A stretch of DNA of 64,000 bases from assembly GCF_000143415.4 (NCBI RefSeq), contig NW_003314302.1, positions 830,736-894,735 on the forward strand. Reading direction: 5' to 3'. The notes under the pieces are model-generated. The model was not told the DNA's origin and ran no database searches. It saw only the letters and a list, made by a program, of their open reading frames with translations. The DNA is from Selaginella moellendorffii (Eukaryota > Plantae > Lycopodiophyta). This document shows, piece after piece, positions 1 through 64,000 of the stretch (its first letter is position 1; each line of letters begins with the position of its first letter). The position numbers and the translations under genes are program-made.

Positions 1-708
1 CAAGCCCCCAAATCTCTCCGGCCGATTCCTCACCGCCCTCCCAACGTAATCGACCTTGTCCCAGAGCTCCGCGTCGATCATGCTGATCTCGTCAATCACC
101 AGTGCTTTGGCAGTCGTCCACCGCGATCGCGATTCCTTGCTCGCCATCACCGCCGCCGCGAGCCGGCGTTCATCCAGCTGCCCCAACCCCACGCCCGCGA
201 ATGAATGGAGAGTGGTTCCGCCGATCGAGCACGCCGCGATTCCAGTGGAGGCCGTGACGAACACCGCGAACTCGCCGTGCAACTCTCGCAAAACCTTGAT
301 CGCGTACTCGAGGATGAAGCTCTTCCCTGTTCCCGCCGATCCAGTGACGAACACCGATTTCTTCGCGGCCACCGCCTCTAGAACCCGCAGCTGCTCCAGC
401 GACATCGTAATCCTGCCATCGCCTTCCCTCTTGTGGATGGAGTCTTCCAGCTCTATCTTGCTTGGATCGATTCTACCCCCAAAATGCTCCCCTAGATCGA
501 TCCAGTCTTCCGTAATCCCTACATTCTCGATACCTTGCCGCGCAGGACTCCACTCCATCGCGGCCGGGGAAGCGTGACTCGCAAGCCTCGCATTTCTCCT
601 CGCGATCGCGAGCTCTCGCTGCCGATGCATTCGATCCCTTTGCTCCTGGGTGAGCGTCGACGCAGGCGTCGACACAGCGCGCTCCAGCGATTCCTGCGAT
701 AGATTCAT
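1..708 (-). CDS. PIF1: PIF1-family 5'-3' DNA helicase, N-terminal part (3' end outside the window)
   Basis: Not in the ORF track because it is open at the edge. Manual translation from the ATG at 708: MNLSQESLE...LEQLRVLEAVAAKKSVFVTGSAGTGKSFIL...VTASTGIAACSIGGTTLHSFAGVG...ALVIDEISMIDAELWDKVDYVGRAVRNRPERFGGL, containing Pif1 motifs I, Ia, Ib and II. Confidence 0.93.
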   Translation of the reverse strand, partial: MNLSQESLERAVSTPASTLTQEQRDRMHRQRELAIARRNARLASHASPAAMEWSPARQGIENVGITEDWIDLGEHFGGRIDPSKIELEDSIHKREGDGRITMSLEQLRVLEAVAAKKSVFVTGSAGTGKSFILEYAIKVLRELHGEFAVFVTASTGIAACSIGGTTLHSFAGVGLGQLDERRLAAAVMASKESRSRWTTAKALVIDEISMIDAELWDKVDYVGRAVRNRPERFGGL

Positions 709-769
709 CGCTTCCCTCCTTCCCACAAAACCCTAAATGTTTTTTTCCGAAGTACACGAACGTTTTATT

Positions 770-2529
770 TTATCTTCCAAAGAGATTTTTTCTTCGTCTA
801 CGCAACTCCAGACCTTTCTCTCTCTCTCGCCAAAATCTTAGAACCTCCTGGAACTGGAAAAAGGAAGAGAGTGAGTGACTTTGATCCTCGCAAGAACTTG
901 CAAGAAAAGAAAAGAACTTACGCGAGGGAGATCCAAATCCTCGTTGCTACTGCTGCTACAGCTGCTCACGCCTTCTTCCATCCGTGCCTCGGAGCTCGAT
1001 CGAGGAAAACTTCGCAGCGCTCGGATCTGGTCGCGCAAATCAATCCCAAAGTCGTGAAGTTCTCGCAACTTTCCAGCGCTGCTGCTGTAGCTATAAGTTC
1101 TTCGTCTGCTGCTAGCCGCAGCGCTGCTGGGGCTGCTCTGGGAAAATTCGAAGCCTCGGAGATTTCTTCCAGGCTGTGGAGTAGTTTCTGACGATCCGGA
1201 GGACCCTGTGATCGAGCTGTGGAGCTTCGAGCACGATCCTGGCGATATGACTTCCTGGAGAAATATATCCTGTTCTTCGTCACGATTGTACTGAGCTCTT
1301 GGGGACGTAGGCTCGTCGATGATTTCTTCTTCTTCCGAGCTCTCGCAGCCATAGTCGTAGTAGTCGCCAGCTTGTTTCAAGCAAAACTCCACCACCTTCA
1401 TGCACTCCTTTGCATCGTCCTCCCCGATCGAAACTGGAAGTCTTGACTCTTTCGAGAAAGATGGCAAGCTCTCGTCGTCATGAACTTGTCCCGCTCTTGC
1501 TACGTGACGAGATTCTTTTGTCTCGCTCTCCTGTCCTGCTGCTAGAAAACGATGTTCTTCCTCCAAATTATCCCCCAAGTGCTGCCTGGAGATCTTTGTC
1601 ACGGATTCATCCGCTTTCTCGCGAAAAGCCTCCTGGAATCTGGCCTCCTGCGTTTCCTGGCTAGAATCCACCATCACTGCCTGGCCATCTTTGAAGAGAA
1701 GCGATTTATCATCATCAAAGCGTTGTTCGTTGCTTGACGACGAGGTTGTCACTTGAAAAGCCTCCTTTTGATCGTACAAACTCAAGATCTCCTGATGTGC
1801 TTCCCAGTTTCTTATCCCATGATCATCGTGTTGCTCTTCCGGATTTCTTACCATCGGATCATCAAACTCCTGCTGCTCTTCTAGACTTCTTGTCACTATG
1901 ACTTCCGCATCACCATCTTGTTCTTCCAGGCCAACATTACAATGTTCGTCGATACTATCACCCTCGATCCAAGCATCACCAACTTGTTCTTCCAGTTCTT
2001 CCAAGTTATGATCATCCTCCCGAGCTTCACGATCATCTATCCTGTCTCTAGTTCCTTCCCCATCACTAGATCCTACAGCTTCTTCTCCACCTTCTCGAGC
2101 TCCTCCGTTATAAACATCTCTCTCTCTTTCCCCAAGAACTAGTAACGCGTCAAAGCTCGCAGCGGCCACTCTTAGATCCTCCTCTACCAGCGCTCGGACT
2201 CTGGCAGAGATCTTCACACTTCCCTGATTCCTTTGGTTTGAAAAACACGTCAAGAGGAGCGCTCTTAGCAGCGCTAGCCCCAACGCGCCACACGCCGCCT
2301 GGAAGAACACGGCCAAGCCGATGAAGGAGGCGATGGAGAGATAAGGCAAGAGCAGCGGGAGGCACGACAGCAGCACCGTCCACAACATCATCTTCTTGGC
2401 GAGATCATAGAGATCGCACAGAAATCTGGTCAGATTTACCAGCAGCAACCCCATAATCCCCGGCCTGGATCGCGATCGCGGCCTCGCCTCAAACCCTGGG
2501 AGAAATCTAGCAAGAATTACCTCCAGCAT
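770..2529 (-). CDS. Hypothetical protein with N-terminal hydrophobic helices and a long acidic/Ser-rich region
   Basis: 590-codon ORF (838-2610), first in-frame ATG at 2529. A probable GT-AG intron at 921..854 gives a last exon FQEVLRFWREREKGLELRRRRKNLFGR* ending at 770. No family recognised. Confidence 0.6.
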
Positions 2530-4575
2530 TTCACTGATGACTGACAACAACACGAGGAATCGCGCCCTACCATGCACGATCGATCCAAGAAAATCTAGCC
2601 CCCACCGCACGCTTCGCTTAATTTCTTTCTTTCCCGATCGATCGCGAAGGAGCGCTCTTGGGGCCCCTCGCCGCCGGGGAAGAATGGCTCTCCGTTAGGT
2701 CTGCTAACGTGTCACTTCCAGCAAATGCCACGTATACAGGTAAATGTACGTTTTAGGTGATTGGTCAAATGACATTTCAACTGATACAACTGTACTATTA
2801 TTATGCTCAGTATTTAGATATAAACTTTTTAATTCTGTCATAGATATGTATAAGTTGAGTATAATTAGATTTCATCATGACTATCATGGTTAAGTGTACA
2901 TGTCTGGAGTATAATTAGATTTCATCGTGACTATCATGGTTCTTTTTTGTCTAAGTTCATGTCTATTACTCTAGAGGTGATACACTTAACATGACAGAAT
3001 GATTTAGATAATAGAAAAAGTATTTAAATCACTAGTATTTGATATTTGGCCACATGTCTCCACAGTTAACAATTTCTACCAAACGAATATGTATGAAATC
3101 TAGAGTATGGTTAGATTTCATCTTGATCATTATCGCATTTTTACTAATATCTAATCATTTATCTGAATTTGCCATATTTTAGATTGTATACTTCAAATAA
3201 GTTTAGATTGTGATCAGTTTAAATTCCACAATAAAGATGTTATTGTCATATATTTAATGAAAGAGGTATTCAACTTATAAACAAGAGTTACTTTCTTTGG
3301 AAGTGTTATCTCTATAATGGTCAACCTTTTATGGTTTATAGTGATTATAATCCATTACACTATTTTTGCTCATAGAAGGATTTAAATGCTTGATATGCAA
3401 ATTGGAAGTTTTTCCTTGAAAACATTTCTGATATAGAAATCTGCAATAGGAAGGAAAAAATACTTATTGATGCTATTTATAGAATTTTATGTTTGAATTA
3501 TTCTAAGACATTCAAAGCAATATTGAAAAAGTATTTCTATGGATTTTATTCTAAGATATTCAGAAAGAATAAGAAGATTTGTGTTAAAATTAATCAACTG
3601 ACTAAGTACTTGATATTATCCCTCTTAAAGGTATTATTACTGTTAAGGAGTTAACAAAGAAATGATATAAAATTTAAGGTTCCCAATCCAAATCCTAAAT
3701 TCTTGATTGAGGGTTATCAACATATCTATTTTATCTCCAAGATTTTTAATTTTTTTCCATGTGTATGGAGTAGAGGATCCCAGGCCTGAGAATTTGACTT
3801 TTACTCATAAAGCCCCCAAATCCAACTTCAAGGCATTGGTTCTCCCCTTTTACATGCATTTTTAGAGCACTAAACAGCATCAATCTAGTGTTCAAGCAAG
3901 TAGCTCATGCTTCAATGGTCTAAGCTATCATACTCCACATGTACTTGGTCATCTATAAAGTCCCCACCCCAATTTTCTTCTAGCCCTCAGTAAAATATTG
4001 GAACATGCCATGAGTGCCCAAAAGCTATAGTTAAATAGGAGAGAAGATAAAAATAGCTGCTGATTTTCTAGTTCCTCCATTCACATGCGACACTACCAAA
4101 TTCCACTATAAGTGTTCCATCTTTATAGATGTTATGTCTTATTGATGGCTTGAGAAAAGGAACTTTGGGTGCTATCCATCAGGATCCACAGGAGAAGCTT
4201 AGGCCAGCCCATGAACTATACCAGGGCAACTATCCAAGGATTAATCCCTAGATTCAATTGCAATTCAGCACAAACCTGGATCTCTACCATTGCAAATTGG
4301 AGCATTCATTTGAAGCATATGCTCAATAGTGATTGCTTTAGTTTTTAACACTCTCTCACAAAATATTCATCAGTTGTGCAAAAAAAAGTGATGTCTCTAC
4401 AATTGAGAGCAGTGAGAGCCAAGAGAAGAGCCAAACATAAAAAAACGTTTTACCCTACTTTGAGGGAAACATCCCAACTGCAAGAATAGAGCTTTATTGC
4501 TTGCAAGTTCTCTTGAAGAGAGCAAAAAACCAAGTATCACTCCTTTATTCTCCCCCCAACCCAAGGTTGTGTCAT

Positions 4576-5690
4576 TGTCGTGAATGAGACTTTGGGTATC
4601 AAAATTTATTTATCGGCCAGTCCTTATGGACACTCTTTTCTTACTGCCACGATAGCAGGAGGTTGGTATTGCTAGTTCCCTTTATTAGCCTCTCTTGTTC
4701 AAGTGTTAGTAAATTGGGCTTAGCACTTGTACTTAGCCAAATGGACATAAGGTAAGAACTCTTATGTGTTTTTAGCTGAGCATACTCAACCTAACTTTTA
4801 GTTTTCTTTTGCTCTGTCTTGCACTAGCTTGATAAGAACCCTCGCGTATTGAGATTGGTCCCTCAATATCGCTGGATGATAGCTTACTGTGTCTGCCAAA
4901 CACCCTCACTATTATGCCCTTTGTGTTAGTCTTATTCTGGTCCCAAATGCTATTTATGAAAAGTGTTTAGATTTGCTCATTTGGCATCTACAGAATGTAG
5001 AGATTGGCCTAAACACAATGGTGTTCGTTCTGTGTCCAAATTCACATTGTAGTGCCATTCCATATTTAATAAGTTTTGAGCCTGTCCCAGAGACTAACTC
5101 CTGGTACTAAGGCAGGCTTAGGGTGAAAGCCCAAAGCATTCTTCAGGGAAGGGGGGGGCTGTAAGGTTCCAAATGTATAGTAGGGATAGTGGGTAGGTTG
5201 GGCATGACCGACCAACCTGAAACATAGTCTAGCTCTTGCTTGTGTGCCTGTCCTTGTTTTGTGTCCATCTTAGGTCTAAGCCCAAGTTCCATTCCATGCT
5301 AGTTGGTGGAGTACCCATGTCCTTGCGTTAGGCCACCGGTATACTAAAATAGCACTAAACTCTGTTTGGCTCCATTTTGCGTGTTGGTCCTGGCATTGGG
5401 ATGCTAGTTGCTCTAGGACTGTTCTAAGTCGTTCCGAGCTCCTGTCCCTTCACTCCTTAAGCTATATACTCAGGAGTTGTTCCGTGCTCCAGTGCTAATG
5501 CTCCTTGGCTCCATGCTTGGGAGTTTGGCACTGTTCCTTCGTTCAGTGGTCCAAGGCCCTGAACCTCGGGTTCCACACCACTGTCCTTGGACACGTGGCA
5601 TGTGTCACATGGCATAAAGAGGGTTTAGGTTCCACTTCGTGGTGTTATCCTATGGTAAATCACCATAGGATAAAGGGTCAAAACCACGTA
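4576..5690. mobile_element. Degenerate LTR-like repeat (family 'C'), homologous to 46568-48040
   Basis: Both copies begin TGTCGTGAATG and share long blocks, e.g. ggccagtcctta(t/c)ggacactctt, gggtgaaagcccaaagc and gcgttaggccac. Right end approximate. Confidence 0.65.
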
Positions 5691-8600
5691 TGAGCCTATT
5701 GGCTAACCTAATATTTTTTCAAAATAACACATGGTTAAAAAACTAAGTTATTCCCCTTTGATTGGCCAAATTTGGTGGCCCACAAAGTTCAACAATAAGC
5801 CCATTGACTAAGCAAATATGGAGGAAATATTTCCCAAAACCATATGACATTGAAATCAGTATCATAGTTAAAATATTCAAGATAAACTATGATTATATAT
5901 ATATAACGTTTTATAACAATTCTGGGATGGAATGGAAAGAGTGGTGCATTGATGTTTAGTTTGTCCAGAAAAATAAAAGCATTAATAAATCATCAAAATA
6001 GCTTAATATAATCCATCAGTCTTATACTTTTTTTGGTGGGTGCTAGAACTAATGAGCAAATTTGATTTATAAAGGCACATTACAGAATTAAATTAAGTAT
6101 AAAAATCATTAATATGGCTAATTCTAATGTGCCTAACTAATATGATCTCAAATTTGCAAGGTAATTAAGTTTTGCATTTTGCAGAGCTTTTTGTTTTTTT
6201 TTTTTTTATCTGCTAGATTTTTCTTTCATTGTGTAAGATAAAAATGTATATAAATATTTATATAACTAATTCAATGACACAAAATTCTTCTCTCCTTTTG
6301 ATGTCATACATTATAAACATAGTTATTGTCACCATTTTAACATTAAATTATCTAAAGTTCCAATCTTTGGAGAGCATGTTAAACTAGTTTTCAATTAATT
6401 TTGTCAAGAAAATTCATATTCAACATAAGCAGATCAAGAAGATGATTTTCTACAGTTCCATCAAATTAGAACATGTATGTATCATGGAAATATCATCTCC
6501 ACAAATCTCTTATCAATAAAAGTACTATATTAATCTAGTAAACCATTTGTAACAATTGTTATTTAACATTTCTTTATCATTTGAGTAGTTTTTTGGGCTG
6601 AATAGTTTTGTAGCATTGAAAATGCTTATATCCATACTCATTTTGGTTAACATATCAACATAGAGTTTCTAAATACATTATTTGCTTAAATCTAAGCAAG
6701 AGCTCAAGTTACCATCTCTTTTACATTTTGGAATAAAAGTATAATCTAAGACATATTTATATTATTCTCCCAAGAATCTACAAACTTAATAAATCCATAT
6801 CTAGTAGCTTCTACAAAATTACTTTAATATTTTACACCAAAAGTCTCTTTCAGAAGTGTCCTTCTGATACTTTTCTGAGTACTATCTAAATACCCAGTAA
6901 TTTAAGCAATATCCACAATTTCAACTTGAAAGAATTTGTTTAAACTATTCAATTCTATAATATCATCTAGCATATGGATAGTGTAATTTGTCAAAAGCTA
7001 ATATATCTTCATAATAGAAGATTTTGCAAAAAGAGCTAGCATTATGATGATTATTCTTTATAAGACTTCCCTATAAGATAACCAATATACACTATAAACC
7101 TAATATATGTATATTCATAATATCTTCTAGAAGCCTAAAAGGTCATGACTCTTTTTTTGGAAGTATGCAACCATTTGTAAATTTGATTGCATAGCTTTTC
7201 AATAGCCACAAATGCATGCAAAGCTCCAATAGCAACTAAATTTTATTCATGAGTTAATGCACTCTAAACAAGTGTAAAATGTCATGTTTTAATCTTATTA
7301 CTAAACTAGATTATTCATCCAACCATAACAAAAGCTCTATAAGTTCTAATAGCAAAATATTTTCTCTCATTAAGGTTTATTTATTTCAAAACCTTCTTAA
7401 TGGATTTATATTTATTTATAGTAATAGAATTTTCAATTACCATCAATTCTAGAAAAAAAAATTCTTACATGTAGAAGAGATATATATATAATAAGATGAG
7501 CTTTCAAACTTCTATTAATACTAACATCCACCATACTCTTGAATATCTTGGCAAAAATCTTTTCATCTAGTGATTGGCATATGAGGCATTTACTAAATTC
7601 ACACAAATTCATAGTTTTTTAAAGGTAATCCCTTCTTCACAATGAAGTATATATATTACATTAAGGAAATTCTTTTTTTCTTATATTAATTCTTTTGAGC
7701 AGTAGATAACCCTTTCTTCTTCCTTACTTCCTAAATAGTTATAGTTAGTTGATGTTTTCAAAACTAGTTTTTGAAAAGTTAAAGAACCATCCTTTCCAAA
7801 AGGATTATACACATATTATATATTTCATCCTCTACTTACTTTTAGCATCCACCACAGGATACACCCAAGGATAATTGAGTTTCCACTCAATTTTGAATAT
7901 TCTATCCTTCTTCCTCCTTTAATTAATTGAAATATCAATTTTTTCTTCTATTGTTGAAATATTTTTACTCTATAATCTAATTTCAAGTCCTTCATCAAGA
8001 AGGAATCATGAAATTCTTACCTTGCCACATTTTGTTGATCTAGCTTTCTTTTGAAAGTAGCAAAGAATGTTTCACTCTTATATTGTTATTGGTGTCTTTG
8101 CTTTCCTATTTATGCTAGGTTTAATCCAAGACAACTTTGGTTAGACACCAGGATATTCTAATAGAATATTATCTATACTGCAATATATGACTTTGCTTTG
8201 CCTTATAAAGTGGGAAGACTAAATAATTTTGTACTTCATTGTTCTTCAAATAGCAAGGCAAATTAAAAAATAATCTTCAAACACAAGGTAAATATGCCTT
8301 TCTAGGATGGAAATTTAAGGCTTTATGCCTTGTCTATGATGGACTCTATATTGACATAAATGAATATAAACACATGTTTTCTTAAGGTTTGCAGCACTCA
8401 TGAGACCACAATAAATAGATGCAAATTAGAAACCTTATCACAGTTAGTTATTTGTCCAACTAAAAAATTAGGGTTAATTACACTGAATATAAATTATTTG
8501 TCTACCAAAATTACAATAGGATTATAGACTGGAAAGTTATCCTAGTATTGGCACAAGTTAGGGGTAAAATGGCAATGTTGCAATACTTTTCTTTTGTAGC

Positions 8601-10362
8601 TGAGTAAGGCTTTTTCTACCTATACTCGCGTTCTTGCCCCTACCTACAAAATAGTGATAAACAAACAAAGATAAAAATGTAAATAATGAAAGAAAAATGA
8701 AAAAAGAATAAAAGAGAACTCAACTTCAAACCCTAAAAGCATGAGTAAGGATAAGTATATGTCACTCTTTCAACTCTACTTTACACAAATAATTATAGGT
8801 AAAAGAAAAGATAGTTAATTCAATGCAAATGCATACAAAAGTAAGTGAAGGTTATTTTCTAGCATATTTAAGTGTTATTTATATATTACATGATTTTATA
8901 ACCAATTCTAACTATTTCTTGCTTGTCTATGATGAGTGTTGCTTAGGTTGGGTCTTTTTTCTTTCTTTGGATGCTTAAACTTACACATAACTCTAATTCA
9001 CTTAAGCTTCTTTATTTTGCTTTGCCTTTTATTTTAGGTTGCACAGGGGACAATTAAACTCTTAGTCTTAAATAAAAATAAACTGGAAAATTAGAATGGA
9101 TATATCATAAAGAAAATTAATAATATTTTTTTGATATTACTTAAGTCATGATTATATTAAACTAGTGTTTAATATTTTTTGGAGTGGTCAATTTTTTGTT
9201 TATATTCAAAAGAAAGCTTATATCTGAATGCTATGATTTGATAAAAGCTTACTAACTTTAACTGTATACTTATAATTTACAATTAATTAATTAATTAGTA
9301 ACTATATAAGATGAGAATATCCAAGGTTTATTCACTAAAAAATTATTTTATATATCATGCATTCATTCTTCATTTTTATTTTCGAAGTTAGTTTAGTTTG
9401 GGGTTGATTTCCACCACCACTCAATATCCTCTTCAGCCATCAACAACTTTGCACTCCAGTTATAATGCTTTAGAAGAACTTGAGTTTAACTTAATTGTCA
9501 AGAAATTACAAAACATATCAATAGCCCTAATTCTAAAATTGAGTTTGAAATATATGCTGTATTTTTTTGGGTTATCAATGCACCCCTCACAAATATCATG
9601 GTTTGTGTCACTGATTTGTTTATACCGTTTTATTTTTCTTCTAGCATTTTCACTTGATCATGAACCAGAATGTCTCCTGACGGAGGGTTTAAAAATCACT
9701 ATGGATTAACAAGATACTGCACTGAAATAAATACTGAATTAACATTCTATACCATACACTATTACCCAGTCTATGGAAATCAGCAGTCACCACCAAGTAG
9801 CAAAGCTATAGCATTCCAAAATGAAAAGCAAAATGGCAATGATGAAAGTGATTGTTGGAGTTTAAAGTGTTGCAAAGATTGTAAGTTGGTCTTCACAAGA
9901 AAAGGTGATTAAGCTCTTTCTCAACCCTGTGAGTGGATGCTTTGCACACCTCCAACAAGATAATTGCAGAGTGACAACATGTTTGGTTGTGAGAGGGGAA
10001 GGAAATGTTTTCATATTCAATCTAGAAACTCGTCAAGAATTGTGGAAGGCTTTAGAGTGATCTTAACTTTTTGAGTAATATAAAACTTTCTTTGAACTCC
10101 CTGTTCTCAACTTGTCTCTAGCAGGCAGAGAGCTTTTAGAAAGACGAAACAAAAAATAATCCATGTACATTTCTCCCTGTCCGCTTGTTTTCAAGGCAAG
10201 TCTTCAGCGTTTTGCAAGTGATCTTTAACTTTTTTGACTGAGAAAAACTTTTCAAGTGACCAAATCTTCAAGTGTGGTTCGTCTCTGGCCATTTGTTCCA
10301 AAAAAAAAAGAGAACGAAACAAAAAAGAATCTATATACATCTCTCCAAAGCGTGCGCTTTCT

Positions 10363-13282
10363 TCAATCGTCCTTGATGTCAATGCGTGTCTCCTTAGACA
10401 TAGAGGCATCCCGTATAGTCGATAGCACCTGTTTGATATCGAAAGGCTTTGGCAAATAACCATCCATACCCGCTTCGTAGCATATATCTTGGTAGCCTTT
10501 CATTGCGTTTGCCGTGAGTCCTATAATCGGGATCTTCTGCCATCCAGAGCCCAACTCGTCCTTTCTTATCCGCCGTGTTGCTTCCAAACCATCCATTCCA
10601 GGCATCTGTAAATCGAGAAAAGACAACAACCGAGCACAGCCGAGGTTTAAATCTGTTTGAGTCTAAACGAGTGAATGGAAATGAACAAACCTGTATATCC
10701 ATGAGCACGAGATCGTATGCTTTGTGATCTGACTTGAGCGCCTCGACAGCTTCGAGCCCATCTGAAACCGTGATCACCACATGACCGTATTTTTGCAGCA
10801 GTCGTGATGCAACTTTCTGGTTCACTAAGTTGTCTTCCACGAGAAGTACACGCTTTCTTGTGGGTGACAGCGGCGGCGTCGTAGTCGGGGACGTTTTAGC
10901 TGGCTTTATTGTTGGTTTTGGTGTTGTTGGTGATGGAATTATAAGCTCCTCGTTTGGTGAGGCCATGACTTTACTTTCATCCACTGCAAGTTTTTGAACT
11001 ATAGACTACGTCAGTGCAGAGTTTCTCATTTCTGTACCTGCACTTTCACTCGGCGCCTCTGGTGCTTCGTAGTTTGATGTCTCTTCGACTCTGGTTCCTT
11101 CGATCAAATAAAATGGAAGCAGAATACAAAAGGTGCTACCAGTACCATATTCACTCTCAACGCATATTTGACCTCCCATAAGCTCCACAAATCTGTGAAT
11201 CGTGACTTCTGTTAAACAGGATCTTGGATGAGGATTTCCTTTTTAAGTTGAATCTTAGAAACTTCGTACCTTTGGACGATGCAAAGACCCAGTCCCGTGC
11301 CTCCATACAAGCGAGAGATCGAGGGGTCTGCTTGAGTGAACGGCTTGAAGATATTTGAGAGCTTGTCTCTGCTGACCCCAATACCGCTGTCAGATACTCT
11401 AAACACCAGCTTCATCTGTGCACCATCGGATACCGTTCGCGGTTGATTCTTGACAGTGCAGTGAGGTACAAAAACGAACTTCCTTTCCGTGAGCGCCATA
11501 ACTCGGTCAGTGCTTTCTGGATCCACCGAAGGATACAGCCCGTCAACGTATGGAGCAACCGTCACTTGGACATACCCCTGGTGAGTAAACTTTAGTGCAT
11601 TTCCAACTAGACAAGTAAAACAACACTTTTCAGCACAGAAATGAGCAAACAACCAAGAAAACTCACCAAGATTCAGTAGACAATGTCTCAGCTTCCCGGA
11701 ATCCCCGACTAAAACAGTCGGAACTCTAGCATCAACGTCCCATTTGAGCCAGAGCCGCTTCTCCCTCGCGCGGGGCTCCAGAATGTGCAAAGTGCTCTTG
11801 ATAACATGACAAAGGTTGAAGGACACGAGCTCCACCTCAAAACGACCAGCCTCGATCTTAGCAACGTCCAAAATCCCGTTGATAAGGTGTAGCAGCATAT
11901 CTGCGCAGTCCTTGACAGTGGTCATGTTATCTCTCTGTTCTTCAGTAAGACCGGTGGCCAGCACCAGTGCCGACATGCCGAGTATTCCATGGATCGGAGT
12001 CCTGGCCACAAAAGAAAGAAAAATAACTACAAGGCAATGCAAAGATTGGAGAGTACCTGATCTCGTGGCTCATGTTCGCAAGGAAGTCTGATTTTGCCTG
12101 GCTTGCCTGTTCTGCGGCCGTCCGAGAGGCCGTCAACTCCTCGTTCGCCTTAAGCAACTGAGTAGTTCTTTGCAGCACTAGAACCTCGAGTCTCTCGTTG
12201 AGCCTCTCGAGTTTCTTGGAAAGGTGGCGCTTCTCCCTCACAGCTGCCGCGAGAGAGATCGCCACAAGCGCACCAACGGACACAAAGAGCTCGATCTGGA
12301 TCAACAGCCGGGGCTCCACGCGGCTGGCCCCGGAGATGCTGTAAAGAGCGCCTTTCCTCCTCACGGTCGCCCAAGCAACGAACAAGGAAGACGAAGCCAC
12401 CACCAAAGCCCAGCCGAGCCTGTTGAAACGAAAGGACGTGTAGAGGATCACCGGGAAGATCAAATAAGGCAGCGGCTTGAAGTAAGTGTAGATGGTCACT
12501 GTGTAGATCACAACCAAGAGTCCCAGCGTCACCACCATCACCGCGAAACCTTCGACCATCTTCGCGGGCTTGAGGAACTTCCTCTGCGGCCTCCAAACCA
12601 AGCAGTGGATGAGAAATGGAGACACGGTGATGATCCCAGCCACCACTCCCAGCCACCAAGTCATCCAAAATGGCATGAAATCGGCCCAGAGAACCAGTCG
12701 TCCAACGCCGGCGACGAGCGCCACGGATGCCTCAAAGATGGCGGAGATGGTCACGACGATCCCGAAGAAGAGCATCGCGTCTCTCTTGGAATCGATCGTC
12801 GGCACCACCTTGGACTGCTCCAGGCAAAGAAATCTCCGGAGCAAGCAGCTACACAGGTACGTCTCGGCCGCTTGGAGCGATGCCACCACGAACAAGATCA
12901 CAAGCCTCAAGGCCGTGAATCCTCTTCGATCGCCTCCTCCCATGCCACAGTAGTACATCTCCACGCCGTAGAAGCCGAGAAAACAGCCCGCGAGCACGCG
13001 ATGGTCCCTCTTTGCGAGGAATGCCATCGCCACGGCGTGAGGCAGCGACAAGGGAAACACGATCGTCTCCCACACTCGGTGCTGGAGCTTGGGAGCCGAC
13101 AGTTCGAATGCCGCGATCCCTGATCCCACCTCAGCTGCTATGGCGGCCAGATTCCATGCCAAGAACACCGCCAAGAACCGCGGCTCCCTCAATCGCCTGA
13201 GCGCCGAGCGAAATGCCGGATGTGGAGCTGAGATCGCGTCCCCCATGTCTCGCCCTACATTGCCGATACTGAAGAAGGCCAT
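10363..13282 (-). CDS. Hybrid histidine kinase: MASE1-like multi-TM sensor + HisKA + HATPase_c + receiver
   Basis: Exons approx. 13282-12057, 12001-11667, 11606-11270, 11192-11038, 10983-10691, 10605-10363, all GT-AG and in frame. H-box [16 protein letters not shown]-box [11 protein letters not shown]1 DSGIG, G2 GGTGLGL, receiver LLVEDN...LMDIQMP...KP. N-terminus has ~9 hydrophobic segments, including [14 protein letters not shown] and [11 protein letters not shown]. Confidence 0.92.
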
Positions 13283-13661
13283 GGACGCGCGCGTCGATCG
13301 AGCTTAGCCCCCAGCTTCTTCCATGCCCTGCGAGAAAACCGGGCGCGCAAGCTTGTCTGCCCTAGAGGAAGAGGAAATTGAAGCGTCCCCACCGGAATAT
13401 CCTGGCTACATGAATTTCCGTTTATAGACGGAAAACTAAATTCTCTTGAGAATATACCCCTCTAGCCGTTAAGACCAGCTTATCTATTTTCTCTCTTTAT
13501 TTATTATAATCACATTAGTAGTCTGGAGGACAATGGCCACATATATCTACATTTCTGCTGTAATAACGAGTTTGGTATTTGTAAAATTTTAATTAAGTTT
13601 CTTGTACAATAACTATGTAGCTTCACCACAATGCGAGCTGACCAATGGTAATGAAAGGTCG

Positions 13662-13765
<104 letters not shown>

Positions 13766-13846
13766 TATATGCTTTTATTGAATCTTATTGTGGTACAAGC
13801 TCGGTCTGGCTGTACCCCAGAAATACATATAATTCCACACACAGGA

Positions 13847-14783
13847 TCACTTAACGTCAACAGCAACCTGGACGTTGGTCACTGTTACACCCGAATACAT
13901 CCCACTTACAGGGTAGGTGTAGCTCTGGCTGTCTTGGGTTTTGATCACAATGGTACCATTGTAAAACAAGTTGGAAAGTTGGCCCACCTGGGTGAGAGCA
14001 GATGCAGTAACCCCAGAACACCGCCTGTTGACCACTTGAGATCAGTCACCTGGCTGTGGCTGGCTGTCCTGGTGCTTGAATTGCTCACCTCCCACTGGAA
14101 GCTCCCTGTTTCTCCAAGTCCATTCTCTGGAATCCCAGCAGAAACCTGAAAGCCTACAGTTGCAGTGAGGCCCTCAGCCTTGGAAAACTCCCATGAGATT
14201 GTCTCGCTCTTGGAGCCTTCCAGAGTCCAATTGAGGTCGGAATTCTTGCTGTCGTTAGTCTCGTCGAGACTGTCAAGGGTGACGGGTACAATACCACCCA
14301 TCTCATTGAGGCTGGGGTACTCCACATCAGTGAGAGTGAGGAGAAGCAGCGGCTTGAGGAAGACAAAGCCCCAGTTGTTAATGTCTGAACCGGTACTAGC
14401 TTCCACGCCAACCAGGTAGCCCGACCCAACGTCAAGTTTGGTTTCACTGCCCCACTTGCCAGGCCCCGCATCGAAGTTGCGACCGTTGCTGGTGGTGAAC
14501 CAGATGTGGCCTGCTCGGACGTGATTATTTGGTCCCCATCTTCCAGGCGGAGGTGATGCGCTCGGAACTCAAAGGTGTCTGAGGAATCTCCAGTAGCAAC
14601 ACCGAAAGTGGCTCCATCGTACTGGCCCTCTCCATTCTTCCACACGTAGGCACCTCTCACTCTGTTCTCCTGCTTGAAAACGGTGAGCTTGGTGATGAGT
14701 TTCCCGACCTTCCAGGCTTGGACTTCCTGGTATTGGCTACCGGAAGGGCCCCCAACCATGGTAACATCTACAATCACAGACAT
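13847..14783 (-). pseudogene. Jacalin-like lectin + aerolysin-type beta-pore-forming protein (natterin-like/Aep1 type), frameshifted
   Basis: Pieces in different frames join into MSVIVDVTMVGGPSG...TFEF/ERITS/RAGHIWFTTSNGRNFDAGPGKWGSETKLDVGSGYLVGVEASTGSDINNWGFVFLKP...LTDVEYPSL...TVGFQVSAGIPE...FQWEVS.../YNGTIVIKTQD...YPVSGMYSGVT. Frameshifts near 14545-14565 and ~14012. Intronless. Confidence 0.82.
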
Positions 14784-15494
14784 GTTGGCACAAATCAAGC
14801 AAATGCAATATATATAATGGATGATCGTCAAGAAAGGATCGAACTGCTCAACCAATGAAGTCCCGAGCCAATGCTGCTTGGCTCAGGACTCGTTTTATAG
14901 AGGGCTTTTGGCACAATGCAGATTCATGTGAATAGAGCTTGCCAATACACTGTACATATATCGGCACGCGTTTGGTAATTTTGTCTTGTATTTCAATGAA
15001 CATCCTCTAAATTTGTACCCCTAAACCACATTCACCCACGAGGCGATTCCATCACTGACATTCAGCTTTGCGGCCGCCTCTGTTTTATGGTGGGCATGAC
15101 CCGCCTTCCGTACCTGGGTTCATGTCATGTCAGTTTAATACCATTTAAATATTTAAAAAACATTTAGACACTAATTTTAATCAGTAATTTGCAAAAAATC
15201 AGATAAAAAGCACTTACAGAAAGAGCAGTGGGTCCTGCATGCGAGCGCAAGTTTTGCTTCAGCGGGCCACCATTTCGAAACTCGTCACTTTGCGATGTGC
15301 TGCATGGAATCTTCAAGGTTGAGTTGATTGCACAAGAGAAATGTGCAATCTATTTTCTATTCAAGTAGTGCCTGAAATTGGCAAACACGACCATAAGGAA
15401 GAATTGAGTTTAGTCCCAGAGCCTAAAACTAGATTCTACAGCCAAGCAGACCACATCAACATGGTTCCCAAGTGTTGTAAACGTTTCACTTGAT

Positions 15495-16132
15495 CCTTCG
15501 TTTGAGTTGCAATGCCACAAACTATTCCAATCCACAGACCCTGAAAAGAGACAGAAAACTGAGATGCATGACAATTACTTTCCAATATATGGTGGAGATA
15601 AGAGTGGTTTCTATCTGTTTTTTTACTTGCGTTGGCCGCACTCGAGTGTCAAATGAACCCAGTCCGCAAAGACCACAGTGTGTGTGACAATTAGCATTGG
15701 ACTTGCGGATTCCTGCCTAGTTGGAACACTGTTGCTCTCGACGCGGAACGTCCTGGGATATGCCTTTAGCAACGAGGAAGAGCTTGACAAGTACGTCGTA
15801 AAGTTACACATTCACAAGTGTGGTCCTCATTTGTGCTAAACTTTAAGTGTAGCTAGAGGCTGCGGATCTTTAGGCGCCTTTGTAAACCTTGGAACATATT
15901 ATAACCATTGGGACCAGAAAGTCTATTTTCCAAACTTACACACTTGAGAAAGCTGACGTTTCAAGTACGAGAGCTTTGAACGACTCAGTACTCTAAGTTG
16001 CCCACAAAACGAGAAGTCCAGCATAGCTTAAACCATAGACACTTTCTTACCAGATCATAACTGCCGAAGGTATAGCTGCTGCTGTTCTTCTGTAAGACCG
16101 GTGGCCAGCACCAGTGCCGACATGCCAAGTAT
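15495..16132. pseudogene. Scrambled fragments of the MATE gene (both orientations) joined to a fragment of the histidine kinase gene
   Basis: 15500-15570 matches 26930-27000. 15639-15800 and 15847-15905 match the reverse complement of 27260-27432 and 27078-27140. 15931-16077 matches 27595-27770. 16082-16132 matches 11935-11985. Confidence 0.8.
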
Positions 16133-17035
16133 TGCATGCAACTGTAGCAATTTATTTATTTGTTAATATCACATCTTTTCCATGCCTACTATAGGATTCA
16201 AACATCAAACCTTTATTGATTGCCCCGATTAATTCTTGGATTAATTTAAAAACTCAAACTCAAAAATGATTGGGTGCACTTTATATCCTTTTATAATTAA
16301 ATATTAAAAAATTCCTTTTAAATCCAAAAAATAGTGATAGTATGGTTCAAGTAAAAAGTTCAATACCTTTAAACATGACAGAACAATTAAAATACCTTGG
16401 TCATAAAAATAATGTGTTACATAGAGGAATAATAATGTTATTCATGTTTAGTATTATTTATTACCTTCTTGCTTTGGCATTTATACTAGTGTTTCAAAAG
16501 TTAATAATTATGTAAAAATGGTTGTACATCCGAAGGCAGAGACTCGGAAAGTCGTCACTTTCATTGCTTGGGTGTTTGAGATTATTCGCTCCAATCAGGA
16601 TAGGCCAGAAATTTTTAGTGCTTCTTTATGTGGAAGAAAAAAAAAAATCTCGCCAGGAGCTTTTCCTTTGTTATCCAGCTCCAGGAAAACTACAAAACAG
16701 CATGAGAAGCAGCGCAGGAGAATCGAGCAAATCGAGCGGTCGGCGGACGTGTCCTGTCGCATTTCTCACTGCCAAAGCTGCAGCGTCTTGAGCAGATCTT
16801 CTCGAGAAGACGATTTAAAAGATCTGAAACGCCAAAAGTTGTTGTGTTATGTTAAGACTAGTACTTCAGCAAATGCTAGGTGGTTAGTAAGGGTAAATTT
16901 GGTGCTAAAACTGATGCAAACCATTGGGGCTTTATTCCACGGTTTGTTAATTTGCGCTCCTTAAAATCGTGAAGATCTTCGTACGCAAGACGGTTTTATT
17001 GATCTACAAATGATGGAGGATCCATCATCTCTACA

Positions 17036-17377
17036 CTAAAAATGGAACCCTTTCTTCTCGTCCTCCTTGTCCTTATGCTTTGAATCTTCATGATCCATAG
17101 ACTTCTTCCTGCAAATGTTGATATTGATGTTGATGTTATTGTTGTTGTTGTTGCTCCTCTTGTGCTTGCTTTGGCCATAAACCCCATCTTCATGATCATG
17201 ATCACCATCCATCTCAAGGGGATGCATTGTAGACTCTGATTCTACCATTGATGAATCCTGATCAGCAACACCATCATCCACAGACAAGAGCTCCCGTCTA
17301 CCCAAAGAAGAAGAAGAGACTGCTATCTGGAGAGTGGCAAAGGCCAACACCAGAAACAACACCAAAGCAGCCTTCAT
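17036..17377 (-). CDS. Small secreted protein, 113 aa
   Basis: Signal-peptide-like MKAALVLFLVLAFATLQIAVSS, then GRRELL and a D/H/K-rich low-complexity body. A TATA-like AT run lies ~70 bp upstream. Confidence 0.65.
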   Translation of the reverse strand: MKAALVLFLVLAFATLQIAVSSSSLGRRELLSVDDGVADQDSSMVESESTMHPLEMDGDHDHEDGVYGQSKHKRSNNNNNNINININICRKKSMDHEDSKHKDKEDEKKGFHF

Positions 17378-17542
17378 TATTGCAGTAGAGGTTAATGGAA
17401 CTCGATCAATTCTTGCTGAATAATCGCTAGACCTTAGAGGCCTTATATATTATGTTACACTCCAGCATGCATTGCCAAGTGGTTGAATGCTTCATGCATT
17501 CAACCATTGCTAGATAAAACTCTCTCGCTGTAGACATGTAAT

Positions 17543-17628
17543 GTCAGGATATGGCCGAGCGGTCTAAGGCGGCAGACTCAAGTTCTGCTCTTCTCACGAG
17601 GGCGTGGGTTCATATCCCACTTCTGACA
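17543..17628 (+). tRNA. tRNA-Leu(CAA), probably a pseudogene
   Basis: GTCAGGA..TGGCCGAGCGGTCTAAGGCGGCAGACTCAAGTTCTGC..GTGGGTTCATATCCCACTTCTGACA follows the plant Leu-CAA scaffold. It has 2 extra nt after the acceptor stem and T-loop TTCATAT. Confidence 0.8.
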
Positions 17629-17749
17629 TGTACAAGTAGTTTTGTATTTATGGAAAGGCTATCTAAGAGAACACAGCTATAAGGTAGTTCTTGTGATCCC
17701 AACTATAATGCTGGAAGTACATTGCATACTTTAAGTTCGTCAGGAGAAA

Positions 17750-17870
17750 ATGTAAAGGCCAGTATCTATGCAAAGCTCAGCAGCCGTGAAGAAGCTTGGG
17801 AGTTCTTCCAAATGATCACTCTGCCAAAGACATGCTCTTGGGTGGTGATGCTGTTGACTTATGCTCAAAT
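17750..17870 (+). pseudogene. PPR (PLS-type) motif relic
   Basis: SIYAKLSSREEAWEFFQMITLPKTCSWVVMLLTYAQ resembles MYAKCGSLEEAWEVF..M....SWN.M..AYAQ. Confidence 0.55.
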
Positions 17871-18229
17871 GTTAAAATTGAAGTACCACAGATTGCACTA
17901 TAGACCACCTAATGTTGGAAGAGCACAGTCAATTTCTAGTCCTCGTTTGATCCAAATTGAAGAAGTCCGGCGGTGACAAAGCCTTCCCTCCCTATAGAGA
18001 TTGAAAAGGCATTAATAGATGCATTTTCAGCTGGAGAGTTACCAAAAACTCTAAAGCAGTTGATGAGATAGAGGTTCGACACTGTAAACATCTTCTCCTG
18101 ATGAAAAGTATACATTGTGTCGTGAAACTTTCTGGAGCGGTTTCCGTCTGGCAGCTTGTTCTCCTTGTCTTCTTTCAGGGCTTCTTTCACGCACCCAGAT
18201 CTTCCCAGAAGAGAGGTTCTTCAGCTATT

Positions 18230-18450
18230 GGAATCGCAATCCCATCTCGTATGAAACCAGCACGTCCGCACGCAACCCAAACACTAATGAATGTTTTGGC
18301 GTTTGTCTTCACTAATATTCTTGTATAGCTATGCTGTAGAGCAGAGCTCGTTCTTCTACCCCATATTGTCAAACACCTTCTGGGGGGCCGGGCCACAGCC
18401 ACACTTAATTCCATGCATGTCCACGAGTGCGTACATCTTGCGCAACGCAG
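18230..18450 (-). pseudogene. PPR (PLS-type) motif relic
   Basis: ALVDMHGIKCGCGPAPQKVFDNMG and VKTNAKTFISVWVACGRAGFIRDG, interrupted by stops and frameshifts. Confidence 0.55.
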
Positions 18451-20479
18451 CTAATGGCATCAGCCACGATCTTCGTGGACTCCAGGGCTTTCAGACTGGA
18501 ATGGCCGCTGTACGCTGCTATATCATCTCAAAACTGGACCACTGTGAGCCTCGAACATCATCCAAGCTTGTCATAAGACCTGTGCAGTCCTACAGGCGCT
18601 CGGCGATCCGCACCTTGAGTCGCGTACGGTACACAGGCGGACAATGTAGACGAAGTTATTCCTCTCCCACGAAGCACAAACCCGGCCAGTACCCTGTTGA
18701 ACCATTTCAGATTGGCACCGGAAATGCAAGTACAGCGAGAACCTCTAGCACACCTAGCCAACTCACAATGCATAGAGACAGAAATCCTACTTGGGATCCC
18801 GCACGTCTTCACAGAAACCCGGTGTCTACTTGTCTTGAAAAGTCAGTAAAAAGGTCACAACAATCTTTTTTGTAGCAATAACATCACGTTTTTTATTATG
18901 CGTGGATAGATCACTCTAGATATATGATTTTCTAAGCGAGCTTTTCTTCCATTAAAGGTTTGCACATGGGCTCGATCGTTGCCTACATTCTTCTAGCCAA
19001 GACATTCGTTTTGTTTGATCAATCTCTACGGAATATATAATTTTGGGTGGTGGAACTGTGGGATTGCCCCTTGCCGAAACGCTCTCAAGCAAATACAAAG
19101 TTCTCATGGTCGAGAGGGGGGGATCACAGTACGGCAATGGACGGCAATCCAAACATCACCAGGATCAAAAACTTTGGAGCATTTTTACTTGATGACAGAT
19201 CACTCTAGGTTTTCTATTGAGGTCTAGCTTCCCTTCAGGTCAAGTTGACGATTATGACTTTTGGCTAGCTTAGCTTTGTCTCTTCCACTTTCTTATGTGT
19301 GAATAGCTTGATACTGCCAGGCATACAGCCAGCAGCAGCTGGCATTCTAGAATCCTTGTTTTGTTTTTCTTGTCTTTACATGGTATCGAAGATGGCACCA
19401 TTGTTGAGGGGTTTTGGGATGAGGTCTCCAAAAGAACTACTGAAGCTATCTAGATATTGACAGAATGGCAAACGAGATTTGGGATTCTATGTGCTTGATA
19501 CTTGGCAAGACCTGCACAAATTGTTCTTCTTTTTTTTTTTCTTAAACTTCTTGTTGCTTTGCCTTGTCATTTCTTGGTCCTAATTTATCACACATTATGA
19601 CCGATCATTTCCCCTTCCCAACAAAGAGTGCCAACTCTTTCTCCTTTGAGCTTGTTTTCCTAGACTTGAGAAAGCCCTCTAGCATGGTGAGATCTGCCAC
19701 GACATGTGTAAAAGTATTGCTGGAACTTAAGGTGATGTGACCCTGCCAGCTACATTGGTCTGTTCAATCCCTTGAAGAATGTTGTGAGCAGCTCATCATC
19801 ATCGAACTCCTTCATCTGGACTGCATTGATCTGCTTGGCAATATCTACAAGTACATGGGCAAAATCAATCACTGATCCTGCTTACGGCAATTGAGCTGGA
19901 GCTTGAGATTCAACATTTGCAAGAAGCCAGGACACTGGGCAAGACATTGTACAGATGAGGAGGCCAGGAGAGCAAAGGAGGCAAGAAAAGCCTCGGCACA
20001 GAGAGTGGCTGCCAACTTTGCTAGCATGGCAAAGGAGGGCAATGAGGATGATTAGGATAATTACAGCTTGTTTATATCCAGGATGAGGCAGGAATAGAGG
20101 TTGTGGGGCTTGATTTAGGGGCAAAAAAACACCTGACACACCTTAGGGAGCTCTTTACATCACTTAGATCAGAAGGACTTTCCTAGGGGATGATTACTTG
20201 CACAAGGTGGAGAGAGTTTGCACGAGTTACATCAAGCTTCCATTAGAGTAGATTGTGAGTGTATATAATGTTTACTATGTTTCTGGGGTAAACAAGACAT
20301 TATTTTGACTATCCTGACTTGGACATCACTTTCAAGAAGTAGATATGTATGATTGCAAGCTCAGTTGGCAATGCAATTAGGTGTGGGAGGAAATATACTA
20401 AGTTGTATCATCTGAATGTTGAAGTGGAGCCAGAGTGGACTTAAGGAAAGAAGTGGATTTCCAGATATGCCATCAATAG

Positions 20480-20925
20480 CTTGGGCACACCAACCAGGGT
20501 CTGTATTACGCCAAACATCACCTATTTAGTGGGAGTGGTTTCACAGTTCCTAGCAATTCCCGGCTTCCAAGGCAAGCAGTTAAGCAAGTGTTATGTTTCC
20601 TGAAGGGGACAGTTGATTATGTTTTGTGCTACATAAAACAAGAGCAACCTCAACTCAAGCTCTAGGGATTCCTGGATGCAGATTGGGCAAGGGAACTTGA
20701 TCAGCGCAAATCAACTTCTGACTATGTCGTCAGCCAGGGCGTTCTATAGAGTACCCAACTACAGCTGAGCATAGCACTTTCAAGTAAAGAGGCAGAGTAA
20801 ATAGCCAAGGAAATCCTTTGGCTTAAGAGTTTTCTCAACAGACTAAATTACGAGCAGGGAGAGGCAACAGTCCTTCATTGTGATAATCAAGGAGCCATTG
20901 CATTGATGAAGAATCCTCAGTCTAG
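20480..20925 (+). mobile_element. Ty1/copia RT-RNase H relic
   Basis: Translates to QAVKQVLCFLKGTVDY..., LGFLDADWARELDQRKSTSDY and EILWLKSFL...LHCDNQGAIALMKNP. Confidence 0.85.
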
Positions 20926-21612
20926 ACTTCGGCATCTTTCAAGTATCCCGCCAGCCTTGTTCTAGCCCTGGTTTCAGCGTACCGCGTACCACGCGTAGCA
21001 GAAGAACAAGATTACAAGGAGCACGTGGACGATGGACATTCCTTGCGATGCGTCATTTTTGACCGCATAGAGTACAGAATCTCAACCAGGGAGAGCTCCA
21101 AGAATAATCTCAACTCATCCGCATGATGCCCAGTTTAAGTATATACTGCCAGGAGTGCGATCCAAGATACCAGATTCCCTTCTGGATTGCAAGAAACAGA
21201 GCTTTAGTGAGTCCTATGTGGCCCAATCTAGAATATGATGTTAGAATTAAATTGTACGACACTATACTACACTCTGGCACGTAAGAGAGCCATGAGTTTG
21301 AAGAGTTTGGAGTACCCGCTAATGGCAAATGCTGTACGTCCGCCACCGAGTATCACGTATTTCAAATCTTTCTGAGGAGCTTGATCAAACAACAGTTGGA
21401 GCCTTTGCAATGTTTTTCCCGTAAGCATGGACCTAAATAATAGGTAGGTATATATTCCATGAGATTAATAATGAAAAGTTATTTTCCCAAATACAATAAA
21501 ATATAAGTTTATGGTTAAACTTTAAACCACATGAAGGTTGATACTAAATTACAGTAACTCTTAAAGGTAAGGAAGTTTTAGATTTTTAATAAGCAAATGT
21601 TTTATACCGAAG

Positions 21613-23144
21613 TTATAACAATGTCCTACAAAATGCAAACGTGAAGCCACTGCCACAACATACACGACTTCTTTGGCATTGTCCATATTTTACTACTCTA
21701 CAAGGATACCTCTCGTTGCTGAAATGGCCAAGCCCAAGCTGCCCGTGTTCGCCCCATCCCCACGCATACAGGTCACCAGCAGCTGAAAACATTAGATCTT
21801 TAGCATGAATAAAAGGATCAAAGCTCTCCACAAACCATCAACAGCGGCAGAGTGCTCGGATCCAGCAGATATGGAAACTACTGTGTTTTTCCAGCCCTTG
21901 TACTCTGTAAAACTTGGTGTTCGACCTTTCGCTTATGCTGCAACATTTGTCACAGATCATATTCTTGTTTGAAACAAACAAAGAAATAAAGGAAAAACGA
22001 ACCATCTAGAGGATCCGAGTTGACCATGCCAATTAGTCCCCCAAGAAATAGCTTCCCCGTCCTCTGCAGGACACTACTTACAAAAACGGGTTAAAATGGT
22101 ACCAGGGTGTGGTACCTGTAAGACCAAGGCCATGGTTCCAGCCGAGAGAAACTTGGTGGAACTTAAGCTCTTCGCTTCCGAGGAACGGTACGTAAGCACC
22201 CGATTGATCATCAAATGCTTTTCCCCAGAGATAAAGCTGGCCACTGCCTGCCAAAAGATGGAAAAGATTTCCTGGAAAAACGAATTTTCTTTGAGGACTC
22301 ACCACTCAAAGCTGCACTGTGGTCTCCATTTGCTGCCACAATCGAAACAGTGTAGGAGTCGAGCGATGGAATTGCTAGTGGAGATGCCACTTTGTTAAGC
22401 TCTTCGGACGAAAGGCTGCCGAGCTGACCACGCTTGGCTAGTCCAAAAGCTTTGACAACTCGGCCATCACCTTCTCCTGCATCCCTCATTGTCAGAAGAT
22501 AAAAGAGAAAGAAACAGATACATAGATTCACTCACGATTTGGATGCAAAGCACGCAAGCAGGCAAGAAGGAAATTTTTACCGGAGAGAACCAGTGTGTGG
22601 CGCATTCCACAGGCAACTTTGAAAGCATTGGAAAGAGCCAGAACTTTACAGGGAGTTCCTCGACTTACAATGTCTCCATGGCCGAGTTGTCCAAAAGCTC
22701 CATCTCCTCAGGTGAAAAGCTCCCCGGATTCTTGGGGGGAAAAGAAAAGAAGAAGAAAAGTCACAAAGAAAGAAGAAAAGAATTGATCTATCTTACCAGT
22801 GACAAATGCGGTGTGGTTCCATCCAGCAGCTACTTCGCAAACTCTGTGACCTCCAGAAAATTCTACTACACTTGGAAGAACAACAACAGCGGCAGCATCC
22901 TTCTCGGAATCGCCTTCGTGACCAATCAATCCTCGCCCCCACGTCGCCACACGTCCATCTCCATAAAAGAGAGATCAATCCAGAGTCAAACAAAATCTCG
23001 CGAAAACCATACCCAAAATCGCTGCGGCATGGGCGCCTCCACAAGCCATGTCCAGAATTCGATCCATGGCTTGTGGCAGCAGTGCGTCGATCATCGTCCC
23101 AATCCAAGCTGGCCCTGCGTTCCCGCCCGGCCATAGCCAAGCCC
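21613..23144 (-). pseudogene. RCC1-repeat (UVR8/SERGEF-like) gene with inactivating lesions
   Basis: Multi-exon RCC1 repeats (MACGGAHAAAI, VAAGWNHTAFVT, VACGMRHTLVL, AWGWGEHGQLGLG). In-frame TGA at 22710-22708 (ELFT*GDGAFGQLGHG) and a 1-nt frameshift near 23097 (GQLGLG/TMIDALLPQ). Confidence 0.8.
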
Positions 23145-23267
23145 TAAAATTCAAATCTGGAAGAGTTCACAAGGAAAATGGAATTATAGCTTCACTTATT
23201 TTGAGAACTATAGCTTCACTTGTTTGGATCACCCACTCAAATGGAAATATAGCTTCACTGGTTCGGA

Positions 23268-24075
23268 TCACCACTCCATGGAACTTTGTTTGAGATCACT
23301 ACCCAAGGAATCAACAAAGCAGTCCCTGAGGAATGCCACAATGTCGTCCATTTCTTCCGGCTCCTTGAACCAGTGCCCGTCAAGCTCGGCACCGACGTAC
23401 TCCTTCCACGTCAAGTTCTTCACCATCGCAGCCTTGAGCACGTCACGCGCTTGCCTCCCAAACTTCACGTCCACCATCTCATCGTCGGTGCCATGTCCCA
23501 GGAAAACCGGCGTCTCCTCAACCCCGCCACCTTGAATCTCTTAGCCCAAGCTTTCCACGAAAATGGGAAGAGACCTCTGCGAGAGAACCGAGTTCTTCCA
23601 CTTCGTCCGCGAAAGGAAGCCATCCGCTAGCACCCACGAATCCCCCGAGCTTGTGGCTTCCTCCCAGCAGGACGTGGAGCGCCGTGGCTTGTCCCTGGCT
23701 GATACCGCCCAGCACCACCTTGGCGGCGTCACCACCGAGACGCGCGACCTCGTCTTGGATCACCCCACGCACGAACTCCACCGAGCTCTTCAATCCGGGG
23801 ACCTGGAGGTGCTTGTTCTTGCTTATGTCCGTCAGCGACGGCGCATCAAACCAGGCGCTCATCGCCTCCAAGAACTGGCTCGACCAGAGAGTTTGCGCGC
23901 TTGGGAACACCCAGCGAACGCCTGGGAAGTGGGCAAACAGCGACTGCCCGCTGGACGTGGTCATACCTTGGAGGTCTTCCACAAACTCCTCCCCGTTACT
24001 GCCGCGGCCGTGGAGAAGAATGACCGTGTGCGTGTGCTGCTCCACAGCGTCAAGGACGTGCACACCGAAACCCAT
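23268..24075 (-). pseudogene. Phospholipase/carboxylesterase (abhydrolase_2), fungal type, intronless, one frameshift
   Basis: HTHTVILLHGRGSNG, nucleophile GGISQG, SGWLPF. After a 1-nt frameshift near 23540 it continues TPVFLGHGTDDEMVDVKFGRQARDVL...WKEYVGAELDGHWFKEPEEMDDIVAFL, which holds the catalytic D and H. Confidence 0.85.
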
Positions 24076-26742
24076 TGTTGCTTTAAGCCCTAGAGAAAGA
24101 AACCAAGCTAAATAGCAAGGGCTTTCAAGAGTGGATAGAACACAGTGCAGCTTTTGATTTTTATTTTCTAGCAAATTCTAGGCAGTCTCGAGGTTTGACA
24201 ATGAAAAGCCTGATCAATCGTGCCTACTAACCGTTCCAAGTTCGACTTTATGTATTATACGCTTTGTCTGAAGACCATAACAACTTACATTTACATGCAT
24301 GGCAAGATTGAAGTTATGTAGTTGTTGCGGCAGGCGTCAACTCTATCAAACTTTGAGCAGCACATGGCTTTGATCCTAAATATTTAAATAGTTTGAATAT
24401 TTTTTCAAAATAAATGCCATAAAACATTATTAGGAAAATTTGCAGAATATATTAGTAAATTACAGTCATTTTGAATAGTAAATAATGTTGGTAATTCACA
24501 ATAATTATCTTTATGGCAATTAGTATTAGTAGCTCAGATGGATTCTTTATTATCATATAAAACCAGATTACCATCAAGTTGTAAGACTAGAAAGCAATTT
24601 TGAAAACATTTTCATAAGACTTTTAGTTTTCCAAATTAAAGTATTTTCTGAATATAATACAAGGCTACAAGTAGAATCCAATAGCAAAGATTTTTACCAT
24701 TTGGAAATATCAAAAAGTTAACTTAAAACCAAAAAATCAAAGTATTAGTTTTAAGATTGCAGTAAAAATCATCAAACTAGAAGTTATAATATAATTATTT
24801 TTGCAATAAAAGTCCAGGACTGCCTCTGAGTTTAAATTGTATAAAATAATTAACAGAAAAAAAGTCAGATAAATTTTCTTTAAAGAACTAATCCTACCAT
24901 ATAAAAGATTTTCAAAACCTAATTTTAAACTTTCACCATAAACAGTTTCAGGTGTAGATGTAATACTACATTGATACTTTGTTTAATAATGATATCAACG
25001 AATCCATTAGAAGTACATTAATATATTACCATATGTTATCAAGTAAGGTTTTTTATATTTTATTTTAGTTAATACATTTTCACAGATTCTACAATATTAT
25101 CAATATCATGTGGATTTAATATTCCAATTCTTCCAAAAGTTTCATGTTTATTTGGAGCAGTAGTAAATTTTATACTTAAAAAAGTAAATAAAACATAAAA
25201 AGTGATAAATATGGACTATAAGCCATTATAGATATTATTATGAAGGTATTTATCTAACCTAAAAAAATGATTCATGCTTATGTACCATTTCTTGCATATG
25301 AAGATGCCAAGTTTCTATTGGGCTTGGTCTTAATACAGGTACCACACTCTCATACTATCTTAACCTGTTTGGAGAAAGGGGAATTTGGGGACTAATCTGC
25401 ATGCCTGATCAATTTGGATCCTCTTAATGGTTTTGTCGTTATTTATTTAGTAAAATAAAAATAATAATCTGTGATAAAATATTACAGCATTTATAAGTGG
25501 GAGATTGAACATCAAATTTACAGCATGGTACAACATTCCATAGGTGCTAGATATGAGTACTTTGCTGTTGTTGATGGTTTATGGAGAGCTTTATTCTTTC
25601 AATTCAGGCTAAAGCTCTAATGTTTTCAACTACTGGTGAATTGTATACTTTTGGCAAACATGAGCAGCTTGGGTAGGGGTATTCCTGTAGAGTCTTAGAA
25701 GTTGGATAATGCTAAAGAAATTATGTATATTGTGGCAAATGGTTTCATATTAACACAAATTTTTTTGTAGTATTGCTAGCATGATACTATCTTTGTAGGG
25801 GGCATTCCCAAATGTATAATTGGGATAGGATGGCTGATTGCCTTAGAAATTAGACTAATGCCAATTATACCATGTTGCTACTTGTTCTATCATATGTGTT
25901 CCCAAATGTATAACAGGGATAGAATGGGGATTGCCTTTGAAATTAGTCTAATACTAAATAGGTGATGTTTTTGGTTTGCTTAAGCAAACCTGTAGGATGG
26001 TAGTGGATATATTTAGAAATATGCTTAGATATTTTATGATATTCTACCATCTAATGATTGTTATATATTTAGATTAATCTTGTATTTATAATTTATAAAC
26101 ATTTTTATAATATATAAATTTTCATAAACCCTCCTAGTATATTAATTTTTATTCTATAATTTAATGCAATAAAATTAATTTTGCATTTATAAATTACAAA
26201 CATGCTTATAATTATAAACTTTATTTGATCAATTGGATTAATAAGTAAGAATAATACTACTATTAAGAAAACCAAGTGTTACTACATGCAACGTGTAGCA
26301 ACTTATTGTAATTTTGATTCCCAATCTAATTAAATTTATTACAAACCTAAAATACAAGAATAAATTTTATGTATTTATATTTTAATACCTTTCAATTACT
26401 TCCAGAATTAATATATTCATATTTTATAAATAGATACAAATTATGATTCAAAAATTTTAAGTATTTTTAAAACTTTATATGATAGTTTTAAAATCATTAT
26501 TTAAGGTAATTATGTTGGAAAAAGAGCAAACGCTTTTTGGGGAAGACATGACGAGTTTAGCTGTTTGAACACCTTGCAACAAGAGAGCTGCCACATAGGC
26601 AGCAGGGCAGAGTAGACACTTCGTCAATTCTTTAAATTAAAATGCAATTTCACGAGCAAAATCACTGCTTTTCCTTTCGTTCTCTTTTCGAAGTTCCCAT
26701 ATTTTCAACAGTGTTGAGATCCTGAAACCAAAAAGTGATGAA

Positions 26743-28933
26743 TCAAACAGATGATTTGCATTTAGCGTTACCTGTTTTAGGTTCCTCCAGAACTTTTTCT
26801 GCTCTATGCACTCTCTCCCAAGCCTCTCGAGCCTGCAAGATGTTAAAAGTTAGTATCATGACCTCAGTAGCTCTTTTCCTCACTTGTTTTTGCCAGTTTG
26901 TCGAGAGGGTAACGATTGTGAGGAGAGTCGCTTGAGTTGCAATGCCGCAAACTATGCCAATCCACAAACCCTGTAAAGAGAGTCAGAAAACTAAGATGCA
27001 CGAGGAGAAAGTCAGACATACCCTTCCCTTCAGATCGAAGAAGAAAGCCAAAACTGATCCCAATGGTAAACCCACAATATAATATGCTCCAAGGTTTGCA
27101 ACGGCGCCTAAACCTTGCCATCCACAGCCTCTAGCTACACCTGCATACAATCAAAGTTTAGCTAGAGAAAAACTTAAAACAACAAGCGAGGACCTGAAAA
27201 AATCCCTTGAATAGGATCCAGAACACTTATGAGTGTTGTAAGTGGCATTAAGCTTGCTACGTACTTGACGACCTCCTCCTCGTTGCTGAAGGCATATCCC
27301 AAGACGTTCCGCGTCGAGAGCAACAGTGTAGCAACTAGGCAGGAATCCAAAAGTCCAATGCTAATTGTCACACATACTGCAGTCTTTGCGGACACTGGGT
27401 GCCCAGCTCCAAGTTCATTTGACACTCGAGTGCTGCCAAAGGAAAAACTTATAAAATTGCAAAGGAAAAAAAAGCTTTTTGAGTCAATTCTCTTACCTTG
27501 CTGCCGCACTCAGGCCATAAGGAACCATATAGCACAGAGACAATGTGTTTAATCTGCAACAGAACAGATGAGGACCACAAACTCTAGTTTCCCACAAACT
27601 TACATAATCGAGAAAGCTGACGTTTCAAGTTGAGGGTTGGGCAAAATTCCGGAAAGAAGTACGAGAGTTTCGAACGACCAGTACTCAAAGCTGCCAGAAC
27701 ACGAAAAATTCAGCACTGCTTTAAACCATAGAACACTTTCTTACCAGATCATAACCGCCGAAGGTATAGCGAGCCGGAAAAAGCCTCTGAAGTCTTGAAA
27801 AGCCTCCGCCGAGAAAGTGGTCCACGTCTTCTGACATGTCTTCGAGAACTTGACATAGCTCGCCAGTAGTATGGCATTGAGCCAGTTGGAAAAAGTCGCT
27901 GCTATGGCGGCCCCCTTGATACCAAACTCAAGCTTGTAGACAAAAACCCAGCACAGTGGAATGTGGACACACAGCGTGAACAGCGAGCACAACATCATCG
28001 GGATCACGGCACTCTGCGTCTGTAGGAACTTGACAAGCGGCTGGAGAGCCGAGTAGGCAACCAGTCCCGGGATCAACCATCGAGCGTAGATCCCAGCGTT
28101 GTAAGAGATGACCGGATCCTGTCCCAGGGCCTTGAGAAGATGTTCCACGTTGAGCCACACGACGGCAATCGGTACGCATAGGATGAGGAGGACTACAACA
28201 GCTCTTTGTAGATAAATGCCAAGTAAGTGATACTGCCGTGCTCCAAACGCTTGTCCGCAAAGAGTTTCAATACCACTGGCCATGCCCATCTAGACAAAAA
28301 AAGTGTCAACAACAAAACTGTGAGCGACACGCCCTGACACGATAGATACAGATTGAAAGGCTGACTGGGAGGACAAAATAACCAGTCAAGACGATAAACT
28401 AAAGGACAAGGAAGCATATGTGAGCCATACGTACCAGAAAAAAACCCTCAAACATCAAATAGGAAACTCCAACTTACATGTTTCACACGAAGAACACACT
28501 AGGAAGCGAGAATGAAAACGAAAAATCTCTTCGCGATGATGCAAAAGTTATGCGGTTGAAATGCTCTAGCTCTCGAATTTCGCCGAATTTCGACACGTAC
28601 CAGGAAGCTGAAGCCAGTGACAACGCAAAAGGACGTGGCGAGGGAAGCGCTGGCGAGCTGGAGCTCCCCCAAGTGCCCCACGAGCATGACCGACGTGACC
28701 TGGATCAAAAACTGGAGGAGATTGACGCAGATCATCGGCAGCGCAATGTAGCACTGGCGCTTCACCTCCTCCCACAGCACCAATCGGTCCTCCTCCTCGA
28801 GGCAATCCAATGCTCTGCCGCTGTCAGCCTTGCGATCGTCATTCTTGAGCGCCGGCGCCGCCGATCCGGAGCTCTCTGTGCATGGTGTGGATTCCTCGCC
28901 GGGCAGCAGCGCCACGCGAAGATCCGCGGCCAT
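26743..28933 (-). CDS. MATE (DTX) efflux transporter, 8 exons
   Basis: Motifs MLVGHLGELQLASASLA, GMASGIETLCGQAFGARQY, RLAIPSAVMI, STRVSNELGAG, GVARGCG and GLWIG across GT-AG exons. Confidence 0.93.
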
Positions 28934-29151
28934 GACCTAAAATAAGAATTGCGCTAGGCGCCAATTCCACCGCCTTCTCTCGAGCTTAGAACCCTACAAT
29001 TCCAATGCCCAAGAGTGGCATTATTAGAATTTCCAAAGGAGCAAAGAATTAGCGAGCACATACCCCTGTCAATATCACTAATCGGAGTTCCTGCCATACA
29101 CGAGTTCTTCCTTCCTTTCGTCCTTTTGTCTGGATCCTTTAAAGTAGTTGT

Positions 29152-29224
29152 CGCGGTGGACAGGGTTCGAACCTATGACTTTCTGCTCTGGAAACAGATG
29201 CTCTATCCACTGAACTATAAGCTC
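29152..29224 (-). pseudogene. tRNA pseudogene: Arg-type scaffold with a CCA anticodon
   Basis: GAGCTTATAGTTCAGTGGATAGAGCATCTGTTTCCAGAGCAGAAAGTCATAGGTTCGAACCCTGTCCACCGCG. D, anticodon and T arms fold; the acceptor stem is mostly unpaired. Confidence 0.75.
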
Positions 29225-30340
29225 TTAGAATTTACTAGATATTTACTAATAAGTATAATTAATTTTATTAGGGAATGCCGCGTCAATCTCAATGGAATTT
29301 TCCAGCTCCAGCTCTTGGCCAGTCAAGAGAAGCATCTGGATTGTGTTCTGTGCGACCACGCATTTGGAGTGCTGTGGTTTTCTCGTCGTCGCGATTCCAG
29401 TGGTATCAACATGTCTTTCCTCTTCAGATATACTACACAGCTCTTCGCATTTTCCAGTTCCAGAGTTTTCTTCCGATGTTTTCTTGTGCTGGTCAGTGAC
29501 TGAGAAAACATTGTACCGTCGCACCTCCCGCCCAAGCCCATGGTTTTTTACTCCTTGCCTTTCTTATGCTGCTCCCACCACTGGAATATTTGATATCTCT
29601 CTCGACCATCCAGGCGATCCCTAAACCTCAATGGATTCTTGCCGACCTCCAACACACATCCATGAATCTTGTCACGTATGTTGAATCGCCGGACGAAGGG
29701 GGAGCGGCGAGTGAACGCAAAAGTTCCATGAGAACCGCTGAACTTTGGTGGAACAGCACTGACGACGAGTGTTTCCATTCCTGACCGGAATGGGGCACTG
29801 CTCTTTCATCGATGCCTGCCACAGAGTGTTATCCATGGAGGCTTTCGAGCAAGGTAGCGCGTTCAGGTAAGTTTTCTTTTTAACTTTGTTCGTTCTTAAC
29901 TCTACATTGTTCCCAGCTTGGAATGGTGGTCGTTAATTGAGTCACTCGGTGTCCCAAGCTTGAGATCTCCGTCTTCAGTAAAACAATTTTCGTTCCTATG
30001 ACCAGTGTCAGCTCTAAGCGTTCGCGACACGGTTTCTTCCTTATGGTATCAAAGTAAGCGCTTACTCTTTACGATTTTTTTTTTTTTTTTTAAATAAAAT
30101 TTCTAGCTCAAACAATCAAGGTTGTGAGAGGAAGTGAGATGCTTGCAAACCAGCTTACAAGTGTTGAAAATTCTGATTGTACAGGGACAAGCAGTCCAAT
30201 TTAAGGTACAAGCCAAATATGTTTTCAAGCCAAATGTACCAAGCAATCACACCAGAGTCTTGGTGCTCGCATATCCAAAAGCAAATTCTCTCCTTTATAT
30301 CCGCAGTTCTCCTTAAGTAAATCTCAGGAGGACTCATGCA

Positions 30341-31360
30341 ATGAGACGAGGCAACTGTATGGCATTTTCTCGTTTCATGCTCTTGCTAATACTTCTCTCC
30401 CTCTGTGCTCTTCCCGAGTTGTATAACGCTGCGGATTTTACTCGTCAGCGCCCCAATTCCATAACACCGGGGATCCGAATGTTCTTGTTCAAGGAAATCG
30501 TCAAGCTGATTGATGGCATACCAAGGCATCTATCTTACTACAAAGAGATGGGATTTATAACGATGCATCTCCCCACCGGAGATGGTAGGCTCGCAGAGGT
30601 TGCCATCCTCTGGGGAGAGCTGGAGAGGCCTTGGTACAAAGAAATTATGTGCAGTATATTTCCCACAGTGGGAATCCAGGCTCCAGCAGTTGCCCTGCAA
30701 AGAAATTTCAGGAAGCTCCTCGCTATCATGATGCATGATATTGCGAATCATCTTCATGGCAGTGTTGAGGTCATCCAGGGAAGATACACTATGAGCTACA
30801 CAGTTGCTGAAAAGAATAATAACGTAGACACGGTTTCAACAGGATTGGGCGATCCAAAAACTGCGTCTAGTAACAACATTACCAATGTTTATAATATTAA
30901 TCAGTTCCAACATGATCCGGATTGGGGATTTTATAATGCTCCAAACTGTGATATCTACAAGACATGCCGGCGATCAGCTCCTCATGGATTCCACCAGGGT
31001 GTGCTGAGGATTGGAGAGGTGTTGGTCTCAACCAATGGGGAATATTTTGCCAAGATCCAAAACGATTGCAACTTTGTGGTTTACAAAGGCGATGCTATGA
31101 AGGATGATACGAGTCATCCAGTCTGGGATAGTGGCACGGTTGGAGCTGGAGCTGGATGTTTTGTTCGCTTGCAAATGGATGGCAACCTTGTTTTGTATGA
31201 TCAGAACTTTAAGGTGATATGGACATACGGCTTCTATTGTAAGAGGCCTTGTTGGTTGGCACTGGCCTTGTGCTTGCAAAACAATGGTCTTCTTACAGTG
31301 GAAAATACTGATGGGGAAAGAATGACCTTATGGTTCAGCAAGCCTGGATTTCACCATTGA
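30341..31360 (+). CDS. Secreted protein with an unknown N-terminal domain and a C-terminal bulb-type (GNA) mannose-binding lectin
   Basis: Intronless 339 aa ORF with signal peptide. B-lectin repeats QNDCNFVVY and QMDGNLVLY (QxDxNxVxY), plus VWDSGT. Confidence 0.85.
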   Translation: MRRGNCMAFSRFMLLLILLSLCALPELYNAADFTRQRPNSITPGIRMFLFKEIVKLIDGIPRHLSYYKEMGFITMHLPTGDGRLAEVAILWGELERPWYKEIMCSIFPTVGIQAPAVALQRNFRKLLAIMMHDIANHLHGSVEVIQGRYTMSYTVAEKNNNVDTVSTGLGDPKTASSNNITNVYNINQFQHDPDWGFYNAPNCDIYKTCRRSAPHGFHQGVLRIGEVLVSTNGEYFAKIQNDCNFVVYKGDAMKDDTSHPVWDSGTVGAGAGCFVRLQMDGNLVLYDQNFKVIWTYGFYCKRPCWLALALCLQNNGLLTVENTDGERMTLWFSKPGFHH

Positions 31361-32600
31361 CATAGCAGATGTTGTAGCAGTTAACTTAAATTTTGCAATT
31401 TTAAAACTTTATCACTGATACTAATTTCTGCTAGACCGAGCCTAAAAGTGTTTGCTAAATCAAAATCTACTGGCTTTTCATATATACGAGACTAGAATGT
31501 GGAGCAGCAAGGGCGACGAGTGTTTCCAACTGGATGGAGAGTGATTCATCGAGCAAGTTTTCGATTTTTCTGAAGTTGGTAGTGCATTCTTCTGGTAAGT
31601 TTTCTTTCGTTTTTAATTTCCTACATTGTGCCAGCTGATCGTTTGAGTTTCTTTGGGGGCTTTCAACTCCCAAGCTCAAGAGATCTCTGTCTTCACTAAA
31701 CATTGTTTTTTTCCTGTCGCCAGGCTCAACTCTAAATATCATTACTTTTCGGTTATATAGTATCAGTGTAACATCAAGTCTCTGCCAACTATGATTGGAG
31801 CTTCCACGAGAAATAAATCTTTCCTCAGTAATTCTTACTGTAAGAATACCATTATGTTACAAGCAAGGCCAGTCCCAATCAGCAAGGCCTCCTACAATAG
31901 AAGCTGTACAACCGGATCGTGTAATTCTCTTGAAACTTTATTTTCAGTAATGATTTAACTTAGTGTATCTTCCCGCTAGCGTGAAATTTCTTTGCAGCCC
32001 AAATTCTCTCCACATAGGATGGCAACCCCATGGCTTTATAGTAAGATAGATCCTAGGCAATGTTGTCAATCAACTTGGATGCTCACGAGTAAAGTCCGTG
32101 GCATTACAGAACTCGAGAGAACGAGCGCCAAAACTCTGGTGTGAATTGTTTGGTACATTTGGTGCAGAGGACTACGCAAAGCAAGCATGTAACTTCTACA
32201 ATGAAAACATTTCAAAATAGTGGGTCTGCATCGGGTCTGTCCTGTATAATCCTGTTTTAACTTACCTCATTTATTCGAACATCTTTGCCTTGGCATTAAT
32301 TAAATTCCTTTACTAAGGATCCCACCTATCTTACCAACTCTAGCTTGATCAATACTTAGGTCCAGCTATTTATTATATAACCAACAAGGTTTTACTCCAC
32401 ATATTCTCAAACTTTCTCTCCATCCCTCTCCTTATGTTAGATTGAACTTAAAAAAATTTAATCCAAATATAAATAATAAATGGTAAATATACTTATCTGT
32501 AGTTTTAAGTTTACAAATAAGTTCATGTAATTATATCAAATTTATTTGGAGTTTGATTGTATCAAAAGGTATAAAATATCTTGATTAAAATTAATCGCGA

Positions 32601-33905
32601 CTACCAGAAATGCGATGAATCGATCTTCTTGCTGCAGCAAAAGCAAAAGCCCACCGTCGTAAACGGGACGCTGGAAATCCTCCTCCACCTGGGCGATCCC
32701 TCGGAGAAGTCACACACCCCCGCCAGCGCCGAGTCCTCGCAGTAGCCCACAACGTAGAGCAAATCCCCGGCCGTGGCACACGCCAGCTGAAAGAAGCCCA
32801 GCCGCGATCCAAAGCTCAGCGGGCACAGCTCGCTCGTCGCCGTCACCTCCACCCACGCATCCCTCTTCCTCTCCAAAAACTTGTAAACCCGGATGCACAG
32901 CCGGTCCGACTCGCACGACGCCGCCACCAAGTGAAGATAGCCGTGAAACTCCACGATCACCGCGTCCTCGGCCCGCTCAAACGGGAACATACTGTACTCC
33001 TCCCAGAACCCCTCTGCGGCGTCGAATCCCAGCAGCACGATCCGGTACTCGACCTGCTCAAACCCATACGGATCCACCCCCGCGTCGATCTCGTCCTCCA
33101 CCAGCACGAAGAACTTCTCGTCCCGGACCGAGCACGCGTACTTGGAGTCCCTCGAGTCGCGCAGCTTTGGATGCCCCTCGCCAACCTCCTCCCAGTCGCA
33201 GTCGGTCGGGCAGTAGAGCCGCGTCCCCCAGCCGTCGCAGCTCGAGGCCACCAGCAAGTGGTGGCACCGCGAGTGGGACGCATCGTCGCCCAGGAACGTC
33301 CACACCACCGGCGTCACCGGCTCGCGGGAGCGCGGGTATCCCGAGTAGGCCACCGTTCGCTTCCTCCTCGTGATCGGGCTAAACACGTCGATCAACAGGT
33401 CCCTGCACGGCTCCTGCATCACGTAAACCAGCCCGCCGGTGCTCGAGACCACCGTCCAGCGAGGTCCCGAGTGGTTCTTCACCAGGAAGTCGAGAGGGAC
33501 GCTGTACCACCTATCCGTTTCCGGGTCGTAGGCATGGAGGTCGTCCTTCACTGTGTCGTCCAGTGTCGTGGAGACGAACAGCCACGGAGGTTGCGACGAC
33601 ACTGCCTGCTCGAAGTGAGGGGACTCGATCAGCTTCTGCCAGCGCTTGCACACTGTTCTAGCCCGGACCACCCCTGCCCACGGTAGCCGCTCGAAAACAC
33701 GTACCCAGACATCGTCGGGAACATATGATTGACAAGCCATTGACGACGAGCTAGCGACTTCTTCTTCTTTGAAGACTTCACCATACTCGAGCTCTCTGGC
33801 AGCACTTGTCCCTGTCCCTGTATCTACTCCTTGTCCTGTTTTTTCCACTTCCACTCGAGCTATTTCCTCGAGACTGGAAGTAGTTCTCTCGGCCAAGTCT
33901 GCCAT
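32601..33905 (-). CDS. F-box protein with a kelch-like/beta-propeller C-terminus, intronless
   Basis: F-box VPDDVWVRVFERLPWAGVVRARTVCKRWQKLI, followed by AYDPETDRW...LDFL and VSSTGGLV. Confidence 0.88.
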   Translation of the reverse strand: MADLAERTTSSLEEIARVEVEKTGQGVDTGTGTSAARELEYGEVFKEEEVASSSSMACQSYVPDDVWVRVFERLPWAGVVRARTVCKRWQKLIESPHFEQAVSSQPPWLFVSTTLDDTVKDDLHAYDPETDRWYSVPLDFLVKNHSGPRWTVVSSTGGLVYVMQEPCRDLLIDVFSPITRRKRTVAYSGYPRSREPVTPVVWTFLGDDASHSRCHHLLVASSCDGWGTRLYCPTDCDWEEVGEGHPKLRDSRDSKYACSVRDEKFFVLVEDEIDAGVDPYGFEQVEYRIVLLGFDAAEGFWEEYSMFPFERAEDAVIVEFHGYLHLVAASCESDRLCIRVYKFLERKRDAWVEVTATSELCPLSFGSRLGFFQLACATAGDLLYVVGYCEDSALAGVCDFSEGSPRWRRISSVPFTTVGFCFCCSKKIDSSHFW

Positions 33906-34254
33906 TGTTTCTCCTGTCCCTATGTACACTTGGAACTTCAGTCCACACTAGTATACAAGTGCGTCTCTTCGTAGCGGAGAGGCACCAGTCAACCAACGGT
34001 CCAGATCTATAGCTACAAATTAAAAAGAAACCTGGAAAGTACAGTAAAAAATCAGCAGCCAGCAGAACTGTACCTGCCATGGCTGCTCCTGTGATGTTTA
34101 GAGCTATATGAAGCAGTAAGAAGCCTGCGAGCAAACTGATGTTTAGCATTCTACTATTAGAGGCTCAGAAGTACCTGAGAGTTTCTCTTTTCGGAAGCAT
34201 CAGGAGTGCCGCAAATTCAAGCTGGACCTCTGAGCGCGAAGAAGATAGTTTACA

Positions 34255-37200
34255 TTACACCAGTTCCGCGTAAAGCCTCTGGAGGAACCGCTGCTCCATG
34301 GCAGCAATGTGCGCCTGCCTTATTGAGGCTGGATTATGCACATTCAGAGCAGGCTGTTGGAGCAAGCTTATAAGGGTGTTAACGCGTGCTCGGTCACCTG
34401 CCTTTGCGTGCATGTGAACGAGCAGCTCCAGTATTGGTATCTAGAAGTAGAAAAACAACATGTCATTCATCTTGTGACTACATGCGAAGAGAAACATAGA
34501 AACATACTCACCTCCCATACACAGTCGAAGTACAATGCAGCGTCCTGATCGACAATGAGCGGATTCGCCTGTAAAATCTGGAAGGCAGACTCATAGTCTG
34601 GATCAGGAAGACACTGACAAAGAATGGCAGCCTGTAACTGTGCACCAATTTCCTTGCACGCAGCAATCATTCTTGTTATCTGATCAAGCATTAGCATCAG
34701 AAAAAACTGTATAGCACGCACAACAGGCGGCAAAAATAATGCAAAAATGTCAGCCAGAAATAGCACTTACCACCCAAGGAGTAAAGAATTCACGGGCCAT
34801 GGATGCCACCCGATCGCAATAGAAGCTACTCCGAACAGCGCCGGCCTACAAAAGCGCACAGTCATCGTTTGGAAGCTCAGCAAACAACTGGAGCACTAGC
34901 AACACAAAAAGGAAAAAATTAACATGCCTGCATTCACCACAGCCTTCCAGGAGACAATCCAGAGCCTTCAGAAGCGAGCAAGCTAATGACAAGAAAAAAG
35001 ATTCCTGTGATGGAAACCACCATTGGAAAAAAGTACCGTCAAAACTTTTTTCTCCCAAGCCGCCCTCTCGCTGCTTAAAAGATTTAGAAAAATAAAATAT
35101 GGATGCATGCACACTGAACTCAAGCACAGCCACCCTACGTAAATGCAGAGAGAGTAGAATACGCACCTCTAGATAGAATTGTAGAGAGCTCAGGTACGCA
35201 TGATCCACAAATGCGAGATCCGCAAGACCAAGTAGCCATCGAGAGCCCCGGGAGTCGTGCCTTGCGCCTTTCGAAAGTTCCAGCAGCCGTTGTAGCAACG
35301 AATGAAACATCTCTCCCCAGTCGCCAGATGTCCTGAGAGCTTGACTTTTGGAGTCCGCAGCAGCGCTAGCCATACGAGCCAAGGCGCCATACCTTGCCAA
35401 TTCTACCGGCGGTGCTGCGTGCCATCTGTTTATCCAGCCTGCTAGGAGATTTTCCACAACCTCCAAAACTCGAACACTGGAGAGTTTGGAGACGACTGGC
35501 AGCACCTTCATCCCCGGAAGTAAACACCCATCTTTCGTGCTGAAAGACAAAGTCATCAACTCCTCGAACTTCCGAAGGATCTCGTCTTCCCGCGCATGCG
35601 TTTGGCCAAGGCACATAGGCATCAGAACGCCAAGGATTGCTGCTTCCCTGAACACTGAGGCAACGTCCTTGTGATCCATAAACTGCCTCCGTTGAGCCCA
35701 GCTACAAAGCTCCAGCACTAGAGACCATCGTTCCTCATCAGCAATCCGCACCACAATGTACACTACGGCGTCACTGCTGAGATATCCTTCGGCCCTTTCA
35801 GGTAAGGCCACTCCAAGACTATCACCGCCACCACCTGTCCTATCTACAAACCATAGGAAGAGCTCACTGTCGATTGCCTCGGGATAAATGCGCTTGGCCA
35901 GATCATACAGTTGCCTAGCCAGATTGTAATCCTTTCCTCTGTCCAGAGCATCGAAGGCCCTTAGCTGCACTGCTTTCGCTATACTTTCAGCTGACATTTC
36001 AAATGTTGGCGAAGTAGCGTGCTCGACCGAAGCTAAATTACCACCCTGTAGAATGTCTAGAAGAATCAACCCACTTTTTACAGCTTCCCCTTTGTCAGGT
36101 GGAGAGACCGTTTCCCCTTCTTTGCTGTCTGACATGAATTCCGGGGAGACCAACTTTTTCTTGCAAGCCAGCTTCCAGCACCAAGACTCCTCGAGGGTGC
36201 AACAAAAGTAGACGGTGAACTGCTGCAATCGTGGTAGCAATTGGAGGTCTTCATCTCCACCTGAATCCCTGACCTCCGAACTGACGTTGGACACAAGCTG
36301 CATCAAGAACTGTACAGCCTCCTTGTTATCCTGGAACTGTTCACTAAAGCGCTGCAACGAATCGAAAGAAGCTCCTTCAATCACCCTTCGCAGAATGTTG
36401 CACGCAGCAACTTTACAACGGACTGATGCAGGCAGTGTGAAGTCTTTTTCCAGAGAGAGGCAGTATTCCCAAGGCAAGCGATGGGCTAAGACATCATCAG
36501 CCAGAACTTTCACCAGACCTTTATCTTCAACAGCATCCTGTCCCAGCTTCGCTCGGTAACCATTCGAAACCTGTTTCGTATGATCCTGGCCGCTCTCAAA
36601 ACTAATACCGTTCTGCTTGACTCTATGATCCACCTTCTTATGAGGACTTTCCTCGTTCACCCCATTGCAATGATCGGAAAGCACGGTTTGATTCTTTCTT
36701 TTACTCGAAACCCGGCTCCTTTCGCAAATGAGAACGGCTTCCACTTCGTCTCGTTCTGTCTGGTGCTGCACTGCTCCTGAACTAGCCACGGCTCTACAAG
36801 CAACTATAAACCCATGAAGCCGGTCTTCAGGGACAGGGGACGACTCGTAACCATCTGCTAGAGAGGCACACTTGCTAAACAGGTCGTGTGCTTTTTTTAT
36901 CCTTCCCCGCATGAAGTGTGATTCTGCAACGTCGAACAAGATCTGGCACAGACCATCCTCCTGCAGCCCATCCATCACAACCCCGTTTGGCACCGCCTTC
37001 CCCACCTTTTTCTTTGTCCTGTCAACCTTATCAACCTTGTCCCCCACGGAAGCCAGAACATCCTCCAAGAACCTGACCGAGGGGCCCTCCTGTTCCGATT
37101 CTCCGCTTACCGGCAACAATCCATCTTGAAAAATCTCTGCAGGCTCACCTGTGGCTGCATCACGAGCACGAACTGCCGGGCTCGCCATGGAAAGCCTCAA

Positions 37201-37753
37201 AGCCTCGGGTGCTAGAGCTTTGTGGATCACCCAGCGATGGAAGTTACACTCGTGGAACAGGGACCTATCCTTGTCATACTTTACCGAAGCTCTGAGGAGC
37301 AGCGACTGGAGATGCCTCGGAACAAGTACCTCGATGTCCTCAAGGCTAAACCGTGCTGCCGATGCGACCCTGACCGCTCTCTCGCAGAGCAACGACGCTG
37401 TTTTAGCAGCCCTCGATGGTGCTGGTGCCGCCGCAGCACCGCCCTGAGGATCCTACGAAGATAAAAGAGAGAAGAAATCCAGTCAGCTCATAGCAATGCA
37501 GCAAATTTTCTAGATATCACAACAAAAATGCGATGCAATGCAGAGAAGAGCGTACCGGTTCTTTCCTCGACAGCTTGTGATTCGCCACAGCCTGCTCCAA
37601 AAACATATTGACAAGCTCGGCATGCCCGGGAGACAAAGCCCTGCCGCTCGCCAATCCATCCAAATGCTCCTCCAATCTCTGCGGAATCAGCACGAACTCA
37701 ATCCATAATCCAGCCACGTCCGCCTTCCCGCCGCCGCCGTCTGGAGCCACCAT
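34255..37753 (-). CDS. INTS8: Integrator complex subunit 8 homologue
   Basis: Exons approx. 37753-37556, 37452-35167, 34845-34771, 34679-34512, 34440-34255. N-terminus LWIEFVL...LEEHL...LVNMFLEQA. C-terminus YLEAGAVRSSF...ITRMIAAC...QAAILCQ...DYESAF...YFDCVWEIPILELLVHMHAKAG...LNVHNP...RFLQRL parallels animal INTS8 as I recall it. Confidence 0.8.
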
Positions 37754-38180
37754 CACTCCCTCCAACCCTAATTCCACGGCCAGGCCACCAGATTACCATT
37801 CCTACACCAATCCCGGCCGCATTGTCGACCAAATTCCAGCCGCCGGCGCCACTGCCTGGCATGAAATCGGTGACCTAGACGCCCGCTCGAGCAGCAGCAG
37901 CGCTTCGAGACGACGCCCCGGGAAAGAGAGAGAACAAGATTGGATCATCGGGACACCATAAACCCTAAGAGGAGGAGCCACAGACACGATACAGGTGCCT
38001 CGACGGCTCTGTGAAGAACAGAGCAAAATGCAAAGCCCTGCCCTAGTTATATAGGGTTAGAGCTGCGGTGCCGCGCGGGTGCCGCCCGCACTGGAGGTGT
38101 CGGGTTCGAATCTAGTGCTTGACATATTAAAAGGATACTTAGCATCTCCCAAGTTTCTTGGAAGCACACATTTAATACCG

Positions 38181-38281
38181 ACACGTGTCACATCTTTCTT
38201 TATTCGAAAGCCCTAAAACTGCGTAAAAGCGTAACACGTGTCAATCTGTGACTGTGCCAAGTGTCAAGCCTTGACACGTGT
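38181..38281. promoter_or_regulatory. Cluster of three ABRE/G-box elements (ACACGTGT) in the divergent INTS8/patatin promoter
   Basis: ACACGTGTC at 38181 and 38234, and GACACGTGT at 38273. Confidence 0.55.
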
Positions 38282-38451
38282 TCCCTCCAGATCGTTCTCT
38301 TTTCAAAGACCACCGGCCCTAGCTCTCTAGCGAGGAGTGATTCTTTTTCTTGATCGATCAACAAGGCGCTGCGATTCAATCGATTAATCTCACCGAGGTG
38401 TGTAATCGCTAGTAGCTAGCGCCTAGTAAAACTTACTCTAGGAATCCCTTG

Positions 38452-40345
38452 ATGGGGAAAAATTCGAGCTCCACGCAACCGCCTCCACAAATGCTGGGGG
38501 AGATGGCCAAAGAAGGCGCTCTCTCCGATCCCGCCGTGGTGGATCTGGACGGGACGAAATCCGTCGGCGACGCCCTACAAAATGGTAAGCCTGGTGACCT
38601 TGACGACGTTTGGTCGATGATATCGGCAAATGGCCACTCCGAGAAGCCCGAAAATCGAAAGAAGCTTTGCATTCTTAGCCTGGATGGAGGGGGAATGCGC
38701 GGACTGATCGGCTCAAGAATTCTATGTCGACTGGAAGCATTTCTCCAGGTAAACTTATTTCTTTCTTTTATAGCTAAAACTTTAGTTTTCTCTCGATTGA
38801 CTTTATAACACTCCGAAGTTTTCTTCTTCCATAGCTATGGACTTTATAAGTTGAACTTCTCTTGTCTTTGCAGGAGAAAACGATGGCAAGAGTTAGACTC
38901 TGTGACTACTTTGATCTTCTCGCTGGAACCAGCACTGGAGCTCTGATAGCTCTCATGCTCGCGACACCAGACGAGGCTGGCGAGCCACTCTTCACGGCGC
39001 AGGAGTGCTGCCGGTTCTACGCCGTGAACGGCCGCCATATCTTCCAGCGGAGATGGTACGATCCTTTTCATTTCTCCGTGCGGCAGATGTATAGGCCGAA
39101 GTACTCTCCTCGGAGATTGGAAAAATTGCTCAAGGACTATCTCGTTCGAGACGGGAGGGAGCTTACGCTGAGAGACACTCTCAAACCGGTGCTTGTGACG
39201 GCGTTCGACATCTCTCAGGCGACTCCTTTCTTTTTTGTGCGCCAGGCAGCCATGAAGGACGAGAGCAAAAACTTCCGGTAAATCCCCACCTTTGTCTTTT
39301 GCCTTTAAACAATTTGTTTGTTCATTTTCATTCCAGGCTTTGGGAAGTCTGCCGTGCCACGGTTGCAGCACCGACATACTTTCGTCCGGCTCATGTTACT
39401 TCAGTGGATGGTAAAGTCTCAGCAACACTAATTGATGGAGCAGTCGTGCAAAACAATCCGGTACCGGGCACCTCTTAGTTTTGTTGCTCCACTGAATGGC
39501 TTCGCTGTTGGCTTTTCAGGCGCTTGTTGCAGTCACTCATGCTTGGAGCAACAACACGGATTTCCCTGAAGCGACTGGTCTCCAAGACGTGATGGTACTT
39601 GTTTAAAGAGAACTTTGCTTTTTCGTACGTAGAGATGGTGTGGTGGCTTTGTCACCGTGTGCTTCATTAATCGCGGAGGGATCTTTTGCAGGTCTTGTCG
39701 CTTGGTGCGGGCCAGCTCGACGAAAGATACGAGCTTGACGCTGCCAAGAAATGGGGATTAGCAGGATGGATGCGTCCTCTACTCAACATTATGATGGACG
39801 GCACCGCAGGTAAGAGAATTATCGCTAGAAACTCTTAGAAACTCGCATCTCTCATGTGTCTTTGTTAAATCCAGATACTGTGGACTATCAATTGTCATCC
39901 GCGTTTGCTGGATACGATTGCTCTGACAATTACTTGCGAATCCAGGCACGTTTTTTGCATTTAGTCTACATGGCTTGTTTTCTTATTCTTGTCTTGTTCG
40001 TCTTGGCAGCTCTCCGGCCTGCCTAAGAGCATGGCGTACATGGACTGCGCGAGCCAGAAAAACATCGAAGACTTGACACGCCTCACGGACGAGCTCTTGA
40101 TGCAAAAGGCCGTGGCACGAAATGCTTTCGGAGAGAAGATTGTCCTGGAAGAGACGTATGAGCAGCGCTTGTCGTGGTTTGCGGACCAGCTGATAGAGCA
40201 GAAGAAGCTCCATTCTACTTCGGCGTCTGGGGATAGAGCGCAGCCCAAGGGAGGAGACTCGACGCCGGGGCATTTAGGACGCCTCGTCTCGCCGGTCCTA
40301 AGTCACTTGCTCCAGCATCAAAGAAGCCAAAGCGGTGATCTTTAG
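38452..40345 (+). CDS. Patatin-like phospholipase A, 7 exons
   Basis: ILSLDGGGMRG, FDLLAGTSTG, WEVCRATVAAPTYF, LIDGAVVQNNP and NYLRIQ across GT-AG/GC-AG exons. Confidence 0.92.
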
Positions 40346-40916
40346 AATGGTTTGTTTTTATGCTTTTCTTATCCCCGGAAGCTGAATCTCCAGGTGGACG
40401 TGGAAGATTTGACGACCGACGCTGCTCGTTATAGAACACACAGATGTGAGTTCAAGTTTAAGCTGGATTCTTGCTTCCCGTCTCACTCCACTGCAGTTTA
40501 CAGATATACAAGAGTTCAGACGAGACTTATTCTTTTCATACACTCAAGCGAAAGAAATAGTTAACGGGACTTTTCGCCCCGGCTTGAAAGGATTTTGATT
40601 TGGTAACTTTTTAAGTTCATACGTTTTTCTCACTCTTTTTGTTGCTGAATTGTTGCTGAAGCTCGCCAAAGTGTTGATGTTTAGAATGGTTCGTTTGTGA
40701 GAGTTAAATGCGGTGATCTTCCGGTGGATTTCCAAGGATGTGGAAGAATAGAACGCAAAGATGTGAGTTTTAAGTTCAAGTTGGATTCTTACTCACTCCA
40801 TTGCAGCATACAGATTTTCAGCGAGTGTTCGTTCTTGAAACAAACAATTAAATTTTGATTCGGTAACTTTCAAGTTCAGGCAAAGCATTGAAGCTACCGA
40901 GTTTTTCTCCGCCTCC

Positions 40917-41828
40917 TCAATATACATCTACATGCCACTGCTTGTTCCTTTTCCAGCCAGAGAGTTTCTCATGCCAAGAATCCCCGCAAAGCTTCCTGAA
41001 AGTCTCTTGAATCCCCTCCATCATCTCCTCCCTCCCGCAAAAGTAAATATGTCCTCCACTTTCGAGCAGCTCCAACACCTCCTTGCCTCTCTCCTTGATC
41101 CTGTGCTGGACGTAGAACTTCCCTCCACTTCGATCCACCATCTCTCGACTCAGCGCAAGATCATACCGAAAGCTACTCGGGAAGTCCCTCGCGATCCTCT
41201 CGAACTCGTCGTGATACAAGAGACTCTTAGAGCTGGCGACGCCGAGGAACAGCCACGCCAGTCCATCAAACTTGAAAGGCACCTCCTCGACGAACATCCG
41301 GCGAAGAAATCCTCGAAACGGCGCCACTCCAGTTCCAGTTCCAACCATGATCTGAGCTCCTCGCGGATTTTCCTCGTTGAGCAGTAGCGAGCTTCCAAAC
41401 GGGCCAACGATGCGAACTTGATCTCCGGGACGAGCGTCGCAGAGGAAGTTGCTACAAATCCCCGGTATGGTCGAGTTTGGATCGTTTGGATCATAGCTCA
41501 CGATTCTCTTGACGCACAGGCTCGCGGTTCTCCCGGACAAATCATCGCCATACCTTGATGACGCGAGAGAGTACAAGCGATTTGGAGGAGGAGCTCCGGG
41601 TCTCTTTGGATTCGTCCCTGGCGGGAGAATTCCGTACGATTGTCCCTCCCAGAAAGGAATGTTGCCTCCATGGTCGATCACAATGTGGTACGTGTCTCCT
41701 CCATTTTCTCCAGTGGTGAGGCGATGGACGGACTCGATCGTAGCGACGTAGGGCGATTTGCGCGTGTAGAGATTGGTGGGCGCTTTCTTGAGAAGCTCCA
41801 AGCTTCGCGGAAGAACAAGCCGCCTCAT
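40917..41828 (-). CDS. Ferredoxin-NADP+ reductase, root-type-like, intronless and divergent
   Basis: HIVIDHGGNIPFWEGQSYG, RLYSLASSRYGD, GICSNFLCD, GTGVAPFRGFL, YFCG and C-terminal WHVDVY. Confidence 0.9.
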   Translation of the reverse strand: MRRLVLPRSLELLKKAPTNLYTRKSPYVATIESVHRLTTGENGGDTYHIVIDHGGNIPFWEGQSYGILPPGTNPKRPGAPPPNRLYSLASSRYGDDLSGRTASLCVKRIVSYDPNDPNSTIPGICSNFLCDARPGDQVRIVGPFGSSLLLNEENPRGAQIMVGTGTGVAPFRGFLRRMFVEEVPFKFDGLAWLFLGVASSKSLLYHDEFERIARDFPSSFRYDLALSREMVDRSGGKFYVQHRIKERGKEVLELLESGGHIYFCGREEMMEGIQETFRKLCGDSWHEKLSGWKRNKQWHVDVY

Positions 41829-43959
41829 TAGGAACCCTAAGAACAGACTGCCTCAATTTAAAGGCCTTTCACCTTTGTCAGTACCTTTTATCCTTTCTTC
41901 ATTTAAACTTAATTGATTTTCCTTTTGTCTAGGGTTGATCACCAAGTAGGATTTGCAGATGGGGAGTTTGTTTGTGATGACGACAATGGAGGCTAACATG
42001 GTGAAAGGTTCTCCCAAAGATTCTAGAAGCAAATCTAGCAAGGATAAGGAACTGCCATCACCAAAGGATCAACCAAAACCGTCGGTGAAATCATGGATGG
42101 TTCAATTATAAATTATTATGTAAGGAAAATATCTATCAATATATCTGGATGTCATAATACTTCTATAGTTTGCAAGGTTACCATTGGATCTGGATCCGAT
42201 TGGTAACTTATTTTGCCACACGATGTCAAGCCCCCATTCTTGAAAGCCTGGATTATGGTGGCATAAGCAAATCCATTACCAAAGAAACTAACTCTCCTAG
42301 GAAGAAGAAGCAAAGTTGATATTAATCTGAAGTGAGGAACATCAAATGGTTTTCTCATGGAAACCTTAATTTCTAATTAAAATATTAATTTATATATTTT
42401 AATTCGAAAAATATAAAACTTATAGAAAGTGATAATTTTATTATTAAAAGATTTAGTGGCATTATCTCAATTCAGTATGTTATAAGTGTGGATTATCAAT
42501 CATGTTCACAAGAATTGATAGCAAAAATAATTTTCATAAATTTCTTTTCACATAACTCTAAGGTTAACCTCTCATTTAGTGCCACGATTAGTATTTTATC
42601 AAACCAAATTATAATAAATAGGAATTAAACTGTTTTTAAAAAATTATTTTATTTTAAAAAAATAATATTTAATTTTTGATAATCATCTATGCCAAATGAC
42701 ATTATAAAGCCTAAAATTCAATTATTATATTTTCATTTTTTACATTTATAATAGGATAAAGAAACAATAAGGTTTTTTTAGGCCATAAAATATTGCACTT
42801 GGTTTATTCTACCTGAAAAGTCCAAAACTTATTATGAAAAACTTCAGCAGCTTGTGTATATACTAATGTATAAATAAAATAACATAAAGTTTAATTTAAT
42901 TTTTCTTTTTTTTTGTAATTTTATTTAAATTTAGCTAAATAAAAGTTATTTAAAAATAATAAATATAAATATTAAAAATTAAAAATTATTAAAGAAAGTT
43001 ATACTTTCCTTAAACCCTAAACAATAATTAATAATAATATTTGAAATAATTTATTTGAATTAAGTTTTTGCCATAGATAAAATTTAGATTAAATTTTCTA
43101 TATTAAAAAAATCAAGACAACAAATTGTTTTATTTCATGTTGTGAGGTCCAGATATATGGCTATGATGTCATCTACTAATATTAATGGCCATATAGTAAT
43201 ATTAGTATAGTGGAATTTTGATAACTGTTAAATTGGTTTTAATTGTATTCTCTTTCTATATTCTATAAACTCGTATTAGTGGAGATGAGGATTGCTTGGA
43301 TTTGGGATTTTAGTTTAGATTTAGCTTTTGCATTGTCTAGATCTCATTATCCTTGTAGCTTTTTCAATTTCTTCTTTTTTGCTTTTTCTATTTTTCATTC
43401 ATCTTCATGAGAAAGCAATAGCCTTTTACTCCTTTGACTCTAGAATAATAATTGGTGCAATTGCTCGATGTTATATGGTTGTGGTTGAATAATCAAACTC
43501 AATTGATAGTAATATTTACAACATATGGTATAACTTCTTTTGCTTTTACTACTAATCCTTGTGTTTGGTCAAAGTTTTTTTGCAGGAATCCTAGAGATTA
43601 TGTGTATCATTGGTTTGATCACTTTACAGTGATTGTTACCTATCATTCTTGGGATGGGTAAGCAACTAAATTTTTTACTTTACTTTAGCTATTTAAAGAG
43701 TCTCACTCACAACCTCTATAAATCCTATTCCGATCTTGGAGACTTTTTAGCCTCATCAATGACATTGATGCCGCTTAACCTTTACACTTGTCCAAGTGCT
43801 TCATGTATTCGATCTCATAATCAACACTTCAAAAGTATTATTGACATATCAACTTGTTATACTAAAGTTATAGTTGTTTACCTTTGTCTCATTGGTAGTC
43901 CTAGACCACATATATCATAATCCCATTTCTCAAAGACTAAATTATTCATTCATGAGTGG

Positions 43960-45103
43960 TCATTTTAAAACCACTCCTTAGCATCTTTAGGATGTTAAAG
44001 ACATAAAGAATAGCCTTCCCTAACATCCCTTTTCGATCCCCACCAAATCCCTAGCTGTGTTTGCCAACACTGCCACTGGGTTAGGGCTAGAAGGCCCAAC
44101 CACTACATCTCATTGACCTTTAGGACTTCCTTGCGATATGACTACATCTTTAGTCACTATATAAGAGGATTGGTCTTTTTTCTTTCCACAATTTGGGACT
44201 TTGGGATAACATCTTGAAACACTATATGAGTTTTGTGGGTACTCTCCCCACTTTTTGCCTTTGGGTGCTCTAGCCATATGACTAGAGTGAGGTTGAAATA
44301 AGCCATGCTATGTATCCAAGTAGGTAGTCCCACCCACATTTGGACTAGGAGAATTGACCATTTGATCTCTCAGAGGAACTAGAGTCAGTTCTTGAATACT
44401 TCACTAAGTTACCCCACTTATCTATTTGTATTCACTCTAACTTTAGACTCCCTAGTTGTTATATCATCATTCAACATATGGGTATAACTTTCCTGAGTCA
44501 TACTGGCCTTTCCTAGCCAAATTAATTCCACTAAAGTCCAACCCTCACACTCTCCCTACTATACTTTTGGAACCCTTTACAACCCTTTGGGGGACGATCA
44601 CTTTAAGCTTTCACCCCATAGGTTATATTAATATTCGGACTTAATCTTAGACTCAGACTCAAACTCGGTCTTGGTCTTGGTCTCTATCTCAGGTTTATTT
44701 CAGACTCCATCTTGAACTCCATCTTGGGTCCATCTTGAATTCCATCTTAGACTTGATCTCAAACTCCATCTCAGGTTCATTTTGGACTCCATTTCGGACT
44801 CTATCTGGTCCATCTTAAACTCTATCTCAAGTCTATCTCAAATTCCATCTTGGACTCCTTCTTGAACTCTTTCATGTGTCATATATTGATCCTCTTATAT
44901 CCCTTTTCTAGAGACTCACTTATTACTTGCTTTATGCTTGTTCCTCGATCATTTCATTTTATTAAGAGTTCTACTCTCACTCTTAACTTTTCAAGTTGGA
45001 ACTTTTAGTTTAAATGTGTTACTCTCGTTTGGCTTCCACTTTGGCCACTACTATGTGACACCCTTTCAACTCCACTTTGGGGCCTAAAGGTTTGTGTCTT
45101 ATA
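43960..45103 (-). mobile_element. Old, AT-eroded copy of the 'B' LTR lacking the Cassandra insertion
   Basis: Colinear with 50560-51187 joined directly to 57371-57732 (gtgtttgccaacactgccactgg...cctactatacttttgga...actttggggccta). Confidence 0.75.
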
Positions 45104-45344
45104 AGATGATGTTTGGTATTTACATGAGTTTCCCATGTGCCTCCAGAGTTATACAAGTAGTGAAGGGTCCTTGCACAAATAAGTTAATAACCCCTCTATC
45201 TTTCTTTTAGGAGGGGTTCACTCGGTACCAGTTTATCTAGTGTTTACTTTATAAATTCATTTCTATAACAAAATGTCTTCTATTATTTTCTTTATGTTGG
45301 TTGATATAGGTTTAAGTTTATCTTTTATTGCTCAGCTTGTTGCC

Positions 45345-45864
45345 CCAAATATTCCAAGACCCTTAACCGATTAAAAAAGGGGGTGCACTCTTGTTCATGG
45401 GCCCTTTCCCTCTATATTTGAACCCCATGGATCATTGCTTGAGTCGTTCTCTTTGGTCGCTTATAATCCACCACGCTTCCCTACAAGTTCACGCCCTCGT
45501 AAACGGAAGCTGAGAGCCACAGCTCTCCCAAGAGCCCCGCTCTCTTGACACCCTACCCCTCGGGTTGAGCCCAGCGGGAGCAAATTGGACCAGCCAGATG
45601 TCAATCAACATGTGATGTGATTCCCCTAGCTAACCAATAGAGCCAGTCCCGAGACTCCTCTGATACCAAATGTAAGCTCTTGAATTTAGACTTCCCGAGA
45701 GGTCATCCAACCCAGTACTATTCAAACCCAAGGATGCTTAACCTTAAATATCCCAAGACCCTTAACCGATTAGAAAAGGGGGTGCACTCTTGTTCATGGG
45801 CCCTTTCCCTCTATATTTGAACCCTATGGATTGTCTTTTGAGTCGTTCTCTTTAGTTGTTCATA
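45345..45864 (-). mobile_element. Cassandra TRIM with one truncated LTR
   Basis: Same LTR and internal sequence as 49020-50011. PBS complement tgatacca at 45661. Confidence 0.85.
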
Positions 45865-46299
45865 TGGACCTAGTTGTGCGGGTGATCTTAAGCTTGAGCT
45901 TCAATCGTTGTGGATGGTGTGAATTAAGCTTTTGATCTCATCCTTGGTATAGATTGGTTGCGGCATAATTATGTTAAATATAACTTTGAGGCTTCTCCTC
46001 TTTGTCTTATATTCTCTCCTATTTATTCCATTCCTCTCACTTTTATTTCTCTTTGTTTCTTTATTTTTACTTTTGCTTTTGTTACTTTTATCTCCCTATT
46101 ACTTCCTCCTATGTTTTTGTCTTGCTCTTCTATTCCCTTTTCAAATCCATTAGTCAGTCTTTATGTTGCAATGGTTGACCGGCTCATGAAGGAGTATTAA
46201 ATTTAATTTGTTATCTAGGGCTAAGATTTTAACACGACATTCTATTCCAATTGGGGATGCTCATCTAATTAAGGTTTACATTTGCCATTGGTTGTCAAA

Positions 46300-46567
46300 G
46301 GAGATTAAAATTTTACTTATAAATGTCAAAGAGATGTTGGAAAAAGGTGTTATCCGAAAGTCGCAAAGTCCTTGAGTATGAACCTCATTTTGTCATGAAG
46401 TCTGATGAGAGTATTTGCTTCTACATCAACTATCAACTATTAAACAAAATGATTATCCCAGATGTGTATCCTCTTCCTTACATTACTGATTTTCTATATC
46501 GTCTAGGGAGAAGTCATTGGCTCACCAAGTTAAATCTTGATTATTGGTACTAGCAATTGTTGATAGC
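46300..46567 (+). mobile_element. Old Ty3/Gypsy RT relic (host of later insertions; resumes at ~48045-48141 and 62557 onward)
   Basis: INYQLLNKMIIPDVYPLPYITDFLYRLGRSHWLTKLNLDYWY, later TTFHTPF and MMDKVL..DFIDDLLI. Confidence 0.75.
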
Positions 46568-48040
46568 TGTCGTGAATGTGATTTCGAGCATCGAAAGATA
46601 CTTGTTGGCCAGTCCTTACGGACACTCTTCTCTTACTGCCATGACGGCAGAAGGTAGGTACAGTTAGTTCCCTTTATCGTTCCCACTTGAGCTAGTTAAG
46701 AAATTGGTCAATGACCATGTACTTAAAATGGATAAACATAAGGTAGGAACCCTATGTGTTTCTTGCTAAACATACTCAGCCTGGTTTGAGAAACTCCTCT
46801 TATTGTCTTGCACTTGCTAGTATCAAGAACCCCTGGGTATTGAGACTAATCCCTCAATATTGCTGAATGATAGCTGACCATGTCTGCCAAACACCCTCGC
46901 TATCCCCTTGTGTTAGTCTCATTTCGGTCCTAAATTCTATTTATGGAAAGTATCTAGATTTTCCCATTTGGCATATTTACGGAATGTAGAGATCAGCCTG
47001 AATACAATGGTGTTTGTCCCGTGTCCAAATTCACAATCTAAGGACATTCTGTATTTAGTAAGTTTCGAACTTGTCCCAGAGACTTAACTCCTGGTACTAA
47101 AGGAGGCTTGGGGTGAAAGCCCAAAGCGTGTGTCCCTCAAAGGGGGGCTATGGGGGGTTCCAAATATATAGTAGGGATAGTGGTTGGAATGCATATCCGA
47201 CCACCTGAGACATTAGTTTGGCTCCCTATAGTGCACTTTATCTCTCTCCCCTTAAGGCAATTGGAAAAGGGGCAATTGGTTGATAAGAGAGCCTTTAGTA
47301 GTTATTTTATCCCCATTTATCCCTTAAGGTTCTAAGGATCCATGGTGACAGTATATCCAAATCTCATCCCATGATCACATGCGCTACACTCACCCCCCCT
47401 TCAGAGATGTCAATATCCTCATTGATTATTGACTCCATCACCTCAATTTCCACATTTCAGCTATTCCATGTGAGGTATCTAGTCATCCACCTGTACTGCA
47501 GTCCCACAGTGGATACCTTCGTCTGTGGATACTCCACACAAGAGGAAGGACGTATGCAGGGATGCCCAATACGTATTTTTAAGTAGCCACTAATCAATGG
47601 GAATTGAACTCGTGCCATTTGCTCTAATACTAACTATAGCGCACCTTATCTCTCTCCTTTTAAGCCAACTGGAAAAACGGCAATTGCTTGATAAGAGAGC
47701 CCTTAGTGGCTATTTTATCCCTATTTATCCCTCAAGATTCCAAGGATCTATGGTGATAGTATATCCAAATCTCATCCCATGATCACATGCGCTACACTCC
47801 CGCTGGGCTGTGTCGCTTTTTGTTCTGCGCCTGGCTTAAATTTAAGCCCAAGCTCCATGCTGCTCTAGTTGGTGGGGTACCCTCCTCCTCGCGTTAGGCC
47901 ACTGGTATGCCAAATTTGTGCCAGACTCCGTCTGACACCATTTTGCATGCAGGTGCTAGATACGGGGAGCTAGTGCTCGTGGGATTGTACCGGACCTCGT
48001 TTCGTAGCACAACAGGCTTCGAGTTCGGCTCCAAATTCAT
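46568..48040. mobile_element. LTR-like repeat of family 'C' interrupted by a TRIM
   Basis: Homologous to 4576-5400 and interrupts the old RT frame. Right end approximate. Confidence 0.6.
47227..47796 (-). mobile_element. 570-bp TRIM (non-Cassandra) with 162-bp LTRs and TSD CTCCC
   Basis: Direct repeats 47227-47388 and 47635-47796 ending TGCGCTACA. CTCCC at 47222 and 47797. Decayed Met PBS complement gctctaatactaac and PPT complement ctcacccccccttc. Confidence 0.88.
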
Positions 48041-48141
48041 ATATGCTACAATGTTCCCAATACTACTTTTCATACACCATTTAGTTTGTATAAATGCTTT
48101 GTGAACAATATTTTAGCAACTTTCTAGCAAATGATGGATAA

Positions 48142-48528
48142 TGTTAGGAATCCCCCAATTCATACCACATTCCTGAATCTCACTGGATTTCTGACCTGCA
48201 AACCACATTCCTGATTCTCGAGACACTTCCCTATTCCTGACTCTTGAGACTTTTCCCTATTCCTAACTCTCTGATTTCTTGTACGATTCCCGAGTCTTGA
48301 GCCACATTCTTGATGATGATGTGGCGCCTCCTCGACCTCAGCTATATTTAGGCCGTCCTCGATCCAAGAGTGGTGGAGCTTCATCAACCTATAGTATATA
48401 TAGGTTAGCCTTGTTCCATTTCTCCACAATTTGAATCAACAACAGTCTAAGGCTTCTTCTTTGTTTCCATTAGCTTTTCTCTTTGTCTTTTGCATTTTCC
48501 AGTCTTGATCTTGTTGGGGGTCTTGACA
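48142..48528 (+). repeat. 5' LTR of the chromovirus
   Basis: TG...CA termini; roughly 16 substitutions and 1 indel relative to the 3' LTR (counted by eye). Confidence 0.95.
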
Positions 48529-49019
48529 GTTTGATTCAGATTGTGTTTTTTCATTTTTTTTTTCCTTTAGCTCATTTTGATTGTTTGACTGCCTTTGCCT
48601 TCTTTCCCCCTTTTTCTTTCTTTCTGCTGATGGAGTCTCCAAGCCATCCTGATTTCTTTGCCGAAGTCCTTGCAAAAATCCAGTCTGAATACCAAGCTGA
48701 AGGCGACCCTTCTTCGCATGCAGCCGGAGTTTGCTTCACTTTCAGCTCAAGGATCCAGCAAAGTCCTTGAACCAAAGGTGAGTTTCCTAGCGAAATTTTC
48801 AAGCAAGCGTTTGGAGCTTCGCGGATTCCTGAACCAGATGGAGCTGATCTTCGCACTTCAACATCGACGATACCCCACTCTTGAGTCTCAAATCGGCGCA
48901 ATTAGGACATTGATCAAAAGTGCAACTTTGTTATGGTTTTCTCCTCTTCTAGAGAAGAGCATGAAAGGGGTCGTGGTTCCGGAGCTGATGGATCTTCAAT
49001 TGTTTAAAGAGAAGCTCGA

Positions 49020-50011
49020 TGTAAGCTCCTGAGTTTGGACTTCCCGGGAGGTCACCCAGCCCAGTACTATTCAAACCCAAGGACGCTTAACCCAAATATC
49101 TCAAGACCCTTAACCGATTGGAAAAGGGGGTGCACTCTTGCTCATGGGCCCTTTCCCTCTATATTTAAACCCCAATGGATCATCTTTCGAGTCGTTCCCT
49201 TTAGTTGTTTACAATCCACCACGCTTCCCTGCAAGTTCATGCCCTCGTGAACGGAAGCTGAGTGCCGCAGCTCTCCTGAGAGCCCCGCTCTCTTGACACC
49301 CTACCCCTCGGGTCGAGCCCAACGGGAGCAAACTGGACCAGCCAGATGTCAATCAACATGTGGTGCGATTCCCCTAGCCAACCAACAGAGTCGGACCTGA
49401 GACCTCTCTAATACCAAATGTAAGCTCCTGAGTTTGGACTTCCCGGGAGGTCACCCAGCCCAGTACTATTCAAACCCAAGGACGCTTAACCCAAATATCC
49501 CAAGACCCTTAACCGATTGGAAAAGGGGGTGCACTCTTGTTCATGGGCCCTTTCCCTCTATATTTAAACCCCAATGGATCATCTTTCGAGTCGTTCCCTT
49601 TAGTTGTTTACAATCCACCACGCTTCCCTGCAAGTTCACGCCCTCGTGAACGGAAGCTGAGTGCCGCAGCTCTCCCGAGAGCCCGGCTCTCTTGACACCC
49701 TACCCCTCGGGTCGAGCCCAGCGGGAGCAAACTGGACCAGCCAGATGTCAATCAACATGTGGTGCGATTCCCCTAGCCAACCAACAGAGTCGGACCCGAG
49801 ACCTCTCTAATACCAAATGTAAGCTCCTGAGTTTGGACTTCCCGGGAGGTCACCCAGCCCAGTACTATTCAAACCCAAGGACGCTTAACCCAAATATCCC
49901 AAGACCCTTAACCGATTGGAAAAGGGGGTGCACTCTTGTTCATGGGCCCTTTCCCTCTATATTTGAACCCCAATGGATCGTCTTTCGAGTCGTTCCCTTT
50001 GGTTGCTTACA
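49020..50011 (-). mobile_element. Cassandra TRIM tandem array (3 LTRs, 2 internal domains), TSD CTCGA
   Basis: 194-bp LTRs at 49020, 49419 and 49818 (399-bp period), each carrying a 5S rRNA A-box to C-box segment. CTCGA at 49015 and 50012. Host gag reads KEKLE|ACFGETD once it is removed. Confidence 0.93.
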
Positions 50012-51187
50012 CTCGAAGCATGTTTTGGCGAGACGGATCGGGTTCGGGCTGCTACCACAAAGATGAGACGTCTCTCCCAGGGGTCTCGTTCTGCCTCAAT
50101 CTACGCTGCAGAGTTCCAACTCCTTACCTTGGACACTCAGTGGGATGAGCGGGCCCTAATTGACCAATTTCGTTTTGGCCTCAACAACGGTGTCAAAGAT
50201 TTGTTGCTCACCATGGAGGTGTAAGGGACTAAATTTTCCATTTGACTTTAGTCACTTAACCACACCTCTGACCACTTGGAGGAGTCTCATTGACAACCTC
50301 CATAAGTCCAACTCAGGACTTGGGGCTTGCTAGCCCCGAGAATGGCATCCATGCCACTCAACCTTAGCACTTGGTCCAAGTGCTCCACGTGTCCGATCCC
50401 ATGATCGACACCCCAAGGTATCACCGACGTACCGGCCCGTTACGCTAAGGCCATGCCCATTTACCTTGGTCACACTGGTGGTCCAACACCACTTGCATCA
50501 CCGTCTTGGCCCTCCAAGACTAGGCAAACCATCCGTGAGTGGTCATCTCAGATCCACTCCTTGGCATCCTTAGGATGCCCACCGACAAGGGGAATAGCCT
50601 TCCCCAATATCTCTCTGTCAATCCCCACTAAGTCCCTTTCTGCCCCTGGCCGTGTTTGCCAACACTGCCACTGGATCAAGACCCACAGGCCCGACCACTA
50701 AGTCCCACGGTCCTCTGGGACTTCCTCACCACACGACTGTGTCCTTGGTCACTACCCCAGAGGACTGCTCCTCTTCCTTTCCACAGTCTGGGCCTTTGGG
50801 ACGACATTTCGGAACACCGTGGCCTTACACGAGCCACCTGGGTACTCTCTTCGCCTTCTGCCCTTGGGTGCTCTAGCCATGGGCTTAGAGCGGGTTCTGT
50901 TGAGCTGAGGTATCCAAGTAGGTAGTGCCACCCACACTTGGACTAGGAGCATCGGCCAGTCGATCTCTCGGGGGAACTAGAGCCGGCTTTTGAACACTTC
51001 ACCAAGCTACCCCGCTTGTCGGTCTGTGTTCACTCTAGTCTTGGACTTCCCAGTGGGCAGCTCATCACCCAACACTGGGTCTGGCCTTCCTGGGCCAAAC
51101 TGGCCTTTCCTGGCCAAACTGGCCTTTCCTGGCCAAACTGGCTCCACTGCAGTCCTCCCCCTACTATACTTTTGGAGCTCACCAAAC

Positions 51188-51381
51188 TGTAAGCAACCAA
51201 AGGGAATGACTTGAGAGACGATCCATGGGGTTCAAATATAGAGGGAAAGGGCCCATGAACAAGAGTGCACCCCCTTTTCCAATCGGTTAAGGGTCTTGGG
51301 ATATTTGGAGTTAAGTGTCCTTGGGTTTGAATAGTACTGGGCTGGGTGACCTCCCGGGAAGTCCAAACTCAGGAGTTTAAA
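51188..51381 (+). repeat. Cassandra LTR (5S-derived)
   Basis: Contains AGTTAAGTGTCCTTGGG...GGGTGACCTCCCGGGAAGTCC, preceded by CAAAC. Confidence 0.9.
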
Positions 51382-54300
51382 CTTGGTATCGAAGCTGTTC
51401 CTTAGTCCGACTTTTATTGGTGCTCAAGTATATTACCACTAGTGTTGGCATCGGAAGGTCCGAGGAGTGGGCCTATCCTTGAGGAGTAGCAAGTTGGGAA
51501 GACATGGCTCTCCATTACAGTTCATGTGTGAACTTGTAGACGAGGTGGTGGATAGAAAAGGGCCAATAATGGAACGACTTTGGGATCTTGGGAACAGTGC
51601 AAGGTTTTCCTCATTGAGTTGAGGATGTGATCCGGATGAGCATTTGTCTCAGCAAATTGGCTAAGGTTGTTGTGGTAAACAACTAAAGTTGGGATCACGG
51701 GAAAGATAGAGACTCCAAAACAATAAAGGAGTCACAAGATTATCCTCATATAGTTGAGGTTGGTGCTCATGAATGTGAGACCAAAGGTAATGACTGTGGA
51801 AGGTCAAATACGGAAGAGGACTCAAGTCCTTGAAATGGTAGCCGGGGCTACCTTTAATAAATGCTAGAACAACCCAAGGAGTTGGGGGGTGTACTTAGAG
51901 ATGAGTGGTATTCTCATCACATAGACAAGTAGTCCTAAGGGGCAAAAGTTGCCCCCAGAGAATAAAATCAAGTGTCGGAGTAACACTTGTGAAAATAGTC
52001 CTTTTGAGTAGGACAGGAATGCAAGAAGTGTATTCCAGTGAGCTAGTGCCTCACAAGTGGGACCTTACGGGTCTGTGGATTAACCAAGTCCAAAACTGCT
52101 AGATGACTCAAGTAGAGTCAAGGGATGGTCCTAAAAGGACTGATGGAAGCATTTGGACTGAGGTGTGTTGTACCCCACAAAGGATGGGGGGGGGATCATA
52201 GGATCCAAGGATGAGAACAGAGGGTATCTCATCGATGGCAAAATGTGCCATGCTAAAGTTATGGGAAAGGTGTTCCCAGAAGAAAACAACTTTGACAGAA
52301 AGTTGTGTGTGACCTCTATGGTGCAGTGCTAACGGATGGTTGGCATGAGAAAGGGCAGTGTTGGTCTTGGCAAAGACTTAGACACGAAGGGAAAGTGTTA
52401 TAGAGGGAGGCTCGTGGAGCCGATGGTGTGGAGACACCAAATGTGCCAAGGTGTGATACCTTGAGGCTATGTTGGTGGGTTCATGAGAACCCCTTGCCAA
52501 AGGAATCCCAATGGAAATGGGAATGGCATAGCCTAAGCTGCAGAGCATGCAGTTGGAGTGCGGTGACCCAGATAATGATGGAGGTGTGCAAGCACCAAGC
52601 AATGAGTTGTAGGACTTGACAACTATGAGGCAACTAAGCAAGAGGTGCAAAATAACTGGTTAAACGGGTAGAAGGTAGCTACCCAAGACTTCTAGTATAG
52701 GGAAGTCGGATATACCCTTACGGGGGATAAGTTGCTTATGTTGCGATATAGTAAGTCAATGTCATAAAAGGAAATACTCATTGTCAAGAAAGCCATCATT
52801 GGGACACCCGAACACTTTAGAACACCAGAAGGTGGTGTTTGATGTCGCGAGGGCAATGGATAAAGCCCAAGGGACTAGCGAATGATGGATAGAAGGTGCT
52901 ATCCAAATGTCCAAGGTTGCGGAGACAGGAGAGGACTGTCTACCCAAGTTGGACAAAACCAAAAATGGAATTTTGGCAAGGCTAGTGATGGGCATGTAAA
53001 GGCCCATAAGCAACAATGTAATCCCAGTGTGTGGGATTATAAGGTGAGCATACCCGGATTGAGGAACCACTCCCTGGGCTATTGGGTAGGTTCATCCCTA
53101 AGGATACTTGCTAAGGCATGATAGAAAGTGCAAAGCTATCCTCCTGGTCTGGAGGAGAATGACTGAAGGAAAGGTGTGAAGCCAAAGGCAAGTAGTATTG
53201 GGATGGAACTGAACCATAGAAATCAAAAGACATATCCAACAATGGTTATGAAAGTTGGGAGTGGAGAATCAAGAGGGTGCTCGAGGATGTTGTTGCTAGC
53301 AACCGTGATGCCAGGGAGAGTCTAAAATATGGAATTGTCCATGTTAGACTATATGGCAACTATAAAGCTTGCGAAAGGGGAGGCCTTAGCAAGCTGAGGG
53401 ACAGAGTTCCTTCAAGGTTCCCAAAGACGATTCTAGGTAGCGTAGTACCTAGAAAGGCCAAGTGTAAATGGTTCATGGAACGCGCGAAATCAGAGTGGCG
53501 CAGCAGAAGCGTGGTCTTGAAGCTTGCCATGAGGCAAGGTTATCAAGGTTAGGGAAGTAGTTCCCGAGTGTTCAAAGAGAGGGCTTTGAACGAAAGTCGA
53601 TGGTCAAGGACTTTCACGCTTATGCAGGAACCATGTTACAATGGTCGGAGGACTTGCCAAGTGAGATTGGCACGTCGGGGGAACAAAGACCCTAGTTGAA
53701 GGTGATAACTTCAAAAAGGGTGGGCCATGGGGCCGAGCATGGAGGAGTCCATGCATGATCACAGACATGTCAAGTGAGAGGACTTGGCAGTGTGGAGGAA
53801 CTAGGTTCCTAAGCTGTGATCTGTAGCGCGCTTTAAAAATAAGTTGGTGCACCGGCGTGGGGAGTCACGCCAGGCATCTTGTGTGATGCCGTCCGTAGAT
53901 GCATATACGGAGGTTGGGTTCGAGTCCCGACCCTCTAGTGCTTGGGTTCGAGTCCCAAATCACTAGGGCGTGGTGATGGTTTGGAATATGAGGACACTCA
54001 TATTTCGGTTGTCATGGACTCTCAGTGGGGAGACTGGTTTGGGCACACCGCCAAGCGAGGGATGCCTCGGAGTCGTGATGCACGGTTAGATTGCTTAGTG
54101 TGAAAGCTCGGCATATCTAACTTGAACGCTTTGGTGCAAGTGGCACCAAGGTCGTGGTGAGTGAGATGGGGACACCTAATCTCAGTTGCTATGAACCCTT
54201 GGCCGTAAGGGCTAGCTTGGGTGCACCGCCAAGTGTGGGGGATGCCCCCGGGGTTATAGTCAACAACTTGGAGGTCTAGAAGACCAAGTACCTCTTGGCA

Positions 54301-55751
54301 ACTCTGTTAAGGTGCCAAGGTGAGATCACTAGGTGATCTTGTGGCCAGATAAGGACAAGGTCCTTGGTTGGCTAAGGAATGAAGTTCCTGGTTCAAAATG
54401 TTGAAATTAAACTATTTAAGATGGTGTGGCTTGGTTGTGATGACCAAGTGGGAAGAGCACCTAAGGGAAATAAACTATGTCCGTGAGATGGCATAGTGAG
54501 TCCGAGGAAAGTAGTCTCTATAAAAGACCCATGGGAGGGTCACGAAGTTGGGCCATGGATAGAGCCCATAGCAGAAGATGCTAAAGAGACGTACTAGGGG
54601 TGAACATCCTCCGGACTTGGCAAAAAAGAGTCTTTGCTATGGAACCGAAAGGATACCTCAAAAATGGAGGTAGCGATCCGATGTTGCTGGGTGCAACAAT
54701 CAAGGATAGGAGCAAAGGACTAGTGGCCAAGTTTGGGCCATGGAATTTAATGGAAGGGACCCAAATGGCAAAGTTAGCCAAGGAACACTAATGTGTTTGA
54801 TGCTAACGGCTTGTGGGAAAGGAAGTGGACTTCCAAGGATGGATTCTTAAGTGCTCCAATTTGGCGAAGTAAAAGCTCCAAGTGAGGGAGCGGTAAGGTA
54901 GCCAAATGATAGGGCCATGGACAGCCCTAGCACAAAGTATGATAAATGGAACTTAGTGCCCAAGGTGGCACGAAATAGAAGAGAGGATGAGGGTGCCCTC
55001 AAGTAATGAACTTCCTAGGATAGGGAAGTGGAGTCGCACAATCTGTGCAATGCAAGGTGTTGGAGACACCTAGGAAATTGACTTCCAAAAATCAAAAGAG
55101 TAAAAGTTCCAAGGTGCAAACATTCAATAGATGGAAATTGAGACTACTCAAGAAGGAGTAGTGGGATTGACTTAGAGAAGGGTCTCTAAGAGGTTTAGCG
55201 AGAACTAAACCAATAAAAGGAGAGAACCACTACATGTGGTCCAATCAGTCTCTAAGTTGGGGAGACTACCTTCCTTAGAGGATAGGCAAGGCATGGTGAG
55301 CCTTTGGTGTCAAACTATTGAGGCATATGCAAAAGGCATGGTGAGCCTTCAATGTCAAACCATTGACGAATATTGGCTAGGTGCCAAGGATGGAAATGGT
55401 AACACATGCGAGTGTTACTTTACAAAATGGTTTACCGTTCGATGAGGACATCGAACTTCGTCTATGGGTGGTGGAGTTGTGAGACACAAAATCCCTAGGC
55501 CCCAAAGTGGAGCCGGAAAGGGTGCCACGTGGTAGTGGCTGAAGCGAGAGCCAAACGAGCGTAACACTTTTGGACCAAAAGCTCCGACTTGAAAAGTCAA
55601 GAGCGGGAGTGGAACTCCCAAAGAAGTGCTCGAGGAACGAGCACGAAGCGAGCAAAAAGCGAGGCTCCAAAAAAGGACCCAAAAGGACCAACACATGACA
55701 CGTGGAAGTGTCCGAGATGGACTCGAGTTGGAGTCCGAAGTGGAGTCCGAG

Positions 55752-56012
55752 ATCAACATGTGGTGCGATTCCCCTAGCCAACCAACAGAGTCGGACCCGA
55801 GACCTCTCTGATACCAAATGTAAGCTCCTGAGTTTGGACTTCCCGGGAGGTCACCCAGCCCAGTACTATTCAAACCCAAGGACGCTTAACTCCAAATATC
55901 CCAAGACCCTTAACCGATTGGAAAAGGGGGTGCACTCTTGTTCATGGGCCCTTTCCCTCTATATTTGAACCCCATGGATCGTCTCTCAAGTCGTTTCCTT
56001 TGGTTGCTTATA
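55752..56012 (-). repeat. Cassandra LTR + PBS + partial internal domain
   Basis: LTR 55819-56012, PBS complement tgatacca at 55809. Confidence 0.9.
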
Positions 56013-56965
56013 GTTTGGTGAGCTCCAAAAGTATAGTAGGGGGAGGACTACAGTGGAGCCAGTTTGGCCAGGAAAGGCCAGTTTGGCCCAGGAAGGCCAG
56101 ACCCAGTGTTGGGTGATGAGCTGCCCACTGGGAAGTCCAAGACTAGAGTGAACACAGACCGACAAGCGGGGTAGCTTGGTGAAGTGTTCAAAAGCCGGCT
56201 CTAGTTCCTCCGGGAGATCGACTGGCCGATGCTCCTAGTCCAAGTGTGGGTGGCACTACCTACTTGGATATTTGGTGTGGCTCAACGGAACCCGCTCTAA
56301 GCCCATGGCTAGAGCACCCAAGGGCAGAAGGCGAGGAGAGTACCCAGGTGGCTCGCGTAAGGCTACGGTGTTCCGAAATGTCGTCCCAAAGGCCCAGACT
56401 GTGGAAAGGAAGAGGAGCAGTCCTCTGGGGTAGTGACCAAGGACACAGTCGTGTGGTGAGGAAGTCCCAGAGGACCGTGGGACTTAGTGGTCGGGCCTGT
56501 GGGTCTCGATCCAGTGGCAGTGTTGGCAAACACGGCCAAGGGCAGAAAGGGACTTAGTGGGGACTGACAGAGGGATATTGGGGAAGGCTATTCCCCTTGT
56601 CGGTGGGCATCCTAAGGATGCCAAGGAGTGGATCTGAGATGACCACTCACGGATGGTTTGCCTAGTCTTGGAGGGCCAAGACGGTGATGCAAGTGGTGTT
56701 GGACCACCAGTGTGACCAAGGTAAATGGGCATGGCCTTAGCGTAACGGGCCGGTACGTCGGTGATACCTTGGGGTGTCGATCATGGGATCGGACACGTGG
56801 AGCACTTGGACCAAGTGCTAAGGTTGAGTGGCATGGATGCCATTCTCGGGGCTAGCAAGCCCCAAGTCCTGAGTTGGACTTATGGAGGTTGTCAATGAGA
56901 CTCCTCCAAGTGGTCAGAGGTGTGGTTAAGTGACTAAAGTCAAATGGAAAATTTAGTCCCTTACA

Positions 56966-57365
56966 ACTTGGTATCGGAGCAGTCTCGGGTCCGACTCTAT
57001 TGGTTGGCTAAGGGAATCACACCACATGTTGATTGACATCTGGCTGGTCCAGTTTGCTCCTACTGGGCTCGACCCGAGGGGTAGGGTGTCAAGAGAGCGG
57101 GGTTCTCGGGAGAGCTGCGGCTCTCAACTTCCGTTCACGAGGGCGTGAACTTGCAGGGAAGCGTGGTGGATTGTAAACAACCAAAGGGAACGACTTGAGA
57201 GACGATCCATGGGGTTCAAATATAGAGGGAAAGGGCCCATGAACAAGAGTGCACCCCCTTTTCCAATCGGTTAAGGGTCTTGGGATATTTGGAGTTAAGC
57301 GTCCTTGGGTTTGAATAGTACTGGGCTGGGTGACCTCCCGGGAAGTCCAAACTCAGGAGTTTACA
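56966..57365 (+). repeat. Cassandra PBS + internal domain + PPT + LTR
   Basis: TGGTATCGGAGC at 56969, PPT gggaagcgtggtgga, LTR 57172-57365 followed by CAAAC. Confidence 0.9.
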
Positions 57366-57737
57366 CAAACCCCCAGGGTCTGGGAGACGAACGCTTTGGG
57401 CTTTCACCCTCTCAGACTCGGACTCGAGCTCGGACCCGGTCCCGGTCCCGGTCCCGGTCTCGGTCTTGACTTCGGACTCCATCTCGAATCCATCTCGGAC
57501 ACTTCCACGTGTCATGTGTTGGTCCTTTTGGGTCCCTTTTTGGAGCCTCGCTTTTTGCTCGCTTCGTGCTCGTTCCTCGAGCACTTCTTTGGGAGTTCCA
57601 CTCCCGCTCTTGACTTTTCAAGTCGGAGCTTTTGGTCCAAACGTGTTATGCTCGTTTGGCTCTCGCTTCAGCCACTACCACGTGGCACCCTTTCCGGCTC
57701 CACTTTGGGGCCTAGGGATTTTGTGTCTCACAGGAGG

Positions 57738-60700
57738 ATCCCAAAGACTTGTTGGATGCCATCAACAAAGCTGTTCGATGTGACAATCGTCTCTTTGAGC
57801 ATCGTCAGGAAAGTCGCCGTGCCGCTGTTTTTCTGTCCCAGACTTAGGAATCCCAGCTTGAGTCTTTGGGGCACACTCCTGAACCTACTGCTCCGGTCCC
57901 GATGGATATTTCTGGTACTCCCCGACTCATCAAAGGGAAGTTGAGTCATGCTGAGAAGCAATGTCGAATATCTCATAATCTTTGCCTCTACTATGCTGAT
58001 CCTAATCACAAAGCAGCTATGTGTCCCAAGAAGCCTCCCCGACTACTCGAGTTCACTCTGCCTCAAAATCCACCTTTGTTGCAATTGGGAAACGACCATG
58101 TCCAAACAGAGTAGGAGCTGTCTGTTTGGACTCCCCAAATAAAAATCACTTTTCTTCTTTATCAAGCTCCTCACCACCTTTCATCAAAGCCACCACCAAT
58201 ACCCGCAACTTCCGCGTCCCATGTCTCCTTTCTTTCACCGGACAATCAGGACTCAAGGTTTTGGCGCTACTGGACTCGGGTGCAACTTCCTGCTTCATGG
58301 ACATGGACTTTGCTGCCCGACATCATGTTCCTCTTTCTTCTACCATACGGGATCTGAGGGTTGAAGGCATCGGCGGGCATTTTGTGTCTCCATCTTCTAG
58401 ACTTAGGGAAATGTTGCCTGTTCGAGTACACATCGGGTCCACCGTCACCGATATCACCTTCAACATCATCAACAGCAAGTCCTCCTTTATGGTGCTTGGT
58501 CTTCCTTGGTTTCAACTACATCAGCCTCAGATCTGTTGGAAGGAATTACAACTCATCTCTCCCACATCACCATCTCCCACGACTTCCCCTATTGTTCATC
58601 GAGTCCAAATCAGGAAAAGTTTCCTAAACTCAAATCGGGGTTCTGTTCTTGACTCTACGAAGTTTTCACCCTCTTCTTGTTCCTCTCTTCCATCTTACAC
58701 TAGATAGTATCCTCGTCTCATCATTCCATTTAGTCGTACGCCTCCTCCTATCTCCACAATCACTATGAAAGAACTCCTTTATGAAGAACTTATTTTCCTT
58801 TTTGCTTTGCATGTTTCTCCTGTCAGTCTTCTTGAGAAGTATCATGATTTTGAGGATGTGTTTGATAAGAAAAAAGCTAGTGTACTGCCTTTTCATCAGC
58901 CTTATGACTGTCCTATTGATTTATAGGAAGGAGCATCACCTCCGTGGGGGCCTATCTACGGGTTATCCCCATCTGAGCTTAAGGCCCTCAAAGAGTACGT
59001 GGATGAGAACCTTGCCTCGGGGTACATTCAGCATTCACAGTCCCTGGCTGGAGCGCCTGTCTTCTTTGTCAAGAAGAAGGATGGGAGTTTGCGGCTAGTC
59101 ATTGACTACTAAGGTTTGAACAAGGTGACTGTTCGGAACCGTTATCCGCTGCCCCTGATCTCGGACCTGTTGGAATGCCTCGGTGGTGCCCGCTTCTTCA
59201 CCAAGATTGACCTTTGTGGAGCATACAACTTGGTCCGGATCCGGCCTGGTGATGAATGGAAGACTGCATTCTGAACCCGCTATGGCCACTTCGAGTACAC
59301 TGTCATGCCATTTGGCTTGACAAATGCTCCAGCAGTTTTCCAACACATGGCGAATGACGTCTTTTGGGAGTTTCTTGATTAGATGGTGATCGTCTACCTC
59401 GATAACATCCTTATCTACTCAAAAACTCAGGAGGAGCACGACGAACATGTACGCAAGGTGCTGGCGAAGTTGCGAGAACACGGCCTATACGCGAAGCTTG
59501 AGAAATGTTCCTTTGATCAGCAGTCTGTGGAGTTCCTTGGGTACATTGTCACTCTTGAGGGTATCATGATGGATCCTGCCAAAGTCAAGACTATTCTCAA
59601 ATGGGAGCCTCCACAATTAATGTCGGACGTTCAGGTTTTCCTTGGCTTCGCCAACTTCTACCGCAAATTCATTGATCACTACTCTGACATTGTCCTTCCT
59701 CTCACGCATCTCACTCGCAAAGATGTTCCCTTCTCTTGGTTTGCTGCTGCCCAGCAGGCCTTCGACACACTCAAGGCGGCCTTTAGTTCTACTCCCGTCT
59801 TGATCCACGCTAATCCCTCACAACCTTTCTTCATCGAGGCTGACACCTCCGACTTTGCCATCAGTGCTGTGCTGTCTCAACTCGGAGCGGATCACGAACT
59901 TCATCCGATCTCTTTCCATTCTCGGAAATTCCAGCCTGCGAAGATCAATTACAAAATCCATGACAAGGAGCTCCTTGCCATCGTGGATTCCTTTGATGCT
60001 TTATTTCGTTAAAGTGGGACTTATTCAGTAAAGTGGGACATTAATTAGCATGTGTCCACATGCCATTTCCTAGTACTTAATTAATATTTATTAATATTTC
60101 TATCAGTTTTTTAATTTATTTTTTTATATTTCACAATATTATAACACAAAATCATATGAAAAGTTTTTAATTTATAAATTATAAAGCTAAAACTTCAATT
60201 TTTTATTGTTGTTATAAAAATGGCATGTGGCCACACACCATAAGTGGGATAATGAAAAGTTCCACTTTAACGAAATAAAGCATTTTGGAGAGTGGCACCG
60301 TTTCTTGGAGGGGGCGGGCCATCAAACAACAGTCTAGACGGATCACAAAAATCTCGAGTACTTTGCCACTTCCCGAGTTTTGAGCCATTGTCAAGCAAGG
60401 TGGGCACAATTCCTGAGTCGGTTTGACTTTGTTATCAAGTACAGACTTGGAAAGTTTCAAGGCCTTCGTGATGCTCTTTCAAGGCGCTCCTATCTTAGTC
60501 TCAGGCCTGGTAATCCTGCCTTCGATCAACAGGATCAAGTTATCCTTGGTCATGATCGGCTTCAAGTTATGGCAATTTCCCTGGCCCCTTAGGACTCCTC
60601 CTTGATGGATGTGATCAGAAACGATCTTCAATCCGATGACCTCGCCAGCGACATTTTCCCCCATCTTCAGGCTGGACACTCAGTGACTCCCGACTGCCGG

Positions 60701-62050
60701 CGATTTGATGAGTTCGAGTTCTTAGATGGCTTGTTGTACCATGGGGAGCAGCTTTACGTTCCTAAAGGTGATGCTCGAAGGTTGGTCCTGATGGCATGCC
60801 ACGATAGCCCGATTGCTGGTCACTTCAGCATCGCAAAGACCTATGAGCTAGTTGTACGGGACTTTTGGTGGCCTCACATGGACAATTACATCAAAACTTT
60901 TGTTACCTCTTGTGACACTTGCGCCCGAAATAAAGTACCTTGCCACCTTCCTTCAGGTTTGCTTCGTTCTCTCCTGATCCCTTCAGATCTTTGGGAATCC
61001 ATCTCCATGGATTTCTTGAGTGATCTTTCGAGTTCTAGAGGCTTCAACAGCATTTTAGTCGTGGTGGATCGCTTCACAAAGATGGCGCACTTCCTGCCAT
61101 GTACCAAGGAGTTTTCGGGCGAGGACATGGCAAAACTGGTATTCAGGGAAATTTTACAACTTCATGGGATTCCTGCAGATGTGGTTTCGGATCGGGGACC
61201 TCAGTTCATCTCTCATTTCTGGCAATGATTTTTGCAACTGCTTGGAGTGAAGGCCAACCTCTCTTCGGCGTATCATCCTCAAACTGATGGACAGTCAGAG
61301 CGAATGATTCAGACGTTAGAACAATTCCTAAGGTGCTTCATCAACTATCATCAGGATGACTAATTCAATATCCTTCCCCTTGCTGAGTTCTCCTATAACA
61401 ACTCTGTTCACTCCTCTCTTCGAGTTTCTCCCTTCTTTGCGAACTCTGGCCGAAATCCCCGATTCAATCTCTCACTTCCTTCTCCATCCAAATCCTCTCA
61501 TTCAAATCCCCGCTCTGAGACATTTGTCTCCAACCTCCAGGAAATCCACAACTCCATCTCCTTCCACCTCCATCGTGCTCAGGAATCTCACAAAACATTT
61601 GCCAATGCCCATCGTCAGGATTGTCCCCCTTACAATATTGGGGATAAAGTCTGGCTCCTCGGGCAAAATATCTCCACCACCAGGCCATGTCCCAAACTCG
61701 ATTTCAAATGCCTCGGTCTTTTCCCTATCACTGCTATCATTAATCCTATTACTTATCACCTTGCACTTCCCTCCTCTTATCAAATTCACCCCGTTTTTCA
61801 CTCCTCTCTCCTTAAGCCTTATATTCCCAGTCCTATTCCAAATCGAGTCATTCCTCCGCCTCCATCAGTGTAGCTCGAGGATGGGTATGAGTACGAGGTT
61901 CAGGACATCCTTGATTCCAAGATCTCACGGTCTAAACTCTACTATCTGGTCGACTAGAAGGGTTATGGACCTAAAGAACACACTTAGGAACCTGCGGACA
62001 ACCTGATTCATTCTTCTGACCTTGTTTAGGACTTCCACCGCCACTATCCT
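57738..62050 (+). pseudogene. Chromovirus gag C-terminus and pol (PR, RT, RNase H, integrase, chromodomain) with stop codons
   Basis: VPMDIS...[75 protein letters not shown], and YEVQDILDS...YYLVD*KGY. Confidence 0.93.
59996..60283. mobile_element. 288-bp MITE with 27-bp TIRs and an apparent 4-bp TSD (TTTG)
   Basis: ATGCTTTATTTCGTTAAAGTGGGACTT ... AAGTTCCACTTTAACGAAATAAAGCAT with an AT-rich interior. It interrupts RNase H (DSF|GEW). Confidence 0.9.
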
Positions 62051-62163
62051 TCTCGTCTCAGTCCTCATTCTTTTTCTCCATCTCCCGTCCCTCGCTGCCC
62101 ATCTCATCCTCCTCTTCATTCTCATTCACGTCCTCGTTCCACTCGTTCTTGAGGAGGGGGTGC

Positions 62164-62551
62164 TATCAGGAATCCCCCAATTCATACCACATTCCTGAAT
62201 CTCGTTGGATTCCTGACCTGCAGACCACATTCCTGATTCTCGAGACACTTCCCTATTCCTGACTCTCGAGACTTTTCCCTATTCCTGACTCTCTGATTTC
62301 ATGTACGATTCCTGAGTCTTGAGCCACATTCCTGATGATGATGTGGCGCCTCCTTGACCTTAGCTATATTTAGGCCGTCCTCGATCCAAGAGTGGTAGAG
62401 CTTCATCAACCTATAGTATATATAGGTTAGCCTTGTTCCATTTCTCCACAATTTGAATCAACACCAGTCTAAGGCTTCTTCTTTTGTTTCCATTAGCTTT
62501 TCTCTTTGTCTTTTGCATTTTCCAGTCTTGATCTTGTTGGGGGTCTTGATA
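62164..62551 (+). repeat. 3' LTR of the chromovirus
   Basis: Direct repeat of 48142-48528 with termini decayed to TA...TA. Confidence 0.95.
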
Positions 62552-62556
62552 GATAA

Positions 62557-63620
62557 AGTTCTTTATGATATGCTGAAGGTGACTACTGACTTCATTGATG
62601 ATCTATTGATCCACTTGAGGGGACATGGGAGGAACACATTTATAATATTTGTAAAGTGTTGGATCGGCTGTGGGAAGTTAATTTAAAGTTGAAATAATCA
62701 AAGTGCGTGTTTGGGTCTAAGAACATCACTTATCTTAGATACCATATTTCTCATAAAAGTTTGCAAGTTGATTTTGACAAACTTATGGCCATTTTAAAGT
62801 TTGGTTTGAGCAATACTTTAGCAACTTTTCAGTAGATGATGGACAAGGTTCTTTGGGATATGTTGGAAGTGGCTGTTAACTTCATTGATAATGTCTTGAT
62901 CCACTCGAAAAGGATATAAAAGGAGCATATCCATGATATTTGAAAGGTGTTGAATTTACTATGGAAATTTTATTTAAAACTAAAGTTGTCTAAATATATA
63001 TTTGGGTTCAAGGATATGACTTATCTTAGGTATTATATTTATTGTGAGCGTTTGAGGTTGATCATGATAAATTTGTGGTTGTTCTAAAGTTCTATACTCC
63101 AAAGTGTGTGAATGATCTACAATGCTTCCTATGCAGTATTTCAATTATTTTGTTGATCATTTTTTTAATCAGCTTTCACCATTATGAGATTTGCTGAAGT
63201 CATCAATGTTATCTTTCATTTAGTTTAAAGATTGCAAATAAGCCTTTATGGATCTCAAAGAGCTGTTGATAATTCCTTTAGTTTTGGCATATCTTTAACT
63301 TTTCATTTAGGTGTAAATGCTTCAAATATTGATCTTGGAGGTATCTTAATGCAAAAAAGTACAAGTGAGCCTAGTTAACGTCATTCCATTCCATACATCA
63401 ACCATACATTATAACTAACAGAGGTAAATTACTCCACAATAAAGAAGTGTTTAGTAGTAGTTTAGGGTTTTAAGAAGTTTCATATATACTTGTATAATAT
63501 TATTAAGAAGGTCAATCATACTACTCAATGCACCATGAAGCTTTTGATATATGATTTTGAGATTACTCATTGCCTAGGGAGTTTTATGGCTAATGTTGAT
63601 ATCCTTTCTCAAGCCCCTCT
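62557..63620 (+). mobile_element. Old Gypsy RT/RNase H relic with an internal tandem duplication
   Basis: FIDD/N-LLIH...KCVFG...TYL occurs twice (62557-62800 and 62850-63090). Later NASNIDLGGIL, NYSTIK and ANVDILS. Confidence 0.7.
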
Positions 63621-64000
63621 CCTTTATTCATTCTTTTCTCCTATTGAAGTGAAATCAATTGCTCAAGTAGTTCTCAAATACAAACCAAAGCCCTTATCGG
63701 TTTTCAAAGGAGTGAATGACTATAAGGTGGTGGAGGATTGATTTTACGATATAGAGGATTACTTCTGAGTGTTGTGATTACCGAGCTCAGAGAAGGTCCC
63801 ATATGCATACTTGGTAGATAATACCAAATCTTGGTAGAAAACAACAAAGGCTAATGAAAGATCGGTGGCCACTTGGGAAATGATGAAAGCAAATATCCGT
63901 GTGATTTATGTTCCTTCGAATGCTACTCTACACCTAAGGGATAACTAAGTAGGCTGAAACAAACCAGAACTATTCAAGAGCATGTGAATGTGTTTATGGC

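What the first reader, a model, noticed from the sequence alone, without database searches (positions are those of the whole stretch)
10363..13282. Intron-containing plant hybrid kinase with a bacterial-type MASE1 membrane sensor
The characterised seed-plant histidine kinases use CHASE, ethylene-binding/GAF, AHK1/CKI1 or phytochrome inputs; MASE1 is mainly a bacterial sensor. Here an intact spliced gene encodes MASE1 in one GC-rich exon, followed by HisKA, HATPase and REC with the phospho-His and phospho-Asp retained. Inference: a two-component input of unknown ligand in non-seed plants, possibly of microbial origin. Surveys of eukaryotic kinases may already list this architecture.
Basis: partly seen in the sequence, partly recalled or inferred. 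Interest (0 to 1): 0.7.

Follow-up and report, generated by a model that had tools for sequence, protein, structure and literature searches.

The report
Known spikemoss MASE1 histidine kinase gene
This is a real, spliced and transcribed Selaginella moellendorffii gene for a membrane sensor kinase with a bacterial-type MASE1 input; the gene is already annotated and its class already described in non-seed plants, so it is ordinary, apart from an odd frame-breaking splice form in the few RNA reads seen.

Summary
A six-exon, minus-strand gene (13282..10363) encodes an 862-aa MASE1-HisKA-HATPase_c-REC hybrid histidine kinase. Pfam MASE1 scores 49.4 bits (cut-off 29.8). His406, the N/G1/F/G2 boxes and Asp780 are intact.

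It is not new. The model equals public protein EFJ19475.1 / UniProt D8S874 (S. moellendorffii LOC9634821). Plant MASE1 kinases were described by Ishida 2010, as cited in Kabbara 2019 (PMC6324907), for Physcomitrium, Marchantia and Selaginella. Marchantia has named genes MpMASE1 and MpMASE2.

Sensor and kinase trees each give one plant clade. Two intron positions are shared with other land plants. The GC-rich first exon is a 5'-3' gradient also seen in three of five related genes. So any microbial origin is ancient, and no donor is identified.

Two additions:
- All five listed RNA reads across intron 3 use an acceptor 16 nt upstream of the in-frame one. This shifts the frame and stops translation at 11159-11157, yet the downstream exons show purifying selection (dN/dS 0.12). 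The scan reported early-stopping mRNAs for the paralogue on other DNA (s1-405342).
- The first half of the modelled MASE1 domain resembles ECF-transporter S components.

The signal sensed remains unknown.

The parts
12057..13282 (-). Exon 1 (CDS start 13282). Encodes aa 1-408 plus 2 nt: the N-terminal tail, the MASE1 domain, a long signalling helix and the start of HisKA up to SHEI(R).
   Evidence: Sequence read; Pfam MASE1; tiles P0151 residues 1-408; RNA contigs cover 12056-13363.
12227..13075 (-). MASE1 domain (aa 70-352 by Pfam; the hydrophobic region starts near aa 36).
   Evidence: PF05231 scores 49.4-49.8 bits against a cut-off of 29.8. The AF2 model has pLDDT 94.6.
12065..12067 (-). 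Codon of His406, the phospho-accepting histidine of the H-box SHEIRTP.
12002..12056 (-). Intron 1 (55 nt, GT-AG), placed right after SHEI/R. By tblastn exon ends, the Diphasiastrum and Marchantia genes break at about the same place.
   Evidence: RNA contig joint 12000/12056 (cut +1); exon ends.
11667..12001 (-). Exon 2: rest of HisKA (DHp) and the start of the catalytic domain.
   Evidence: Pfam HisKA; tiles P0151 residues 410-520.
11607..11666 (-). Intron 2 (60 nt, GT-AG).
   Evidence: Sequence. Support from RNA is weak: the contig's 10-letter loose end at 11667 matches exon 3's start with 1 mismatch, and another contig runs 11270-11607. The RefSeq model P0001 uses a different splice here and loses the N box.
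11270..11606 (-). Exon 3: N box ([10 protein letters not shown]), G1 (DSGIG), F (FKPFTQAD) and G2 (GGTGLGL).
   Evidence: Pfam HATPase_c; motifs read.
11193..11269 (-). Intron 3 as needed for the full-length protein (77 nt, GT-AG, phase 2 in the Arg633 codon). The position is conserved in the paralogue and in Marchantia, Diphasiastrum, Physcomitrium and Sphagnum.
11193..11208 (-). A 16-nt segment kept in the observed mRNAs. The acceptor AG at 11210-11209 is used instead of the one at 11194-11193, which shifts the frame.
   Evidence: Joint 11208/11270 (skips 61) in 3+1+1 reads of three RNA runs. An RNA contig reaches 11199. The paralogue has an analogous upstream TTAACAG 17 nt before its in-frame AG.
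11157..11159 (-). Premature TGA reached in the observed splice form, after 16 out-of-frame codons. The predicted product is 649 aa, without the end of the ATP-binding domain and without the receiver.
   Evidence: Translation.
11038..11192 (-). Exon 4: last strands of HATPase_c and the start of the linker.
10984..11037 (-). Intron 4 (54 nt, GT-AG).
   Evidence: Joint 10983/11038 in a contig and 3 reads.
10691..10983 (-). Exon 5: Pro/Thr-rich linker and the first half of the receiver (E734, D735, D780).
10697..10699 (-). Codon of Asp780, the phospho-accepting aspartate of the receiver.
10606..10690 (-). Intron 5 (85 nt, GT-AG, phase 0).
   Evidence: Joint 10605/10691 in a contig and 2 reads.
10363..10605 (-). 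Exon 6: second half of the receiver (T813, K835) and the stop TGA at 10365-10363.

Best explanation
This is Selaginella moellendorffii LOC9634821 (SELMODRAFT_419211, UniProt D8S874). It is a vertically inherited member of the already described plant MASE1-type hybrid histidine kinases and falls in the MpMASE2-like clade.

Inferred mechanism:
- A polytopic MASE1 domain of about 8 helices lies in a membrane.
- It is coupled through one long continuous helix to the DHp domain.
- A signal in or at the membrane changes autophosphorylation of His406. The signal could be a small molecule held in the S-component-like half, or a docking partner protein as in E. coli DgcE.
- The phosphate passes to Asp780 of the protein's own receiver.
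- From there it goes to separate HPt proteins and response regulators.

Shown here: gene structure, transcription, domains, catalytic residues, purifying selection and family membership. Inferred: topology, phosphorelay partners and the nature of the signal.
For: Pfam places all four domains above their cut-offs. Kabbara 2019 describes this class in Selaginella, Physcomitrium and Marchantia. Named relatives include MpMASE2, MpMASE1, mosses, liverworts, a hornwort, a lycophyte, ferns and Closterium.

The MASE1 tree gives a plant clade with SH-aLRT support 100 and groups the lycophytes together. The kinase tree gives a plant clade of 33 rows with support 100; one of these rows (P0054) has no organism on record. 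Intron 3 has the same position in six genes.

RNA reads come from the minus strand only, and introns 1, 4 and 5 are confirmed. The other haplotype's allele is 98.7% identical, with 23 synonymous and 9 non-synonymous changes: dN/dS 0.12, p 1.6e-8. The AF2 model has pLDDT 94.6, with a continuous helix from the last membrane helix into the DHp. E. coli DgcE is the precedent for MASE1 acting as a docking site.
Against: All five listed intron-3 junction reads give a frame-shifted mRNA that stops at 11159-11157. The full-length protein may therefore be rare in the tissues sampled. No ligand, partner or phenotype is known for any plant MASE1 kinase in the papers I could search. Kinase activity is untested.
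Confidence: 0.87

Rival explanations
1. The locus is regulated by splicing. The frame-shifting upstream acceptor of intron 3 is the default choice and gives an NMD target or a 649-aa receiver-less, probably kinase-dead MASE1 protein. The full-length kinase is made only under particular conditions.
For: Five junction reads in three runs use the upstream acceptor, which accounts for about all of the depth there. An RNA contig runs 7 nt past the in-frame acceptor. The paralogue keeps an equivalent out-of-frame AG 17 nt upstream, although the rest of the intron differs. An earlier scan note reports early-stopping mRNAs for the paralogue. Exons 4-6 are still under purifying selection (10 synonymous, 4 non-synonymous, p 1.6e-4), so the in-frame product must matter.
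Against: Only five reads, from one study plus one contig set, support it. Read laying lists a joint only from 3 reads or a contig, so one or two in-frame reads could be hidden. The conserved TTAAC may simply be the branch point of the in-frame acceptor. Marchantia shows no such nearby upstream AG, and the nearby upstream AGs in Diphasiastrum and Physcomitrium are 9 nt away, so in frame. I did not test the paralogue's transcripts here.
Confidence: 0.3
2. The gene is decaying: a pseudogene in the making whose transcripts are mostly non-productive.
For: The frame-shifted splice form dominates the few reads. Expression is low, at about 1-3x depth in roughly 12% of each of three 10.8-gigabase runs.
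Against: The reading frame is open across all six exons and every catalytic motif is intact. dN/dS between haplotypes is 0.12 overall and 0.12 for the exons downstream of the shift. A paralogue and orthologues keep the same architecture.
Confidence: 0.05
3. The gene is a recent bacterial transfer or an assembly contaminant.
For: MASE1 is mostly bacterial. Exon 1 has GC3 0.75. More than 100 bacterial hybrid kinases score 358-489 bits on the kinase part, whereas the best solved plant kinase fragment (7p8e) scores 254 bits.
Against: The gene has five spliceosomal introns that are removed in RNA. Intron positions are shared with bryophytes and a lycophyte. A second haplotype copy sits beside a jacalin gene in the public assembly. 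The plant sequences form one clade on a long stem (2.02 changes per column) away from all 77 other rows; two sampled rows are named bacterial-type, four carry no name, and the rest were not looked up. The GC3 gradient is shared by three of five related genes.
Confidence: 0.01
4. The N-terminus belongs to another characterised plant receptor class (CHASE, ethylene-binding, AHK1/CKI1-type or phytochrome), and the MASE1 call is spurious.
For: None was found.
Against: MASE1 is the only Pfam family hit on exon 1 at E up to 1, and it is 20 bits above its cut-off. NCBIfam's best match for exon 1 is the kinase EspC, over aa 132-362. The ESM Atlas neighbours of the model are MASE1 clusters with TM 0.69-0.76.
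Confidence: 0.01

Closest known systems
Plant MASE1-domain histidine kinases (Ishida et al. 2010, as cited in Kabbara et al. 2019, PMC6324907), including Marchantia MpMASE2 (P0161) and MpMASE1 (P0015) and the Physcomitrium MASE1 kinases
   Same: They share the MASE1-HisKA-HATPase_c-REC architecture and sit in the same clade in both the sensor and the kinase tree. The intron after the G2 box is shared. Identity is 38-41% in the MASE1 region and 45-56% in the kinase part. This gene is a member.
   Different: The two Selaginella proteins are shorter (862 and 798 aa, against about 1050-1190) because their linker regions are shorter. They carry a frame-shifting tandem acceptor in intron 3 that I did not see in the other species examined.
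Selaginella paralogue LOC9655983 (P0157, locus L001; earlier scan finding s1-405342)
   Same: Identity is 52% (MASE1) and 54% (kinase). It is sister to this gene in both trees. It has the same intron 3 and an upstream out-of-frame AG.
   Different: It lies on a different scaffold with different neighbours. Its upstream AG is 17 nt away, not 16.
Bacterial MASE1 signalling proteins, such as E. coli DgcE and a Chthoniobacteraceae MASE1-PAS kinase (P0026)
   Same: They share the MASE1 family, with near-invariant W-x-x-W-W, P, E, R and G positions. The ESM Atlas models superpose at TM 0.69-0.76. In DgcE the domain is needed for activity and docks the GTPase RdcA.
   Different: Identity is only 20-29%. 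Their outputs are often GGDEF/EAL or HisKA_3 and often include PAS domains. They lack introns. No bacterial group is resolved as sister to the plant clade.
ECF-transporter S components (4hzu_S, RibU, ThiT, FolT, BioY, PanT, BtuM; QueT family)
   Same: Model residues about 8-213 (protein residues 27-232) superpose on whole S-component chains. The best is Z 14.4, rmsd 3.1 A, over 160 of 164 residues, and the top 14 rows are all of this kind. With the half-domain model, Foldseek's only hits with TM of 0.44 or more are ThiT, RibU and PanT. QueT is the first non-MASE1 family in the Atlas.
   Different: No sequence similarity was detected: a profile search of PDB found none. The Foldseek E-values are not significant. 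The tool warns that helical bundles can reach Z of about 14 by chance. There is no ECF module here. This is a fold resemblance only, not membership. From memory, and unverified here, Pfam may already group MASE1 with these families in one clan.
Plant cytokinin-receptor-type kinases (best solved match 7p8e_A; related entries 7p8c and 7p8d are titled receiver domain of histidine kinase 4)
   Same: They share the hybrid-kinase transmitter plus receiver, and this is the best solved-structure match to the kinase part (254 bits).
   Different: The input domain is different (per Kabbara 2019, cytokinin receptors carry a CHASE domain). The kinase part scores well below many bacterial hybrid kinases.

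Membership tests
MASE1 domain (Pfam PF05231) | Match to the family profile above the curated gathering score | tested here: met
   49.4 bits on exon 1 alone and 49.8 bits on P0151, against a cut-off of 29.8, covering profile positions 24-299 of 299.
MASE1 domain (Pfam PF05231) | N-terminal, predominantly hydrophobic region of about 300 aa with 8-10 membrane helices | tested here: met
   Hydropathy peaks span aa 36-348. The AF2 model shows 8 long helices with pLDDT 94.6. The description of the domain is in PMC6510439.
MASE1 domain (Pfam PF05231) | Family-wide conserved residues (W..WW, P, E, P, R, G) | tested here: met
   Near-invariant columns in the alignment of 93 sequences are all present in this protein: W206, W209, W210, P222, E244, P277, R285, G311 (numbering +19).
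Hybrid histidine kinase (HisKA + HATPase_c + Response_reg) | H-box histidine; N, G1, F and G2 boxes | tested here: met
   SHEIRTP with His406; [10 protein letters not shown]; DSGIG; FKPFTQAD; GGTGLGL. Pfam scores 67.9 and 84.5 bits.
Hybrid histidine kinase (HisKA + HATPase_c + Response_reg) | Receiver with acidic pair, phospho-Asp, Thr/Ser and Lys | tested here: met
   E734-D735, D780, T813 and K835. Pfam Response_reg scores 93.2 bits.
Hybrid histidine kinase (HisKA + HATPase_c + Response_reg) | Autophosphorylation and His-Asp phosphotransfer activity | not testable with these tools
   This needs biochemistry.
Plant MASE1-HK class (MpMASE2-type clade) | Groups with named plant MASE1 kinases to the exclusion of bacterial sequences, in both the sensor and the kinase | tested here: met
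   The sensor tree gives a clade of 16 rows with SH-aLRT 100. The kinase tree gives 33 rows with support 100, within which the MpMASE2-type clade of 22 rows has support 100.
Plant MASE1-HK class (MpMASE2-type clade) | Class reported for this species in the literature | tested here: met
   [quoted passage not shown] The organism is identified.
ECF-transporter S component | Six-helix S-component fold | tested here: inconclusive
   Z 14.4, rmsd 3.1 A, 160 of 164 aa, and a consistent top 14. Foldseek gives TM 0.50/0.55 but E 0.57. QueT gives TM 0.67/0.52. Helical-bundle matches at this Z can be chance.
ECF-transporter S component | Sequence-family membership | tested here: not met
   No Pfam S-component family hits exon 1. 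No S component appears in the profile search of PDB sequences at E up to 10.
ECF-transporter S component | Association with an EcfT/EcfA module | not tested
   I did not look for EcfT or EcfA partners here.
Other plant receptor inputs (CHASE, ethylene-binding/GAF, phytochrome) | Profile match in the N-terminal region | tested here: not met
   MASE1 is the only Pfam hit on exon 1 at E up to 1.

The most novel reading that the evidence does not exclude
Both Selaginella MASE1 kinase paralogues keep a frame-shifting tandem acceptor (16 or 17 nt upstream) in the conserved intron after the G2 box. This could act as a splice switch that normally keeps receptor output off, through NMD or through a receiver-less, truncated MASE1 protein, and releases the full-length kinase only on a cue. 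That would be post-transcriptional gating of a plant two-component receptor.
Probability: 0.2. Interest if true: 0.45.

Novelty: already known. Interest (0 to 1): 0.2.

Why it matters
As a class, plant MASE1 kinases are orphan receptors. They are present in bryophytes, lycophytes, ferns and at least one zygnematophyte alga, and no seed-plant protein appeared among the named hits here. No ligand or phenotype has been reported in the papers I could search. This window adds no new class.

It gives three modest, testable points. First, the family is old and vertically inherited, with shared introns and congruent sensor and kinase clades. Second, the Selaginella genes may be mostly spliced into a non-productive form. 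Third, the sensor's first half looks like the small-molecule-binding S components of ECF transporters, which suggests looking for a membrane-soluble small ligand.

Tried and rejected
- Sequence search of the MASE1 part against solved structures found nothing. A profile of 93 MASE1 sequences against PDB gave only coiled-coil noise.
- Foldseek with the whole model found nothing (best E 0.1, TM below 0.2).
- A paper hit with 11 'MASE1' occurrences turned out to be locus tags MASE_1xxxx and is irrelevant.
- 'MpMASE1' occurs in no searchable paper. No paper links MASE1 to S components.
- The kinase tree does not place bacterial MASE1-bearing kinases next to the plant clade. The sampling was biased by how rows were chosen, and no other plant kinase classes were available as tool-given sequences. 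So whole-gene transfer versus domain shuffling stays open.
- The Diphasiastrum protein P0005 had no locus on record.
- Pfam found nothing on six of seven neighbouring mechanical ORFs.
- The RefSeq model P0001 (830 aa) was rejected as the best model. It drops the N box through an odd splice with an implied intron of about 31 nt, while an RNA contig runs uninterrupted through that stretch.
Full report
**What is there.** The minus strand between 13282 and 10363 carries a six-exon gene with five short GT-AG introns of 55, 60, 77, 54 and 85 nt. I searched it exon by exon, by reference. Pfam gives:
- MASE1 in exon 1 (49.4 bits, gathering score 29.8, aa 70-352);
- HisKA in exon 2;
- HATPase_c in exons 3 and 4;
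- Response_reg in exons 5 and 6.

NCBIfam's best match for exon 1 is the kinase EspC, over aa 132-362. The H-box (SHEIRTP, His406), the N, G1, F and G2 boxes, and the receiver's E734/D735, D780, T813 and K835 are all present. Exon 1 is indeed GC-rich: GC 0.58 and GC3 0.75, against GC3 0.35-0.59 downstream.

**Identity.** A search of exon 1 against 1.84 billion representative proteins found a 100% identical protein. Its cluster holds three entries:
- XP_024540226.1, 'uncharacterized protein LOC9634821 [Selaginella moellendorffii]';
- EFJ19475.1, SELMODRAFT_419211, UniProt D8S874, 'histidine kinase', 862 aa (P0151);
- EFJ21027.1, 'sensory histidine protein kinase' (P0152).

Each of my six exon translations is an exact substring of P0151, in order, with only the split codons between them. 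Full-length analyses used the stored public protein.

P0152 lies on another scaffold beside a jacalin-domain gene (L002). Its DNA is 98.7% identical over the gene, so I read it as the allele of the other haplotype in the assembly.

A true paralogue is LOC9655983 (P0157, L001). It is 52% identical in the sensor and 54% in the kinase. At 3028 letters, its gene matches the length of earlier scan finding s1-405342, so I take that finding to be on this paralogue.

**Already known.** Kabbara et al. [quoted passage not shown] 2010)'. [quoted passage not shown] Marchantia has named genes MpMASE1 and MpMASE2. A 2026 PLoS Biology paper lists PF05231 among the Pfam domains annotated on its tree of streptophyte histidine kinase homologues. 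My searches add named homologues in:
- Sphagnum, Ceratodon, Riccia and Calypogeia;
- the hornwort Nothoceros;
- the lycophyte Diphasiastrum;
- the ferns Adiantum and Ceratopteris;
- Closterium, in a messy fused model.

No seed plant appeared among the named hits. That is not proof of absence.

**Origin.** A maximum-likelihood tree of 93 MASE1 domains puts all plant sequences in one clade (16 rows, SH-aLRT 100). A long stem of 2.02 changes per column separates it from the other 77 rows; two sampled rows are named bacterial-type, four carry no name, and the rest were not looked up. Inside the plant clade the two Selaginella genes are sisters (98) and group with Diphasiastrum (92).

A tree of the DHp plus catalytic core of 127 proteins also gives one plant clade: 33 rows with support 100, one of which (P0054) has no organism on record. 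It splits into an MpMASE1-type group, which includes the ferns, and an MpMASE2-type group (22 rows, support 100) that holds this gene.

The intron after [12 protein letters not shown] sits at the same codon in this gene, its paralogue, Marchantia, Diphasiastrum, Physcomitrium and Sphagnum. By tblastn exon ends, the first exon also stops at about the H-box in Diphasiastrum and Marchantia.

The 5'-3' GC3 gradient recurs in the paralogue (0.64 to 0.51), in Marchantia (0.72 to 0.46) and in Physcomitrium (0.62 to 0.47), but not in Diphasiastrum or Sphagnum. It is therefore not a mark of recent foreign DNA.

The kinase part scores higher with many bacterial hybrid kinases (358-489 bits) than with the best solved plant kinase fragment (7p8e, 254 bits). 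No donor lineage is resolved, and I had no tool-given sequences of other plant kinase classes to compare. My conclusion is that the sensor and the kinase have travelled together since before land plants diverged. 'Microbial origin' is plausible only as an ancient event.

**Expression and the splice oddity.** Three stranded RNA runs and one set of contigs cover the gene from 10352 to 13363 at low depth, with first mates only on the plus strand. With the usual stranded libraries that fits RNA from the minus strand. Joints confirm introns 1, 4 and 5. A short loose end with one mismatch fits intron 2.

At intron 3 the listed joint is 11208/11270 (61 nt skipped), in 3, 1 and 1 reads of the three runs. 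That is about all of the local depth. An RNA contig also runs to 11199, seven nucleotides beyond the in-frame acceptor. This acceptor lies 16 nt upstream of the one that the full-length protein needs. Translation then reads [16 protein letters not shown] and stops at 11159-11157. The predicted product is 649 aa, without the last strands of the ATP-binding domain and without the receiver. With two exon junctions downstream of the stop, the mRNA would be a likely NMD target (inference).

Three cautions apply:
- there are only five reads;
- the tool lists a joint only from three reads or a contig, so a few in-frame reads may be hidden;
- the two haplotypes are identical in this intron, so the reads cannot be assigned to either.

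Against decay, the allele comparison gives 23 synonymous and 9 non-synonymous changes (dN/dS 0.12, p 1.6e-8). For exons 4-6 alone it gives 10 and 4 (0.12, p 1.6e-4). The paralogue keeps an equivalent TTAACAG 17 nt before its in-frame AG, although this motif may simply be the branch point. In the other species examined, upstream AGs near this acceptor are absent or sit 9 nt away, so in frame. The earlier scan note on the paralogue also reports mRNAs that stop before the end of the kinase. I did not re-test that.

**Structure.** AlphaFold2 with 93 MASE1 sequences gives a confident model of aa 20-400 (pLDDT 94.6, pTM 0.90). It shows eight long helices, the last running uninterrupted for about 75 residues into the DHp.

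There is no sequence match to any solved structure. Foldseek with the whole model finds nothing. An exhaustive structural alignment puts ECF-transporter S components and CbiM in the top 14 rows, all on model residues about 8-213. The best is 4hzu_S (Z 14.4, rmsd 3.1 A, 160 of 164 residues), and unrelated rows start at Z 8.1.

A separate model of the first half (pLDDT 92.8) makes ThiT, RibU and PanT the only Foldseek hits with TM of 0.44 or more, but at non-significant E-values. In the ESM Atlas the first non-MASE1 family is QueT, another S-component family (TM 0.67/0.52). The aligner warns that helical bundles can reach such Z by chance, and profile searches show no sequence link. I therefore treat this as a fold resemblance and a lead, not membership. 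From memory, Pfam may already place MASE1 in a clan with these families. I could not check this.

**Mechanism.** Shown: an intact, transcribed, selected hybrid kinase gene with a MASE1 input. Inferred: a signal in or at the membrane changes the long coupling helix and thus His406 autophosphorylation, with relay to Asp780 and on to separate HPt proteins and response regulators. The nature of the signal is open. [quoted passage not shown] The S-component-like half supports a small-molecule mode.

**Verdict.** Novelty is 'already known' and interest is low. The frame-shifting splice form and the fold resemblance are worth a note but rest on thin or indirect evidence.

Noticed in passing
window 11193-11210; L001 about 5117-5133: Both Selaginella MASE1 kinase paralogues have a TTAACAG whose AG lies 16 nt (this gene) or 17 nt (paralogue) upstream of the in-frame acceptor of the conserved intron after the G2 box. 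In this gene, all five listed junction reads use that upstream AG.
   Followed up: partly
window 12587-13204 (protein aa 27-232): The first half of the modelled MASE1 domain superposes on ECF-transporter S components (Z 14.4 with 4hzu_S; ThiT, RibU, FolT, BioY, PanT, BtuM; QueT in the ESM Atlas), without any detectable sequence similarity.
   Followed up: partly
window 11520-11606: The RefSeq model XP_024540226.1 (P0001) replaces the N-box segment [31 protein letters not shown] with [11 protein letters not shown], using another acceptor and an implied intron of about 31 nt. An RNA contig runs straight through 11270-11607, which favours the JGI model.
   Followed up: partly
window about 13650-13750: A long (TA)n microsatellite lies in the AT-rich spacer (GC 0.24-0.28) about 400 nt upstream of the start codon.
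   Followed up: no
window about 13900-14860, minus strand: A GC-rich coding-like stretch lies just upstream. On the other haplotype (L002), the gene called at the matching place carries a Pfam Jacalin domain. My mechanical ORFs there gave no Pfam hit.
   Followed up: partly
window 27741-28289, minus strand: An ORF with a strong MatE (MATE efflux transporter) match (96.5 bits), presumably one exon of a MATE gene.
   Followed up: no
P0040 (Closterium sp. NIES-65): This public 2774-aa model fuses a protein kinase, retrotransposon gag/pol pieces and a MASE1-HisKA-HATPase part. It is probably a mis-merged gene model, but it shows a MASE1 kinase in a zygnematophyte alga.
   Followed up: no
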